Shown here in pieces: positions 1 through 64,000 of a stretch of DNA of 64,000 bases. Position 1 is the first letter of the stretch, and every line of letters begins with the position of its first letter. A program made the position numbers and the translations under genes. Source of the DNA: Podarcis bocagei (taxonomy: Eukaryota); the NCBI GenBank assembly GCA_964188305.1, contig OZ076888.1; one strand, written 5' to 3'. The notes beneath the pieces were generated by a model. It made no database searches and was not told the origin of the DNA. It was given only the letters and a program-made list of their open reading frames with translations.

Positions 1-322
1 TTGCAGCAACCACAGCATGTGGTACTTGCCTGCATGGATGTCTTGCTTGTAAATGACCAAGAAAGGCAGCTCTGCCAACCCTGCAATTGTCCTTCCTTCT
101 CTTACCCCCCTGTCAGTTTCTAGCCTAGTTGCATGCTGCCTATGACACATGAAAGATGCATGGAGTGAGAGTGGAGAGGGAGCAGATTAGTGAGCAGGAG
201 CCAAATGCACAAATATTTGCAGGGCTGGATTTATGTAAATGTTTGTATCGTGGTGGGTCAGCTTGTTTCTTAGTCATCATAGAGTATTTGGTAAGTTCTT
301 TAAAAAATTTCTCCTGTTTCAG

Positions 323-480
323 TCTCAAAAGCAGAATCTTGACATTAGTAGGCAAGCCAAATTTGCTGCGACACCTTCGTTTGCCTTGTTTGTAAACCTG
401 AAAAACGTTGTCTGCAAAATCGGAGAAGATGCTGAAGTCCTTATGTCTTTGTATGATCCTTTAGAATCCAAGTTTATCAG
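323..480 (+). CDS. DOCK1: DOCK1 coding exon (~human exon 8), 158 nt
   Basis: tttcag| ... |gtcagt; SQKQNLDISRQAKFAATPSFALFVNLKNVVCKIGEDAEVLMSLYDPLESKFI(S), recognisable DOCK1 sequence. Confidence 0.96.
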
Positions 481-1320
481 GTCAGTGCTGTACGGGAATG
501 TTTTGTTTGCTTTGTTAACTGTTATATTTTAGTTTAGAGACTGCCTAATCCCAAAGGCACAGGACTAGTCATATGAATATACACTCTTTACTTTAACCCC
601 CCAAAAAAAACTTTATTTGTGAATGGCAGGGAAATACATCTTCCTGAAGATATATAGAAAAGGTGATAGTAAAGAATTTGAGTTCCCATGATATACATTC
701 AACACCCTGCTCTCTTCTGAACTGCACAAAACACTCCTATGGCAGTCCTCTCAGTGAGAGGGTACAGCGTTTATCTCTTCAATCCTTTAAAGTGGGAATT
801 ATAGTGATGAACATCACAAATGCCTGTTGAGGATAGCAAAGAGGAAGGCTGTAAAGCACACAGCACATTTACAAGTATAAATGGGCCTAGTGCTCGCATT
901 TTGACAAGCATCTGGAAAAATGGCACCGTGAATTGATACAGAAAATCTAAACCTTGAACTTCAGAAGCCCATTTAAATTCTTTCAGCTTTCAGATAACAT
1001 GCCCTTTTTTGTAATGCAAGGGGCGGGGAAATCCATCAGGATTCTCTTTACTCTCCCAGAGCACATTTCTTCTGCAGCCCAAATGGAATGTAAAATGAAA
1101 CAAATCCATGTATTCCTAGTTCATGTTACTGCTTAAATGTGTGTTCTTGTGTATGTTACACATGCACAAAACACTGTTGTCTAACAGAGGCAATATTGGC
1201 TGAGTAGAATCTCTGTATGCTTGTTAAAATGCAGGTTTTAATGTGTCACAATGTGACATATTTCGCTTTTGCTTGTAAAATTGTGATGTAGCTGATAAAC
1301 TGATATGTTTATTTATGCAG

Positions 1321-1402
1321 TGAGAATTATCTGGTGAGGTGGTCGAGTTCTGGGCTTCCAAAAGACATAGATAGATTACATAATCTTCGAGCAGTGTTCA
1401 CG
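1321..1402 (+). CDS. DOCK1: DOCK1 exon (~9), 82 nt
   Basis: atgcag| ... |gtaagt; [27 protein letters not shown]; phase matches neighbours. Confidence 0.96.
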
Positions 1403-1469
1403 GTAAGTTTGCAACTTTTGAGGTATTCTATTGCTTCAATAGATTGTGAGGCAGCAGGAAATCTCCAGC

Positions 1470-1638
1470 AGGGGAGGGCCATCGCTTCATGACAGAGCAT
1501 TGCTAAAGGGCTCTGGTTCAATCCCTGGCATTTCCAGGGCTGGGAAAGACTGGAGAGCTGCTTGGCTGCTAGTGAAGACAGTACTGAGTTAGATCAGCCA
1601 ACAGTCTGATCCGGTATAGTGCCGTTTCCCATGCTCCT
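1470..1638 (+). mobile_element. Degenerate Squam3-like tRNA-derived SINE
   Basis: GGTTCAATCCC B-box-like head, then CTGGAGAGCTGC...AGTACTGAGTTAGATCAGCCAACAGTCTGA tail; boundaries approximate. Confidence 0.6.
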
Positions 1639-2212
1639 GTCAAAGTCTCCTTTGGTTGGCTCCACTGCACACCAGCCTCAGGTTGGTGCAGAAATGGGCA
1701 TTGTTTGCCTTCCAGCTTCTGCCTTCAAGGACTGGAGCTGGGTTAGGAGAAGACAGAAGCCCCGTTCATGCATTTCTTGCTTCCAGAGCGTAGGTATATA
1801 CAGGAAAGAGCAAAGCTGTGCTTTAGCTCTACCGTGTCCCCCTGGCCTCTCTCGGTAGCCACATGTTGCACACAGCTGTGTAAGCAGAAAGCTGTGACTG
1901 GGGTACTTGAATGATCAAGTAAGCAAGAGCTCACACAACCACATGCAGAACATAGTTATTGGGAAGGAAGAAATGTGACCGCATGGCTCTACACTGCAGA
2001 TAGAGAACTTCAGACCCAGAGACCAAATGTGGCCCTTCAGACTCTTCCCAGCCCCCCCCCCTCATTAGCACTTCTCTGTACCCCCCGCAAGTGCTTTTAC
2101 CTAGCTATAAAGTGTCCTTGAGCACTAATGCTTGCCTGTATGGAGGGCAGAGAAGTGTGAGTGCAGAAACCTCTGGCTTTTGAATCACTGGAATGTAGCC
2201 TACAGTAGAAAG

Positions 2213-2475
2213 TAGGGCTGCGCGGTATATCGTCCAAAACTGGTTTGATGTCCACATTGTGATATTGGTTTAATTGTTTTTGACCTGGCAATATATCCCG
2301 TATCATGATGTGTATGTGCGTACTATGTAGAAATCACAATCTGGGAAAACTCTGAAGCCAGCCAATGACTCTACATAGCTCCCTCCTTGTTTCAGACATT
2401 GTGATATATCAGTATACAGTGATGTTCAGCTGGTGATATATCACAATGTTGAAAACCAAATGTCGCCTAGCCCTA
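2213..2475. mobile_element. Non-autonomous hAT-like element with TAGGGCT...AGCCCTA termini
   Basis: Short terminal inverted repeats; imperfect 8-bp flanks GTAGAAAG/GTACAAAA; sits inside an older repeat resembling 9630-9870. Confidence 0.55.
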
Positions 2476-2933
2476 GTACAAAAGTCAGCCTCTGTTGTTC
2501 CACCCACTTCCCCCTCTGCTCACCGTTGGCATAGGGTGCTGAGAATTATGCCCTGAGGGGATTTAGTTTTTGGACTTTTTTTTTTTAATAAAGGTCCTCC
2601 TTTCTTGGTATATACACTTCAGCACAGCACTCCTGTAGCATCCGAGTGTGGCTTTAATTGGCCATATCTGTCTCATAGGCAGTATTTCACTTGCTCCTAG
2701 TTTTGTTCTTTTTGAACCCACATGGACTTTCATGTGGCTTTAGCTCAATTCTGACACATGCTGAAGGAAATTCTTTGAGCTGCTAAGGGCACTAAGATTT
2801 TTGATGCTTTTGCACTGGGGGAAAAAAGTCATGTGAATCATTTCTGAAGACTCTTTGACGATTGTGTGGGAAATACATTTTTAAATGAGTAGGAATTGTT
2901 CAGGACTCTAGTCATTTTAAACATTTCCATGTA

Positions 2934-3232
2934 CAGTGGTGCCCCGCAAGACGAATGTCTCGCAAGACGAAAAACTCGCTAGACGAAAGAGTTTTCTGTT
3001 TTTTGAGTCGTTCCGCAAGACGAATTTCCCTATGGGCTTGCTTCGCAAGACGAAACGTCTTGCGAATTCTTGCGAGTTTGTTTCCTTTTTCTTAAAGCCG
3101 CTAAGCTGTTAATAGCCGCTAATAGCCGCTAATAGCCGCTAAGCCGCTAATAGCCATGCTTCGCAAGACGAAAAAACCGCAAGACGAAGAGACTCGCGGA
3201 ACGGATTAATTTCGTCTTGCGAGGCACCACTG
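2934..3232. mobile_element. Young Tc1/mariner (pogo/Tigger-like) MITE
   Basis: TA flanks; 22-bp TIR CAGTGGTGCCYCGCAAGACGAA with 1 mismatch; internal GCAAGACGAA reiterations and TAATAGCCGC minirepeat; CpG-rich. Confidence 0.88.
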
Positions 3233-3530
3233 TAAATGTATTCCTTAATCGTTATGAAACTTTTTGTCATGCAAATAACGGTTGAAGGGATGGCAAACTG
3301 AGAAGGCTAAATAGCAAATAATCTTTCTTCTTATGTAATCCAGATGCATTTGTTGGCTTTGGAAGGGGGGAGGCATTCTAACGGGGGGGGGGTTAGATTG
3401 TAACTAATAATGGGAAATGGTCGCTTTCTGTTCTCTCTAGCACCTCAAAAGATATTTCTTCTTATGTAATCTTATGTGGAAATGTAAATGTAGTTTGCAA
3501 AGTAAAGGTATGAAAACTTAATGTTTCTAG

Positions 3531-3666
3531 GACCTTGGCAGCAAAGACCTGAAAAGAGAGAAAATCAGTTTCGTCTGTCAGATCGTACGAGTAGGCAGAA
3601 TGGAACTAAGAGACAACAACACAAGAAAGCTAACCTCTGGGCTCCGGCGACCTTTTGGCGTAGCAG
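3531..3666 (+). CDS. DOCK1: DOCK1 exon (~10), 136 nt
   Basis: ttctag| ... |gtaatc; [45 protein letters not shown](V). Confidence 0.96.
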
Positions 3667-3864
3667 GTAATCCATTCTCTTTAGGTGCACTGTCAGAGTG
3701 TTCTGCAAGTAAGAGCAGCTGTTTGGTATTGAACAACTGCTGACTTGGCATGTTGAAGTTTTGAGAATAATTATTTAGCCTGTTGGTTATATTTACTGAA
3801 TTTTATGCCTAGATCATTTGCAGCTTGCCAAGGAATGTGCATGTGCCCTTCACATGTTTATATA

Positions 3865-4097
3865 CAGTGGTACCTCGGGTTACATACGTTTCAGGTTACA
3901 GACGCTTCATGTTACAGACTCCGCTAACCCAGAAATAGTGCCTCGGGTTAAGAACTTTTCTTCAGGATGAGAACAGAAATTGCGCGGTGGCAGCAGCGGG
4001 AGGCCCATTAGCTAAAATGATGCTTCAGGTTAAGAACAATTTCAGGTTAAGAACAGACCTCCAGAATAAATTAAGTTCTTAACCCGAAGTACCACTG
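3865..4097. mobile_element. Tc1/mariner MITE (CAGTGGTACCTCGGGTTA family)
   Basis: TA flanks; TIR CAGTGGTACCTCGGGTTA / TAACCCGAAGTACCACTG; near-identical copy at 33312-33550. Confidence 0.9.
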
Positions 4098-4335
4098 TAT
4101 TTGTTTCAGAAGAGCCCTAGTGCAGAAGCAGGGTAGCTATGGCAAACATAATATTTGCTGCATAAAATGTAAAGTGCTAATTTCCCAGAATGGAAGGGGA
4201 TGGGCGGAGAAATGATGCAGTATTAAACTGGATAAGGATTCCAGAAAGTTGCATGCAGCATTTAATAGGGATGGTAGAGCTGAATCATCATGGGATACTG
4301 ACCAGAGCTAGAATAGACAAACTGGTGCCCTCTAG

Positions 4336-4728
4336 ATGTTGTTGTTATTGTTGTTATTCCACCCCATACCCATGGAGCTCAGGGCAGTTCACAACATAAA
4401 ATTACAATATCAAAACCACAAAATACATAATGAAAATAAAAACAAAGACAACCCAGTAATCCCCGCCTCCCTCAGCATATTTAAAAGGGCATTGGATGTC
4501 AATCAGTCAAAGGTCTGGTTAAAGAGGGACATTTTCATCTGGCACCCAAAAGTATATAATGAAGGTGTCAACCGAACCTCCCTGGGGAGAGCATTCCACA
4601 AACGGGGAGCCACTGCAGAGAAGGCCCATTCTTGTGTTGCCATCTTCTGGCCTCTCGTGGAGGAGGCATGCGAAGAAGGGCCTCAAAGAATAATCTCAGG
4701 GTCTGAGAGGTGACCTCCCTGAGGCGCA
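4336..4728 (-). mobile_element. L2-type LINE 3' fragment
   Basis: Simple-repeat tail at the left end, then GAGAGCATTCCACAAACGGGGAGCCACTGCAGAGAAGGCCC; homologous to 20100-20380. Confidence 0.65.
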
Positions 4729-4729
4729 A

Positions 4730-5327
4730 GCATAGTCTCCCCAGATGACAAGAGCCCTGGCTGTGGTGGTCCAAAGGAAAGCAGAGCAATTCATTTGGCA
4801 CCAGATTGGCTGCAGGTGTTGCCAGAAAGAGGCCTTCAAGACATCTAGAGACTCCACTCTAGATTTGTGTAGGCCTTAGCCTTTTCTTCTCCTGAAGATG
4901 TCCCACAAGGCAGTGGGTACAGATTTTTCCTCAGGGTTTACTCCCAAAGACTTTCTTGTGAATGAGTATAGCTGCAAGGCAACAGAGATTTAGGATCAGA
5001 GTTCTCCTTCTCTTATATGGGCTACCTTCCCAGGCTGATGAGCCCCCTCTGCCCCTCATTTCCCTCCACAGCACATGCAATAACCGTCTTCTTGATAGTT
5101 GGACTCACAATGAGTCTTGTCTGTTCAATCCACCAGAATCTGTCTTCACATGCAGGGGAAGTCCTTAACTCACTGAGGGTTTGAGACCCATCAGTTACCC
5201 CCACCTGGTTTAGCTGGCCAGTCAAAGCCATTCCCAGGGTGTGGCTGCTGTTGTATGCTGACAGCTTCTAAGAGCCGTAGGTGAGAGCTGAGTGTAGCGT
5301 GGGGACCAAAGGTGGACGAATTACCCC
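4730..5327 (-). mobile_element. ORF-less RTE-related short retroposon (LINE 5' UTR derived), headed by an HDV-like ribozyme fold
   Basis: Contains TCTCCTTCTC..ATGGGCTACCTTCCCAGGCTGATGAGCCCC and GGGTTTGAGACCCATCAGTTACCC blocks that I associate with RTE-clade 5' regions; family name from memory. Confidence 0.55.
5198..5327 (-). ncRNA. Putative, probably decayed, HDV-like self-cleaving ribozyme
   Basis: Minus strand has P1 GGGGU/ACCCU, P2 CUCUCACCU/AGGUGGGGG, P3 GGC/GCC, P1.1 CU/GG, P4 UGGC/GCCA and J4/2 GCUAA in canonical order. Confidence 0.6.
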
Positions 5328-6500
5328 TCTACTCCTTTACTACAGTGATCCAAAAAGCTGGCCTTGATCCCTACTCTTCCGGCACCAAGTTGAAGAAACG
5401 TACTGGATTTGTTTTCATTACTGAGTTTCCCATTTGGAAGAGTTAAAAAAAGATGGAATATGACTTTGCTTGAAAAGAATATATCGATACTGAAAGTTAC
5501 GTCAGCATGGTTCTGATGTAAGGGAATGGATGTTTTAGTGCATTAGATCCTTACAGTATACTTAAGCAGGGCATTTGTCCACAAACATCCAGGTACAAGT
5601 GGCCGACAGAGGCAGTGCTGGACTGGCATATACAATGTCTTTCTCCTTCCTGCTAGATCATGGTGATGTCTGCTAGTAAAACTGTGTCTCTTCAGAGATT
5701 GTTTGCTGCTGGTGCTGTGTTACCAAGCCATGGCATGCTGTCTTCTGAATGTGCCCTAACTGGTTAAGCTGAGAATAACCTTTCCGCTTTCTTTGGGCTT
5801 GGATATCTCTTTCATTATCCCATGTCTGGTCTGGTGCAAATTGCCTTACAGAACTAGCATACTGAACTAGCATTCCACATTGCCTGGTTTTAATGAATGA
5901 TTGTATTGGTTTCTTGTTTGTTTGTTTTTCAAATTTTATTTTAATGTTAATATTGAGTTTCATTGATTATGTTTCTGTAAGCAGTTGTGGAATTTTATAA
6001 CAAGATGTGCAGCATATAGGTATTTTCAATAAATAAGTTTGAAGACTTGGTAGAGGATATTTCAAGTTGCAAATGAGTTTTTGAAGTATGTTCTGTTCTG
6101 CATGCATATTTGTATGCCCACAGGAGAATACACCTAAATGTTGTAAAAGGTTGTAAACAAGAAAATAAAGCAAGTTTCTCTCTGAGATCCATTATTATCT
6201 TTAGTCTCACAGCATCTGCCATGAACGTGTGAATTTATTCTGCAGTGAAGTGGGTTATCAGTTGTAACATGTTTCAGTATGTGATGCACAAATGCATAGC
6301 CATTATTAGCTTCAGAAGATTCTGCTTTTTTCCCTGATGTGAATATAGCAGGGCTATCTTTGAACATAAGAATATATTTGTCGTAAAATAGTTCCAAACT
6401 GTCTGTTGTGAAGCACAAAGATGTCTTTATGCCTCTTTGCCACTTTCCCTCCCTTTAGATGTTGATCTCTTTAACGACATTTCTCTCTTTTTGATTTCAG

Positions 6501-6573
6501 TAATGGATGTAACTGACATAATTAGTGGGAAAGTAGATGACGAGGACAAACAACACTTCATTCCATTTCAGTC
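6501..6573 (+). CDS. DOCK1: DOCK1 exon (~11), 73 nt
   Basis: tttcag| ... |gtaagt; MDVTDIISGKVDDEDKQHFIPFQ(S). Confidence 0.96.
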
Positions 6574-9021
6574 GTAAGTATAAAGTAATGCAGTAGTAAT
6601 GTCAGAGGAGATTTCCAGCAATATTATAGTGGATTATGACTTTCCAGATTAGAATTTAGCTCAGATGGTTTCAATAATGAGAATGCCAAGAAAGGGAAAA
6701 ATAGCAGTGTATGGCAGCTATAAATATTACAGCAAATTAGCAATAAAGTCACTTATTTTTAGCCTGTTTTGTTGAGGAAATTAATCAGATAGCTTTGAAC
6801 TTCTGTGCAGCTTTTTGCTTGTATAGATGTGCATAAGCTGAGGGCACATTGGATGTTTAATTGACCTGTATAGTTCACAAGGAAGCAATTGTTGCTGCTA
6901 TTTCCAGATTGTTATTTTAAGATTTGATTAGCAAACACTCAAAGTCTGTCCTTATTACTGTTGTGGGAAAGGAAGCTCCAATTTAGCTATAGAGCTCCCC
7001 ACTTGGAAGGGCTTTCCATCCATTTCTCTGGATGAAAGAAAGGTGCTGTGTGTGTTGGTTGGTCACCTCAACTGAAATAGATGGGAGCCCTCACATAACT
7101 CCCAAGAGCTTAGCATGCACAGAAATTTCTGGATTGCAGTCAAGGCCTGAATAAGAAATTTAAATTGATCATGAGTTTCCTAGTTTGTAGAGATGTTGAG
7201 AGCGTTGAGCAGCCGTAGGTACTGAAATACATTATATTCTCTGGGAATAATTAAGGGCAGTGAAACAGAATCTTGATGACACAGTGTGAGAAATGGTTTT
7301 GCTTCTTTGGGGGCTTTCAGTAAGCTTACAGGTGAATGCTTTTGGGCACTTTACTAAAGGTGGGATTCAGTGTTTCACTTTCCCAAGCATTGTAGCTTGC
7401 CATGATTCCTTTCTCTCCCCCCCCCCACCATGTACTGTTCTGAGGGTGCTCTTGGGCCCCCCAAGCCAATTTGTGGGGAGTGGCACATGGGGGAGGAGAG
7501 GAGGTAAAGCCCCACTGTGCAAGTGGAAGACCTTGCGTGTGGCTTCCACTGACAGGACAGGGTGAATCCTAGGTCTTTTTGTAAAACCACTTTGAGATTT
7601 CTTTCTACAGTCAAGTATATAAATTTCATGAAGTAAATAAATAAATCTCCAAATAATGCACATTGTGGACAGTGGTTATGCATTGTGTAGGCATTGGCAA
7701 TATTTTCTTACGCAGTTTATAATCAGATGTACTTTTGGTAACACATGCTGCTTAAAGAAAAAAGCAGTCAACATAAGAACATTGAAGTAAGTTTACGTGG
7801 AAACCTGGATAAAATCAGAAAGTGGCATGTTGGAGGGCAGATGAAACAATATTCAATTGCTGCGTCAATACAGGGTGACAATTTATGGGTCCTTCAAAAT
7901 TTTTGTTTTTATAGTAATTATGATTAATAACAAGTTAATAAAGTATTGTAGTTTAAAATGAAGTTAGGTGTAATTCAGGGACCCTGGAAGAAGAGTACAT
8001 TCCCTTCATGCTTTGTGGCAGTTATAAGTTAAGCTGCGACAAGTGTATTGGGAGATGAGGATGAACACTGACAATGCATATTTATGGATAAAGAAAAGTA
8101 GATATTAGTGAAATGCTTACAAGTCTCTTGCTCCATTAAATCTGATTTATAGCAGTATGCATAAATCAGAATTTTGAAAGGATGCAGAATAATATGCGCC
8201 AAGGTTCTCTTTTCTTTTTCCCTCTCCTCTCCCATGGTAGATTAAAATGTTCTTCAGAAAAACTCTGCATCAGGAATGAGCAACGTGCTCTGGCGATGAA
8301 TAGCTTTGTCATTCCCAATGTTGACTTAAGAGCTGAAAACGTGAAGCAATTTTTTTCTTACTCATTTCACGTTGTGCCTTTGTTGTGCCACTTGGCATTT
8401 TTCTTTTCATATCCTGGTTATTTCATAGCCAGTGAAATGAATACAAACACAACGGCTGTCACATGGCACTGTGGCGTAGTAGATATGATTTTTCAAAATG
8501 CTGCATTTCATTTATAACTTCAATTTCATCTTGTTCAGCCATAGTAAAAATGTTTCTTGAATTTCCTCTTATTTTCTCCCTTGCTTGAAGCTACTTCTGT
8601 GCATAGTAGCTTTGCTTTTCACCCTTCTGTTAACTCTCATTAAGCTACGGCTTAATTCACGTCACTTCTGAAGCTAGTCTCGAGCATTCCATGGAGTAGT
8701 ATGTTTTACATTTTGGTGTTTTGTTATTTTATATGTAATTTCTCAGGCTTTTCATCTTTCATCTGCAAACAGAGCTGGGATCTGGTGTACGTTTCTGGAA
8801 TCACAAGTTTGCTTTACTTCTCTTAATTAGATTTACATCTTCCTGATTATCTTCTTATGTCTGTGTTGTTCCCTTTCCTATCCTTCGTCTTCGTGTTGAC
8901 TAATGAACACTCTTTGTCAACTGTGTGATACGCTCCTCTGTTTCTTGTTACTGTGACTTCTGGTTTTCTGTCCCCCATCCATTGTTACCTTTTGGTGTTG
9001 GTCGTCATGTGCATCCTCCAG

Positions 9022-9164
9022 GCTAGCCTTGGATAACGCCATTCGACACAAGCAGTTGAACATATCATCCCGTTTTTCACCCAGGGTGGCAGGGGAGAAT
9101 GATTTCCTTCAGACTGTAATAAACAAAGTGATTGCTGCTAAAGAAGTTAACCACAAGGGTCAGG
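9022..9164 (+). CDS. DOCK1: DOCK1 exon (~12), long form 143 nt; alternative in-frame acceptor gives an 80-nt form starting at 9085
   Basis: ctccag| at 9021 and cccag| at 9084, 63 nt apart; donor |gtaggt; LALDNAIRHKQLNISSRFSPR-VAGENDFLQTVINKVIAAKEVNHKGQ(G). Confidence 0.93.
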
Positions 9165-10204
9165 GTAGGTACTTCGCTTTACTTTACACTGTTAGCATTA
9201 GAAATGATGTAACTCCTCCCATTTTGTCTGATAACTTTGACATTATTCTGAAGGGAATTGATTGAATTGTGTTCAGCATGGTGACATTGCCTTTTTTTTC
9301 ATGGGCACCTCCTTGCTTCGTTGGGAAGTTTGATTACTCAGATGATTAAAGTCTTAACTACTCTTGATATATGCTCTTTAGTACTTTTGCACGCAAGCCT
9401 TTCGGCCATTTCGCTATCACGTGGCACATCTATCATTTTAGGGAGTTACTGCTTGCTCTTTATAGTGAACATTTCCAGTTGGGTAGCCGTGTTAGCCTGT
9501 TGTGCCAATCGCAACAAGTTCTACTTAATCTTTTTGGAGATGCTACAATACTCTGTCCATGTTTGCTGTTTAGTTTCCAAGACCTGCCATAGCAGGTATG
9601 TGTGCATTTAGTTTATAAACCTATAAACGTAGGGGCCAAATGTAGCCCTTCATTCATCTCTGTTGAGCCTTCAGGACCCTGCGAGGATATGCTTCATCTC
9701 CCCTCGCCTTGCCCTGCTCTGCACCATCCTTGAGTGCTTTTGCATGGCTGGAATGAGATGTGATCCTGCCTGGGTGGAGGATGAAAAGGTAGATGTACGC
9801 ATGCCTGTCTAAGGTCCTGTTTCCATTGCTTGAATGTAGCCTATTGCATAAAGATGTGAATCACGGCTCCCCCCCCCCCCAGCTGGAATTTGCAGGAACT
9901 CAGTTCTGGCACCTCTCAGGTGGGCACCATTGCCAACAAGAGAGGCGTTCATGGTGAGAATTGCATCTGTCGCTTTGTTTCTTCCCTCAGTCACCAAAGG
10001 CATTTGACCTTTTTCTTGCAGGTTTGCTTATGAATGGGGTGTGAAAAGAGTAACCTACCTTCTCTACTCACCTTTTCTAAGGTTCTTCTTTACCAGATAG
10101 TGATACTTTTCAAGAGTGCAATCTTTCCCATTTCTCACATAATATGAAGTGAAGTGCGGGCATTAAATAAATTATTATTAATAATAATAGCAACCCGCCT
10201 GGGA

Positions 10205-10545
10205 TCACTGAACGATGAGAGATTCTAGTAAGAAATAGAAAAGGACTAGTTACATGGCAGTAGATAAAACTGTGGCATTCGCTTCCACATAATATGGTGA
10301 TGGATGACCCCCACTTTAGATGGCTTTATCCCCATGCATTCGTTAAAGCCACCAATGGCCTCAATTCCTATATTTCCAACAGTATCTGAGGTGGTGTTCC
10401 TCTTGAGTTCCAGTTTCTTATGACCATGAGTGGGAGAGTGCTATGCGCTGACATCCTGCTTGTGGTACCTGGGTGGCCAACTGTGCTAATCAGCATGCTG
10501 GACAAGGTAGTCCTTTTGTCTGATTCAGAAGGGCTTGTGTAATGA
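10205..10545 (+). mobile_element. Old CR1 LINE 3' fragment
   Basis: TTAGATGGCTTTA...GGTGGCCAACTGTG..CAGCATGCTGGAC..GTCTGATTCAGAAGGGCT; homologous to 51710-51875 and 56769-57055. Confidence 0.55.
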
Positions 10546-10667
10546 AATGATCTGTCACCTTATTACCACCAAAGGTTAAGGAAATGTTAAGAGATTGTTT
10601 TGCACTTGAAGAATACCGTTTTATAAACAGCTTTTTCTGAACTAATGCATTGTACTTAATGCTACAG

Positions 10668-10793
10668 GTTTATGGGTAACGTTGAAGCTTCTTCCGGGAG
10701 ATATTCATCAGATAAGAAAAGAATTCCCTCACTTAGTTGATAGAACCACAGCTGTGGCTCGCAAAATGGGGTTTCCTGAGATTATTATGCCTG
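10668..10793 (+). CDS. DOCK1: DOCK1 exon (~13), 126 nt
   Basis: ctacag| ... |gtaagc; [41 protein letters not shown](G). Confidence 0.96.
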
Positions 10794-12137
10794 GTAAGCT
10801 TCAACAAATTCTTGATCTGATGCGCTTAAAATATTTTAGATGTTGCTAATGTTCTTTTCTTGAAGGTGAATAAGAAGCAGTTCATGGGAAAGTATGAATT
10901 GACTTGGTTTTGGGTTTTTTTTTTAGTGTTTGTGTGAGATTTGGCTTTAAAATTATATTTTCAATCTACTTTCAGACTCTTTATTAATAATGTAGTAGCA
11001 CTATTGTAAACACTGTGGACTAACTGTGCACAGATGGTGGAACGTCTAGTTCATTTTGTTTCAAAACTCAGATTCCTGGTGTGTTTTGAGTACTTGGGCT
11101 TTTAATGTATGTTATAAATGAATCTATGAAGCAATAAAGGCAGACTTCAAAAGCGGCTCTGTTGCTTGCGTGTCCAAATGGGCTATCAAATGTGTAGCTT
11201 ATCTATTATTGCATACAGATGTGTGAACATCTTTGCAAAAATATTTACTCAGTATTTTTTGAGAAATGCTTGCTTTGTTCATTTAGTCCAGGTTTATAAA
11301 CAAAAACATTTAACTCAATTGAGGAGCATTTATACCTTTTCAATTACATTTCATTAATAATAACGCCAAAAATTCTGAAGATGGGATAGGCATTGTAGGA
11401 AAGTTAACCAACTGGACCAAGCAATTGTCTGCGTTTGAGGAGCACTGAAAATGATGGCAGAATTAGGCCTCCTGAACCAGAAAAGCTGAAGGGAAGGAAG
11501 TTGACAAGAAGGTTAGCTGCAAGAGATAAGAAGGGTAGAAGCAGAGATAAGACACAAATATAAGCAAGCCACAAATGCAGATTTAAACTCTTCAGGAAAA
11601 TAAATGGAAGGTGACCTGGAGATATTTATAGGTACTCAGGCTCATTAAGAATCAATAAGTAGAAAGCGATGCTGAGGAAGCCCTTTGGATATAGAGAAGA
11701 GAATAGAGCATTCAACAACATTTCTTCCAGCCTCAAGAATGGGGCAAGAAGGAGGGGCGGTTCTCAGGATTCAAAGGCTGCTAGTACTCAAGAATGCTAA
11801 ATCTTAGCATTATTTGCTATGTGCTGTGTTATCAAGTAATCCTCTCTGCTATGATCAAATCAGAATTTGTTTAGGAATTTGTCCTTCTTTCTGGTATAAC
11901 TCAGTTTCCATTATTGTTTATGAGAGTGCTGCATCATTTGGCATTTTTGTTAGTTATATATGGCAGGCATTAATTTATTCCCAGAGTAGAATGTGGATTG
12001 GAGCTGATTGGTCAAAACCAAAATGTTCTGTTTATCTTGGATGATAGATTTTGAAACTTTTACCTAAACTTGCGTTGTTTTGAATACATGCAGCCTCAAA
12101 TCAAAAAGCACGCACACACTCACACACACGAAATACT

Positions 12138-12745
12138 ATTTATTTATTCATTGAAGTATTTCTATACTGTCATATCATAAAATATCAAGGTGGTGTTCAC
12201 TGTCAAAACATCAAGTATTTTTTTTTTTAAGTACAGATAATCATTAAGGTGCCTGCCTACTTAAAAATTAAACAGCAGCAGAGGCCTTTTTGCAGAGGAA
12301 AGTTTTCAGGAGATGCCAGAAAGTAAAAAATGAGGATGCGTGCCAGATCTCTGCTGGAGAAGTATTCCATAGCACAGGACCGGTGACATGATATACCCAA
12401 CTTCTAGTTGAGACCAGTTGGGCATCTGTAGCACAGGGAGCAACTTACAGTGCTCATCTATATAATCTCAGTAATTAAGCTGATATAGAAGGATTCAGTT
12501 TGTTCTTAACATATCCTGGATCCAAATTATTCAGAGCTTTGCGTATTAGCACAAGGACCTGGCCTGGAAGCATATGACCAGCCAGTGTAGATGTTTTAGC
12601 AGAGGTGTCACATACTGTTGTCCACCTGCCCAGTTCAACAGTCTAGGCACTGCATTCTGCATCAGGACGGCCAAGGCTGATCCTGTCCCCATACCAGGCC
12701 TAAACCCAGATTGAAGTGGATTCAAATAAAGTGTCATCCAGGAAC
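12138..12745 (-). mobile_element. L2-type LINE remnant with an internal deletion
   Basis: Minus-strand translation YLNPLQSGFRPGMGTGSALAVL joined to MQNAVPRLL..YVTPLLKHLHWL, both L2 ORF2 motifs; TTTA tail near 12140. Confidence 0.75.
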
Positions 12746-13019
12746 ACTTGCAACTTTTAGGTGCAGTTGTACCAGGTGTACTTGCATTTGAGTACACCCA
12801 ACCACACACCCATATGCATACCTTATGAGTAAATAAAACTTCTACTTCACAACTAAACTCTTGAAATTTTCATAGGACGAGAGCCCTAACACTAAAGAGT
12901 AGGTTAAATTAAGAAGATATAAATGATAGGAATTTTAAGATTTGTTTTCAATTTATTGATAGACCATAAAATGCTGTACTTATCGTTTTGCTTTCTTTCT
13001 CTTTTTCTCTCTGCCTCAG

Positions 13020-13144
13020 GTGATGTCCGTAATGATATCTATGTAACATTAGTTCAAGGAGATTTTGACAAAGGCAGTAAAACCACAGCAAAGAATGTAG
13101 AGGTTACAGTATCCGTTTATGACGAAGATGGCAAAAAATTGGAG
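13020..13144 (+). CDS. DOCK1: DOCK1 exon (~14), 125 nt, start of DHR-1/C2 domain
   Basis: long pyrimidine tract, cctcag| ... |gtatgt; [41 protein letters not shown]. Confidence 0.97.
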
Positions 13145-14406
13145 GTATGTTGGGTGCTGGTTTATTTCCTATGCTAATTCTAAACCTTTTCCTTAGTGTA
13201 TGGCTTATGACTGGTCAAAATAGGATGTGATCAAATATTGCCAAATAATTTGGTATTTGTAAAGCATTAATGTACACCATCAGAAAAGAGTTTTGCATTT
13301 CCTGACTCCATTATTTAATGACCTGGTTCACTGTACACGGCAATTCTATGGCATTGCAAGACTGTGAAAATATATGGACTCCTGGATAGGAGCTTGCAGC
13401 TGCTTTGCTTCACCCCAGTCCCCTTTGGCTTAACATGTTTTCTGGATCAAGACTGGTTAAGCTCTCTCCACACTAACAATGTACTGTTGCCAAAGTTTTT
13501 TCTTGGCTGCAGCTTGTGGCTAGTAAGGAGGGAGCCTAACCATGGTTGCAAGCTCCTCTCCAGGTAGGAGACATCACGTTTATAAGCGTTTCACTAAGCC
13601 ATAGTTTGGCTTCCTGTGCTGTGCGAACAGGAACAGCATGTGTGAACTTGGAACAGCATGTCATATGTTTTATTTCAGCTAGTACTTCCAGTTCTATCAA
13701 GAGCCGCTGTTTTTTTCTAGACTTTAATACAGACCTCCCTCAGGAACTTTATGGAGCGGACAGCTAGATAACAAGCCGGGAATACTCGCTGGGTTCTGTG
13801 GAAAACAAGATAGAATCATGGGTGGTCATATTCAGAGATTAGTCACTGATGATTATCTGTGTTCCTGTTTGGAGTTGCCTGCAGTTAAAGCAGGTGGTTA
13901 GCAGGAGAAGATTTGCTATGCTGCTGTGTTTTGTTCTGACGGCTCCATCTTTAGGGGACAGGAAGCCTCCACTCTGCCATTGCTAACAATCAACACCATA
14001 ATGAAATGAAAATAGTAAGTTGCCACCCACACAGTGGCATCCTTGGTTTAGTGGAATATTTGACAATCTCCTACTGTTGCCAAATAGTAGACAGTGAATT
14101 GACAGTATTTGTCTGGTCAGTTAACCCATATACCAATCCTGATATTCCTCTATCTTCTGAGTGTGTCAGAATATGTAGGAAACAGTTGTCAGAATTAACA
14201 GCGGAATTGAATTTTTTTGAATGGAAGATTTTTGTTTCAGAAACCACAAAACCATTTTCCTGCCTATTGTTTCCCTGTCACCCTGCTGAAGCTGGTGACA
14301 TGAATCTCCCTCTTGTGTTTTCTTATTAAGTGTAACAATAGAATTTGTTTATACATGCAAGTAAAAATTATCTAATGTGTACTATTTCCTTCTTTCTTTT
14401 TAAAAG

Positions 14407-14505
14407 AATGTCATTTTTCCTGGTGCTGGAGATGAAGCGCTTTCAGAATATAAGTCTGTGATATATTACCAAGTAAAACAACCTCGCTGGTTTGAAACTG
14501 TAAAG
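14407..14505 (+). CDS. DOCK1: DOCK1 exon (~15), 99 nt, DHR-1
   Basis: taaaag| ... |gtatgt; [33 protein letters not shown]. Confidence 0.96.
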
Positions 14506-15039
14506 GTATGTCCAGTGTTAGGATTCCTTAAAAAAAATAATGAGTAAGACAGAATCCAGTTGATAGACTTGCTATATAGCTGTCAGACAAAAGAGGTATC
14601 TATGCCAGAGAATGTTTAAAGGTTGCTAAGAAACAACATAGATGAAGACATTGACTGAATGTATTTATCTCCCGGTCTTCTGGTTAAGACAGCTTTGACA
14701 GAATTATTCCAACATCTGTCTTTCACCTCTTTTGAATTAGAAAACTGAACAGTAAAGCAAATGATTGCAATGTAAGATAAAAATGTATTACTGTAAACTG
14801 CACAAAAGCACTGTGGAATTATTGGGATTTCTCATACATTGTTAATGAAACTAGAATTGCGATAGCGGTTTACCACAGCAAATGTTAACTATTGTAAAAG
14901 CAATGCATATTAATAGTACTATAAACCCAAAGGTTTAAACCCAGTTTCAAAATTCAGGCCTGGGATCACATATCCCTCCTCCTCCTCCAGCACAGCCTTA
15001 AGGAAACTTTTTCTTCAATTCTAGATTAATCACAGCTTG

Positions 15040-15323
15040 CTCTGTTGTTTTAGCTTCTGCCAACCTAACAGTTTGAAAGCACGCCAGTGCAAGTAAATAA
15101 ATAGGTAACTCTTCGGTGGGAAGGTAAATGCTGTTTCCGTGCGCTCTGGCTTCCGTCACGGTGTTCCGTTGTGCCAGAAGCGGTTTAGTCATACTGGCCA
15201 CATGACCTGGAAAGCTGTCTGTGGATAAATGCCGGCTCCCTCGGCCTGAAGCGAGATGAGCGCCACACCCCATAGTCGCTGAACTTAACTGTCCAGGGGT
15301 CCTTTACATTTACTATCTTTACT
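15040..15323 (+). mobile_element. 5'-truncated Sauria SINE (variant with internal TTCCGTCACGGTGTTCCGTT insert)
   Basis: Aligns by eye with 17963-18321 from CTGCCAACCTA to the CAGGGGTCCTTTAC tail. Confidence 0.88.
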
Positions 15324-15687
15324 ATGGATAGTAAAGTCAAACCACAGTTTATAAAGCTGGCTTATTTCAACTATTCAAAGATAAGATTAATACTTTCTTA
15401 GGGTTCAGCAGTTAATATGAAATGAAAATAGGAACTTTTGGTCTGCTTTTGTGCACAGTGGGAGGGGGAAACAATAGTCCAGAGCTCAGTTAGGCTTTTC
15501 TTGTAACACTAAACTATGGTTTAGCATCTTGTCTGAATGCAGCTACTTATGTATTTGCATGTGCATTTGATGAAGTTACAACCATAGGGCATTCTGTCAG
15601 ATGGCTGTTGAGTTGGAAGAAATTTAGTATCTAGAGAACTATTTGATGGCTGGGGAAAATGTGAGCAGAACACATGGATTCTGGATA

Positions 15688-15948
15688 CAGTGGAACCTTG
15701 GGTTGCAAACGTGATACGTGTGGGAGGCACGTTTGCAACCTGCACCGTTTGCAACCTGCAGTGCTGCATCTGCACACGTGCGGGTCGCGATTAGGTGCTT
15801 CTGCGCATGCGCAAAGCGCGATTTAGTGATTCTGCGCATGCGCGAGTGCCGAAACCCGGAAGTAACCTGTTCTGGTACTTCCAGGTTCGGCGCAGTGCAC
15901 AACCCGAAATCACATAACCTGAAGCGTCTCTAACCTGAGGTACCACTG
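15688..15948. mobile_element. Tc1/mariner MITE with a CpG-rich core
   Basis: TA flanks; CAGTGGAACCTTGGGTT...AACCTGAGGTACCACTG termini related to the 3865 family. Confidence 0.85.
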
Positions 15949-16207
15949 TATAAAGAATTGAAAGAATGTCTGAATTCTCTTAACAAAAGCAGGAGGTCCA
16001 GGGGCTTGACAGCAGTAGGTTTCCATGGGAATCTTTTATGGCAGTAAGATTTGTGCTCAGTGCCGTGGAAGGAATGAAGGAAAAAGTAATCGAAATGGTG
16101 AAGCAGAGTTAGAATATAAGCAGCCAAGTTTTGGCATGGAAGTGAAGGAATGTATGTGTAGCACTAGAAAAGCAGAATGTAGGTAGTCAAGGCAACAGGC
16201 TTGTCAT

Positions 16208-16345
16208 AGGAAACTGCCTTTTATCAAGTCAGACAATTTGTTCATCTAACTCTGCATTATCTACCCTGACCGGCAGCAGATCTCCAAGATCATAGACAAA
16301 GAACCTTCTGCGTTCAAAGCGTGTGCTCTGCTACTGCTTTGTGGC
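16208..16345 (-). mobile_element. Degenerate Squam3-like SINE
   Basis: AGGAAACTGCCTTTTATCAAGTCAGAC...CGGCAGCAGATCTCCA is a reverse-orientation homolog of 1470-1638. Confidence 0.55.
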
Positions 16346-17962
16346 AGCTCCAAAGCTTTAGCTGTAGGTGTTAATCCCTATGGGGAGGTAGATGTGGCAC
16401 ATGATAGTGGGAAAACGTCCTTGATGGCATTGAAGAGGGACTGATACTAAATAATAGTGCAAATTAACCTTTGGCAACGCCCAGGAAGCCACTTGGGTGT
16501 TACACATGGCAGCTGCCTTAACTTCACTTCCTACACAGTGGGTTTTAAAAGGAATATCTAACATCTACAGATACTGCTTTTGAGGCAACACAGGCACAAA
16601 CTAAGGGATTCAAACCTCTTTCCCCATCTTGGAAGTACATCTGAAGTTGGATGATCTGATTTTTCTAGAGAATAAAATCTCAGGCAGCAAAAATGGTACA
16701 TTAGAAAAAAAATTATAATATGAAAGAGTGAGGGTGATAACGTGTGCTAAACAAATGCTGTCTTATATGGAAATAAATATCTGCACAGGGTTATTTATGC
16801 TTACATGAAGTGTTCTGACATTGGGGCAGGGGGTAGTATATTATTATGAAATAGGGATGTGATAAATGAAGAGGAAACAGGTGAATAGGGAGGGCAAATG
16901 TTGGTGAGACAAAGGTTAAATTGAATTGACAGTTCTGCTACATATGGACAGCAACAAAACTGAGCTGCTGGATCAAAGAGTGCCTATTGATGGAACAGGT
17001 GTGATGTAAATGTCAAGGTAGACAAGGTGAACATAGCTCCCGAAATTGAGGAGCGTCAAAACACTAGAATCTGTCTGGCCTGCTTGTGACTGCTGTAAAG
17101 TTCTGCAGCAAATGATAGCACTCATTCCTTATTGGTTTGTAGAGCTGAAAGCTGACAGTGTGAGGTATTATTTTATTTCCCCCTCTGGTATTACCAGGCT
17201 TTAAGGCATGGAAGGAAGGCCTGCTCCATATCCGTGAGTTATACGTCTGGGTACAGTATCAAAACAATATAGAATTACATCTCAGGCTGTGCTTTAAGCC
17301 ATCCAGTGCTCTGGTCTGGAGGAAAGGCAAGATGGAACGAAGTATATTTGTTTTGGTATTATAGCTCAAACAAGTGGTCTTAGTTTAATATATTTTTCAA
17401 GGTGGGCATTCAGAAATGATTTCACAGCTTGTTTTCTTAGCGCAGTTTTGCTTGAATCATGAGTATGTTGTTCTGAAGGGGGCTCACCTACATCCAGACC
17501 TTTTAACTGATGTCCCCAGACTGAGTTAGGACATAGTTGAGCTGATTCATTTTAACTGACTTTTCCAGACTCTACATTGCATTGTGGAAGAAAGTTATGT
17601 GTTTATTTTGTTAAATGAAAATCCACACTATTTCCATTTTAAAAAAAACCATGCTCAAGGCAGCTTATAACGTGCATTTTTAACAACAACAGCAACAACA
17701 TTAAACTGAGAAGAATTAAAAACCAGCAACAGGAAACTCTAAAACAAGATCCATTAAAAGCATCCAGAAAAATCAACTAAAGTGATAGAAACACTAAAAT
17801 AGAAGCTGAAAGGAGCAAACACGATATTACCTTGTGCCTATATGCTGTATGGGGAGATCCCAAGTGGGCTGAGTCCAAAGTCAAAGTTATACCTCAGTAA
17901 AAAGTTAATAGATGGTCTTGGTCAGTTTCCCCCTATATTCCATAAAAGTACTGGTGGTATAA

Positions 17963-18321
17963 GGGACGTGGGTGGCGCTGTGGTCTAAACCACAGAGCCT
18001 AGGGCTTGCCGATCAGAAGGTCGATGGTTCGAATCCCCGCTACGGGGTGAGCTCCCGTTGCCCGGTCCCTGCTCCTGCCAACCTAGCAGTTTGAAAGCAT
18101 GTCAAGTGCAAGTAGATAAATAGGTACCACTCTGGCGGGAAGGTAAACGGCGTTTCCATGCGCTGCTCTGGTTTGCCAGAAGTGGTTTAGTCATGCTAGC
18201 TGCATGACCCGGAAACTGTCTGCGGACAAACACCAGCTCCCTTGGCCTGAAGAGCGAGATGAGTGCCGCAACCCCAGTGTCGTCCACAACTGGACCTAAC
18301 AGTCAGGGGTGCCTTTACCTT
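17963..18321 (+). mobile_element. Full-length Sauria SINE (Podarcis-type)
   Basis: GGGACGTGGGTGGCGCTGTGG A-box head, GGTTCGAATCC B-box, CCTTTACCTT tail; 8-bp TSD GTGGTATA (17954-17961 / 18322-18329). Confidence 0.93.
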
Positions 18322-18792
18322 GTGGTATACAGGACAGGTTGCTTCTTTAAAGTTATGAAAAATCACATTTTTTGATCTGTAAATAATAATGCATTGAATA
18401 AGATTGATGCTGTTTTTCTGTTTACTAATACAGTTTCTAAAACTGCAACAAGTATTTAAAAAACATACTTGAAAAAAACCCTTTTGAAATAGCTGCATAG
18501 CTATTTACATGCCTTCTTCATTGCATCAGATTTGCGGCAAGTGGAGAATGCCTGCAGGCAAGGATGCAATTTTTTTTTTATAACTTAGAATCCATCTCTT
18601 CCAAGTTATAAAAACTTCTCTGTCTTTTCAACTGCATGTTTCTTTCTGGATTAGGCAGGCACTTTAATTACAATCTTGTCTTGTTTTTTGTTTTTATAAT
18701 CTTTGTTGCCCGCCACCTTGATATTTTATGAGAGTTGGTAGCGTATAAATATTTTTACAAATAAATGGCTGTGTACATTTTCTTTTGTGAAG

Positions 18793-18865
18793 GTTGCAAT
18801 TCCCATTGAAGATGTAAACCGCAGTCACTTAAGGTTTACCTTTCGGCACAGGTCATCACAGGACT
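18793..18865 (+). CDS. DOCK1: DOCK1 exon (~16), 73 nt, DHR-1
   Basis: gtgaag| ... |gtgagt; VAIPIEDVNRSHLRFTFRHRSSQD(S). Confidence 0.96.
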
Positions 18866-20099
18866 GTGAGTACTTCTCCCCTGCTCATTTTACTTGTAGT
18901 GTCTGTGTTTAAGGAAGTCTCTGTTTAGTTTTTATTAATGATTTGGAGTCTTTTTTTTCTGAATTTGGGCCCTTTCCCTCTGACCTCACTTTAGCTGACT
19001 TTTGCTATACTTTCCTCCCCTTTGCATTTCCACAAGTGAGTCAGTTGTCAACAGTGCGTGCTGGCAGGTAAGTAAGGATATTTTTATGGGGAAAATAAAC
19101 TAGCTTGCTTGCATTTGTGTGATCCTCCTTGGTTGTGAAGTTCAGTTGTGAGGAATGCTTGCTATAGTAACTTACTTGTTAGCCAAGTGCCAAGTCCACC
19201 AGGCTTATGATAATGTTCTGATTAAAGTTTGATATTTTTTACGTTCCCTGTATCTGGCTTGTGTGGACTTTTAATTTCTCACAATTTATAAGTAAAAAAA
19301 AATATGCATGGCTTGTGTGCTTGAGTTAGACTGGCTCTCTTAACTAATGTGCTTGTATTTTCTGGAGAGTTGCAGTTTGAATTTTCATTACGCCATCAGC
19401 ATAAGAATCAAAGCTTTAATCGTGTAACCTTCACTTGAATGTATTTAAGAACTTGTAATATTTGACACCTACTCCATAATGGATAATGCTTGTGTAATTA
19501 AAAGCTGCTATTTTGATATAAAAATTAGTCATAAGAATGAAAGTAGTGCTTCCTTTAATAGAATATTTAACAGTTTCACTAATGAAAAACAATATGCGGC
19601 AAATTACTGTCATATTTATGAGACTGAACTACAAATTGATTCAGTAGGAAGCAGTCACATTATGTTGCAGCAGTTCATGGGTGGCCAGACCTATTGAGCT
19701 TTGGATTATTGCATTCATTATGGGTTAAGACTCAGGACTGCCACAGCGCTTTTTCATATATTTTTTGGACTGCCATAGGGTTGATGAGTGTTGCCCTTCT
19801 GTCTCTATTTCTTATCTGCTTGCCCTGTCACTTTGCTTCCTTGAACTCACACCAGCGGGTTCTTTTATTATTAATGAGAGAAAATGGAAGTAGCTGATTA
19901 TAGGCTCATTGGGTTCAGCTGTTGACCCAAACGGAAACATGAACTTTCTACTGCTGTGTAGATTATATTTCGGGCTTTCCTTACATTATTATAAAGATAG
20001 TGTGTTTTAACGGGTTGTGGGGAAAGGTCCTGAAATCACAGCCCTCCCCCAAAGTGCTTTCTTTCTTAAGAAATTGAGGAAGATAGGCTTTAAGAACAG

Positions 20100-20380
20100 A
20101 CATTATTATTATTTATAAAATTTGTATACCGCCCTTCATCTGAAGATCACAAGGTAGTCACAACATAAAAATAAAAAAGAGAATACAAAATACATAATAA
20201 ACAAAAATAGAAACAAACCAATAAACCCCCCCCGAAACACATTTAAAAGGCCATAGAATATTAATCAGTCCGAGGCCTGATTGAAGAGAAATCTTTTTGC
20301 CTGGTGCTTAAAGATATACAATGAAGGCACCAGCCGAGCTTCCTCAGGAAAAGCATTCCACAAATGGGAAGCCACCCCCA
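20100..20380 (-). mobile_element. L2-type LINE 3' end
   Basis: (ATT)n tail plus TTTGTATACCGCCCTTCATC; homologous to 4336-4728; shorter tails near 31615 and 56470. Confidence 0.65.
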
Positions 20381-20659
20381 GGACATTATGATTGCAGGGT
20401 CCAGGTTGGTTAAATTGAGTGTAGCACTTGAATTTCATTCTGCATAAGAAGTTGAGATAATCCGGAATAAATAATACTGTTTGCAGTTAGTTAAACACTA
20501 TCACTGAAACTTCCTTTAAGGAGTAAAGAACCAGTATCTTAGAAAGTAAGTATTTCTAACCTGGTTATAATAATTCTTTTTCGCAGCACTTTTTCTTCAT
20601 GTGTACATTCTTGAATAATCTTTCTCATGAGCGTATGAAGCCGCCTGAAGATTAATAGC

Positions 20660-20951
20660 ACACTGTAGCCCAGACTTCCTAAAGTAATGCTTTTCACATG
20701 TTTTGGATCACAATTCCCATCATTCCAGACTATTGGCTACATTGTCTGGAGTTGTAGTTCAAAATATCCAAAGAGCACCAGGTTTGGAAAAACTGCTCTA
20801 GCCCTTGTGTCTTGTGTCACGTAGTGTATGGGTAGCCAACAAGGTGTCCTACAGAGGTTTAGGAGTACAACTTCCATTATCTCCAATCATTAGGCATGCT
20901 GATGGGATTTACAGATGACAACATCTGACAGATACATGTTGGCTACCCCTG
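20660..20951. mobile_element. Two adjacent decayed fold-back hAT MITEs
   Basis: ACAATTCCCATCATTCC..GAGTTGTAGTTC and GGGTAGCCAACA...TGTTGGCTACCC inverted arms; related to 52278-52413. Confidence 0.55.
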
Positions 20952-21550
20952 TGCTATTGTATAGTCTTATGATGGGCCCAGGGCCAGAATACCACATAGC
21001 AAGAGAGAGCCAATTTAAGGGTGTGCAAAGGGCGCAAGGGCCCTGCCTGTATTTTGGAATTTTGGAGATAGAGGAGGAGGCATAAAGGAGCATGAGCTCA
21101 CTATTCTACCTGACTCCTTTTGTTGCATTAATCGGGGATTTGGTAAACAGCTTGTGTAGCTGGTCTTCTAGGCGTTTGAATGTGGATGCCTTGCTGGGAA
21201 ATGTGGATAACTTCTCATGAGCTGCCTTATGTGGAGTGGCACATCCGGGTCACTGTGACATATACATCTCATTGCAATCTAGCGCATGGTGCTGGGGGTA
21301 GAGCATTAATCTTGGAGCCATTTTTAACAGAAGACTTTTATAATTTTCATTCTGTGAGTACAAACAGGCAAGTGGATATACCCTGTATTTCTAAATTTCC
21401 AGTTTATTCTGAACACAGACAGCCTTATTTAACATAAGGCTATTTACTAGACTTCATGTGTGGTATTAGAACAACCTGTGTCTGCATTCTTGAGTGTCTT
21501 CATCTGTAGTCATTATCATTGATTTACAATATGTTTCTGTACTTAAACAG

Positions 21551-21654
21551 CCAAAGATAAATCTGAGAAAATATTTGCCCTGGCGTTTGTTAAATTGATG
21601 AGATATGATGGAACAACACTACGGGATGGAGAGCATGATCTTATAGTGTACAAG
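21551..21654 (+). CDS. DOCK1: DOCK1 exon (~17), 104 nt, DHR-1
   Basis: aaacag| ... |gtatta; [34 protein letters not shown]. Confidence 0.96.
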
Positions 21655-22164
21655 GTATTATTCTCACCATATGCTGCAGTACTTCGAGAATACAAATATT
21701 TAAGGAATGGTTATTTTGTACAGTGTGATGTAGAAGTATAGCTTTTGCCTATATTCAGATGTTATTCCCTTAGTAACGGAAAAATAATGTAGGTTATAAG
21801 GAAGAAGAGTGAAACTTCACTTTTGTACAGCTGCTTAAGAAAAAATTAAAACAACTTACTGAGCCCACTACGCTTTCTTAGTTTGGAGCTTTTCTAATGG
21901 ATAATGTGAAACATTTTCCTTTTTTGTTCATCCTTCCCTCTAGGTAGGTAACTTGGAATATTGGTGGGTTTAACAGGTGTTGAAAAGCCATTAATTTTGC
22001 TGTGTGACATGTTTTTGATCTACTCTTTGAAAGCTTTGAGGGGGAAAGTGTCTTCAAGTTGTAGTCTCATTTAAAATGAAATAAGCTGTGATTAAATGCA
22101 GAATAAAAAATGTTTTCAGCAGCTATACTTAATGTTTGCATTTTATTTGGGAATAATGTTGCAG

Positions 22165-22348
22165 GCAGAAGCAAAGAAGCTAGAAGATTTTTCGACTTAT
22201 TTAAGCTTGCCCTCTACTAAAATAGAATTGGAGGAAAAAGGTCACTCAACGGCTGGCAAGGGCATGCAAAATCTTGGAAGCTGCACCATCAGTAAAGATT
22301 CCTTTCAGATTTCTACTCTAGTTTGTTCAACGAAGCTAACTCAAAATG
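22165..22348 (+). CDS. DOCK1: DOCK1 exon (~18), 184 nt, end of DHR-1
   Basis: ttgcag| ... |gtgagg; AEAKKLEDFSTYLSLPSTKIELEEKGHSTAGKGMQNLGSCTISKDSFQISTLVCSTKLTQN(V). Confidence 0.97.
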
Positions 22349-22708
22349 GTGAGGAAGATTATCACATCCTAGAATAAAAACAACCACCTTGCATTTGTAA
22401 AGAATAATAATATAGGCAGCTGTTTGTTGAAGATGAGTCTCCCTTATGATACTCCTGGGTTGGGAAACATATTTTGGTCATGGACCTTATATTTAAAAAA
22501 ATCTGGATTTCTTGCAAAAGTTGGGTGACTGACCTTCTGTAAAGTCTTATCAGTTGCATTGTATTTATCTAAATGATGTGCACACTCTTGGAAATAATAA
22601 ATGAAAATGGCAGAAGAAAGACAATGTTTAGGAGAAACTTGAGTAATATTCAACTTTCCTAGATATATTTGAACTTCTGTTGGTAAGGGCCTATGTATGA
22701 GAGTATTA

Positions 22709-22710
<2 letters not shown>

Positions 22711-22755
<45 letters not shown>
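22711..22755. repeat. (TTA)n microsatellite
   Basis: about 15 perfect units. Confidence 0.95.
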
Positions 22756-22869
22756 GACTTCTGATTTTGTTTTATCCAAGAAGAAGAGTATAGAGGGGAT
22801 CAGTGGTAATCCATTACTTCAAAATATTTCAAAATCTGATGTGTTTTAGGAGGGCATGCTTATTATAAA

Positions 22870-23600
22870 TTTATTTTATTCATAGCAATTAATCTTATTA
22901 ACTTACTTTACTTTTAGACTGCCTTTCAGCCAGATGACAAGAGTTAAACAATATAAAAACGACACAAGTTAAACTGATATAAAAATAGATTTGGGGAAAA
23001 AACACAGTTCAGCAGCAAGCATAAAACATGCTTATAATCCACCTCCATATGTATGAAAAGATACACTGATGTAAAAAAAAGAAATATGAACACTGAGGGG
23101 AAATAGGTGAGAGGGAATTCTACAAACGGAAAGCCGCTACAGAGAAGTCCCAAATCTGAGTCACTTTGTATAACAGGCCATACTGGTTGACAGATCATAA
23201 GAGAAGCTGCCTGCAGATCACACTTTAAATTGGGCACAGTAGCAAGTAGACACCCAGAACAGCTCCTGGGAAGTTGGTGTTCTATGATGTTTTTTCACTG
23301 TGCTGTTCAAAACTCCCGTGGCAAGAAGAGCCCCGTGTAGAACACATTATGGTACTCTAACCAGGGTATTGGCCACTGTGGTCAGGCTATGCCAGCCTAG
23401 GAAAGACCATAGTTGGTGAACCATGCATAGCTATGGAAGCCGCTTGAGCCTTGGGTGACAAAGTTGAATTCAGGAGTAACTGGTCCTTCAGGGGGAATGC
23501 AAGACCCTACAGGTAGTTTTCTGAAATTCCCTGACATGAGAACCACCCATCAACAACACATCTGCCTTGTTGGAATTCAACATGGATGTGTTATTTAAGC
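22870..23600 (-). mobile_element. Old L2-type LINE fragment
   Basis: GAGGGAATTCTACAAACGGAAAGCCGCTACAGAGAAG matches the block in 4336-4728; boundaries approximate. Confidence 0.5.
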
Positions 23601-26194
23601 ATGCTTTTTAGCCACAGATTCCCACAACTTGGTTCACAAATTGCAAATTGAAATCGCACAAACAGTTTGAACTGAAACACCAAAGATAAAATGGTGCTCT
23701 GTTTAATCTTGTTTATTCTTTGTACGATTTCACCTGCATCCTCAAGGAAAGGACTTGGTTTAGTGGCGCTTAATAGATACCTCTCTTTCCCACTCCCACT
23801 TTGTACAAACACCCTGTGGTTATAATAGGTACCCAGACAAGGAGGAGAACTGAATGAGGATTATGTGGGGGCATGTTCATGGACCCATCATTCTGCATTT
23901 CTCTGAGAAACAGCTTTGCTGAGTCCCATGTTAATTGCTCTGCATGTGGATGATGTGCCTGTTCTAGAATAATTATTCCCATAAATGTTTTTTAATCACA
24001 TTTATTATTTTGTTATCTCCTTCCCCCCTTTTTTCCCTTTAGATGTTCACTGGGACCTTTGTTAGAAGCAATACTCTTGCTTCAGGATATGGTTATGAAT
24101 TTAGGAAAAGGAATAAAGAAGTGCTCCCAACAGCTTGTAATGCAGGGGTTGGAGTAGATAGGGAACTGCTGTTCAGGAAAGCAAATAAGAACCTTTGATG
24201 ACCAGCTTCTAGATAAACAGTTCTGTTAAAAATTGTATTAGAAAATTAAGGAATGAATATAGGTGGTGTTACTGTTGAGCTGGGTTGAAGAAATGCACAG
24301 GTAATGATATCTGGACACTGGATAAATTGTTATTCTTGGTGAGATGGAAATCTGACATCTGACTGCCATTTTTGGCAACTGCCTCATGTTTTTTGGATCT
24401 GATTGACATATGTGACATTTAAGGAAAAGCTTTTGTTATTTTGCAGTGTTATTTTGCAGTGTTCAGCTCCACAATGATTTTCATGCATTGTTGAGGCAAT
24501 GGTAAATCTTAAAGCATTTTCAATATTTAAACAAATGCTTACATTTGTAATTCATGTGTTAAAGCTGACAATAAGTCTGTGTTGATGCTGCCTTTATTGG
24601 TAGACAAAACCATAATTGACTTTGGAGAGTAATTTCTTCATTTTTGAAGTTCTCCTGTATTCTTTCTGTCAAGTTTATTCAGTATGTTAAATGAGGTTTT
24701 ATGGTTACTTTTAGCATCTTTGAAATTGAGCTGTTATACATTCCATATGTCAGTTGATCTGGATGTATGTTTGCACTGGATTGTATACTGCATAAGTGCT
24801 GAGTCCTAAGCACATTTTTGCAGACACGTTTTTGTATATATTCAGCTAATTGTGGTAGGATCTTGAGAAGCTCAACATGTTGAATTTGTTTTTATATGGC
24901 AATGGTCTAAAAAGTTTCTTTTTCAACCTAATGTTTCTCTTCCTAATTAATTTTAAAAGTCAAATGTTTCAGGGCATCCCATGCCGATTAGTAGAAAGCC
25001 TCCCTAATATTTCATTTGCAGCCCCTATGCTTTCTTCATCCTGGCAGAACAACAAAAATCAAAGACTAATCCTATCTTTTCATGCCATAAAGGAGTGTAC
25101 TGACTTTAAAATAGAGGTTCATGGGGCAGCATTGTATTTTAAATATGGATCATAATCCATTGTTCTACCAGTTGACCTGCAATCCTTTCAGACATTACCA
25201 GTATGTTTAGAACTGTATAGCTGGATTCATAAGATTACAGACACTGCCCTTCCCTGACATAATTCTAATACTGCATTAGTGATGTTTGAATGACAGGATC
25301 ATGTTTGTTGGGTAAATCATGGTAAAAGTCCAAATGCTTACCACCATCTCTTGAGGTGCCTATTTTGGGGAGTAGAAACCTATAGCCCTCCAGAAGTTGG
25401 CTTAAATTCCTATAATCCCTCACCTGGGAGCTGTTCAACAACTGGAAGGCCAAAGGCACCCCATTGCTGATTTATAAGGAAATTTCTCACACTGTCTACT
25501 TACTTGCCCTTCAGATTTTACCAGTGTGTTGTTGGACTATATACCATTTTGGAATACATGGAGGAAATAACAAGATTTAATGCTCCCTTCTACTCTGGAA
25601 GAGACAGAGTGCCATGCAATATTCTGTCCATGTAGTTAGCTTTCTTATTTATCACAAAATTTTTATATTTATGTCTGTCCAAATTACGCTGGGCAAATTT
25701 GCTGATTTTAAAAAAGATTAGTAGTGTTACCTTAGAAGTCCTTTTGAGTTCAATAATACTTACTCCCAGATAAAAAAGTGTATAGGATTGCAGCCTGAGT
25801 TGTTTATTTATTTATATATATACCACTTGGCTGTAAACACAACAAAAACACCTAAGTAGTTTACAATATAAAATAAAACGTTAAAATTATCTATAAAACT
25901 GGTATTAAAAATAAAAAAGATTAAGAACTATGCTAGCTAAAAGGAAACAAAATGCATTTTACTTCTGTATGTCTGGTTAGGCTTGCTGAAACAAATATGT
26001 TTTAAGCAGATGCTGAAAAGAATACAGTAAGGGCGCCTGCCTGGTGTCAAGAGGCAGGGAGTTCTAAAGTTTTTGTGCTGCCACACAAAAATATTGTTTA
26101 CTTGCAGTTGTTTCCATCTCTGCATTGTATTCTATTGGCATTTGAGCTAACAGATTTGCCTTTTTCTGGTTGTTTCTATGTTGTTTACTCTTAG

Positions 26195-26292
26195 TGGACT
26201 TGCTGGGGCTGCTGAAGTGGCGATCGAACACAAACCTTCTGCAACAGAATCTGAGACAACTGATGAAGGTTGATGGAGGTGAAGTGGTTAAG
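26195..26292 (+). CDS. DOCK1: DOCK1 exon (~19), 98 nt
   Basis: tcttag| ... |gtaaca; DLLGLLKWRSNTNLLQQNLRQLMKVDGGEVVK. Confidence 0.96.
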
Positions 26293-26940
26293 GTAACAAA
26301 TCCATTTTCCAGCAGCTGTTTGGCTGATATATTGACTTGAAAGCATATTTAACTCTTGTTTCTATATCTAATATAGCTACCGTCGTGCAGTATTACTTTT
26401 AAATGTATACATTTTTTTTACATATATGATAATAGGGTGATTCTGTAAAAGTGCTTTATGGTTTTTACTAAGTGAAACAACCTGCTCATTATTTGTTGAT
26501 AAAATTGATTATTTACCTCCACTTGATATTGAAGAGGAAAAATGCATTTCAGAGAATGTTCTTGGAAGTTTTAAGTCTGGCTCATGCTGATAGGTAACAG
26601 AAATTGTGCATTGATTTATGCGCACACCAACTCAGATAAAACCTAATTGCATGTAGTGATGCATAGGGTTTTTGCCAAGGTTTGGTCAAGCTGTTGATAA
26701 CTTACCATAGTAAAATAACATGAGAGAGCAGTGTTTGGGCAGATTAGATAGGCATGGGTATGCATATGCATATGTAAAGTATCTTTTATACTAGCAAAGC
26801 CCACACAAGAAATTAATAACAGCAAGAAACATCCCCCAACAAACCCCCGTAAACAATACTCAAGCCCCACTTAGCATGGTCAGGGATGTCGGATGTGTAA
26901 TCTCACTACTTCTGGAAGACACCAGGTTGGTTACCCCAGT

Positions 26941-27014
26941 TTTATACTATTATATAGTATATAATAATATACTATTATATAGTATTTTATACTATTACAT
27001 AGTATTTTGTATAC
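26941..27014. repeat. AT-rich quasi-palindromic minisatellite, about 3 units of TATACTATTATATAGTA
   Basis: Read directly; lies just upstream of exon 20. Confidence 0.7.
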
Positions 27015-27055
27015 CTGTATTTTGTTAAAATAGAAATTTTAATATTTCTTTGCAG

Positions 27056-27145
27056 TTTCTCCAAGACACACTAGATGCGCTCTTCAACATAATGATGGAG
27101 AATTCTGAGAGTGAAACATTTGACACTCTGGTGTTTGATGCCTTG
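27056..27145 (+). CDS. DOCK1: DOCK1 exon (~20), 90 nt
   Basis: ttgcag| ... |gtaatt; [30 protein letters not shown]. Confidence 0.96.
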
Positions 27146-28093
27146 GTAATTTATAGATTTTAATTTAATTTATTCATGTTATTATCCCCTGGAAATAGCA
27201 GAGCAGCTAATATAGAGCTTCACATGGTTTCCATGTAGGGCCTCTTCATTTTGGCAGCTCCTTAGCCTTTGGGTGACCAATGATGTTTTTGGCTGGTAAA
27301 AATAACGTCTTTGGGTATTTATACTGCTATTTCCCCAAAGTGATTGGAAATCTATGTTTAAATGAATTTTGATGGACTAATTAAATAATTGTAATTTCAT
27401 ATCTAGAACTGGAAGAGAACTGAGTTTGGATGGCTGAGTAAAATACCCCATGTACTTCACAGGGACCAACTTGTTTCTTTTCCCATTTGTTTTCTGACAT
27501 TCTGTATTGTAAAAACAGAATTTTAGCTTAAATAAAAAAAATGAGTTCCTCTTAAAAGGGCAAAATATCAATTCCTGTGGGATGGGGTTTATCAGCGCTG
27601 TGGTGCTGGGATAAAGAAGGAGTTTAACCTTATCTAACATTTCACACATCATTTGCCGGTGGGTCTTCATAATCTTTGGCCCTCAGTTTTTACCTCTGGA
27701 TTTGAGAACTACTATGATACATTCGGATGTTACATAAGAGGCACGCTGATGCTTGAGCTCATAATATCTTGTGCTAGTATAGCTCTTAAATCTGAAGGTG
27801 TTGTAGGATTCTGTGATAGTATGGAGCAGAAGGTGATACAAGGGAACGAATTTTGAGGATGTATGGTTCAATGTGATGACAAAGATAAATTGGCCGTGTA
27901 CAAAATGGCCGTGTGTGAGCAGCCCCTCAATCTAGAGGTGAAATCAAAGCAGGAACATTGTAGATAGAGGTAGCTGATTTTTTTCTCAGATAAAGGAATC
28001 TTGCAGGTAGAACGGGGGGGGGGGTCTTTTCAGATTTCACTTCAGAGCAGGAGTGCAATATTAGCAAAGGTTCAAAAGATAGCTCTTGGATAC

Positions 28094-28531
28094 TGTAAAG
28101 GGAATTGGGGGTTGCTTGTGCGTAGAGGGTGCTGATGCTCTAGGCAACGTTCCCTGGCTAAACCTTTCCCTGGCTGGACAGCCCTTACTCCGTGGCTGTG
28201 TCAGTCACTGGCAGAATCCGTCAGTGGGCGTTTCCTGAACTTCTTCCAACATAAAAACTCCTTGACACCAAGTCTCCGCCTAGACTCCCTGCGCGGAAGT
28301 CTTCTACGCAGAGTGGGCGTGGCCAGCGGAGGTCCTGGACTCTCCTCGCTGGTCTCTGTGGAAGAGTCCTGGAGCCCTCTCTCCGAAGTTCTTCCCTGCT
28401 CCCCTTTCTCCCAAGTGTCACGCTGATTTCCTTCTCCAAGGGAAGTGTTCTCTCTCCCTCTGCTGGTCCCTTCTCCCACATCGTTGGGGAGCCTTACCTC
28501 CACTCTTGGCTCCGATGGCAGTTCCCTGACA
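28094..28531 (-). mobile_element. Solo-LTR-like element, 438 bp
   Basis: TG...CA termini with imperfect inverted repeat (TGTAAAGGGAATTG / CAGTTCCCTGACA); perfect 5-bp TSD GATAC (28089-28093 / 28532-28536); GC-rich. Strand inferred from the ORF only. Confidence 0.8.
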
Positions 28532-29329
28532 GATACATTAAGGTTATATTACAAAAACAACAACCCAAGAACAACAAAAAGGCAGTAAGAATATTTGTTG
28601 TTATTATTTTCCTTTTTATATGTCAGAATTCTCACTGTTATCAACACAGGAAAGTCACACCCTTTGGCATGCACACCAAATTAAATAATTTCATTTAATT
28701 GTTAATAACAGGTGGCGGTGTGTCACGCTAGTGACCTGGCAGGGAATGTTACATGCTCCTAAAGCATATTTCTATGTGAACTGGAGTACAGGTAGCTGCT
28801 CTCCTGAAATATCACCCCAACAAGAAAACATTTTCCCATTTTGTTCCTAACAAAAGTATATATCCACTAATTGCAAGAAGCTGTGGTTGGTTCTGGAAGT
28901 CTTTCATCCTGACAGGAATCCCTGCAACCTCAGCCTCACTTGCCACCACCACAAGTACCTGTGTCTTAAACTAGTTTTTTTAGGTGAATTTTATATGCAT
29001 ATGGGGAAATGGATACAGATATAGAGCATTCATAGATGATTGTTGGCAGTTTCTAGGGCTTTTACCTCAAGGCAATTTTCCCTCAAGCCATTTTACTTCC
29101 ACATCTCAGCTCTCTCCAACGGAGTTCTGCGTTCCCTGACTCTTGACCCCCCACAGACCAATAACCATCCAAGTGACTCAAACCTCCAGGAAGTGAGTGT
29201 GAAATTTGCCTTTCTCCCTTCCGTCAGAACTTGTCACCCAACAACCTCTGCTGAATAGGCTTTCATGATACAAGGCCTCCTTGCAGTCTGGGGGTCCCAG
29301 AATATATATTCTTATTAAACACAGTCATA

Positions 29330-29332
<3 letters not shown>

Positions 29333-29369
<37 letters not shown>
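29333..29369. repeat. (AC)n microsatellite
   Basis: about 18 perfect units. Confidence 0.95.
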
Positions 29370-29370
<1 letters not shown>

Positions 29371-30053
29371 CATTTCTCCACACAGAGAAATGGTTTTAGC
29401 TTTAGTGCAAGAGAGATCTATTTGAATATCTCACAGAAAATGTTCTTTTAAAAAGGCATTTCTATTCTTTTATTCCCCAGGTAATATTGGGTGTCACATG
29501 CTAGTGTGTCATGCCAATGTAGGGAACTTAAATCGCCTTTGTATAGTATTCTGAATATAAAAAATTGCCCGCTGGGCACCTGGGAAATAATATGTACAAT
29601 TTCCAGATCCCTGATAGTGGAAAAGTTTATGTCACTGTGTCCAAAGTTAGACTTTCTGAGCCAGAATGCCTTCATTTAAAGAGGTAAAGAATTAAAAGTG
29701 AATATCTAACGATGATAAAGCAAGCAAACCTAAACAATTCCGTAGAAAATTCAAAATATCCAGTTTCGGTTCATCAGCGGTGAAGAGAGCGAGGCCTCTT
29801 TTAAAAGCTACCTCTTCAGCATTTGAGTTCACCTTCTGAAGGCCTCTGTTTGGCTCAAGTGACAATTTTAAGTGCCTGCTCAAAATTGCACTCTGCCCTC
29901 CTTCTTTGAAATCGAATGTATGAAGATTAAATCCCCCTCACAAGTATACCTGGCACTTTGGAGGTCCCTTCTAACTATCTGTTTCCATTAAAAATGTAAA
30001 CATTCAGAATACTATATTCTCATGATAATGGAGTGTCTTTTCAAACTGAACAG

Positions 30054-30154
30054 GTATTTATCATTGGACTAATTGCTGACCGGAAGTTCCAGCATTTTAA
30101 CCCTGTTTTAGAAACCTACATTAAGAAACATTTCAGCGCTACTTTGGCCTACAC
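30054..30154 (+). CDS. DOCK1: DOCK1 exon (~21), 101 nt
   Basis: gaacag| ... |gtaagc; [33 protein letters not shown](T). Confidence 0.96.
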
Positions 30155-30289
30155 GTAAGCTTTTAATTCTTCTTCTTTTTTGACCAAGTAATATGTGTTG
30201 AAAGCTTCAGAATGTTTAAAAGCTACAGTTGTGATGTCTGGTTATGTTAGCTTGGTGGAGTGTTTAGGCTTATCAGCTCTTGAAGTTCA

Positions 30290-30458
30290 AGGCTGGATAC
30301 TTGCCATACATTTAAAGCATGTTACCCTCCCTTCTAAAGAATCATTGGACCTGTAGCTTGTTAAGGGTGCTAGGAATTATAGCTCTGTGGTGGTAAACTA
30401 CAGTTTCCAGGATTCGTTTTTTGGGGATGGGCTTAAAATGTATGGTGTATCCCAGCCC
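30290..30458. mobile_element. Fold-back MITE
   Basis: GGCTGGATAC...GTATCCCAGCC ends; core TTAAGGGTGCTAGGAATTATAGCTCTGTG shared with 52110-52443. Confidence 0.65.
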
Positions 30459-32401
30459 AAATGATATCCCAGGGCTATTGGTAGAGATGTGCCATCTTAC
30501 TCCTATGGTTACTTTCAGAGTGTAAAGATTGAGTTATGTATGTCAGGTCAATCTCGGTAATGGTTGGAGTTACCCATTTCCTCCCTTTCAGAGGCGTTAA
30601 AATGCAGTTCATATTTATAAATGGGAATTAGTTGGAGTAAAATGAGATTATAATTGTGGCAATATTAAAAACTGGTATCACGACACTTTTCTCACACACT
30701 TTTCTTCCCCTGAATGTCCACCAAAACCTGAGCTGTAGCATTTCTGATTCTATATTTGGGGTCAGCAGTTTATAGTCTGGAGTTATTGAACAGTTAAAAG
30801 TAATAGATACAATAAATTAAAATAACTAATTTTTAAGAATGTTAACTGTCACAAGCTCTTGTGACAGGAAAGGGCTATTTGTTTAATGCACACACAACTT
30901 GTGTAACATTCTGTAGTGTTCATTTTTCACTTAAATACATCAGTTAATGCTTGTCCTGAATGGTGCTAATAATGTTGAGACTTATGTGTGTTTATGTAGC
31001 TTTAATATAATATTACTGCGTTGAATGATTAGTTGTGAGGGAAATGCCCACAAATAAAACAAGCCTGTTCATTGAAAGATAGATAGGTAGATAAATAAAA
31101 AGCACACATATGACTGATTGCAATACCTGCTTAATTTTTGTCACTGAGGGATATCCAGTTGTGGCATCCCATTTGCACAAGAGATGTCCACTTGTGTAAA
31201 GGACTTATTGTTTTTTCCTTGCAGTCCTGGATGCACCCCCAAAATCTGTGGGTTGTGGGAGTGGTGCTTTGGAGCAGATGGGGGAGGGGTTCAGGAGGAT
31301 GCAGGAAGTAAGGGAGATCTTTTATTTGCCTTGTGTAGCATTGGATTTTACTCACAGCTATTATTGGGAAAGAGCTATTTATTTTTTAAAATTTTATAAC
31401 TAAACATATAAATCCATTAGGAATAATTGCTAGTTTGCATTTGGAAGATTTTGTCAGTATTAATGGCATCCTTATGGACGATACATACAGTGGAATCTGC
31501 TAACAGAATAGTGTTACCAATCAAATCTTAATTTTCAGTAATGCCATTGTAAATTAATTGACTTAGGATACCTGCAACACCTTTATTTATTGGGCAAAGG
31601 GCTGCAAAATGAATATTTATTTATTAAATTTTTATACTGCCCTTCAACCCATAGATCTTAGGGTGGGTTCACAACGTAAAAATACAAGATAAAAAACCCC
31701 ACAAAATCCACAATAAAAAATAAATGCAGTGAAAAGAGACTGTTTCAAATGCAGGCCCCACTAAAGAAGTCAAGCCCAGCAATCTTCATGGCTGCATTCT
31801 CAGGTCACACTAAGGGGGTCACCAGTGCAGTGCTCATGTGCGCAGTTGTGACCTTTGGGACTTCACCTGGTTTTCACAAAGGCTCTTGAGCCTTCCCTCC
31901 TTCATTGCTCCCTTCTTCATTAGGTGGTGAATGTGGTTACCTTCCTCCCCCTTAAAGTCAATAGAGATGGAGGAAGTTGGAAGATCTATTTCCTCTTTCA
32001 GCTCTAGGTGCTTTTCAAGGCTTGGGAGTAGCACCACAGCAGTTGAATGGAAAGCCATCTTTCAAAGGGAAGGGGGGGGGGGAAGGTGAGAGGCCTGACA
32101 AAGTGAGAAGGAGAAAATGGAGAAACTAGGAGTAGACAGGAGGGGGGAAAGTTGGGTGCCTCAGGAGTGCGAGAGATCCTTATGAAATTGCATAATTTTT
32201 TCATGGGTCCCCCAACCACCATCAGATCACATTTTTCTCTATGGACTGAACCATACAAATTATGCATCCAGTTTACTCTTTGCTGTCATGGTGCAGAAGA
32301 GTTCTTTGAACCATTGCCATGGTATACTTGATTGTGACTGTTGCATGCCAGTAAATAATTTTCATTTTTCAGAACCTACTTCTTTTTATCTCCTCGTATA
32401 G

Positions 32402-32527
32402 AAAACTGACAAAAGTTTTAAGAACCTATGTGGATAATGCTGCTGTCACCGATCAACTATTCAAAGCTATGAAATCTTTGGAATACATCTTCAAATTTAT
32501 TGTACGGTCAAGAATTTTGTTCAACCA
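32402..32527 (+). CDS. DOCK1: DOCK1 exon (~22), 126 nt
   Basis: gtatag| ... |gtacgt; KLTKVLRTYVDNAAVTDQLFKAMKSLEYIFKFIVRSRILFN(Q). Confidence 0.95.
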
Positions 32528-33078
32528 GTACGTATAGTAGCTTCTCTTATTATTATAGGTTTCAAATTATTTAATTCTTCTCTTATTAATATTAGATAAG
32601 GTGAGGCATATTATTATTTTGGGTATACTGAAAATATTGCCGTATTTCTGATTAAATGCATGTTGACCATTATTACGCTGTGTTCAGATTTTTTCTCTCC
32701 TGCTGACTGATAATTAATTCATTTGATGATTCTGGTAAGATAATATGCAGTTTGTCTCAATAAGTAGGCAAAATCTCCAAATTTTAATGATGCAGTAACA
32801 GATCATTCTTCAACTCCCTATCCTATTTGATCATACTGATGCTTAGGTAACATTGACTCTGACATAGAGTTAAGATTATCTCTTAGCTATAAGGAAAATG
32901 CTTAGTCAGTGTTATTTTAGGATAAGGTAAGTTTGCATTTATTGTGCTTTGTACTGTTTCTAAATATTAGCGGTAGCAAATGTGGTGCTCTCTAGTTGCT
33001 ATTGGACCTCAACTTCCATTAAACCCAATATTAAAGTTGTACTCCAACAAAATTTGGAGGCACCATGTTGGCCTTTTA

Positions 33079-33108
33079 GATGATGATGATGATGATGATG
33101 ATGATGAT
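33079..33108. repeat. (GAT)10 microsatellite next to the exon 23 acceptor
   Basis: Ends 12 nt before the exon. Confidence 0.95.
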
Positions 33109-33120
33109 ATTGTTTTTCAG

Positions 33121-33229
33121 ACTTTATGAAAACAAAGGCGAAGCTGATTTTAGGGAATCTTTACTTCAGCTGTTTAAGTCTATCAATGAAATGATGAGCA
33201 GTGCCTCTGAGCAGACTGTTATAGTAAAG
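33121..33229 (+). CDS. DOCK1: DOCK1 exon (~23), 109 nt
   Basis: tttcag| ... |gtatga; LYENKGEADFRESLLQLFKSINEMMSSASEQTVIVK. Confidence 0.96.
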
Positions 33230-33311
33230 GTATGATTTGGAAACGAAGAATAACAAGGTTTTTAATATTGTGTACTAAGTGCGTTTGAGATTCATTATTT
33301 TGATTTTAATA

Positions 33312-33550
33312 CAGTGGTACGTCGGGTTACATACACTTCAGGTTACAGACGCTTCAGGTTACAGACTCCGTTAAACCAGAAATAGTACCTCGGGTTAAGA
33401 ACTTTGCTTCAGGATGAGAACAGAAATCGTGTGGCGGTGCGGCAGCAGCGGGAGGCCCCATTAGCTAAAGTGGTGCTTCAGGTTAAGAACAGTTTCAGGT
33501 TAAGAACAGACCTCTGGAACGAATTAAGTTCTTAACCCGAGATACCACTG
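33312..33550. mobile_element. Tc1/mariner MITE, same family and orientation as 3865-4097
   Basis: TA flanks; CAGTGGTAC...TACCACTG termini; colinear internal sequence. Confidence 0.9.
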
Positions 33551-34467
33551 TATACAAATAATAATTAGCACTAATATCTTTTTCAGAGGCTTAAGGTATT
33601 GAATGTATTTTCATGTCATGTCCGTGGGACCTCATCATCCCTCAAACCTCACAGCCATGTAAATAGGGGGTTGTCAGAACTGCAGTTGGAGATTGGAAAG
33701 GATTAATCTCCCTCCCTGGACTGTCCTGATCAGAAGCAGGACTTCCCATGGATTTAATTAATAAAAGGAAAAAAATCAGACTAAAAATTTAGCATAATGT
33801 ATAGTTTAGGCAGCTGATTTCAGGAGGGCACCGCTGGGCTATTGGGTTAGGCTTAGGTTTCATCCTGATGATGAGACAGGAGGAAAACTCCTCAGGAATG
33901 TAATTGGCTTCCAATCAGTTTCTTGCTCCTGCCTAGGTTTATTCTAGTTCATGCACACTATGCTCAACTGTGTTTTAGTAATGTGTAAATGGCAGCCAGT
34001 GTGTCTTTACCAAAGCCATTGAAAAATCTTTAGAAGTATGCATATTATGAGAGGCTTCAATTCCTTGTTCTGCAAAATTATGTTGAGAATCTGTGTGCTA
34101 AAGTAGAATTTTGTATTGTGGAATGTCCTTTTGAAGCCTTGTTTAAGTTCCTTTCTTGAAGCTAGAAAAAGATACATCAGTAGAACATTAATAGCGGAAT
34201 ATGGAGTACAGCAATAGACTTTCTGATATTGCAGTGGTATAGGTTTGGTTTTGCTGTGCAGTGTGTTTTGCACAGAGGTAGATGCATCTGTTGTGGCCAC
34301 CCCCCACCCCTTTAGCACCTTAGCAAAAAAATCCCAACACCAACCCTTATTCACATTTGCTTATTAATAGTTAATAATTTCATTGTATTTTTTAAAAAAA
34401 TCATACCCTACTCCTTAGCCACAAAAGACGCTCTAAACAAGTTGCACAAATAATTAAATCTTTCCAC

Positions 34468-34621
34468 NNNNNNNNNNNNNNNNNNNNNNNNNNNNNNNNN
34501 NNNNNNNNNNNNNNNNNNNNNNNNNNNNNNNNNNNNNNNNNNNNNNNNNNNNNNNNNNNNNNNNNNNNNNNNNNNNNNNNNNNNNNNNNNNNNNNNNNNN
34601 NNNNNNNNNNNNNNNNNNNNN
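34468..34621. other. Assembly gap (154 N)
   Basis: Run of N. Confidence 1.
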
Positions 34622-36289
34622 TCTCTCTTCACTTATCTAGGTCCCCACACTGTGGTGATCTTTGAGCAATTGGCGATTTGTGAAATTATAGTTCTATTAA
34701 TTTAGATCAGCCTAGAAAATACCTTTCCATATTCTGTTACAGGGTAGTTAGTCATTTAAATAAATGAGAAATTTGTTTCCTATAATAACTCTGCTTGCGA
34801 ACTGTGTCATTTTCATTAAAGAATAATTAACTTTACGGTGGTTGAGCTTCTGCCACAATATATAGGATGCCTTGAAAGATACAGAAAATGTTCCATGGTG
34901 AGCATGTTGTCTTCACATAACAGAAGGGGAAATAGGATTTGAGAACTATTTAAATGACTAGATAGCCTCGCACCATTTCATTCTTTTTTTTTTAACACTG
35001 GTTTTCTTTATTTTCATGGTACAGAAGATAAATTTTGAGAAAACAATTGTTACAACAGTAAGCAACAAGTAACTTGTCCTAATAAAATTACAGACTTTTA
35101 TCATGCCATTTGTTAAAGTTTCATTTGATTACTCTTAAGAGATCACGCCACATTTTCCCATGAGTACTGGGAGGATTTCTGCCACAGTCTTAACAATTTA
35201 TGTATTCAATAAACATTTGCCATATGTTATCAAAGGAATATGTTTTTGCCCTTTGCTGCTTTCACCTGGCATGTTAGTTTCTCAGCCAATGCTGTTGACC
35301 ATACTCTGTTATACATAGAATCAATGTTCAGCCCATCAACGGTTTTCCAACATCTGGCTTGTCTCAATATGAGCAAGCAGTCAATAGCAGTCATCCACAG
35401 GATAATCATGAGCAGACGGGAACAGGCTATTGCTTGTGAGAGGCTGCCTTATCTAGTATTCAGAGAGGTGCCACTCTTAACATCGGACAGCTGCGTACTG
35501 GACACCCTCAGGGAGGGTTTACATCTAGAGTTAGCTTCCCTGCCCAATCATCCTTCCTTCTGTGGTCTTGGTAGATTACCCCCTCCCCCGCAAAATAATA
35601 ATAATGAGGATTATCAGGAGATACTGTATGTCATTTGTTGGCCATTCTTGCAGAATGCTTCTCTAGATATTATTAAAGATTCTTGACAATTGCCAAACTG
35701 GGAGGTTCCTTACTGGACCTAAAATACCTCAACCAGTTCATCACTTAGCACAGCTTCAGAATGGAAGCCCAGTTATCTACCAGAGTAGCTCTCTGCCTGG
35801 GAGACTTCCTGACATCTATTCACCTGATGGAAGTCTACCTTCATAATCCCATTCACTCTAGCCACAGGGAAAAAAATTAGTTTATATTTAAGCAGTAAAG
35901 GTTAATGCATCCCTGAGAGCTAACTCAGGGTTAGGAGTCCATATTAGAGCAGTTAGTTACTTGGAGTTGAAAAACAAGGACTGGAAATTGATTGGTTGGC
36001 TGGCTGGCTGGCTACACTTCTGTAGAAGTATTTTAATGATGATGATAAAAATTTATCTCTGCCAAGACAAAACTGAAATAAAGTTGCCATCAGCTAAAAA
36101 AGAAAAAGTGAAACTTCTCTAATTTGTTGCTTTTTATGTATACTACATTTATAAGCTTTGCCCCCTTGAGTCTTGAAATCCCTCATTTCTTTAGGGAGTA
36201 GCATATAATAAGGCAAACAAAACCTTTTAATTTACTATATATTTTGAAAATTGGTTTATGCGTTCACCCATTTGTTCGTTTTCCATGTG

Positions 36290-36760
36290 TTTGAATAATT
36301 CTAAAGATATTGTTGCCAAATTTGGTACAAAAGTTCCCACGGTGGGGGGGGGGGCGGTGTTGGTTGATGTTTGGACACTGACCACCATTTTTAATCAAGA
36401 TGGCAGATCAGAAAATTACTTTGGAGTGACTTCTCCCATTTTATAGCATAGCTTTGGCTGCCTATTGAGTTTTCTTCACCAAACTCAGCATGAAGGTTCC
36501 AGAGGTGAGTGTGGCAGACTTCATCACCATGTGGATGCCAGACACATTTTGAATCAAGATGGTGGACCAAAACGTCACTTTGATGTGACTCTGCCTGAAT
36601 TCTGACATAGCTTCCTCTGCCTTGCCAAACTTGGCACGGGGGTACCTGAAGTTGAGGTTAAGCTCTTCATTGATGTTTGGATGCCAGGCATGATTTTGAA
36701 TCAAGATGGTTGGCCAAACATGACATTGGTGTGATTTCACCAGACTTTTGGCGTGAGAGG
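36290..36760. repeat. Degenerate ~150-bp tandem repeat (about 3 units)
   Basis: ATTTT(G/T)AATCAAGATGG recurs with CAAGATGG at 36396, 36555, 36702; CCAAA.TTGG and GATGTTTGGA blocks also recur. Confidence 0.7.
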
Positions 36761-38803
36761 TCCAAGCTCACAAATTCCACAATCCATTTTTAAAAATCAT
36801 AATATTTTTTGGATTCTAAAAATTTCAATGCATTGGCAGACCCTCCCTGTTACGTTTCCTATAAAGCAGAACAGGAATTTCATAGGGTCTAAGCATGATA
36901 CCTAGGAATGATGGAGGACCAAACTTTCATTTATTTGCCTGGTGATAATGGCAATACATGCCATCCTTAGGTTGATTAAACTCTGTCATTTTTGTTATCA
37001 TGGGAACAGGGGCACAAACTTTGGCTCTGTGCTGTGCAAATATGTTAGTAATTCTAATTAAAAACGTTAATTTAAGAAGTTAACAAACTGCTTAATTGTC
37101 TGTAATTGTTCCTGATGTTGCATTGGTATCTGATGATTGTCATCTGAAATTAATATTCCTGTGCTCATGTATATCAGCATCTGGGAATAGCCAAGATAGT
37201 AATGATGCCACTAATCATGCGGGGCTTCATTTCAGCTACAGCGTGCAAACCAAGTAAGAGGTTGCATTTTCTGCTTAGCTTTCATAAGAATTAGTATTGA
37301 CCTTTCATAATATTAGCTGGCTTTCTGATTAAACCAGTTTAGAGTCACTCTCTTTCCTTTCCCTTTTCTAACTATATTACAATTTTAACAAGATGAGAAA
37401 TACTGTCTGTACTCTGGTCAGAGCTTATTTTGCCAGATTTCCCTTTATTTCAGACGCACTGAAACAGTGATTAAATAGGAAACTACAACACAACCCAGCA
37501 GTACTATTCTTTTATTTTAATGACCAGATATATCTAAAGAAATAGGCTATATACATTATATAAAAAATAAAAGACTTAAACCCAGGCCATCAGTTAAAAT
37601 GAAATCCATATCAGTTTGTTTTATATTGTACCTTTCCATGCAGAATTCTGTGGCTGTAACCCAAATGCCTACTTTAAATATGCCCAAAGGCTTGTGAGAT
37701 GTACAGTGGGGGTTTTTTCTTTTCCTCTGAACCATGATCCCCCCCCCCAAATACAATATTAGAAACTCTTCTGATTTTAAAATTGTTTACAGAGGAGTCA
37801 GGTAATATTTTGCTGATGTTTCACCCCCTGATGCTAAAGTACAGATTTTCAAGGTCTGGATTCCCTCTTGGGAAATTGCTGTTGTCCTGGAACCTATACC
37901 ATTCCTTAATTGAAAATGTTTGCTTCTAATGGCTTTTTATATTTCCTTGATATAGTGTAGCCCCCACTCCCTCCAAATAATCTATTGTAGAGCCTAATAA
38001 TACCCAATATACATAAGTAAAGTGAATATATAAATAAGGAAATACGTGGGATGTTCTCTAAGCAGCTAGTTCAGCTTTGACACAGCAATTTTTTACCCAT
38101 TTAAAAAGCCTTACTTTCATACCACCAATGGAGCATACATTCAATCTAACCTGGAAACAACCACAGTTTGACGTGAAACTCTCAGCCGATGTTACTTAGG
38201 CCAAAAACAAAACCTATTTGCATTATGAGGTAGCATTAGAGTTGAACTCCCCTTGGCCTGGTCAGTCATCAGGAATGAATATATTGGTGAAAATATTGAC
38301 AGACAAGCCACCCTGAATGAATGCATATACCTCATCCAGATGTAATGATAAGCTGTGGCTTTTCACTACAGAAATAAGCCTAAATGGGCTTTGTGCTCCT
38401 CCCTCATCTGGTTCAGTCACAAGGAGTCTGGAAGCTTTCACTTCTGCTTTTGACTAACTGCAGCTTGCCATTTTGCTGACTGTGCCTGATGGGGCTTGGA
38501 AGTCCAATAAACACATGGAGGGCCAAAGATTTCCCATCCCTGTTGTAATGATAAATTGCTTTATTATTCACCCAAATGCAGCCACAGCCTCTTAAGCACC
38601 CTCTTTTATCATTTATAATAAAAAAATAAGCTATACTTGCATTTAGATCACTTTCAGATGTTCTTAAATTCTTAAACTTCATAAATTTAGTGACCTAAAT
38701 GTCATGTTGTTATAGCATTGAGGTTGTGCTGGATGCCTTCTGGGATTACCTTCCAGCACTTTGATTTAATAGTTGTAATTCTTGAATCTGCAGAAGAGGA
38801 GGG

Positions 38804-38815
38804 TCTGTCTATCTA

Positions 38816-38862
<47 letters not shown>

Positions 38863-38868
38863 CTATCT
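38804..38868. repeat. (TCTG)n/(TCTA)n compound microsatellite
   Basis: Read directly. Confidence 0.93.
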
Positions 38869-39009
38869 TCATTTGCTTTTGTTAAGTAGATAGCATGGGC
38901 CTTCAGTGATGCAAAGCGTTGGCATAGACGCCAGACAGCTGAATATGGTGGCAGGGCTGGGGCATGTCTTCCTTTCCCTTGCCTTGGTTGGAGGTGGTAT
39001 CATTTAGAG

Positions 39010-39259
39010 CAGGGGTCAGCAAACTTTTTCAGCAGGAGGCCAGTCCACTGTCCCTCAGACCTTGTGGGGGGCCGGACTATATTTTGAAAAAAGAAATGAA
39101 CGAATTCCTATGCCACACAAATAACCCAGAGATGCATTTTAAATAAAAGCACACATTCTACTCATGTAAAAACACGTTGATTCCTGGACCATCCGCGGGG
39201 CAGATTTAGAAGGCGATTGGGCCAGATCTGGCCCCCGGGCCTTAGTTTGCCTACCCATG
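39010..39259. mobile_element. hAT-Charlie-like non-autonomous DNA transposon
   Basis: CAGGGGTCAGCAAACT / AGTTTGCCTACCCATG termini; 8-bp TSD ATTTAGAG / ATCTAGAG. Confidence 0.85.
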
Positions 39260-41972
39260 ATCTAGAGGTCTAGCACTTAGAACTTGAGATCTGACTTGCT
39301 CAAAGCTATGGCCTTGGTGGTTCTCTTATCATATTGAGTGGAGCAGCAGGATCTATTGCAGTGTTAATGCTGCAAATCTTTCTTCTTACGCTAACATGGA
39401 ATATATAAAAATAAACCTTATATCACAGAAGCTCCATAAGTTTCCAGTGACCTTTACTTCAAGGAAACCAAGAGATGTGCTGAACACCCTGAAACATTTT
39501 ATTCCTTGGAATGCATGTAACAATATTTTGGAAAATTATCACAGCACTTCGCAGAAGACTTAACACAGAAAATAGTTCTTAAGATTTTGGGACTTAAACT
39601 AATGTCTGAAGTGACTCTTAGAAGATTAAGCAACCAAGAGCAATGGACATATTCATTCTGAATGTTAACCTAAAATGTAGTTGAGTAGTAAGCCTTTTTA
39701 CTTATCGTTGAATTTTAAATAAACATTCATTGGCTTAGGTTGTCATAGAGTAGGTTGAGCAATTACTTACTGTACATCTAATAGACATATTTGCAATCAG
39801 ATGACATACATTCTTTATAATGTAAAAGAGTTATTTAGAGGAAACACAAACATGGTGGATCAAGGCGTGTTTAGTTGTGCTGCGAAAAAACCAGAATGCT
39901 TCTCCATCAGTGGAGGGAGATCAGCTATATTTATGGGTTGTGTGAATTTTTTTCATTCTTTGCTAACTAAAATCAGTTTAACAGGCATCATCTAGAGAAA
40001 TATGTAAATTAATAATTACTTCATGCATTATTCAGTGAAAAGCTTATTTTGTATCATTGATAGCTCTTATCTTATATAAAGATATGCTAATGGATTTAAT
40101 TAAAATAATTATACTGAATAATGTACCCTGAACTTTACCCTAAAGTAGTTCATATTAATCACCATCCACAGATATATTTTTAGTCAGAAAGACAATTATA
40201 AATTTGATGGTTAATGGATAACAAAAACTTAGAGAATGATTAAGTTACTCTAGACATGGCTGCCTTGGCTCTGGTGGGGCACTGTTTCCTGCCATGGAGA
40301 TATAGGTATAATATGGGTATATTAAATATATTTAGACCTAGGCTCCATCTCAGACAAAAGAAAACACAAGTTAGCGTAACCCACATTGGACCTCAACATG
40401 CAAGCAAAATATAGATCAAGCTGACCAAGATGACTGTCTCTTACTGGTAAAGTTACATTGCACCCAACACACACTGCAGAATATAGAAGGGTACAAGATT
40501 GTACTGCTAAAAGATCAAGAAAGATCACAAAGGAAGCTGAAGAGTAAATATAAAAGGAGAGCCACATCTTGTGCAGTAATAATAGAGCAAAAATAGAGCC
40601 TTCCTTAGCTGTCAATATTATGAATGCCAAATATTGGGTTCTGTGAAGTTATAGAGAGTCTCAACTGCATATGAGACTCTGAGGGAACCTGACTTGCCAT
40701 CCACAATGCATACATTAGATCAAGTCCCTTCTTTCCACAGACGTGTTGCAAAGGAGATAAATATGGGGTTGTCTGGTAGTGGTGCAGAAAAGGTTGCTTT
40801 GTTCCATAGTTGCAGTATGAGAGCACTGTACAAAACACCATAAAGATCTATTTTTATAATGTTTATTTACTGTCACACGTGTGTTAGGTGTTTTATAATA
40901 AGTTGTATAATATTTTTCCTGATGGTTTAGACTGAGTCTACGGATGCTAAAGGATACAGAAGGAAGAAGATGGGGATTGACAAGAGTATTTAAGGATAAG
41001 GGATGGTGAGGTGTGGAAATAGAGTCAAGGCATAGGTTCAGGAAGGCCTATCCTGAAGGAAGTAGTAGCCTTGTAAATATATGGGAGGAGACATTTTCGA
41101 AGTATAGGAACCAGGATGGCAGAATGTGCACAACTGAAGATAGGACACTAGCAGATCGACTTAAAAGAAATGGAAAGAGGAAGAAAGAGAATAGTGGAAG
41201 AGGAGAGTAAAAGAGAAGAGACAGTTTGGGAATCTTACACATAAACTTTACTTGCTTTATATTAGTTCAGAGATCAACAGAGAAGGTAATGGAGAAAGTG
41301 ATCTTGGCAAATTGACTGATGGGTGAAAGCATTGCTGAAAAGAAGGGTACTAGAGTGACCATGGCTCAGAGAAGTCCCAGGCTGAATCCTTGGCACCTAA
41401 TAATAATAATAGAAAAAGTTTGGCAGGGCGCTTGATTTGAATTGTAGTCAAAAGAAACAGTGGACTTGAGGATGGATCAGTTGCCACTATTTGCTGGCTC
41501 TGTGTGCTGATTACAGTGTTACTCTTCATTTTGGGAACAAGTTCCATATTTTTAGCCTTTTGTTTTAAATGCTTGGCTGGAAATCTGGTGGATTCATATA
41601 TTAAGAGAAATGATCTAACTTTGAGAACGTAAGAGCCAATAAGTTCCCAGTTCAAATTTTGTTTCACTCATGATCTCAATTAACGAAATAATTGTTTCCC
41701 ATCTTTGTGAGCCTCACTGCTTGTAAGAGATAAAAGGGTTATTGTAAAAGTTATTGAGATATCATGAAGCAGTTTGCAGTATTAAAATGCTATAGAGGTA
41801 AGGTTTTTTATGTTAGTGGTAATATTGGCTTTTATTTTTTATTTTATTCAACATTAAATTGAGTTGCACATGATTTCAGTTTAGCATTACATTTCAAATC
41901 AAATCATTTATTGCTTAGCTAACAGTCACTACATTTACCATTAAATTGTACATTTATTCTTTTCCATTTTAG

Positions 41973-42043
41973 GGAGCTGCACTTAAATATTTGCCAACCA
42001 TTGTGAATGATGTGAAACTTGTTTTTGACCCCAAAGAACTTAG
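41973..42043 (+). CDS. DOCK1: DOCK1 exon (~24), 71 nt
   Basis: ttttag| ... |gtaaga; GAALKYLPTIVNDVKLVFDPKEL(S). Confidence 0.96.
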
Positions 42044-42369
42044 GTAAGAGTCAAAATGTTTGCTATGCTTTTAGCTTTTAGTCCTTGATATATAATTTTT
42101 TAACTTGTTTTTGTATGTGTGTAAAGACTATATATGATTGGTATTTTATTGCTGCAGTAGAAATCTGGCACCCAAAATGATTAACTATAATCAGTTCCTG
42201 AAGGCATAGGGAGCAAACATATTTCACTTTCAGTATACATATTTTTTCAGATAAATGTTGTTGACCTTCATAGGTTATAGATTATACAATGAGTGTCAAA
42301 GATTTTTAAAAATGTTGAGCCGACAGAATCTTTAATTTTTTTGTTACGTACCACATTTTAGACTTTATT

Positions 42370-43015
42370 CATATGCACGCTTACTTGGGACTAAACCCTG
42401 TTAAGCTCAGCAGGACTTCTGAGTAAATGTGCATTGGTTTTGCACTATTATACATATATTTTTCAGTACAAATGTACTGAAGTTTATTTTAATTATTTCT
42501 TTATCAAGGACATCTCAGAGCAGATTCTAATATTGCTATTAAGTTTAACAATTCTTACTGTTTCAATATGCAAGTCTAAATGACTTCTATGAATTTAACT
42601 TGTGTTGTGTTGTATATTATATTATATTTGATTTGATTTGATTTGATTTGATTTGATTTGTGTGGGCATTATAACCATAGATGGGTAGAACTAGGAGAGC
42701 CCCAAATGGAGTGTGTAAATGATTCCAAAACAGTGGACCGGGGTGGGGTGGATAAAATCATCAAAGCTTGCTTTTTAAACTAAAAAAACAAATAATTCCC
42801 TTGGTGAGATTAATATTTATTTTATGGTGATGTCCTATGCTTGCTTACTCAGAAGTAATTTCCACTAACTTCATTTGCCCTTACTCCTAGGCAAGATTAT
42901 GGCCTTAATGTGTCTGTGTCCATGCATATGCAAGTGTGTGTTGCAGCTTACACACTTACTTGGGAGTAAGGCCCAGTGAACTCTGAGTCTTACTTCTGAG
43001 TAGACAAGCATATGA
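42370..43015. mobile_element. Cluster of three short palindromic MITE-like repeats (ACTTACTTGGGAGTAAG..ACTTCTGAGTA family)
   Basis: Copies near 42372, 42832 and 42945; relatives near 25735 and 55795. Confidence 0.55.
42599..42660. repeat. Compound pentanucleotide microsatellite ending in (ATTTG)7
   Basis: TTGTG, ATATT then ATTTG blocks read directly. Confidence 0.9.
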
Positions 43016-43982
43016 TGTTACTTCGAGTCATTTGTTTATTTACAATCAAGCGCTGTATACATTTTATGACATAAATACTGGCAGGAGCCAAGATCCTCAT
43101 GTGAATCAATCAGTTGACCTGCAGAAATCTTTATTTGCATTGGACTTTCAAAGAGATTATGGGGCAGGGTTGGAGAAGGGATTAAAAACAGGAATTCCTG
43201 TATGGCAGTTGTGTTGGGTGAGAAGGGTGTTTCAGTCCTTCTGGGCATAAGACTCCAGTCAGATTAGAAGGGAAATGAAGAGCTATAACCAGCCTGTTGT
43301 TCTTAGTTTGTTTTGCTACATAACTGGATAGGAAGACTGTATGCCTTGTAAGTGATGAGGTCTCCAGGTCAGAAAAGTTTGCCATGGAATTCTTGTTTAC
43401 ACAAGCGAGGGTCTAGGGTCATGTTAGACCACAGTTCGAGGTTGTTATTGTATATTAACATACTAGCTTCCAGTTTGTTTTTAGGAAATGCTGGTATTGT
43501 TGCCTTAAATTCCATGGTAACAACCTTAGAATCCAAGCAAGCTAGAAGGGTTAAAGCTGGGCATATCTTCAAATTTTTACCTAAGTATGTCTTGATATTG
43601 CAGTCAAAGTGAATAAGCAGGGTTTGATTAATCACACCTTTTTAGTTAAGTCTGAAGTTGTCCTTTCAATCAAGTAAAATAGACTGATACTGCAGCAATC
43701 TTAGGAACTGTCTTACCAGAATAAATGATTGCAGAAATTCTGAGATTTGTGAAGTATCCAGTTTCCAGCTCATGAAGCCATATAAGAGCACCAAAAAGTG
43801 TTTTGTAGTTTGAGCTGAGTCTTGCAAATTAACGAGGAGTTTGGAATAATATATTTATATCGGGAAAATGTTTTTTTTAAAAAAGCTTTTCAAAACTCTC
43901 ACATTTAAAAAACATTTTACTGAAATGGTTAACTCCTTCATTCTGTTAATTTTCTTTTTGTTTCTCCCCCCTCCCGCCCCAG

Positions 43983-44089
43983 CAAGCTATTCACAGATTT
44001 TATACTGAATGTTCCAATGGGCCGTCTCACAATTCAGAAGCTATATTGTTTGATTGAAATAGTTCACAGTGACCTTTTCACTCAGCATG
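43983..44089 (+). CDS. DOCK1: DOCK1 exon (~25), 107 nt
   Basis: ccccag| ... |gtaagg; KLFTDFILNVPMGRLTIQKLYCLIEIVHSDLFTQH(D). Confidence 0.96.
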
Positions 44090-44939
44090 GTAAGGAAAAA
44101 AATAAATCACAGAATCTTAAAAGAATCATTGAATTGTCTCATTATTTGCTATCTGCCAATCTTTGTCAGGGCCAGCTATTCCTTGCTGCAGATAGCAGTT
44201 GAGGTTGTAGCCAAGGATCCACAACCTTCATTGCAAGTGCAAATGTATATATATTTGTAGAATAAAAGTTACAGAACTATCTGGTTGGTCCACATGTAAA
44301 GTGATGCCTAGCTTGGCTGTCCTTAGGCTCACATCCTTCTTTGCGTTTCCTACCTATTTCTTTGATCAGTTGTCTTATAGCCTAACTGGGCAAAGTATGC
44401 TTTGCCTTCAAATCCGACATGAAAACCATATTTGGGTTTGTGGCATCCCATAATTAAATTATACATTTAATTGCACAGTACAAAGAAACTGTGGAGGAAT
44501 GAAGTAGCATGTTTGCTAAGCACTTCAGGGATAAAAGCTGCTCCAGCCAAGATAACGGGTCAGTATCCAGATGTGTCCATAACCTAGTCTTGTATTGTTA
44601 GATGAATGACGTTCTTGGATAAATATGGCCTTCTTCTGTATGCTTTCTCCTTGTCCCTCTTGCCTTACAACATGGAGCAGGCAGGAATTGATTAGCTACA
44701 CCCTATTTACGAGAAGTGTAGTCTCAACAGCCCTTTCGGAAGTTACTTGTTTTAAATATATATATACTCATACCTTTGTGCCTGACAGTAGGAGGCTGCT
44801 GGTGAAAAAAAGCAACACATAAGAGGCAGTGGTGACTTATGTAAGTTCAGGATGGGACAAAAGATGGAAAATGTCCACTTCCCAGACATTTGATGTTGCT
44901 GCTGTAGCTGTTTTCAGCACTTGTCAGACTGCTTCTGAA

Positions 44940-45215
44940 AATTCTCTGGACCTGGAAGATTGTGATAACTATTGGCTACTTGTAAACATTCCCTTTCTGA
45001 GCAAGGTGCTCAAAGTAGGTGGTTGCTCTGCAACTCCCAAGATCTTGTGGACGATTATCTACTTTCAATTCAATCTGGATTTAAGCTTAGTTTTTGGTGC
45101 TGAAGCTGTTTTTGTTGCCCCAAGGAATGGCCTCTGCCAGAAAAAGAACAGGGGAAGCACAAGCCCGCTAATCTTCTCTGTGGGTTTCAGTATCATCAGC
45201 CATGGTATTCCCTTT
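44940..45215 (+). mobile_element. Decayed L2 reverse-transcriptase fragment
   Basis: LDLEDCDNYWLLVNIPFLSKVLK resembles LDP..NYRPVSNLPFLSKVLE; FGAEAVFVA and FSIISHGI resemble GTETALV and FDTIDHGI. Confidence 0.7.
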
Positions 45216-47176
45216 TTTAATTTACAAGCATATATTCCCTTGACTCTGTAGAAACCACTACCTTTATTTGGGCCAGCCCTTTTTGCTTCAAAACTCTGAG
45301 ATACATAGCCACTTGAATTTGCTATGAGAGGCAATGCCTGGTGACTCTTTTCAGTGTTCCTGGGGGGGGGGGTGCAGTGCTGTACCTAATGCTACACTTT
45401 GCTTGTGCAGTATGATTGCACTACACAGTCCAACAATATTGTTCTTTTCCTTTGGGTGACTCAAGCTGAGTTCTTGAATACATTTCATTGAATTTAAGGT
45501 ACATTGAGTCATGCATGCTTTCAGGCTGTTAGTGATTTTGAGGACCCATAAAACTATTTTTACAGTTTAATAAAATCCTGCACTAGGTTTTGAGTTTCAA
45601 CGTTTTCCTTTTTGTAAAACATATAGATATCTAGCTATAGGTAAGAATAAACGGCCACTCTCTGACATAAGTTATGACAATGTAATAGTACAAAGCCTCT
45701 CTCTTTTTCTGTTTTTGTGCAATTCTTTCTCCCTATAATTTCTTGTTTATAGTACCACATATAAACTATGTGGAGGCAGATATCTGAAGTTCAGTATTCG
45801 CTGTGACCTGCCATAGTGAATACATTTTTTTATAAAGCTTATGATCATGCCAGCAAAGATTCTGGATTTGTATTGACACCCCAAAATTACCAATGTAATA
45901 ATAGTAATAATGAGCACATTTTGGTAATTGAGTGTTCAGAGAGATGAACGTTGTGGTTATATGGGCAGGGGCTTTAATATGGATTACATACATTGAATTA
46001 TAGATTATTCCCACACCCTGTAACTTGTATGTGTCTGGTTGTGGAAAAGATCAAAACGGAACTAGGCGTCTGAAAGTTTCGTAAAAGATTTTTCTCTTCT
46101 TCACTGTGGACTTTACTTAGAGGTGAAGTCAGCATATTTGAAAAATGAATCAAGTGGAGCTGGTGACCGGAACACAGGTTAGGACTGTGATAAATAGGCT
46201 TCCTTGATGTTGAAAGATGTGCAAGCCACAAATACCCCTACCAATGTCAGCTTAAAACTTAGTATTCTGCTTGGATGTAGTACGCTGTGAAATTATAAAT
46301 GGCAGTATGTTTGTCTTCCAGTTTCAACAGAATTCTTAATTCTTTTAAAAATTGCATTTCAATCATGCTCAGATATTTGGGAAGATGCCTCAGTAAAAAT
46401 ACCTCCCTCCACTCCAGAAAAGAAAATTAAAAAAGGAACTTCTATCCAAAAAAATGTTCATACTGGGAGGACCGTTTGGAATGATTTTTTGATGATGATG
46501 ATTATGAATACGGTATTATGGTATTGGAACAATGACAATATTTCCTGTATTTTGAATTTTCTAGATTATTTGTTGCATTCTTGGTGAGTTCTGGGCACAA
46601 GGCTTGTAGGGGAAAGAGGCAGTCTCCAGTCTGTGTTGAGCACAGAACATGCAGGACCTCAGATAGTTCCCATGGGCTCTGCTAAGTCAGCTACAAGTTA
46701 TTGCAGGGGACTTATCCTTTTTAGTAAGAGGATGGAAACAAGAGTTGTGTCTTTCAGGTAGGAAGGCCCTGAATAAGGTACTGATGAAGTAGCCCAAACC
46801 TTGTCCTCATTTGAGTCTTCAGTACTATGCAAAGTCCCTTGGTTGGTCAGTCATGGCAATTCTATATTATGGAGATCTAGACCTAGATTAGTAAAATGAT
46901 AAATTGCCTTATCCAGTTGTTAGAAGCCTTTATCCTAAATATGCACTTAGGATGAATGAATCAATTAATGGTCTCTAGTCAAGGTAGGCATATCTTAGAG
47001 CTCGTCAGAAAAATTCCCAGTAAGATCTCCTGTACCAGTTAAACTTGCTCAGTCCCCCTGATTAAATTCTAATCTTCATGTCTGCCTTTGAGCCTATGAG
47101 TAAGTATCTTTATGTAGAGTGCTCACTGACTAGTGGATCCCAGTTGGATCCACTAGTCATCATGGTGTGACCCACG

Positions 47177-47531
47177 GGGACGCGGGTGGCACTGTGGGTT
47201 AAACCACAGAGCCTAGGACTTGCCGATCAGAAGGTCGGCAGTTTGAATCCCCGCGACTGGGTGAGCTCCCGTTGCTTGGTCCCTGCTCCTGCCAACCTAG
47301 CAGTTCGAAAGCACGTCAAGGTGCAAGTAGATAAATAGGTACCGCTCCGGCGGGAAGGTAAACGGCGTTTCCGTGTGCTGCTCTGGTTCGCCAGAAGTGG
47401 CTTAGTCTTGCTGGCCACATGGCCCGGAAGTTGTACACTGGCTCCCTCGGCCAATAAAGCGAGATGAGCGCCGCAACCCCAGAGTTGGCCACGACTGGAC
47501 CTAATGGTCAGGGGTCCCTTTACCTTTAACT
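47177..47531 (+). mobile_element. Full-length Sauria SINE (Podarcis-type)
   Basis: GGGACGCGGGTGGCACTGTGG head, B-box, CCTTTACCTTTA tail; colinear with 17963-18321. Confidence 0.93.
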
Positions 47532-48463
47532 TAGTTGCACCTAGCTTATTATGTGTCTGAATCTTCATTTGGCCATCAGGTTGCAACTAAGCAGATGCAC
47601 ATGGACAGTGTTTTCAGATTACAAAAAATCCAAGCATTTGAAAATTACTTGTCCATAAAATACTGGAGAACAAGCTCTTGCTGTTTTAGTCCTCATTAAA
47701 AATGTTCATATATTTTAGCGTGCTCTTGATGGCAGAGGGAACATTCAACATGGTTCAGTGGGTCACAAGTTTAACATGGCTAGCAAAATATTAGACCCCC
47801 TTAGAAGATGATGTTCATAAAGTGTTTTAAGTTCAGATTCATCAGAGTGCTTACATTTTGCTTTAACATGGCTGTGTTGCTCTGAACAGTTTTGCTTAGT
47901 TAATGGTGCCCTGCTGAGCATCTGTTTAAAAAAGATTAATACTTTATTCTTGCACATGTTCACCTGACATTAATCATCTTGGGTTAGATCTGTGCAGCAG
48001 AAGATGAACAGATGCTGAAGTATTGTTGCTTGTGGTTATTGTCTCATACTTATGAGCTGTCTTCAGCCTTGGTATTGTGAACAAGTGCATAATCCTATAG
48101 GCAACAGATTTTTTTCAAGGTCACTCATTAATCATTGTAGTGACATGCATATGACTATAGTTTGGGGATGTACCATTTCTTTATCATGATGTCTGGATAA
48201 CCAAGCGAAGAGAGAAGACACTCAGGAAAAAATGGGGAGAGTGTTTGAGGAAGGGCAAAAATCCTGCATTTCTAACTGGTTGCTTCTGATTCAACTGACA
48301 TGTATTGCAGGTAAAACAATAATGTTTGACCTCAAAAACGCCAAACAGAAAAGAATATAAATACAGAAAATTATTTTAAACCATTCCATCCACCACAGTT
48401 TAAAATCATTCCAGAAATTATTCCAAATGTGATTGCACTATAACCACATCTTGTAGATAATTA

Positions 48464-48632
48464 CCGTATTTTTTGCTCTATAACACGCACCTGACCATAA
48501 CACGCACGTAGTTTTTAGGGGAGGAAAATCCGTAGGCATGCCACCCATAGGCATTTCCTCCATAACACGCACAGACATTTCCCTTTACTTTCTAGGAGGA
48601 AAAAAGTGAGTGTTATGGTGCAAAAAATACGG
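48464..48632. mobile_element. Tc1/mariner (Tc2-like) MITE
   Basis: TA flanks; 27-bp TIR CCGTATTTTTTGC.C.ATAACAC.CAC with 3 mismatches; internal ATAACACGCAC repeats. Confidence 0.88.
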
Positions 48633-49179
48633 TAATTGTTGGGCTGTAATGTGGGAGTATTCAGGAAGTTATGTGGTTATAGCTTGTGACACATTTGCAG
48701 TCCTGTTCAGTGATTTAGTATCTGCAAATATAGACATATAAATCCATATTTTACATGTATGTTTTGCAAGTATTAATTTGGGAAATTTTACTGGAAATCA
48801 TTCTGCACCATGGACGTAATTCCACTGGGCAAGATGATATTTGAAACACCAATTTAACCTTGCATCAGTGGGTGAAATTAACCAAAAATTGCAAAGCACA
48901 CGCAATATCACACGAGCATTTTGGAGAATTAGCAATGATAATTTAATATGACTAGGATATTTATTTACTCAAAATGAAGGAAAAATGGCTTTGCCTCTTG
49001 AAACACAAATATATAATTATGAAAGAATGAAATAGAGTTATCACAAATCACAGAGACTACCCACCAGACATTGCCTGGATCGTGCACTTTAAACGTTTGG
49101 CTTCAGTTTGGAAATTTGTCATAAGCTTTGTGTTTTCAAGGTTAAGTACTTAATTACTTTTTCCCTGTTCAATATGCAG

Positions 49180-49307
49180 ACTGTAGAGAGATTTTGCTGC
49201 CAATGATGACAGATCAGCTGAAGTACCATTTGGAACGGCAGGAAGACCTGGAAGCCTGTTGCCAGTTGGTCAGCAACATCCTGGAAGTACTTTACAGGAA
49301 AGATGTG
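49180..49307 (+). CDS. DOCK1: DOCK1 exon (~26), 128 nt
   Basis: atgcag| ... |gttagt; CREILLPMMTDQLKYHLERQEDLEACCQLVSNILEVLYRKDV. Confidence 0.96.
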
Positions 49308-51709
49308 GTTAGTAATTAAGTGTGTATAGTTAATACTGAAATCTTGAAAGTTTTCAATACTGCTGTGAGTGGGCATAAGGCTAAAAGAAGAAGAGCTGCT
49401 TCTTGCCTTAGGGTTCTATTTTAGAAGGGGAAAAGCTAAAAGTTGTCATTGTGACAAGTATTTCATTTTTATTATTTTATACATCACACAATTTATCAGT
49501 AGGTAGGAGATCTGGAGCCGGTAAGTGGGATGCAAGCACTTTAATTCCCTGTGCTGCTGCAGCACTTTGCAAAAGGAGGAAGCTGTGGGGCTTCTCTGCT
49601 GCATTTAAACACCACCCCTGAAGACTGCTAACAAACAATATTTAAACTACTGTCTTGGTAGGAGTCAGGTGATGCCGAGACTAGTTTCACCTGGTCCTAT
49701 AAAATTTTTGGCTCTGGTCTCCTCAGTTTGACCAGATGCAGACTGGGCTCTTACAAATAGTACCTACTTCTTTGCTCAGTGGTCTGAATACACGGCTGCC
49801 TTGCTTCCCAGCTCAGTTCAAGTGCTGGGTAGGCACTTGCTTACTTTCACATTGTCATCCCTGACACATTTGCATTCCTAAGAGGCATAAAAAGAAAACT
49901 CAATAAGAACCTCATCTAATAAAACAATGCCCAGGAGTTGAGCTTGCTTCTTGACTTCATTCCCAGTTTCTGTCAGTGTAGGAATGAATAACTTTGCAGT
50001 GTGGACTGCTGCATTATATCCACGCTGCACTGCAAGACGAGGCCTTCAGTGCTTTGTGTATACAGTCTTCTGAAGATGGCTTTAATTTTGTTTTATCAGC
50101 AAATAGGTTTGTTTGAACTCTGTGTGTGCTCATTTTAAAGTCTCACTATAGGATGTCTGTCCACGCTTTGACTTCACATTCGAAAAGGGATAGCTGTTGG
50201 AAAATAAAAACAAAATTTCTTAGCCACAAGCATTATTTTACATATGGCGAAAGTCAGAATGCTGGATGGGTAGTGTGAATTATTTATCAGGAATTTATAA
50301 TGCACAGTAAAACTCCATGTTACCATCTTAAAACAATTTGTTTAGCATAGATGCCTGTTCAAACAGCCAAGTGAAAACAATGGGAACGGCAGTGCTCTTT
50401 GAGAACTATGACCTGAGGTTGATTTCCCTTTGAATTAAGCATAACAGTAACATGGAATGTTCTGAATCACTGAATCAGTAGGATATGGCATATAGTTTAC
50501 AGTTGGGATTTTTAAATAGTTATATATGTAGGTCCACGGGTGTAACTGTCGGTGAGTTTTTTATTGTGTTATATTTCCATTGTTCCAAAATTCCCATTAT
50601 GCAAATTTATTTTTTTATGAAAAGACTATTGTGCTTATTCAACTTGGAAATTTTATATGTACCTTATTGGCTCACTAGCTCATAAAGGTTAGGGGACAGT
50701 TGTTTTAAATCTACTCCGTACCATTCAAGATGTACAAGCTGCCCTGTGATACTGTTCAGTCTGATCATATTCTAGCATAAATGTGGCCTTGATGAACACA
50801 GTCCAACAGCAGGACTTAATTCCCTGCTCCCTCCCCCAAAAGGAGAGTTGAACTGAGGTATGCTTTGGGGGTACAACCAATTACCTTGCTGTTTTCCTTA
50901 CCTGTTGAGATAGCAAAGTTGAGGACCTTCTGATTAGGAAGCTGTCAGTGATACCTGTTTAGAAGTCAAAGAAAGTATAAGGCTGAATTGAGACACTTTG
51001 AAGCGATTTTTTGGGGAAATGGTAGAGGGTATTTATTGGCTGAAGGTTTAATTATCAAGAGCAGGGAGGAAAGGGGCAGGATAAAAGAAGTTGTTATTAT
51101 GGCCAATGAAGCTAATTCTGTGCCTTCTTAAACGGGGGAGGCGAAAGACATGTTAAGAGGCAACCCTTACATTATGTTTCCTTTGTTGGAAATGTAATCA
51201 TCATTTGTGACCAAGCTGTTAAAATGTGTGTTTCAGAAAGAGGAGCCTCACATGGATGTACAGAAGAAATAATCTATTTGACTGTATAGGACAGAGGAGC
51301 CTTTTGAAAGGTTAAACTTCAGTCTGAAAATTTCACTGTCAGTTCAGGCAGTCACTAGAGAAGCATATCAATCTAGACAGAGAATGTATGTTGATTCAAA
51401 TATAAGCTTTAAAACTGGACAGATTACGTCAATCTTTCTTCTTCTGTTTGCCACAAGCAGAGGTTACTGGGTATTCATGCAACAAACGGTGGCTTTTTTC
51501 TTTTCTTTTTTTACAAGTCACATTGTGAAGTAATTCTGACTGAATTGCTTTGTGGTATGTAATGGTTGAGAGTCACATGACTAGCTGGCATGGCATATTT
51601 GATATGGCAAGGATCTTCCTGGACTGAAAACAAAGTCCAGGAAGATCCCAAAGCCCCTCAGGTAGTTGTGTAGACCAGGGGACTTCTCCAAGCTTAAAAG
51701 ACAGGTGAA

Positions 51710-51875
51710 AATGTTGGAAGCAGGAATGCTTCTGAATACAAGTTGCTGGAAACCACAGGAGGCTCTAATACTGATCGAGTTTTCCCCTCAGGCATCTGAT
51801 TGGGCACTGTGAGAACAGGATTCTGGACTAGATGGGCCATTGGCCTGCTCCTGAAGGCCCTTACATTCTTTTGTA
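51710..51875 (+). mobile_element. CR1 LINE 3' end fragment
   Basis: CAGGCATCTGATTGGGCACTGTGAGAACAGGATTCTGGACTAGATGGGCCATTGGCCTG. Confidence 0.7.
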
Positions 51876-52109
51876 ATGAAATGAGCAAAAGGCAACATAT
51901 CATTTATGTTGGGCTCTACCATGGAATAGTTGTATAGCAGCTTCCGTGGCATTGAAAGGAGAAGCTGGAGCACAGGATTGATTGTTAGAGATTAAAGATT
52001 TCAGCTTAAATAAAAGCGGAATGGAGACGAGCACAAAGTTGTGCTTGCTGTGTATCTAGGTGTGCGTGCTTTCCTCTTTTCTTCTGTGCCAGTTTGTTCT
52101 CCCCAGTCT

Positions 52110-52443
52110 AAGGCTGCATACATGCCACACATTTTAAGTACAAGACTTTCTCAAAAGCATATTGCTTCCTCCTCCCAAAATCTGAGAACTGTAGTTTAAG
52201 GGTGCTGGGAATTGTAGCTCTGTGAGTGGTAAACCACAGTTCTCAGATTTCTTTGGGGGAAGTAAAATGCTTTAGAGCAGGCATAGGCAAACTCGGCCCT
52301 CCAGATATTTTGGGACTACAACTCTCATCATCCTTGACCACTGGTCCTGTTAGCTAGGGATGATGGGAGTTGTAGTCCCAAAACATCTGGAGGGCTGAGT
52401 TTGCCTATGCCTGCTTTAGATGCAAGGCCTTGTACGCAACCTT
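52110..52443. mobile_element. Fold-back MITE (family of 30290-30458) interrupted by a younger hAT MITE
   Basis: AGGCTGCATAC...GTACGCAACCT ends; shared core. Confidence 0.65.
52278..52413. mobile_element. Near-perfect palindromic hAT MITE
   Basis: CAGGCATAGGCAAACTC...GAGTTTGCCTATGCCTG with long inverted arms; 8-bp TSD CTTTAGAG / CTTTAGAT. Confidence 0.9.
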
Positions 52444-52660
52444 AATCAGTTTGTCTTTACAACAGTGTTGGTAAGTTTTACTGGACTTCCCATAGTGAAC
52501 AGTAACTCAACAATTCAAATTAGTTCTTAATCTAAATTATTTGACACTATTCACAATTGCTGCTTTAAGGGTACACAGTTTTTATAACAAACTTCTGGAG
52601 TAGCCTTAGGTTGGTTTTTCAATGATTTCCTTTAATTTTCTGCTCTGCTTTGGTTTATAG

Positions 52661-52756
52661 GGACCGACACAGCGACATGTACAGATTATTATGGAGAAGC
52701 TACTGAGGACAGTAAACAGAACAGTCATATCAATGGGACGTGATTCAGAACTCATA
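52661..52756 (+). CDS. DOCK1: DOCK1 exon (~27), 96 nt, last exon seen in the window
   Basis: ttatag| ... |gtaagt; GPTQRHVQIIMEKLLRTVNRTVISMGRDSELI. Confidence 0.96.
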
Positions 52757-55700
52757 GTAAGTGCCTATTGGCAAACTTCTAAAAATACTATGGCAGTTAC
52801 TGTTCACAAAAGTGCATAATCCATTGGACATCTCTTCTGTGGAGTACTGCACAACATTTATGCAAGATCCTTGTTGTGATTATGAACTAGCCCAGTTAAT
52901 TTAAGTATCTGAAGAAGTGTGCATGCACACAAAAACTCATACCAATAACAAACTTAGTTGGTCTCTAAGGTGCTACTGGAAGGAATTTTTTTATTTTGTT
53001 TCAACATTCTGTTGTGTTTCTCTTGTTATGACAGATGTCTCTTCTCACTTCAGGTGCATTTCTCTTTAAATGATGAAATCTTAAGCTCATTTCAGTGGTC
53101 TAAATATTCTTGGATATACACAGAAATGCTTTAATGATTAACTGGGTGGTCCATACTTATTGCTTATTTATTAGCAACCTAGAGCAGCTATTTTAGTCCT
53201 TAACCAGTTTCTGATGCCTGGGGAGAAGTGACTGAGGTTAAAACAACAAGTTGAATCCATGCTAGATAAAATGGAGGCAGCGTTGGTTAGTAGAACTCTT
53301 GGAGCAGGAGTTATGCTTGCTCCAGGAGAAGCAGTATTTGTCTGCTTTGTCTCTGGAAAGCTGAAACAAACAGTGGCCAAGATACGTTCATATCAGCTGC
53401 TTTTATTATGGAGGCTTGACCCTTTTTGGAGCAGAGAGAGACCTTGCCACCACTTATATACTCTTTTGTAATTTCAAGGATTGATCCATGTAATATACTT
53501 TATGTGAAGATAACCTTGAAAAGGACTTGGAATCTATAGCTAGTCCAGATGCCACCGCTGACAAGTACAGCGATGGCACACTTCTATGCCCTTTAAGATA
53601 TTCCAGTTAAGTTTCTCCTTCATATATATTTGCACTGTATCAGGTAAAGTTAGCAACAGCAGGGAGCAAGGCTTTTCCTGCATTCTTTTAAGTCTCTGGA
53701 ATGATGACCTCTAGAGGAAGTGAGCAGAAAGTTCTCTGTTCTGTAGGTCCTACAAGATTTACCTATCCAACCCACATGGCCTGGAATTGTCTGTATGACA
53801 GATGGACAGAAAAAGACAAGAGCTTGCTGTATATGGTTGCTCAGACCTTTATTGTTTGCTGCCAGTGCTTATGTTGTAACTCACAAAAATAATCAAAGAG
53901 CAAGTTAAATACCCATTTTCAGAAATGTCAGCTGTCAAACATAAAAATTCCCAAATTATTTAAATTTTTAAAATTCCCTTGGCAGTCAACACTGTTTTAG
54001 ACCAATGAATGTAACTTTCTTCTTAAAGGCTTGTATACCTTGTTGCAACAGTTGGTCAGCAACCATCTAATTTTGAAATAATCTGAATGACCTGGAAAAT
54101 TATGAAATGAATAGAGGAATCTATCCCTAGATAAAGTTGCATAAAGGACAGTATATTGTCAATGTCTTGAATCTGGCTTGATCCACGTGCAAAAAGATGA
54201 TCATTTGTTGGCCTGTTAAAGAATTTCCTGGTTAGAAAGCTAATGAGCAAGCACATATATAAAAGGAAAAAAGTTAATTCCTGCATATAAGCAGCTCTTT
54301 TATGACCAGATTAATTTTAGCGTAACAAACAAACGTGGACTTCAAATATATAAACAATTTTGTTTTGACATAATCAGCAAAAATACATTGAGTATCTTAC
54401 AATCAGAAGTATCCTGAGATGGTGCTAAGTTTACAATTTGAGCCCAGTTTCGCTACATGTTGGCCTGACATTAGCATTATGTTTGGGTTTTTTTAAGTAT
54501 AGATTCATAGATTTATGAATGTGTACTTTAAAGAAAGGATATCTTCTGACTTGAGTATTATAGGTGGCATTTTGAGGCTGATCTGATGAGGGACTTTTTT
54601 CTTAGTTGCTATATTTTTGTTGGTTTGTCATACCTTTCTTTTATAAATATAGTTTTATATTATTTTCATTCATTTTAAAGTAAATGTCCTTAAGCCTAGG
54701 AAAGGCAACTCACGAAAACCTGTTTACCTAAATGAGATGCATTATTTAGATGTTTTCCTTTTTGGAGATGTCAGCAATGGGACATGTACTAATCAATACA
54801 GCAAAGACAAAAGGTTACAGCAGATAAAGTATTTAAATGGTTGTTCATAATTATTATTATTATTTGCTTTTTAGCTTGTTCCCCACACGCATAATATTAT
54901 TTGTAGCTATAGGGGGGCAATATATTACCTGGCCTTGTAGTTACTGTCTTTCTTAAATGATTTATTCTGATCTATTCTGAAAATTTGATGGTTTTCACAG
55001 TCTTTTTCTTTTATTGTCTCAAATCCAGTAAATTTGTATTTGAACGCTGGCCAAACAAGTACATTGTATTAAAAATGAATACTGTGAACATGAACATGGC
55101 ATTATAAAAGCATTGCATTTGAACATATTATAATTATTTAATGAATGCTGCCGGTACCAAGAATTTTTAAAGGGACACTTACCATTTAAGATTCACTGAA
55201 TTTCTGAGAGAACTCATTCCAGTCAACCGAAGATGATTCACTTTTATAGTGTCAATAAAGTAGTAAAACTGCACTGCGAAGATACTTTATTTTGCATCAT
55301 CTTTCCTTTCATGCACCAATGGCAGATTGAACTTTATGTGTTAATATTTATTTTTTAGTGTTTTTTCCCCCTTCTCTCTTTTTTCCATTTTGGAGTGGGG
55401 TCATCACCGAATTTGGATTTGACACTAAACTGATACAGCATAATTCGGTGGTAAAATGCTTATGAAACTGAATGTCTAAATCTACAGCAGCTAGACTAGT
55501 ACCTTTGCACAAATGTGATTCACCTTGTACAGTCTCAAGAAAATTCAAATATAGAAAAATGAATAGGGAGAAGTCATGTTTTGCATCTGATCTTTTATTT
55601 AAATTCTTCTCAAGAAGTTTTGTGACAGTTCTTAACATGGCTGAGGAGGAAGAAGCTTGGTTTATAGCACAATGCCAATTGGGGATTACTCTCAAGTTCA

Positions 55701-56768
55701 GTAGGGTTTACTCCTAGGAAAATCTGCATTGGATCACACCCATAAAATGCCATATGAAACTTTGACCTTGCAACTATTTACTAACAAATAGGCCTTGCAA
55801 TTCTATATATGCTCACCTGGGAATAAGCCAGACTGAACTCAGTGAAATCTTTTTTTTTATAGTATATATGTATAGGATCACAATGTTAACGTATCTGTGG
55901 AAAAGTAAACTATATGCAAAGCTGCAGGATAACATCAGATACATACATCAAAGTGATACTGGTGAGATGCATTTTCAGAATAATCATTGCCTTATTTTAA
56001 ATCCACAGCTGACACTATTCTTTTCACTCCCAGTGTCAGGCATTCCCTTTCTCCAATGAAAGCCCTCATAATTCCAGTCCTGTGACAACTAGGGCAACAA
56101 ATTATACACCTGGATTAGGAAGGTAATGCTATAGAAGCCCAGACTTGATGGTGTCTTCACATCAGAGTTAGTGTTTTGTCCTGTGAACATTCTTCATAAC
56201 AAAAAGAAATTAAATCAGCTAGAAGCATACTATTCAAAAGATGAGGCTGGGTATTCCCTGTATTTCAAGGTAATCTTTAGAAATGGAAAACAATAGAATC
56301 TTGAGGTATCTTGTAGTGAGCTTAAAGTGACAAAATCTTTCATAGGCATAAATGAGATTCAGTCACTAGGGTGGACAAGCTCATAGGTATAGATGGGTCC
56401 AGGCAATCTCTTGAAAGCTTGTGCTCAATTGCATGACACCACATGTGAGATGACCACTGATTCTTCTAATTATTATTTATTAAATTTATACACTGCCCTT
56501 CATCTGAACATCACAGGGCAGCTTGCAACATGGAAACACAAAATATAGAACATAACAAACAAACAAACAAACAAACACCTCCCCAAAGATTTAATTAAGA
56601 AGCAAAACATTCTATGAGCTTGCTTTTTCATAGTTGAATTCTTAATCTACATCTAGAGCACTTTAGAACTTTGGGAAATCTTTTCTATGACCAGACTGGA
56701 TGTTCCACCTGCTTCAGGTTGCATTTAGGAAATTCTGGTCCTCCCCAAACCCTGTGTAGCTCCTTAAT

Positions 56769-57055
56769 AAGAACTTAAGAATGTGCTGGATCAGGCCAAT
56801 GACCCATCTAGTCCAGCACCCTGTTCTCACAGTGGGCAATCAGATGCCTGTGGGAAACCAGGGGGCAGCACATGAGCACAAGAGTCCTCTTGCCTTACAG
56901 TATTTCCAGCAACTGGTTTACTGCCTCCAGCTGTGGAGGTAGCGCATAACCATAGTAGCCAATCATAGCCCTCTCCTCCATGAATTTGTCTAGTCTTTTT
57001 CAAAGCCACCCAAGTTGGTGGCCATCACTGCCTCCTGGGGCAGCAAGTTCCATTG
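56769..57055 (-). mobile_element. CR1 LINE 3' end
   Basis: AAGAACTTAAGAA tail, then the reverse complement of the 51710-51875 sequence. Confidence 0.75.
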
Positions 57056-58841
57056 TGTGACAATAGGCCATGCGATGTTGGACAAGGAGTGGGCCATGGT
57101 CAGGTACAGCAGGGGCTCCTCACTTGAATGTACAAACTGGTCTTCACTATTACAGTGGAAGAACAAAACATGAGAAAGGTAAAGAGACTGGAAGCTCAGT
57201 TTGCTGATACTTCTAAAATCCCAAGTTGTCCTTAAGAATTAAAACACACTTAGAACAATGTAGTTTGAATGGTGCTATTTGTTCCTCCAGATGCAGAAAA
57301 TTTGATCCTAGGATAGAAGTGGTGCGTGTAGCATTTACTTATTCAAAAAGACATGTATAATTCAAATGATTTGTTAAGAAATGTTAAATTATTAATTATT
57401 GTGCCTTTTAACCTCACTGTTGTGCAAATTGAGAGGTGATGTTCAAAGGGCGGAGGGGAAAGGTCCAGAAGAATGGGCAGCATATTCAACCCACAAAATC
57501 CAGCATTTACTATCACATTATTCCTTGGATACCATAAGGGACATAAAGTTACCAAAAGGAGTAGAAAATTGGTTTTGTAAGGTTCTAAGGATAGCCTACA
57601 GAGGAAGAAGCAAGATGCAGAGGAAGGCACTTGTGCACACAATGTCTTTGGCGAATTTTGTTGCAAAATCTTCACAGAAATTTGTTCGACATATTGCAAG
57701 GGTGCTTTCTGATAACTTTTCCTTCGCAGACGATTGCAGCTGTTTTGCAGTAAATCGATTATTCTGCTTGTGTAATTGTTCAAACCGCTGCATCTTAGTG
57801 CTATGAATGAGGGAACTGACAATGGAGGGCAAATTGGCTTATCACATGTTAAAACTATTAAGTGGAATAGAAAGTTATTCAAATTGCACAGTATTGATGC
57901 CGTATAAACCAGCCGTGATGGACTGCTGGATATGCCCTTCTATTTGTTCATATTTACATTAAAATGAAAGTTATGGAAAACAAGCTTTAAAAACACTTAC
58001 TTGGAACCTGAAATTAAATAAAATTTATAAGCTATTGTTTTTCTTTGGGTTTGGATAGACATTTTATGGGTTGGGCTGAGTTTTGCCCCTCTATGAATGG
58101 GAGGACTCATTGCATTCACAGAAATAACTAGGGTTTAATGAGTTATTTTCACCAATTCCAGCTTCTCCCTCCAGCCTGCCAGTGCAACTTCTTGTGCTCT
58201 TCCTTAGGGTCTCTATTTCTGCAATGCATCTTGTCAAGTGACATAGTGGGAAAGAGCATTCAGCAAAAGTCACCAACTTGCTTCCCTTTCTGCAGAATGA
58301 AACAGGACTCTGGTTGCTTTTATCCTATACATGGTTCTGCTCCTCTTACCCTCACAAAAATATTGTGGCTGAGAAAGCAAATGGTGAGCTTTCATGGCTT
58401 TGCAGAAATTTGATCCAAAGTCTTAGTCACACTATTCCAAACATGGCAATGGATCTATTCCCAACCAAATCATACTTCCTGCCATCACTGTACTTTTTAT
58501 TCTAGACTTCATAATTTATGAAAATCTGTCATGCTGCTTCATGTGGAGGAAAATATAATAATATGGACCTCTATTAGCTGGGATGTAGTCTCAGTCTGTT
58601 CATTTAATCAGTTTTTAATTGAGCCTTGTGAAGTTATAGCCTCAAGAATGAACATAAATTCAGAGTCTACAGTCCTAAATGCTTTTTCTAATTTACAGGC
58701 AAAATTACTTATGCTAAATATTGTATTGCCTGTATTTGTCCCCCCTCCCTTTTTCTGCATAGCATCTTTAGCCGTTTGCAGCATATGTGCATTTTTTTGT
58801 ACTCTTTTCTGTTGAACACAGCCAGAAAAGAATGTGCTGGT

Positions 58842-58898
58842 AGCCAGGAACCAGCATGGCTTTATCAAAAATTAGTCATGTCAAACAAACCTTATCTC

Positions 58899-58951
<53 letters not shown>

Positions 58952-59160
58952 TACTAGTTTGGTAGATCATGGGAATGTTGGAGCCATAGTATATCTTGAT
59001 TTCAGAAGAGCATTTGACAGTTTCCCATGATATCCTTGTTGACAAACTCATAAAATGTAACCTGCATGATACTGTTGCTAGATGGATCCAAAAACGATTA
59101 AACAATAGTACCCAGTAACTGTATGTTTAATGGCTCTATGTCATCTTGAAGGGAGGTCTT
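58842..59160 (+). mobile_element. CR1 reverse-transcriptase fragment
   Basis: NQHGFIK..SCQTNLISF, VTSLVDHGN..IVYLDFRRAFD and HDILVDKL motifs across frameshifts. Confidence 0.85.
58902..58946. repeat. (TA)n microsatellite inside the CR1 fragment
   Basis: about 22 perfect units. Confidence 0.95.
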
Positions 59161-61549
59161 ACTTATACTCCCAATGCTTAATGGATTTTACAGCCACTTT
59201 CCCTTTTGATTTTACAGCTCAGAGGCTCTTGTCTAATATGTAACCTAATAATGTGGGGGGGGTCCCCCCCTTTCTGTGATCAGTGGATTTTGTAAACCAT
59301 TCTTATCTAAGTAATATCCATTGGAAAAATCTTTTTATTGTGAAGCTGTCACTATAATCTCTAGTATATGCCTTCTTCACATTTGTCTTCTAAATTTATT
59401 ATTATCATGTTAGTCCCCACACCACCCATCTATCAGTTTTTTGGGAGTCTTGATAATGGGGAAAGAACTTGGGCCTGACCTGGGCTCAGGGTTTCCTTTA
59501 GCCAAGGGCTCTCCTTGATTCTAGGACTGGATGCTACAACCAGGAAAATGCTCAGTGAAGCTGCAAGAGACCAGTCTCTTTCCTAGTAGGCTACTGTGGG
59601 ACAATGTGGTCAAATCTGTAGTGTTAAGAGCAAATGAAGAGACAAAGGAGGACTCCAGCAGCAGGAAAGAAATGGGGTTGCGAGACTGCCACTGTTTCTT
59701 CCCCTTAAGAAACTGACTTCCCCGGCAAATCACTGCCAGTTGCCCACCCTTCTCCCTGAGGAAAATCTTGACTGCTGTCTGCTGTGGGTCTCTGCATGAA
59801 CCAGCTATCTAGGCTAGCATTTCTTGTCAGCCATTTTGGTTCATCTAAGTTGACCCTAAGAGTACCTGAACAGGGAAGCTGGAAACAGAACAGGATGTTG
59901 AAAAGTACTCTCCTGTGTTGCAAGCTTCCTGTATATGTAAAAAGAAAGCAATTTCCTACATACTTACCTGTGACCCACTGTTTCTGCCTCAAGGATCCTT
60001 ACCCCTGAAGACTGATTTTGCATGGAGGTTGAGGATACAGGCAACCAGGGAACCTACAAAGTCACCGAAGACTGGCTGTCGTCGTTAGGGGAGCTGTAGT
60101 GGGTAGCTGACCTCCATCAGTTGAGAGCTCAATGACAAGTTAGGTTTCTAGTACTGCATGATAGGATTCCAGTATGCCAGCATTTCCAAGACTATCTAGT
60201 AGAGCAGTTACTTTGGTAATCTTTAAAATATTGTAAGATATGTCAGTGTTATCATTTGTGTATTATACGAGGTAATGGTGGGGGGCTGAAGGTAATAAAA
60301 TAATGGCTTGGCTTCGGCTGTCTACTGAATTTAATATTGGAGGCAAGTTTAAAACCGGACTTTCTGGTTCAGTTCACTTACAGTAGACTATCCGACTATC
60401 ATGGCGCTACACAAGCAAGATGATCCTTGTCTGATTTATTTCATACACAAGGAGGCATAGCATTGCCTTATGGTATACTATAATTGCAATCAAGTCATAT
60501 TTGGTTTCCCTCTATGAAATTGATCATCTATTGCAGAATGTGAGCATTTCAAGTGTACCTGTACTTTCATAAAAAAATAAAAAACCCACCAAACTTAACA
60601 GGCTGCATTCAGCTAAATGAATTGGGGAGTATATTTCAAGAGAGGCCACATTAATTTAAATAGCGTACACCCATACTTTATTGATATGGAAATAATGCTA
60701 AGAAATGTTGAAAGCCCATTGCTTCCTTCTAACGCAGTGAATCCTGTGCCTTTATGATGCTGTTAGTGGCAATGATAATTACTAAGTTTACAGAGTAGGA
60801 GCTTGGTACTGTTGCAGAGGTGCAGTTGGGCTAATGCTATCTTGACTAGTTCAGTTTTAAATTGCTCATGAAAAATTAATCTGTTGGATTTAGAAAACTT
60901 GATATAGCAATGAAATGTTGCAGGGGGAAATAGAGACAGCACAGCCAGTAATTTGTTGTACAGAAGTTTTCGGAAGCAAAAATATTTAAAATAAAAGCAA
61001 ACAATTCAAATATTTAGTGTTTATAATTTTAATATTTTTTTCCATTTTATCCTGACTCTGTAAAGTATTTTACAGTGGTGTATTTTTTTTTAAGAAAACA
61101 AGTGATATTTACATGTATTGTTTCCCAATAATTCCAAAACAAAGAACTATGTTGCTTTATGGGAATTATGCAAACTTAGAAAATATTGTCCCTGTAGTAT
61201 GAAAATAGCAAGTAATATAAAATTACTGCAGCATTTATTGGTTCGAAATGGAATCAAAGCATGATATGGAAGTGTGTTTATAAATAAACCAGTGGCTGTA
61301 ACCACATGATATTGCTAATGAATACAGCAGCAATTTATGGAGTATGCCAGACTGGAGAATGAAAATACACTTACTTTTGGGTGTCCTACCTGGTTTTATA
61401 CGAGATCTCAATAAAGTGGAACTATCGTCATCTCACATCTCAATCACGTATTGTACTTGGCTACAAATTTTAAAGAATTAAATTGTCCCTCCATAAAATT
61501 CTAAATTGTGCCTGAGTGATCCTAAATGTAATACAATATGATACGGTTT

Positions 61550-64000
61550 ACACACTTGCAGAGAACATTTTATTACAAGTTACATAGTATGGTACGATAA
61601 CACAATATGTAATTTTGAGCAAGAATATGTATTTTACCTTTTGAATAGAGGAAGTGTAGGAATTAAAATTTGTCAGCGTTTTAGGAAAAATACTCCGTTC
61701 ATTTATATAGAACATTTAATTTAGTTTCATTTTTTCAGCTCCAAAATGGTTTCCCAGCACCTCTTTTTCCACCTTGATACCTGTATAATGTAGCTTTTGT
61801 GTTACTTGGCAACAAGCAAAATACTGTTTTTGTAGATTTGTATGTAAATGGAAACCCATGAGAATATGGGCTATTTCTGTAACACAGAGATCAAATGCTA
61901 AGAATATCAGAGAGCTGTTTGTTTAAAATATGTGTAGTTGTACACTATCCTTATTTTGGCCCGGGTACGAAAACACTTAAACTTGTTAAGGGCTGTAAAC
62001 CAGCAGATATTTACCATACATACCAGAAAATTACACACTTTTTCGTTGTGCATTTCTTGCAGCTAACAATCTTTAAGCCCAAAACCTGGTTTTGTGTTGG
62101 TGGGGTTGGGTGAGGCAAAGGGGCAGTGAAGGCTGCTGGAGGGGGAGGGGAATGGAGAAAGCGCACATATGCATGTGCAGTTTTCAGCAAGCACATTTAT
62201 AACTTGTGAGATAGTGACTGTAGAGCTTGGACTATTGACCCAATTTATTGTTGTTTGAGGGGATGAATGCATATAGCTGGGCTTCTGTCACTGTCATGGA
62301 ACGGTAACTACCTGCCTTGCATGGCAAACTATATTTTAGATTTGGGGGGGATTTTAAAATGTGTTTTGGGGTGTATTATGGGTTATAGTGTCAGCGGAAG
62401 TAAACAGAAGTCTCTACGTGTGCAGACTTCCCTTTTGCACTTCTCTGGATCAAGGTAATGGCCATGATCCTCTTTAAGACCATGCATCAATGGTCATAAC
62501 AACTGAGCTGCTCTGTATGTGAAGATGTTTGCAGTATCATAATAAACATCTTAGTTTAATATACATATGCTTATATTTGAGGATTTTGTTTTCATAAAAA
62601 TAATATATTTTATGTTCTGAGATATTTGGAATTCTAAAATATTTATGGTGGGATCTTTTGTAAACAGGTTTTGAACTTTAATTAAAAACATTATAAAATA
62701 CATTGTTTCATTCTCCCCCGTCCAACATAAAACAATTGCACTTTCCATCATGGCACGGAAATGCCTTTCTCATCCTTCAGCTTTCGCAAAAAAATATTTT
62801 GGAATATGTACAATGATTTGTAGCCCTCTTGGAATTTTACTGGAAAGGTGTGAATTTTTCGTTAAAGCATAAATAGGAAGTACTGTTTGAAGCTGACCAT
62901 AACAATCGCATACTGCATTTCCATAACTCATTAAGTGAAGCGTTTATCTTCCCCCTGAAAATGACCAAATTGCTTTTTTGGGGATACATATAAAATTGGC
63001 AATATTTAAATAATGACTTTGAGATTGAAGTAAGTGGAATATAGCATGTCACACACTTGTTTCTCCTTTTTTGTGTGGAATTCTACCAGTAAAATTATTT
63101 CCCCTTTTTGTTGCTTCCCAGTACTGAAAAAATGCTTGTTCAAGACATGAAATTGTAGACCTAATACCTTGCATATACCCTGTTGAAAATTAAACTAGAA
63201 AGGATCTGAGAAGTCTGACTTAATCCTAAAGTTTACAAGGAAAGTCATTATAACATACTTTTTTCCTCTTGAGACACGATTTAAAAATATGGGGGAAAAT
63301 CAGGATACAACACAACCAAATTTAAGAACTTCCTTATTGTATTGATATTGGTGAGAATTTAGTATTCGGCTTCCTCCTCTTGAAATTCGTGGGTAATAAA
63401 GAAAGCGGATGGCTCATGCCCAAGGTTTACAGTTGAGGGTGAATTTTAAATGTTACTCTTAAGGTTACCAGTTTTTCCCCCCAATGAATCCCGGGACACT
63501 TTTAAACTTCAATGGATTTTGTATGGGGACTGATTTGTAAATCCGTAACCTTATCTTAAAGTTGTCTGTTTTCACATTTTCATTCAAGGTTTTGATCTGT
63601 TAATACTGAACGAAATATGGAGGTCAGGATGGTTGGCTGTCTTTCTTGAATGCGCAACTAAATAAAATTGCCAGGCTCTTGTGAACTTTTAAAAAGCACA
63701 ACACATTATAAAATTTCTGGCACAGTGTGTCAATAGTGTATAGTGTTTTTCAAGACTGAATTACAAAAGAGTATTAAATTGTGGCAGCTGCCAATGATCT
63801 GTTACTTTAATGTTATCCATCTCTTCTCCTCCCCCCCTCCCAAAATATGGTGCCAAGAATATATAATTTTAGCTGTTGGGTACCAACAGATTAAAAATGA
63901 TATCTAAGAGAGCTAAGAGCCCCTAGCTTTGACCCTGTCAACTTTTCAGTGATTAAAGGCATGTCCTGACTTTGGGTGGCTTTTCATTGCTCCCCATATA
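61550..64000 (-). other. INSYN2A: Probable 3' UTR of the nested antisense gene INSYN2A/FAM196A (coding part presumably beyond the window)
   Basis: Synteny recalled from mammals (INSYN2A lies antisense in the intron after this DOCK1 exon). AT-rich stretch with no repeats I recognise; minus-strand AATAAA at 61569-61574 followed by GTGTGT. No CDS seen, so the call is inferred. Confidence 0.45.

What the first reader, a model, noticed from the sequence alone, without database searches (positions are those of the whole stretch)
5198..5327. HDV-like self-cleaving ribozyme fold with an L3-inserted hairpin heading an ORF-less retroposon
Seen, minus strand from 5327: GGGGU [P1, G1.U wobble] - 35-nt J1/2 - CUCUCACCU [P2] AC GGC [P3] UCU UAGAA GCUGU-CAGCAUACA-ACAGC [hairpin in L3] A GCC [P3'] AC ACCCU [P1'] GG [P1.1] GAA UGGC-UUUGACUG-GCCA [P4] GCUAA [J4/2 with putative catalytic C] ACC AGGUGGGGG [P2']. 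All helices fall in the nested double-pseudoknot order, and G1 coincides with the apparent 5' end of the repeat. Known: HDV-like ribozymes process the 5' ends of R2, RTE and Ingi-type retrotransposons. Inference: a non-autonomous squamate retroposon family that uses a ribozyme, not a Pol III tRNA head, to cut itself out of host transcripts. This copy looks decayed (UCU instead of UCC, short P1) and is antisense to DOCK1, so it should not cut DOCK1 pre-mRNA.
Basis: partly seen in the sequence, partly recalled or inferred. Interest (0 to 1): 0.75.

Follow-up and report, generated by a model that had tools for sequence, protein, structure and literature searches.

The report
Unproven HDV-like ribozyme in lizard retroposon
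The first 130 bases of a roughly 990-base, protein-less lizard "jumping gene" can be drawn as a hepatitis-delta-type self-cutting RNA starting at the element's first base, but I could get no second copy to test the fold, it needs a 20-base insert never reported in that RNA class, and this copy looks inactive.

Summary
The stretch opens a ~990-bp ORF-less retroposon (5327/5324 to ~4337). This element has a 7-bp target-site duplication (TAGAGGG), an (AAC)n tail and a 3' module copied from the ORF2 C-terminus and 3'UTR of a squamate-wide LINE. That LINE looks CR1/L2/jockey-like; an RTE origin is not shown.

G1 lies within 0-3 nt of the duplication-defined 5' end. A descriptor fitted to the drawing hits nothing else in 629 kb of lizard DNA and 1 of 40,000 local shuffles at that end. 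A generous descriptor hits 0.3-0.5% of arbitrary 5' ends.

Against a ribozyme:
- No Rfam HDV-clan model matches, even at E<=10.
- L3 is 28 nt, not ~7-8; P1 is 5 bp; J4/2 has 3 extra nt.
- The fold is no more stable than shuffles (z +0.2), and the proposed P2 loses to a competing helix.

No second copy of the head could be obtained, so covariation is untested. The scan already noted this motif on other DNA of this genome (s1-347491, s1-349610, s1-347499).

Verdict: the drawing and the retroposon are confirmed. The ribozyme is unproven, about one chance in three for the family, and this copy is probably inactive.

The parts
5198..5327 (-). Candidate HDV-like fold (130 nt): P1 5327-5323/5240-5236; J1/2 5322-5288; P2 5287-5279/5206-5198; P3 5276-5274/5245-5243; L3 5273-5246 with inserted hairpin 5265-5261/5251-5247; P1.1 GG 5235-5234; P4 5230-5227/5218-5215; J4/2 5214-5207 with candidate catalytic C at 5213
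   Evidence: Sequence read. It is the only hit of the fitted descriptor in the window. There is no Rfam match.
4337..5327 (-). Whole ORF-less retroposon insertion (~990 bp); the 5' end is ambiguous between 5327 and 5324 because GGG overlaps the target-site duplication
   Evidence: Flanking 7-nt direct repeat; GC step at both borders; no ORF longer than 77 aa.
4841..5327 (-). Non-coding 'head' with no detectable homologue in the window, in 250 kb of other lizard loci or in the protein collections; its 3' limit is approximate
   Evidence: blastn/nhmmer. Local alignment was no better than shuffles. The protein profile was negative. The 69-aa ORF found nothing. The CM search found nothing.
4359..4840 (-). 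3' module derived from the C-terminal coding end and 3'UTR of a squamate LINE (APE endonuclease + RVT_1 ORF2). Robust homology runs from ~4770-4840 downward. The remnant peptide '...AFSAVAPRLWNALPREVRLTPSLYTF...' lies at 4682-4506.
   Evidence: phmmer hits to the C-termini of RVT_1 proteins of Varanus and Anolis; nhmmer to LINE copies in Varanus, Elgaria, Rhineura and Hemicordylus; tblastn.
4337..4358 (-). Microsatellite-like tail (AAC/AAT)n ending the element
   Evidence: Tandem Repeats Finder; sequence.
5325..5331 (-). 5' copy of the putative target-site duplication TAGAGGG (overlaps G1-G3 of the proposed P1)
4328..4334 (-). 3' copy of the putative target-site duplication TAGAGGG

Best explanation
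What is certainly here is one old copy of a non-autonomous, ORF-less retroposon of about 990 bp on the minus strand. Its last ~430-500 bp are the C-terminal coding end and 3'UTR of a squamate LINE. That is the part a LINE reverse transcriptase recognises, so the element was most likely copied in trans by target-primed reverse transcription. That process left an (AAC)n tail and a 7-bp target-site duplication. The duplication, tail and LINE homology are shown; mobilisation in trans is inferred.

Its first 130 nt can be drawn as an HDV-like double pseudoknot that would cleave at the element's first base. I judge it more likely than not that this drawing is not a working ribozyme. In this copy it is either a fortuitous arrangement of short helices in a GC-rich non-coding head, or at best the decayed relic of one. 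On that reading the 5' end reflects transcription start or full-length reverse transcription rather than self-cleavage.
For: Retroposon anatomy:
- Target-site duplication, tail, LINE 3' module.
- No ORF and no RT or EN remnant in the head.

Against a working ribozyme:
- No HDV-clan Rfam hit at gathering score, nor at E<=10, even on 181 nt with the laxest filters.
- L3 is 28 nt. By contrast, P3+L3+P1.1 form a compact 15-nt conserved core in R2 ribozymes (PMC3774820).
- P1 has only 5 pairs, against the usual 6-7.
- P1.1 is C-G plus U-G.
- Three extra nt lie between C-U-A-A and P2'.
- The MFE is -38.1 kcal/mol, z +0.21 against shuffles.
- The proposed P2 has ~6% ensemble probability and sits 3.9 kcal/mol above a fold that uses the competing helix CCCCAC/GUGGGG.
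- A generous descriptor matches 0.3-0.5% of arbitrary 5' ends. A flexible reader looking at hundreds of repeat families should therefore meet such a drawing by chance.
Against: - The fitted descriptor is rare: 0.07 hits per shuffled window, 1 in 40,000 at the 5' end with local composition, and no other hit in 629 kb of real lizard DNA.
- The core letters beyond the helices also fit: L3 U at position 1 and G at position 6, GG after P1', and C-N-A-A in J4/2.
- The two unpaired bases between P3' and P1' keep the 7-nt P1 register.
- The start coincides with the duplication-defined 5' end.
- Earlier notes of this scan say the same motif heads other copies in this genome, and one follow-up judged it rarer than chance (s1-347491). 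I could not check those copies myself.
Confidence: 0.55

Rival explanations
1. The family head is, or ancestrally was, a genuine HDV-like self-cleaving ribozyme of a new structural variant. It carries a hairpin inserted at the 3' side of L3 and a lengthened J4/2. It frees the retroposon RNA at G1 from read-through host transcripts. This copy is a decayed member: UCU for UCC, and a 5-bp P1.
For: - All helices are in the right order, with the G1-U wobble, L3 U at position 1 and G at position 6, GG, and C-U-A-A.
- It is the only hit of the fitted descriptor in 629 kb, against a chance of 2.5e-5 at a given 5' end.
- G1 lies 0-3 nt from the duplication-defined 5' end.
- The element has no tRNA, 5S or 7SL head, so it needs some other way to define its 5' end.
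- There are precedents. HDV-like ribozymes sit at the 5' ends of R2 and other LINEs (PMC3774820, PMC7761336) and of the non-autonomous NARTc (PMC3383444).
- Long J1/2 loops and short P1 stems are tolerated.
- Earlier scan notes report the same motif at the exact 5' end of other copies (s1-347491, s1-349610, s1-347499).
Against: - No covariance-model support.
- I know of no described member with an insertion in L3. The prior follow-up (s1-347491) knew of none either, and the R2 survey in PMC3774820 shows a compact core.
- Thermodynamics do not favour P2.
- There is no covariation or RNA-end evidence.
- The young Varanus relatives of the partner LINE start with GC-rich tandem monomers and show no HDV-like hit. 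The head was therefore not simply inherited from that LINE.
Confidence: 0.33
2. The 5327-4841 head is not part of a repeat family at all. It would be unique intronic or transduced sequence joined to a 5'-truncated LINE 3' end, so the '5' end' is an accident of this locus.
For: No second copy of the head exists in the window or in any fetched locus.
Against: - The 7-nt duplication brackets the whole 990 bp.
- GC content is uniform across the head and tail and differs from the flanks.
- Earlier scan notes describe the same head on other pieces of this genome.
Confidence: 0.07

Closest known systems
[quoted passage not shown]
   Same: Position at the element's first base. The order P1-P2-P3-P3'-P1'-P4-P4'-P2'. 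The G-U wobble at the cleavage site. A 3-bp P3. L3 beginning U-C with a G five positions on. GG for P1.1. C-N-A-A in J4/2. A long J1/2, which is tolerated (PMC3774820).
   Different: L3 is 28 nt with an internal 5-bp hairpin, instead of ~7-8 nt. P1 is 5 bp. P1.1 is weakened (C-G, U-G). Three extra nt lie before P2'. No Rfam model match. No cleavage or covariation data.
NARTc / L1Tc Pr77-L1TcRz of Trypanosoma cruzi (PMC3383444, PMC3185411)
   Same: A non-autonomous, ORF-less partner of a LINE that carries an HDV-like ribozyme in its first nucleotides.
   Different: A trypanosomatid ingi-clade element whose 77-nt ribozyme is shared with its autonomous partner and is active in vitro. Here the host is a lizard, the tail is from a CR1/L2/jockey-like LINE, and the head has no detectable counterpart in the LINE copies I could fetch.
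LINE-tailed non-autonomous retroposons / SINE-like elements of squamates that borrow a LINE 3' end
   Same: The 3' ~430-500 bp are homologous to a LINE ORF2 C-terminus and 3'UTR. There is a microsatellite tail and a target-site duplication. There is no coding capacity.
   Different: No Pol III (tRNA/5S/7SL) head. The ~490-nt head is of unknown origin.

Membership tests
HDV-like self-cleaving ribozymes | Nested double pseudoknot with strands in the order P1, P2, P3, P3', P1', P4, P4', P2' | tested here: met
   All pairings were verified on the sequence and recovered by script. This shows only that the drawing is possible, not that the RNA folds this way.
HDV-like self-cleaving ribozymes | P1 of ~6-7 bp beginning with a G-U wobble at the cleavage site | tested here: inconclusive
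   The G1-U wobble is present, but only 5 pairs form and the top two positions are mismatched (GGGGUAA vs ACACCCU). R2 ribozymes are typically 6-7 bp, and one active example has 4.
HDV-like self-cleaving ribozymes | Compact active-site core: 3-bp P3, short L3 (~7-8 nt) and 2-bp P1.1 (15 nt in R2) | tested here: not met
   P3 is 3 bp, but L3 is 28 nt with a 5-bp hairpin, and P1.1 would be C-G plus U-G (core size from PMC3774820).
HDV-like self-cleaving ribozymes | Conserved L3 U...G reverse wobble, and a catalytic C in J4/2 followed by purine-A abutting P2 | tested here: inconclusive
   L3 starts UCUUAG, with U at position 1 and G at position 6. J4/2 holds C5213-U-A-A, but ACC intervenes before P2'. 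Conservation of the G is from PMC3774820.
HDV-like self-cleaving ribozymes | Recognised by a curated covariance model of the clade (Rfam) | tested here: not met
   No hit at gathering score, nor at E<=10 on 1301 nt or on 181 nt. The large insertions would depress any CM score, so this is weak negative evidence.
HDV-like self-cleaving ribozymes | Helices supported by covariation across family members | not testable with these tools
   No second copy of the head turned up in the window, in 250 kb of other lizard loci, in the collection scans or in the protein look-ups.
HDV-like self-cleaving ribozymes | [quoted passage not shown] | not testable with these tools
   This is a bench assay.
Non-autonomous LINE-mobilised retroposon | 3' end homologous to the 3' end of an autonomous LINE | tested here: met
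   A 59-aa remnant hits the C-termini of RVT_1 proteins. DNA homology to LINE copies of four lizard genera runs from ~4840-4770 to 4340.
Non-autonomous LINE-mobilised retroposon | Target-site duplication and a simple-repeat or A-rich tail | tested here: met
   TAGAGGG at both ends; an (AAC)n-type tail at 4337-4358.
Non-autonomous LINE-mobilised retroposon | No reverse transcriptase or endonuclease coding capacity | tested here: met
   The longest ORF is 77 aa. tblastn and the protein profile find only the C-terminal tail remnant.
RTE-clade dependent element (as an earlier scan note called the family) | 3' module derived from an RTE-clade LINE | tested here: inconclusive
   Relatives of the partner LINE carry PF14529/PF03372 endonuclease plus RVT_1, and their sources name them jockey- or BS-like. 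Their endonuclease motif 'GPTHxxGHTLDL' is, from my own knowledge, typical of CR1/L2, not RTE. No phylogeny was run.

The most novel reading that the evidence does not exclude
A vertebrate (squamate) family of ORF-less retroposons with a CR1/L2-type tail carries a new structural variant of the HDV-like ribozyme. The variant tolerates a ~20-nt hairpin inserted in the catalytic L3 loop, and the family uses it to cut its RNA out of host read-through transcripts at the exact 5' end.
Probability: 0.3. Interest if true: 0.7.

Novelty: new member of a known kind. Interest (0 to 1): 0.4.

Why it matters
If the fold is real, three things would follow. The HDV-like active site could accommodate a sizeable insertion in L3, which changes the search descriptors used to find these ribozymes. 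Ribozyme-based 5' processing would extend to a vertebrate non-autonomous retroposon with a CR1/L2-type tail. And it would explain how a promoter-less, ORF-less element gets a defined 5' end. If it is not real, this is an ordinary decayed LINE-tailed retroposon in an intron, and a useful warning that loose HDV-like drawings arise at roughly 0.3-0.5% of arbitrary sequence starts.

Tried and rejected
1. Rfam: whole window at gathering score, and E<=10 on 1.3 kb and on 181 nt. The only hits were noise (snoRNA-like, Gl_U4, PCA3), with no ribozyme family. Rfam on the Varanus and ENA loci L002-L004 found nothing.
2. Other copies of the head in the window: blastn and nhmmer found none. Only the LINE 3' module recurs.
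3. Collection scans with a 23-base P1'-P4-J4/2 pattern: viral 0 and genomes 0. Metagenomes gave 1 hit, a chance match inside a bacterial coding contig (L001).
4. Reaching other copies through called ORFs: the 69-aa head ORF has no homologue. Eight window ORFs are not in the protein collection.
5. Fetching lizard DNA through LINE-derived proteins (Varanus, Elgaria, Rhineura, Hemicordylus and an ENA contig). None is from the window's species. None holds the head by nhmmer, by my descriptors or by a single-sequence covariance model.
6. Testing whether the head is diverged LINE coding sequence: local alignments were no better than shuffles and the protein profile was negative. The only hint is a weak colinear match to a Rhineura copy reaching ~5040. 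I rejected it as unproven.
7. A tRNA, 5S or 7SL head: none found.
8. Literature: nothing on HDV-like ribozymes in lizards or Anolis, and no paper prints these sequence strings. The JBC 2011 paper on LINE ribozymes is not held.
9. PDB comparison of the LINE RT did not resolve its clade.
10. The orientation relative to DOCK1 was not checked.

Full report
OBSERVATION.
- P1: GGGGU (5327-5323) pairs with ACCCU (5240-5236), starting with a G-U wobble.
- J1/2: 35 nt.
- P2: CUCUCACCU (5287-5279) pairs with AGGUGGGGG (5206-5198), 9 bp including 2 G-U.
- P3: GGC/GCC (5276-5274 / 5245-5243).
- L3: 28 nt, beginning UCUUAGAA and holding the 5-bp hairpin GCUGU/ACAGC.
- After P1': GG, then GAA.
- P4: UGGC/GCCA with an 8-nt loop.
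- J4/2: GCUAA, then ACC, then P2'.
The strands follow the HDV order.

- The 'AC' between P3' and P1' keeps a 7-nt P1' register, so P1 can be read as a 7-position stem whose top two positions are mismatched. Such mismatches occur in about a quarter of R2 ribozymes (PMC3774820).
- L3 has U at position 1 and G at position 6. That is the spacing of the conserved U-G reverse wobble (conservation of the G: PMC3774820; the HDV numbering is from my own knowledge).

WHAT THE STRETCH BELONGS TO. The 130 nt open a ~990-bp insertion.
- A 7-nt direct repeat, TAGAGGG, lies at 5331-5325 and again at 4334-4328, just after a short (AAC/AAT)n tail at 4337-4358. Random window pieces share a 7-mer with comparable adjacency in 19 of 5000 trials.
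- GC content is 0.45-0.56 inside the insertion and ~0.37-0.43 outside.
- The GGG of P1 overlaps the repeat, so the element's first base lies somewhere in 5327-5324. That overlap is what microhomology-mediated 5' joining would leave. It is compatible with G1 being the first base but does not prove it.

The last part of the element is LINE-derived.
- A 59-aa remnant (4682-4506, '...AFSAVAPRLWNALPREVRLTPSLYTF...') hits the extreme C-termini of RVT_1-containing proteins of Varanus komodoensis and Anolis sagrei.
- At the DNA level, LINE copies fetched from Varanus, Elgaria, Rhineura and Hemicordylus align from about 4840-4770 down to 4340.
- That LINE family is squamate-wide (also Podarcis, Anolis carolinensis, Salvator, Erythrolamprus).
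- It encodes an APE-type endonuclease (PF14529/PF03372) plus RVT_1, and source databases name it jockey- or BS-like.
- Its endonuclease motif 'GPTHxxGHTLDL' is, from my own knowledge, CR1/L2-like rather than RTE-like. No phylogeny was run, so an RTE origin is not shown.

Upstream of ~4840 I found no homology to anything.
- Local alignments to LINE bodies score no better than shuffles.
- A protein profile of the LINE C-terminal 330 aa finds nothing there.
- tblastn finds nothing.
- There is no tRNA, 5S or 7SL head.
- No ORF exceeds 77 aa.
So the element is a non-coding ~490-nt head fused to a LINE 3' module. This is a non-autonomous retroposon, presumably copied in trans by the LINE's reverse transcriptase (inferred).

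IS THE FOLD MORE THAN CHANCE?
- I wrote a descriptor whose limits just include the drawing: P1 >=5 bp with G-U first, J1/2 <=40 nt, P2 >=6 bp, 3-bp P3, L3 6-30 nt starting UC[CU], GG, P4 >=4 bp, and C-N-R-A plus 0-3 nt.
  - It finds only this site in the window and none in 250 kb of other lizard loci.
  - In 200 dinucleotide shuffles of the window, the mean was 0.07 hits, and 11 shuffles had at least one.
  - In 40,000 shuffles of the first 188 nt at local composition, 3 had any hit and 1 had a hit within +-3 nt of the 5' end.
- That descriptor is post hoc. A deliberately generous one (P1 >=4, P2 >=5, L3 <=40 with a free third base, longer joiners) matches far more often.
  - It hits 41 of 8000 local shuffles at the 5' end.
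  - It hits 244 start sites in 629 kb of real DNA, 3.9e-4 per position.
- The true chance for a given repeat 5' end therefore lies between about 2.5e-5 and 5e-3. A flexible reader inspects hundreds of repeat families. At family level, the expected number of chance matches runs from about 0.01 to above 1. That is suggestive, not decisive.
- A strict canonical descriptor (L3 <=10, P1 >=6, no extra joiners) finds nothing.

INDEPENDENT STRUCTURAL SUPPORT IS ABSENT.
- No HDV-clan Rfam model matches at gathering score or at E<=10, even when only 181 nt are searched. The large insertions would depress any score, so this is weak evidence.
- The 130-mer folds to -38.1 kcal/mol, z = +0.21 against shuffles.
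- In the nested ensemble, P4 (~0.87), P3 and the L3 hairpin (~0.62) form readily.
It lies 3.9 kcal/mol above a fold using the competing helix CCCCAC (inside J1/2) with GUGGGG.

The deviations from the class are also substantial.
- L3 is 28 nt, whereas P3+L3+P1.1 form a compact 15-nt core in R2 ribozymes.
- Three nt (ACC) lie between C-U-A-A and P2'.
- P1.1 would be C-G plus U-G.
- P1 has 5 pairs.
A long J1/2 is not a problem; R2 ribozymes have 23 to more than 700 nt between P1 and P1'.

THE DECISIVE TEST COULD NOT BE RUN. Covariation needs other copies of the head, and I could not obtain any.
- The window has none.
- Scans of the viral and prokaryotic collections gave nothing. The metagenome scan gave one chance hit in a bacterial contig.
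- The head's ORFs are not in the protein collections.
- None of the lizard loci reachable through LINE-derived proteins is from the window's species or contains the head.
- The young Varanus relatives of the partner LINE begin with GC-rich tandem monomers and give no HDV-like hit. The head was therefore not simply inherited from that LINE's 5' end.

EARLIER NOTES OF THIS SCAN.
- One follow-up (s1-347491) concluded the match was rarer than chance, needed a ~20-nt L3 insert unknown in described members, and lacked covariation or RNA-end evidence. My independent statistics and caveats on this copy agree.
- That follow-up described a 694-bp element and called it an RTE family. This copy is ~990 bp with a CR1/L2/jockey-like tail. 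I cannot reconcile the two without their sequences.
- These notes are not independent evidence for the structure. They do suggest that the head is a repeated family feature rather than unique sequence.

COMPARISON WITH WHAT IS KNOWN.
- HDV-like ribozymes at retrotransposon 5' ends are established for R2 (PMC3774820) and other LINEs (PMC7761336).
- They are also established for L1Tc together with its non-autonomous partner NARTc (PMC3383444, PMC3185411). A ribozyme-headed ORF-less retroposon is therefore not a new concept.
- What would be new is the vertebrate host, the CR1/L2-type tail and, above all, the L3 insertion.

VERDICT.
- I put about 0.55 on the fold being a non-functional resemblance, or at most a dead relic, in an ordinary LINE-tailed retroposon.
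- I put about 0.33 on a genuine, ancestrally active HDV-like variant at family level.
- The small remainder goes to the head being non-repeat sequence.
- This particular copy is probably inactive either way.

No contig looked human, and no N stretch was filled.

Noticed in passing
window 3862-4100: MITE-like unit bounded by 21-nt terminal inverted repeats ATACAGTGGTACCTCGGGTTA / TAACCCGAAGTACCACTGTAT (95% complementary), with internal partial copies of the same arm.
   Followed up: partly
window 2956-3226: Cluster of 17-nt inverted repeats (TGCTTCGCAAGACGAAA / TTTCGTCTTGCGAGGCA) around a short AGCGGCTATT tandem. It looks like another small hairpin-forming DNA-transposon-type repeat.
   Followed up: no
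window 20106-20380, 31631-31728, 12279-12413 (coding remnant to ~12640), 23110-23165: Four further decayed copies of the same LINE 3' module on the minus strand. None of them has the head.
   Followed up: partly
L005:9500-9900 and L006:9700-9900 (Varanus komodoensis): The young Varanus LINE related to the tail donor has a GC-rich 5' region made of ~100-nt tandem monomers, resembling monomeric LINE promoters. It gave no HDV-like hit with my descriptors.
   Followed up: partly
L006:16448-17095 (Varanus komodoensis): A short LINE-tailed element whose weak similarity to the window element reaches upstream to about window 4987, further than the autonomous LINE copies do. It may be a distant non-autonomous relative.
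   Followed up: partly
L001:9215-9249: The only metagenome match to the 23-base pattern lies inside a bacterial-looking coding region. It is a chance hit, not a relative.
   Followed up: yes
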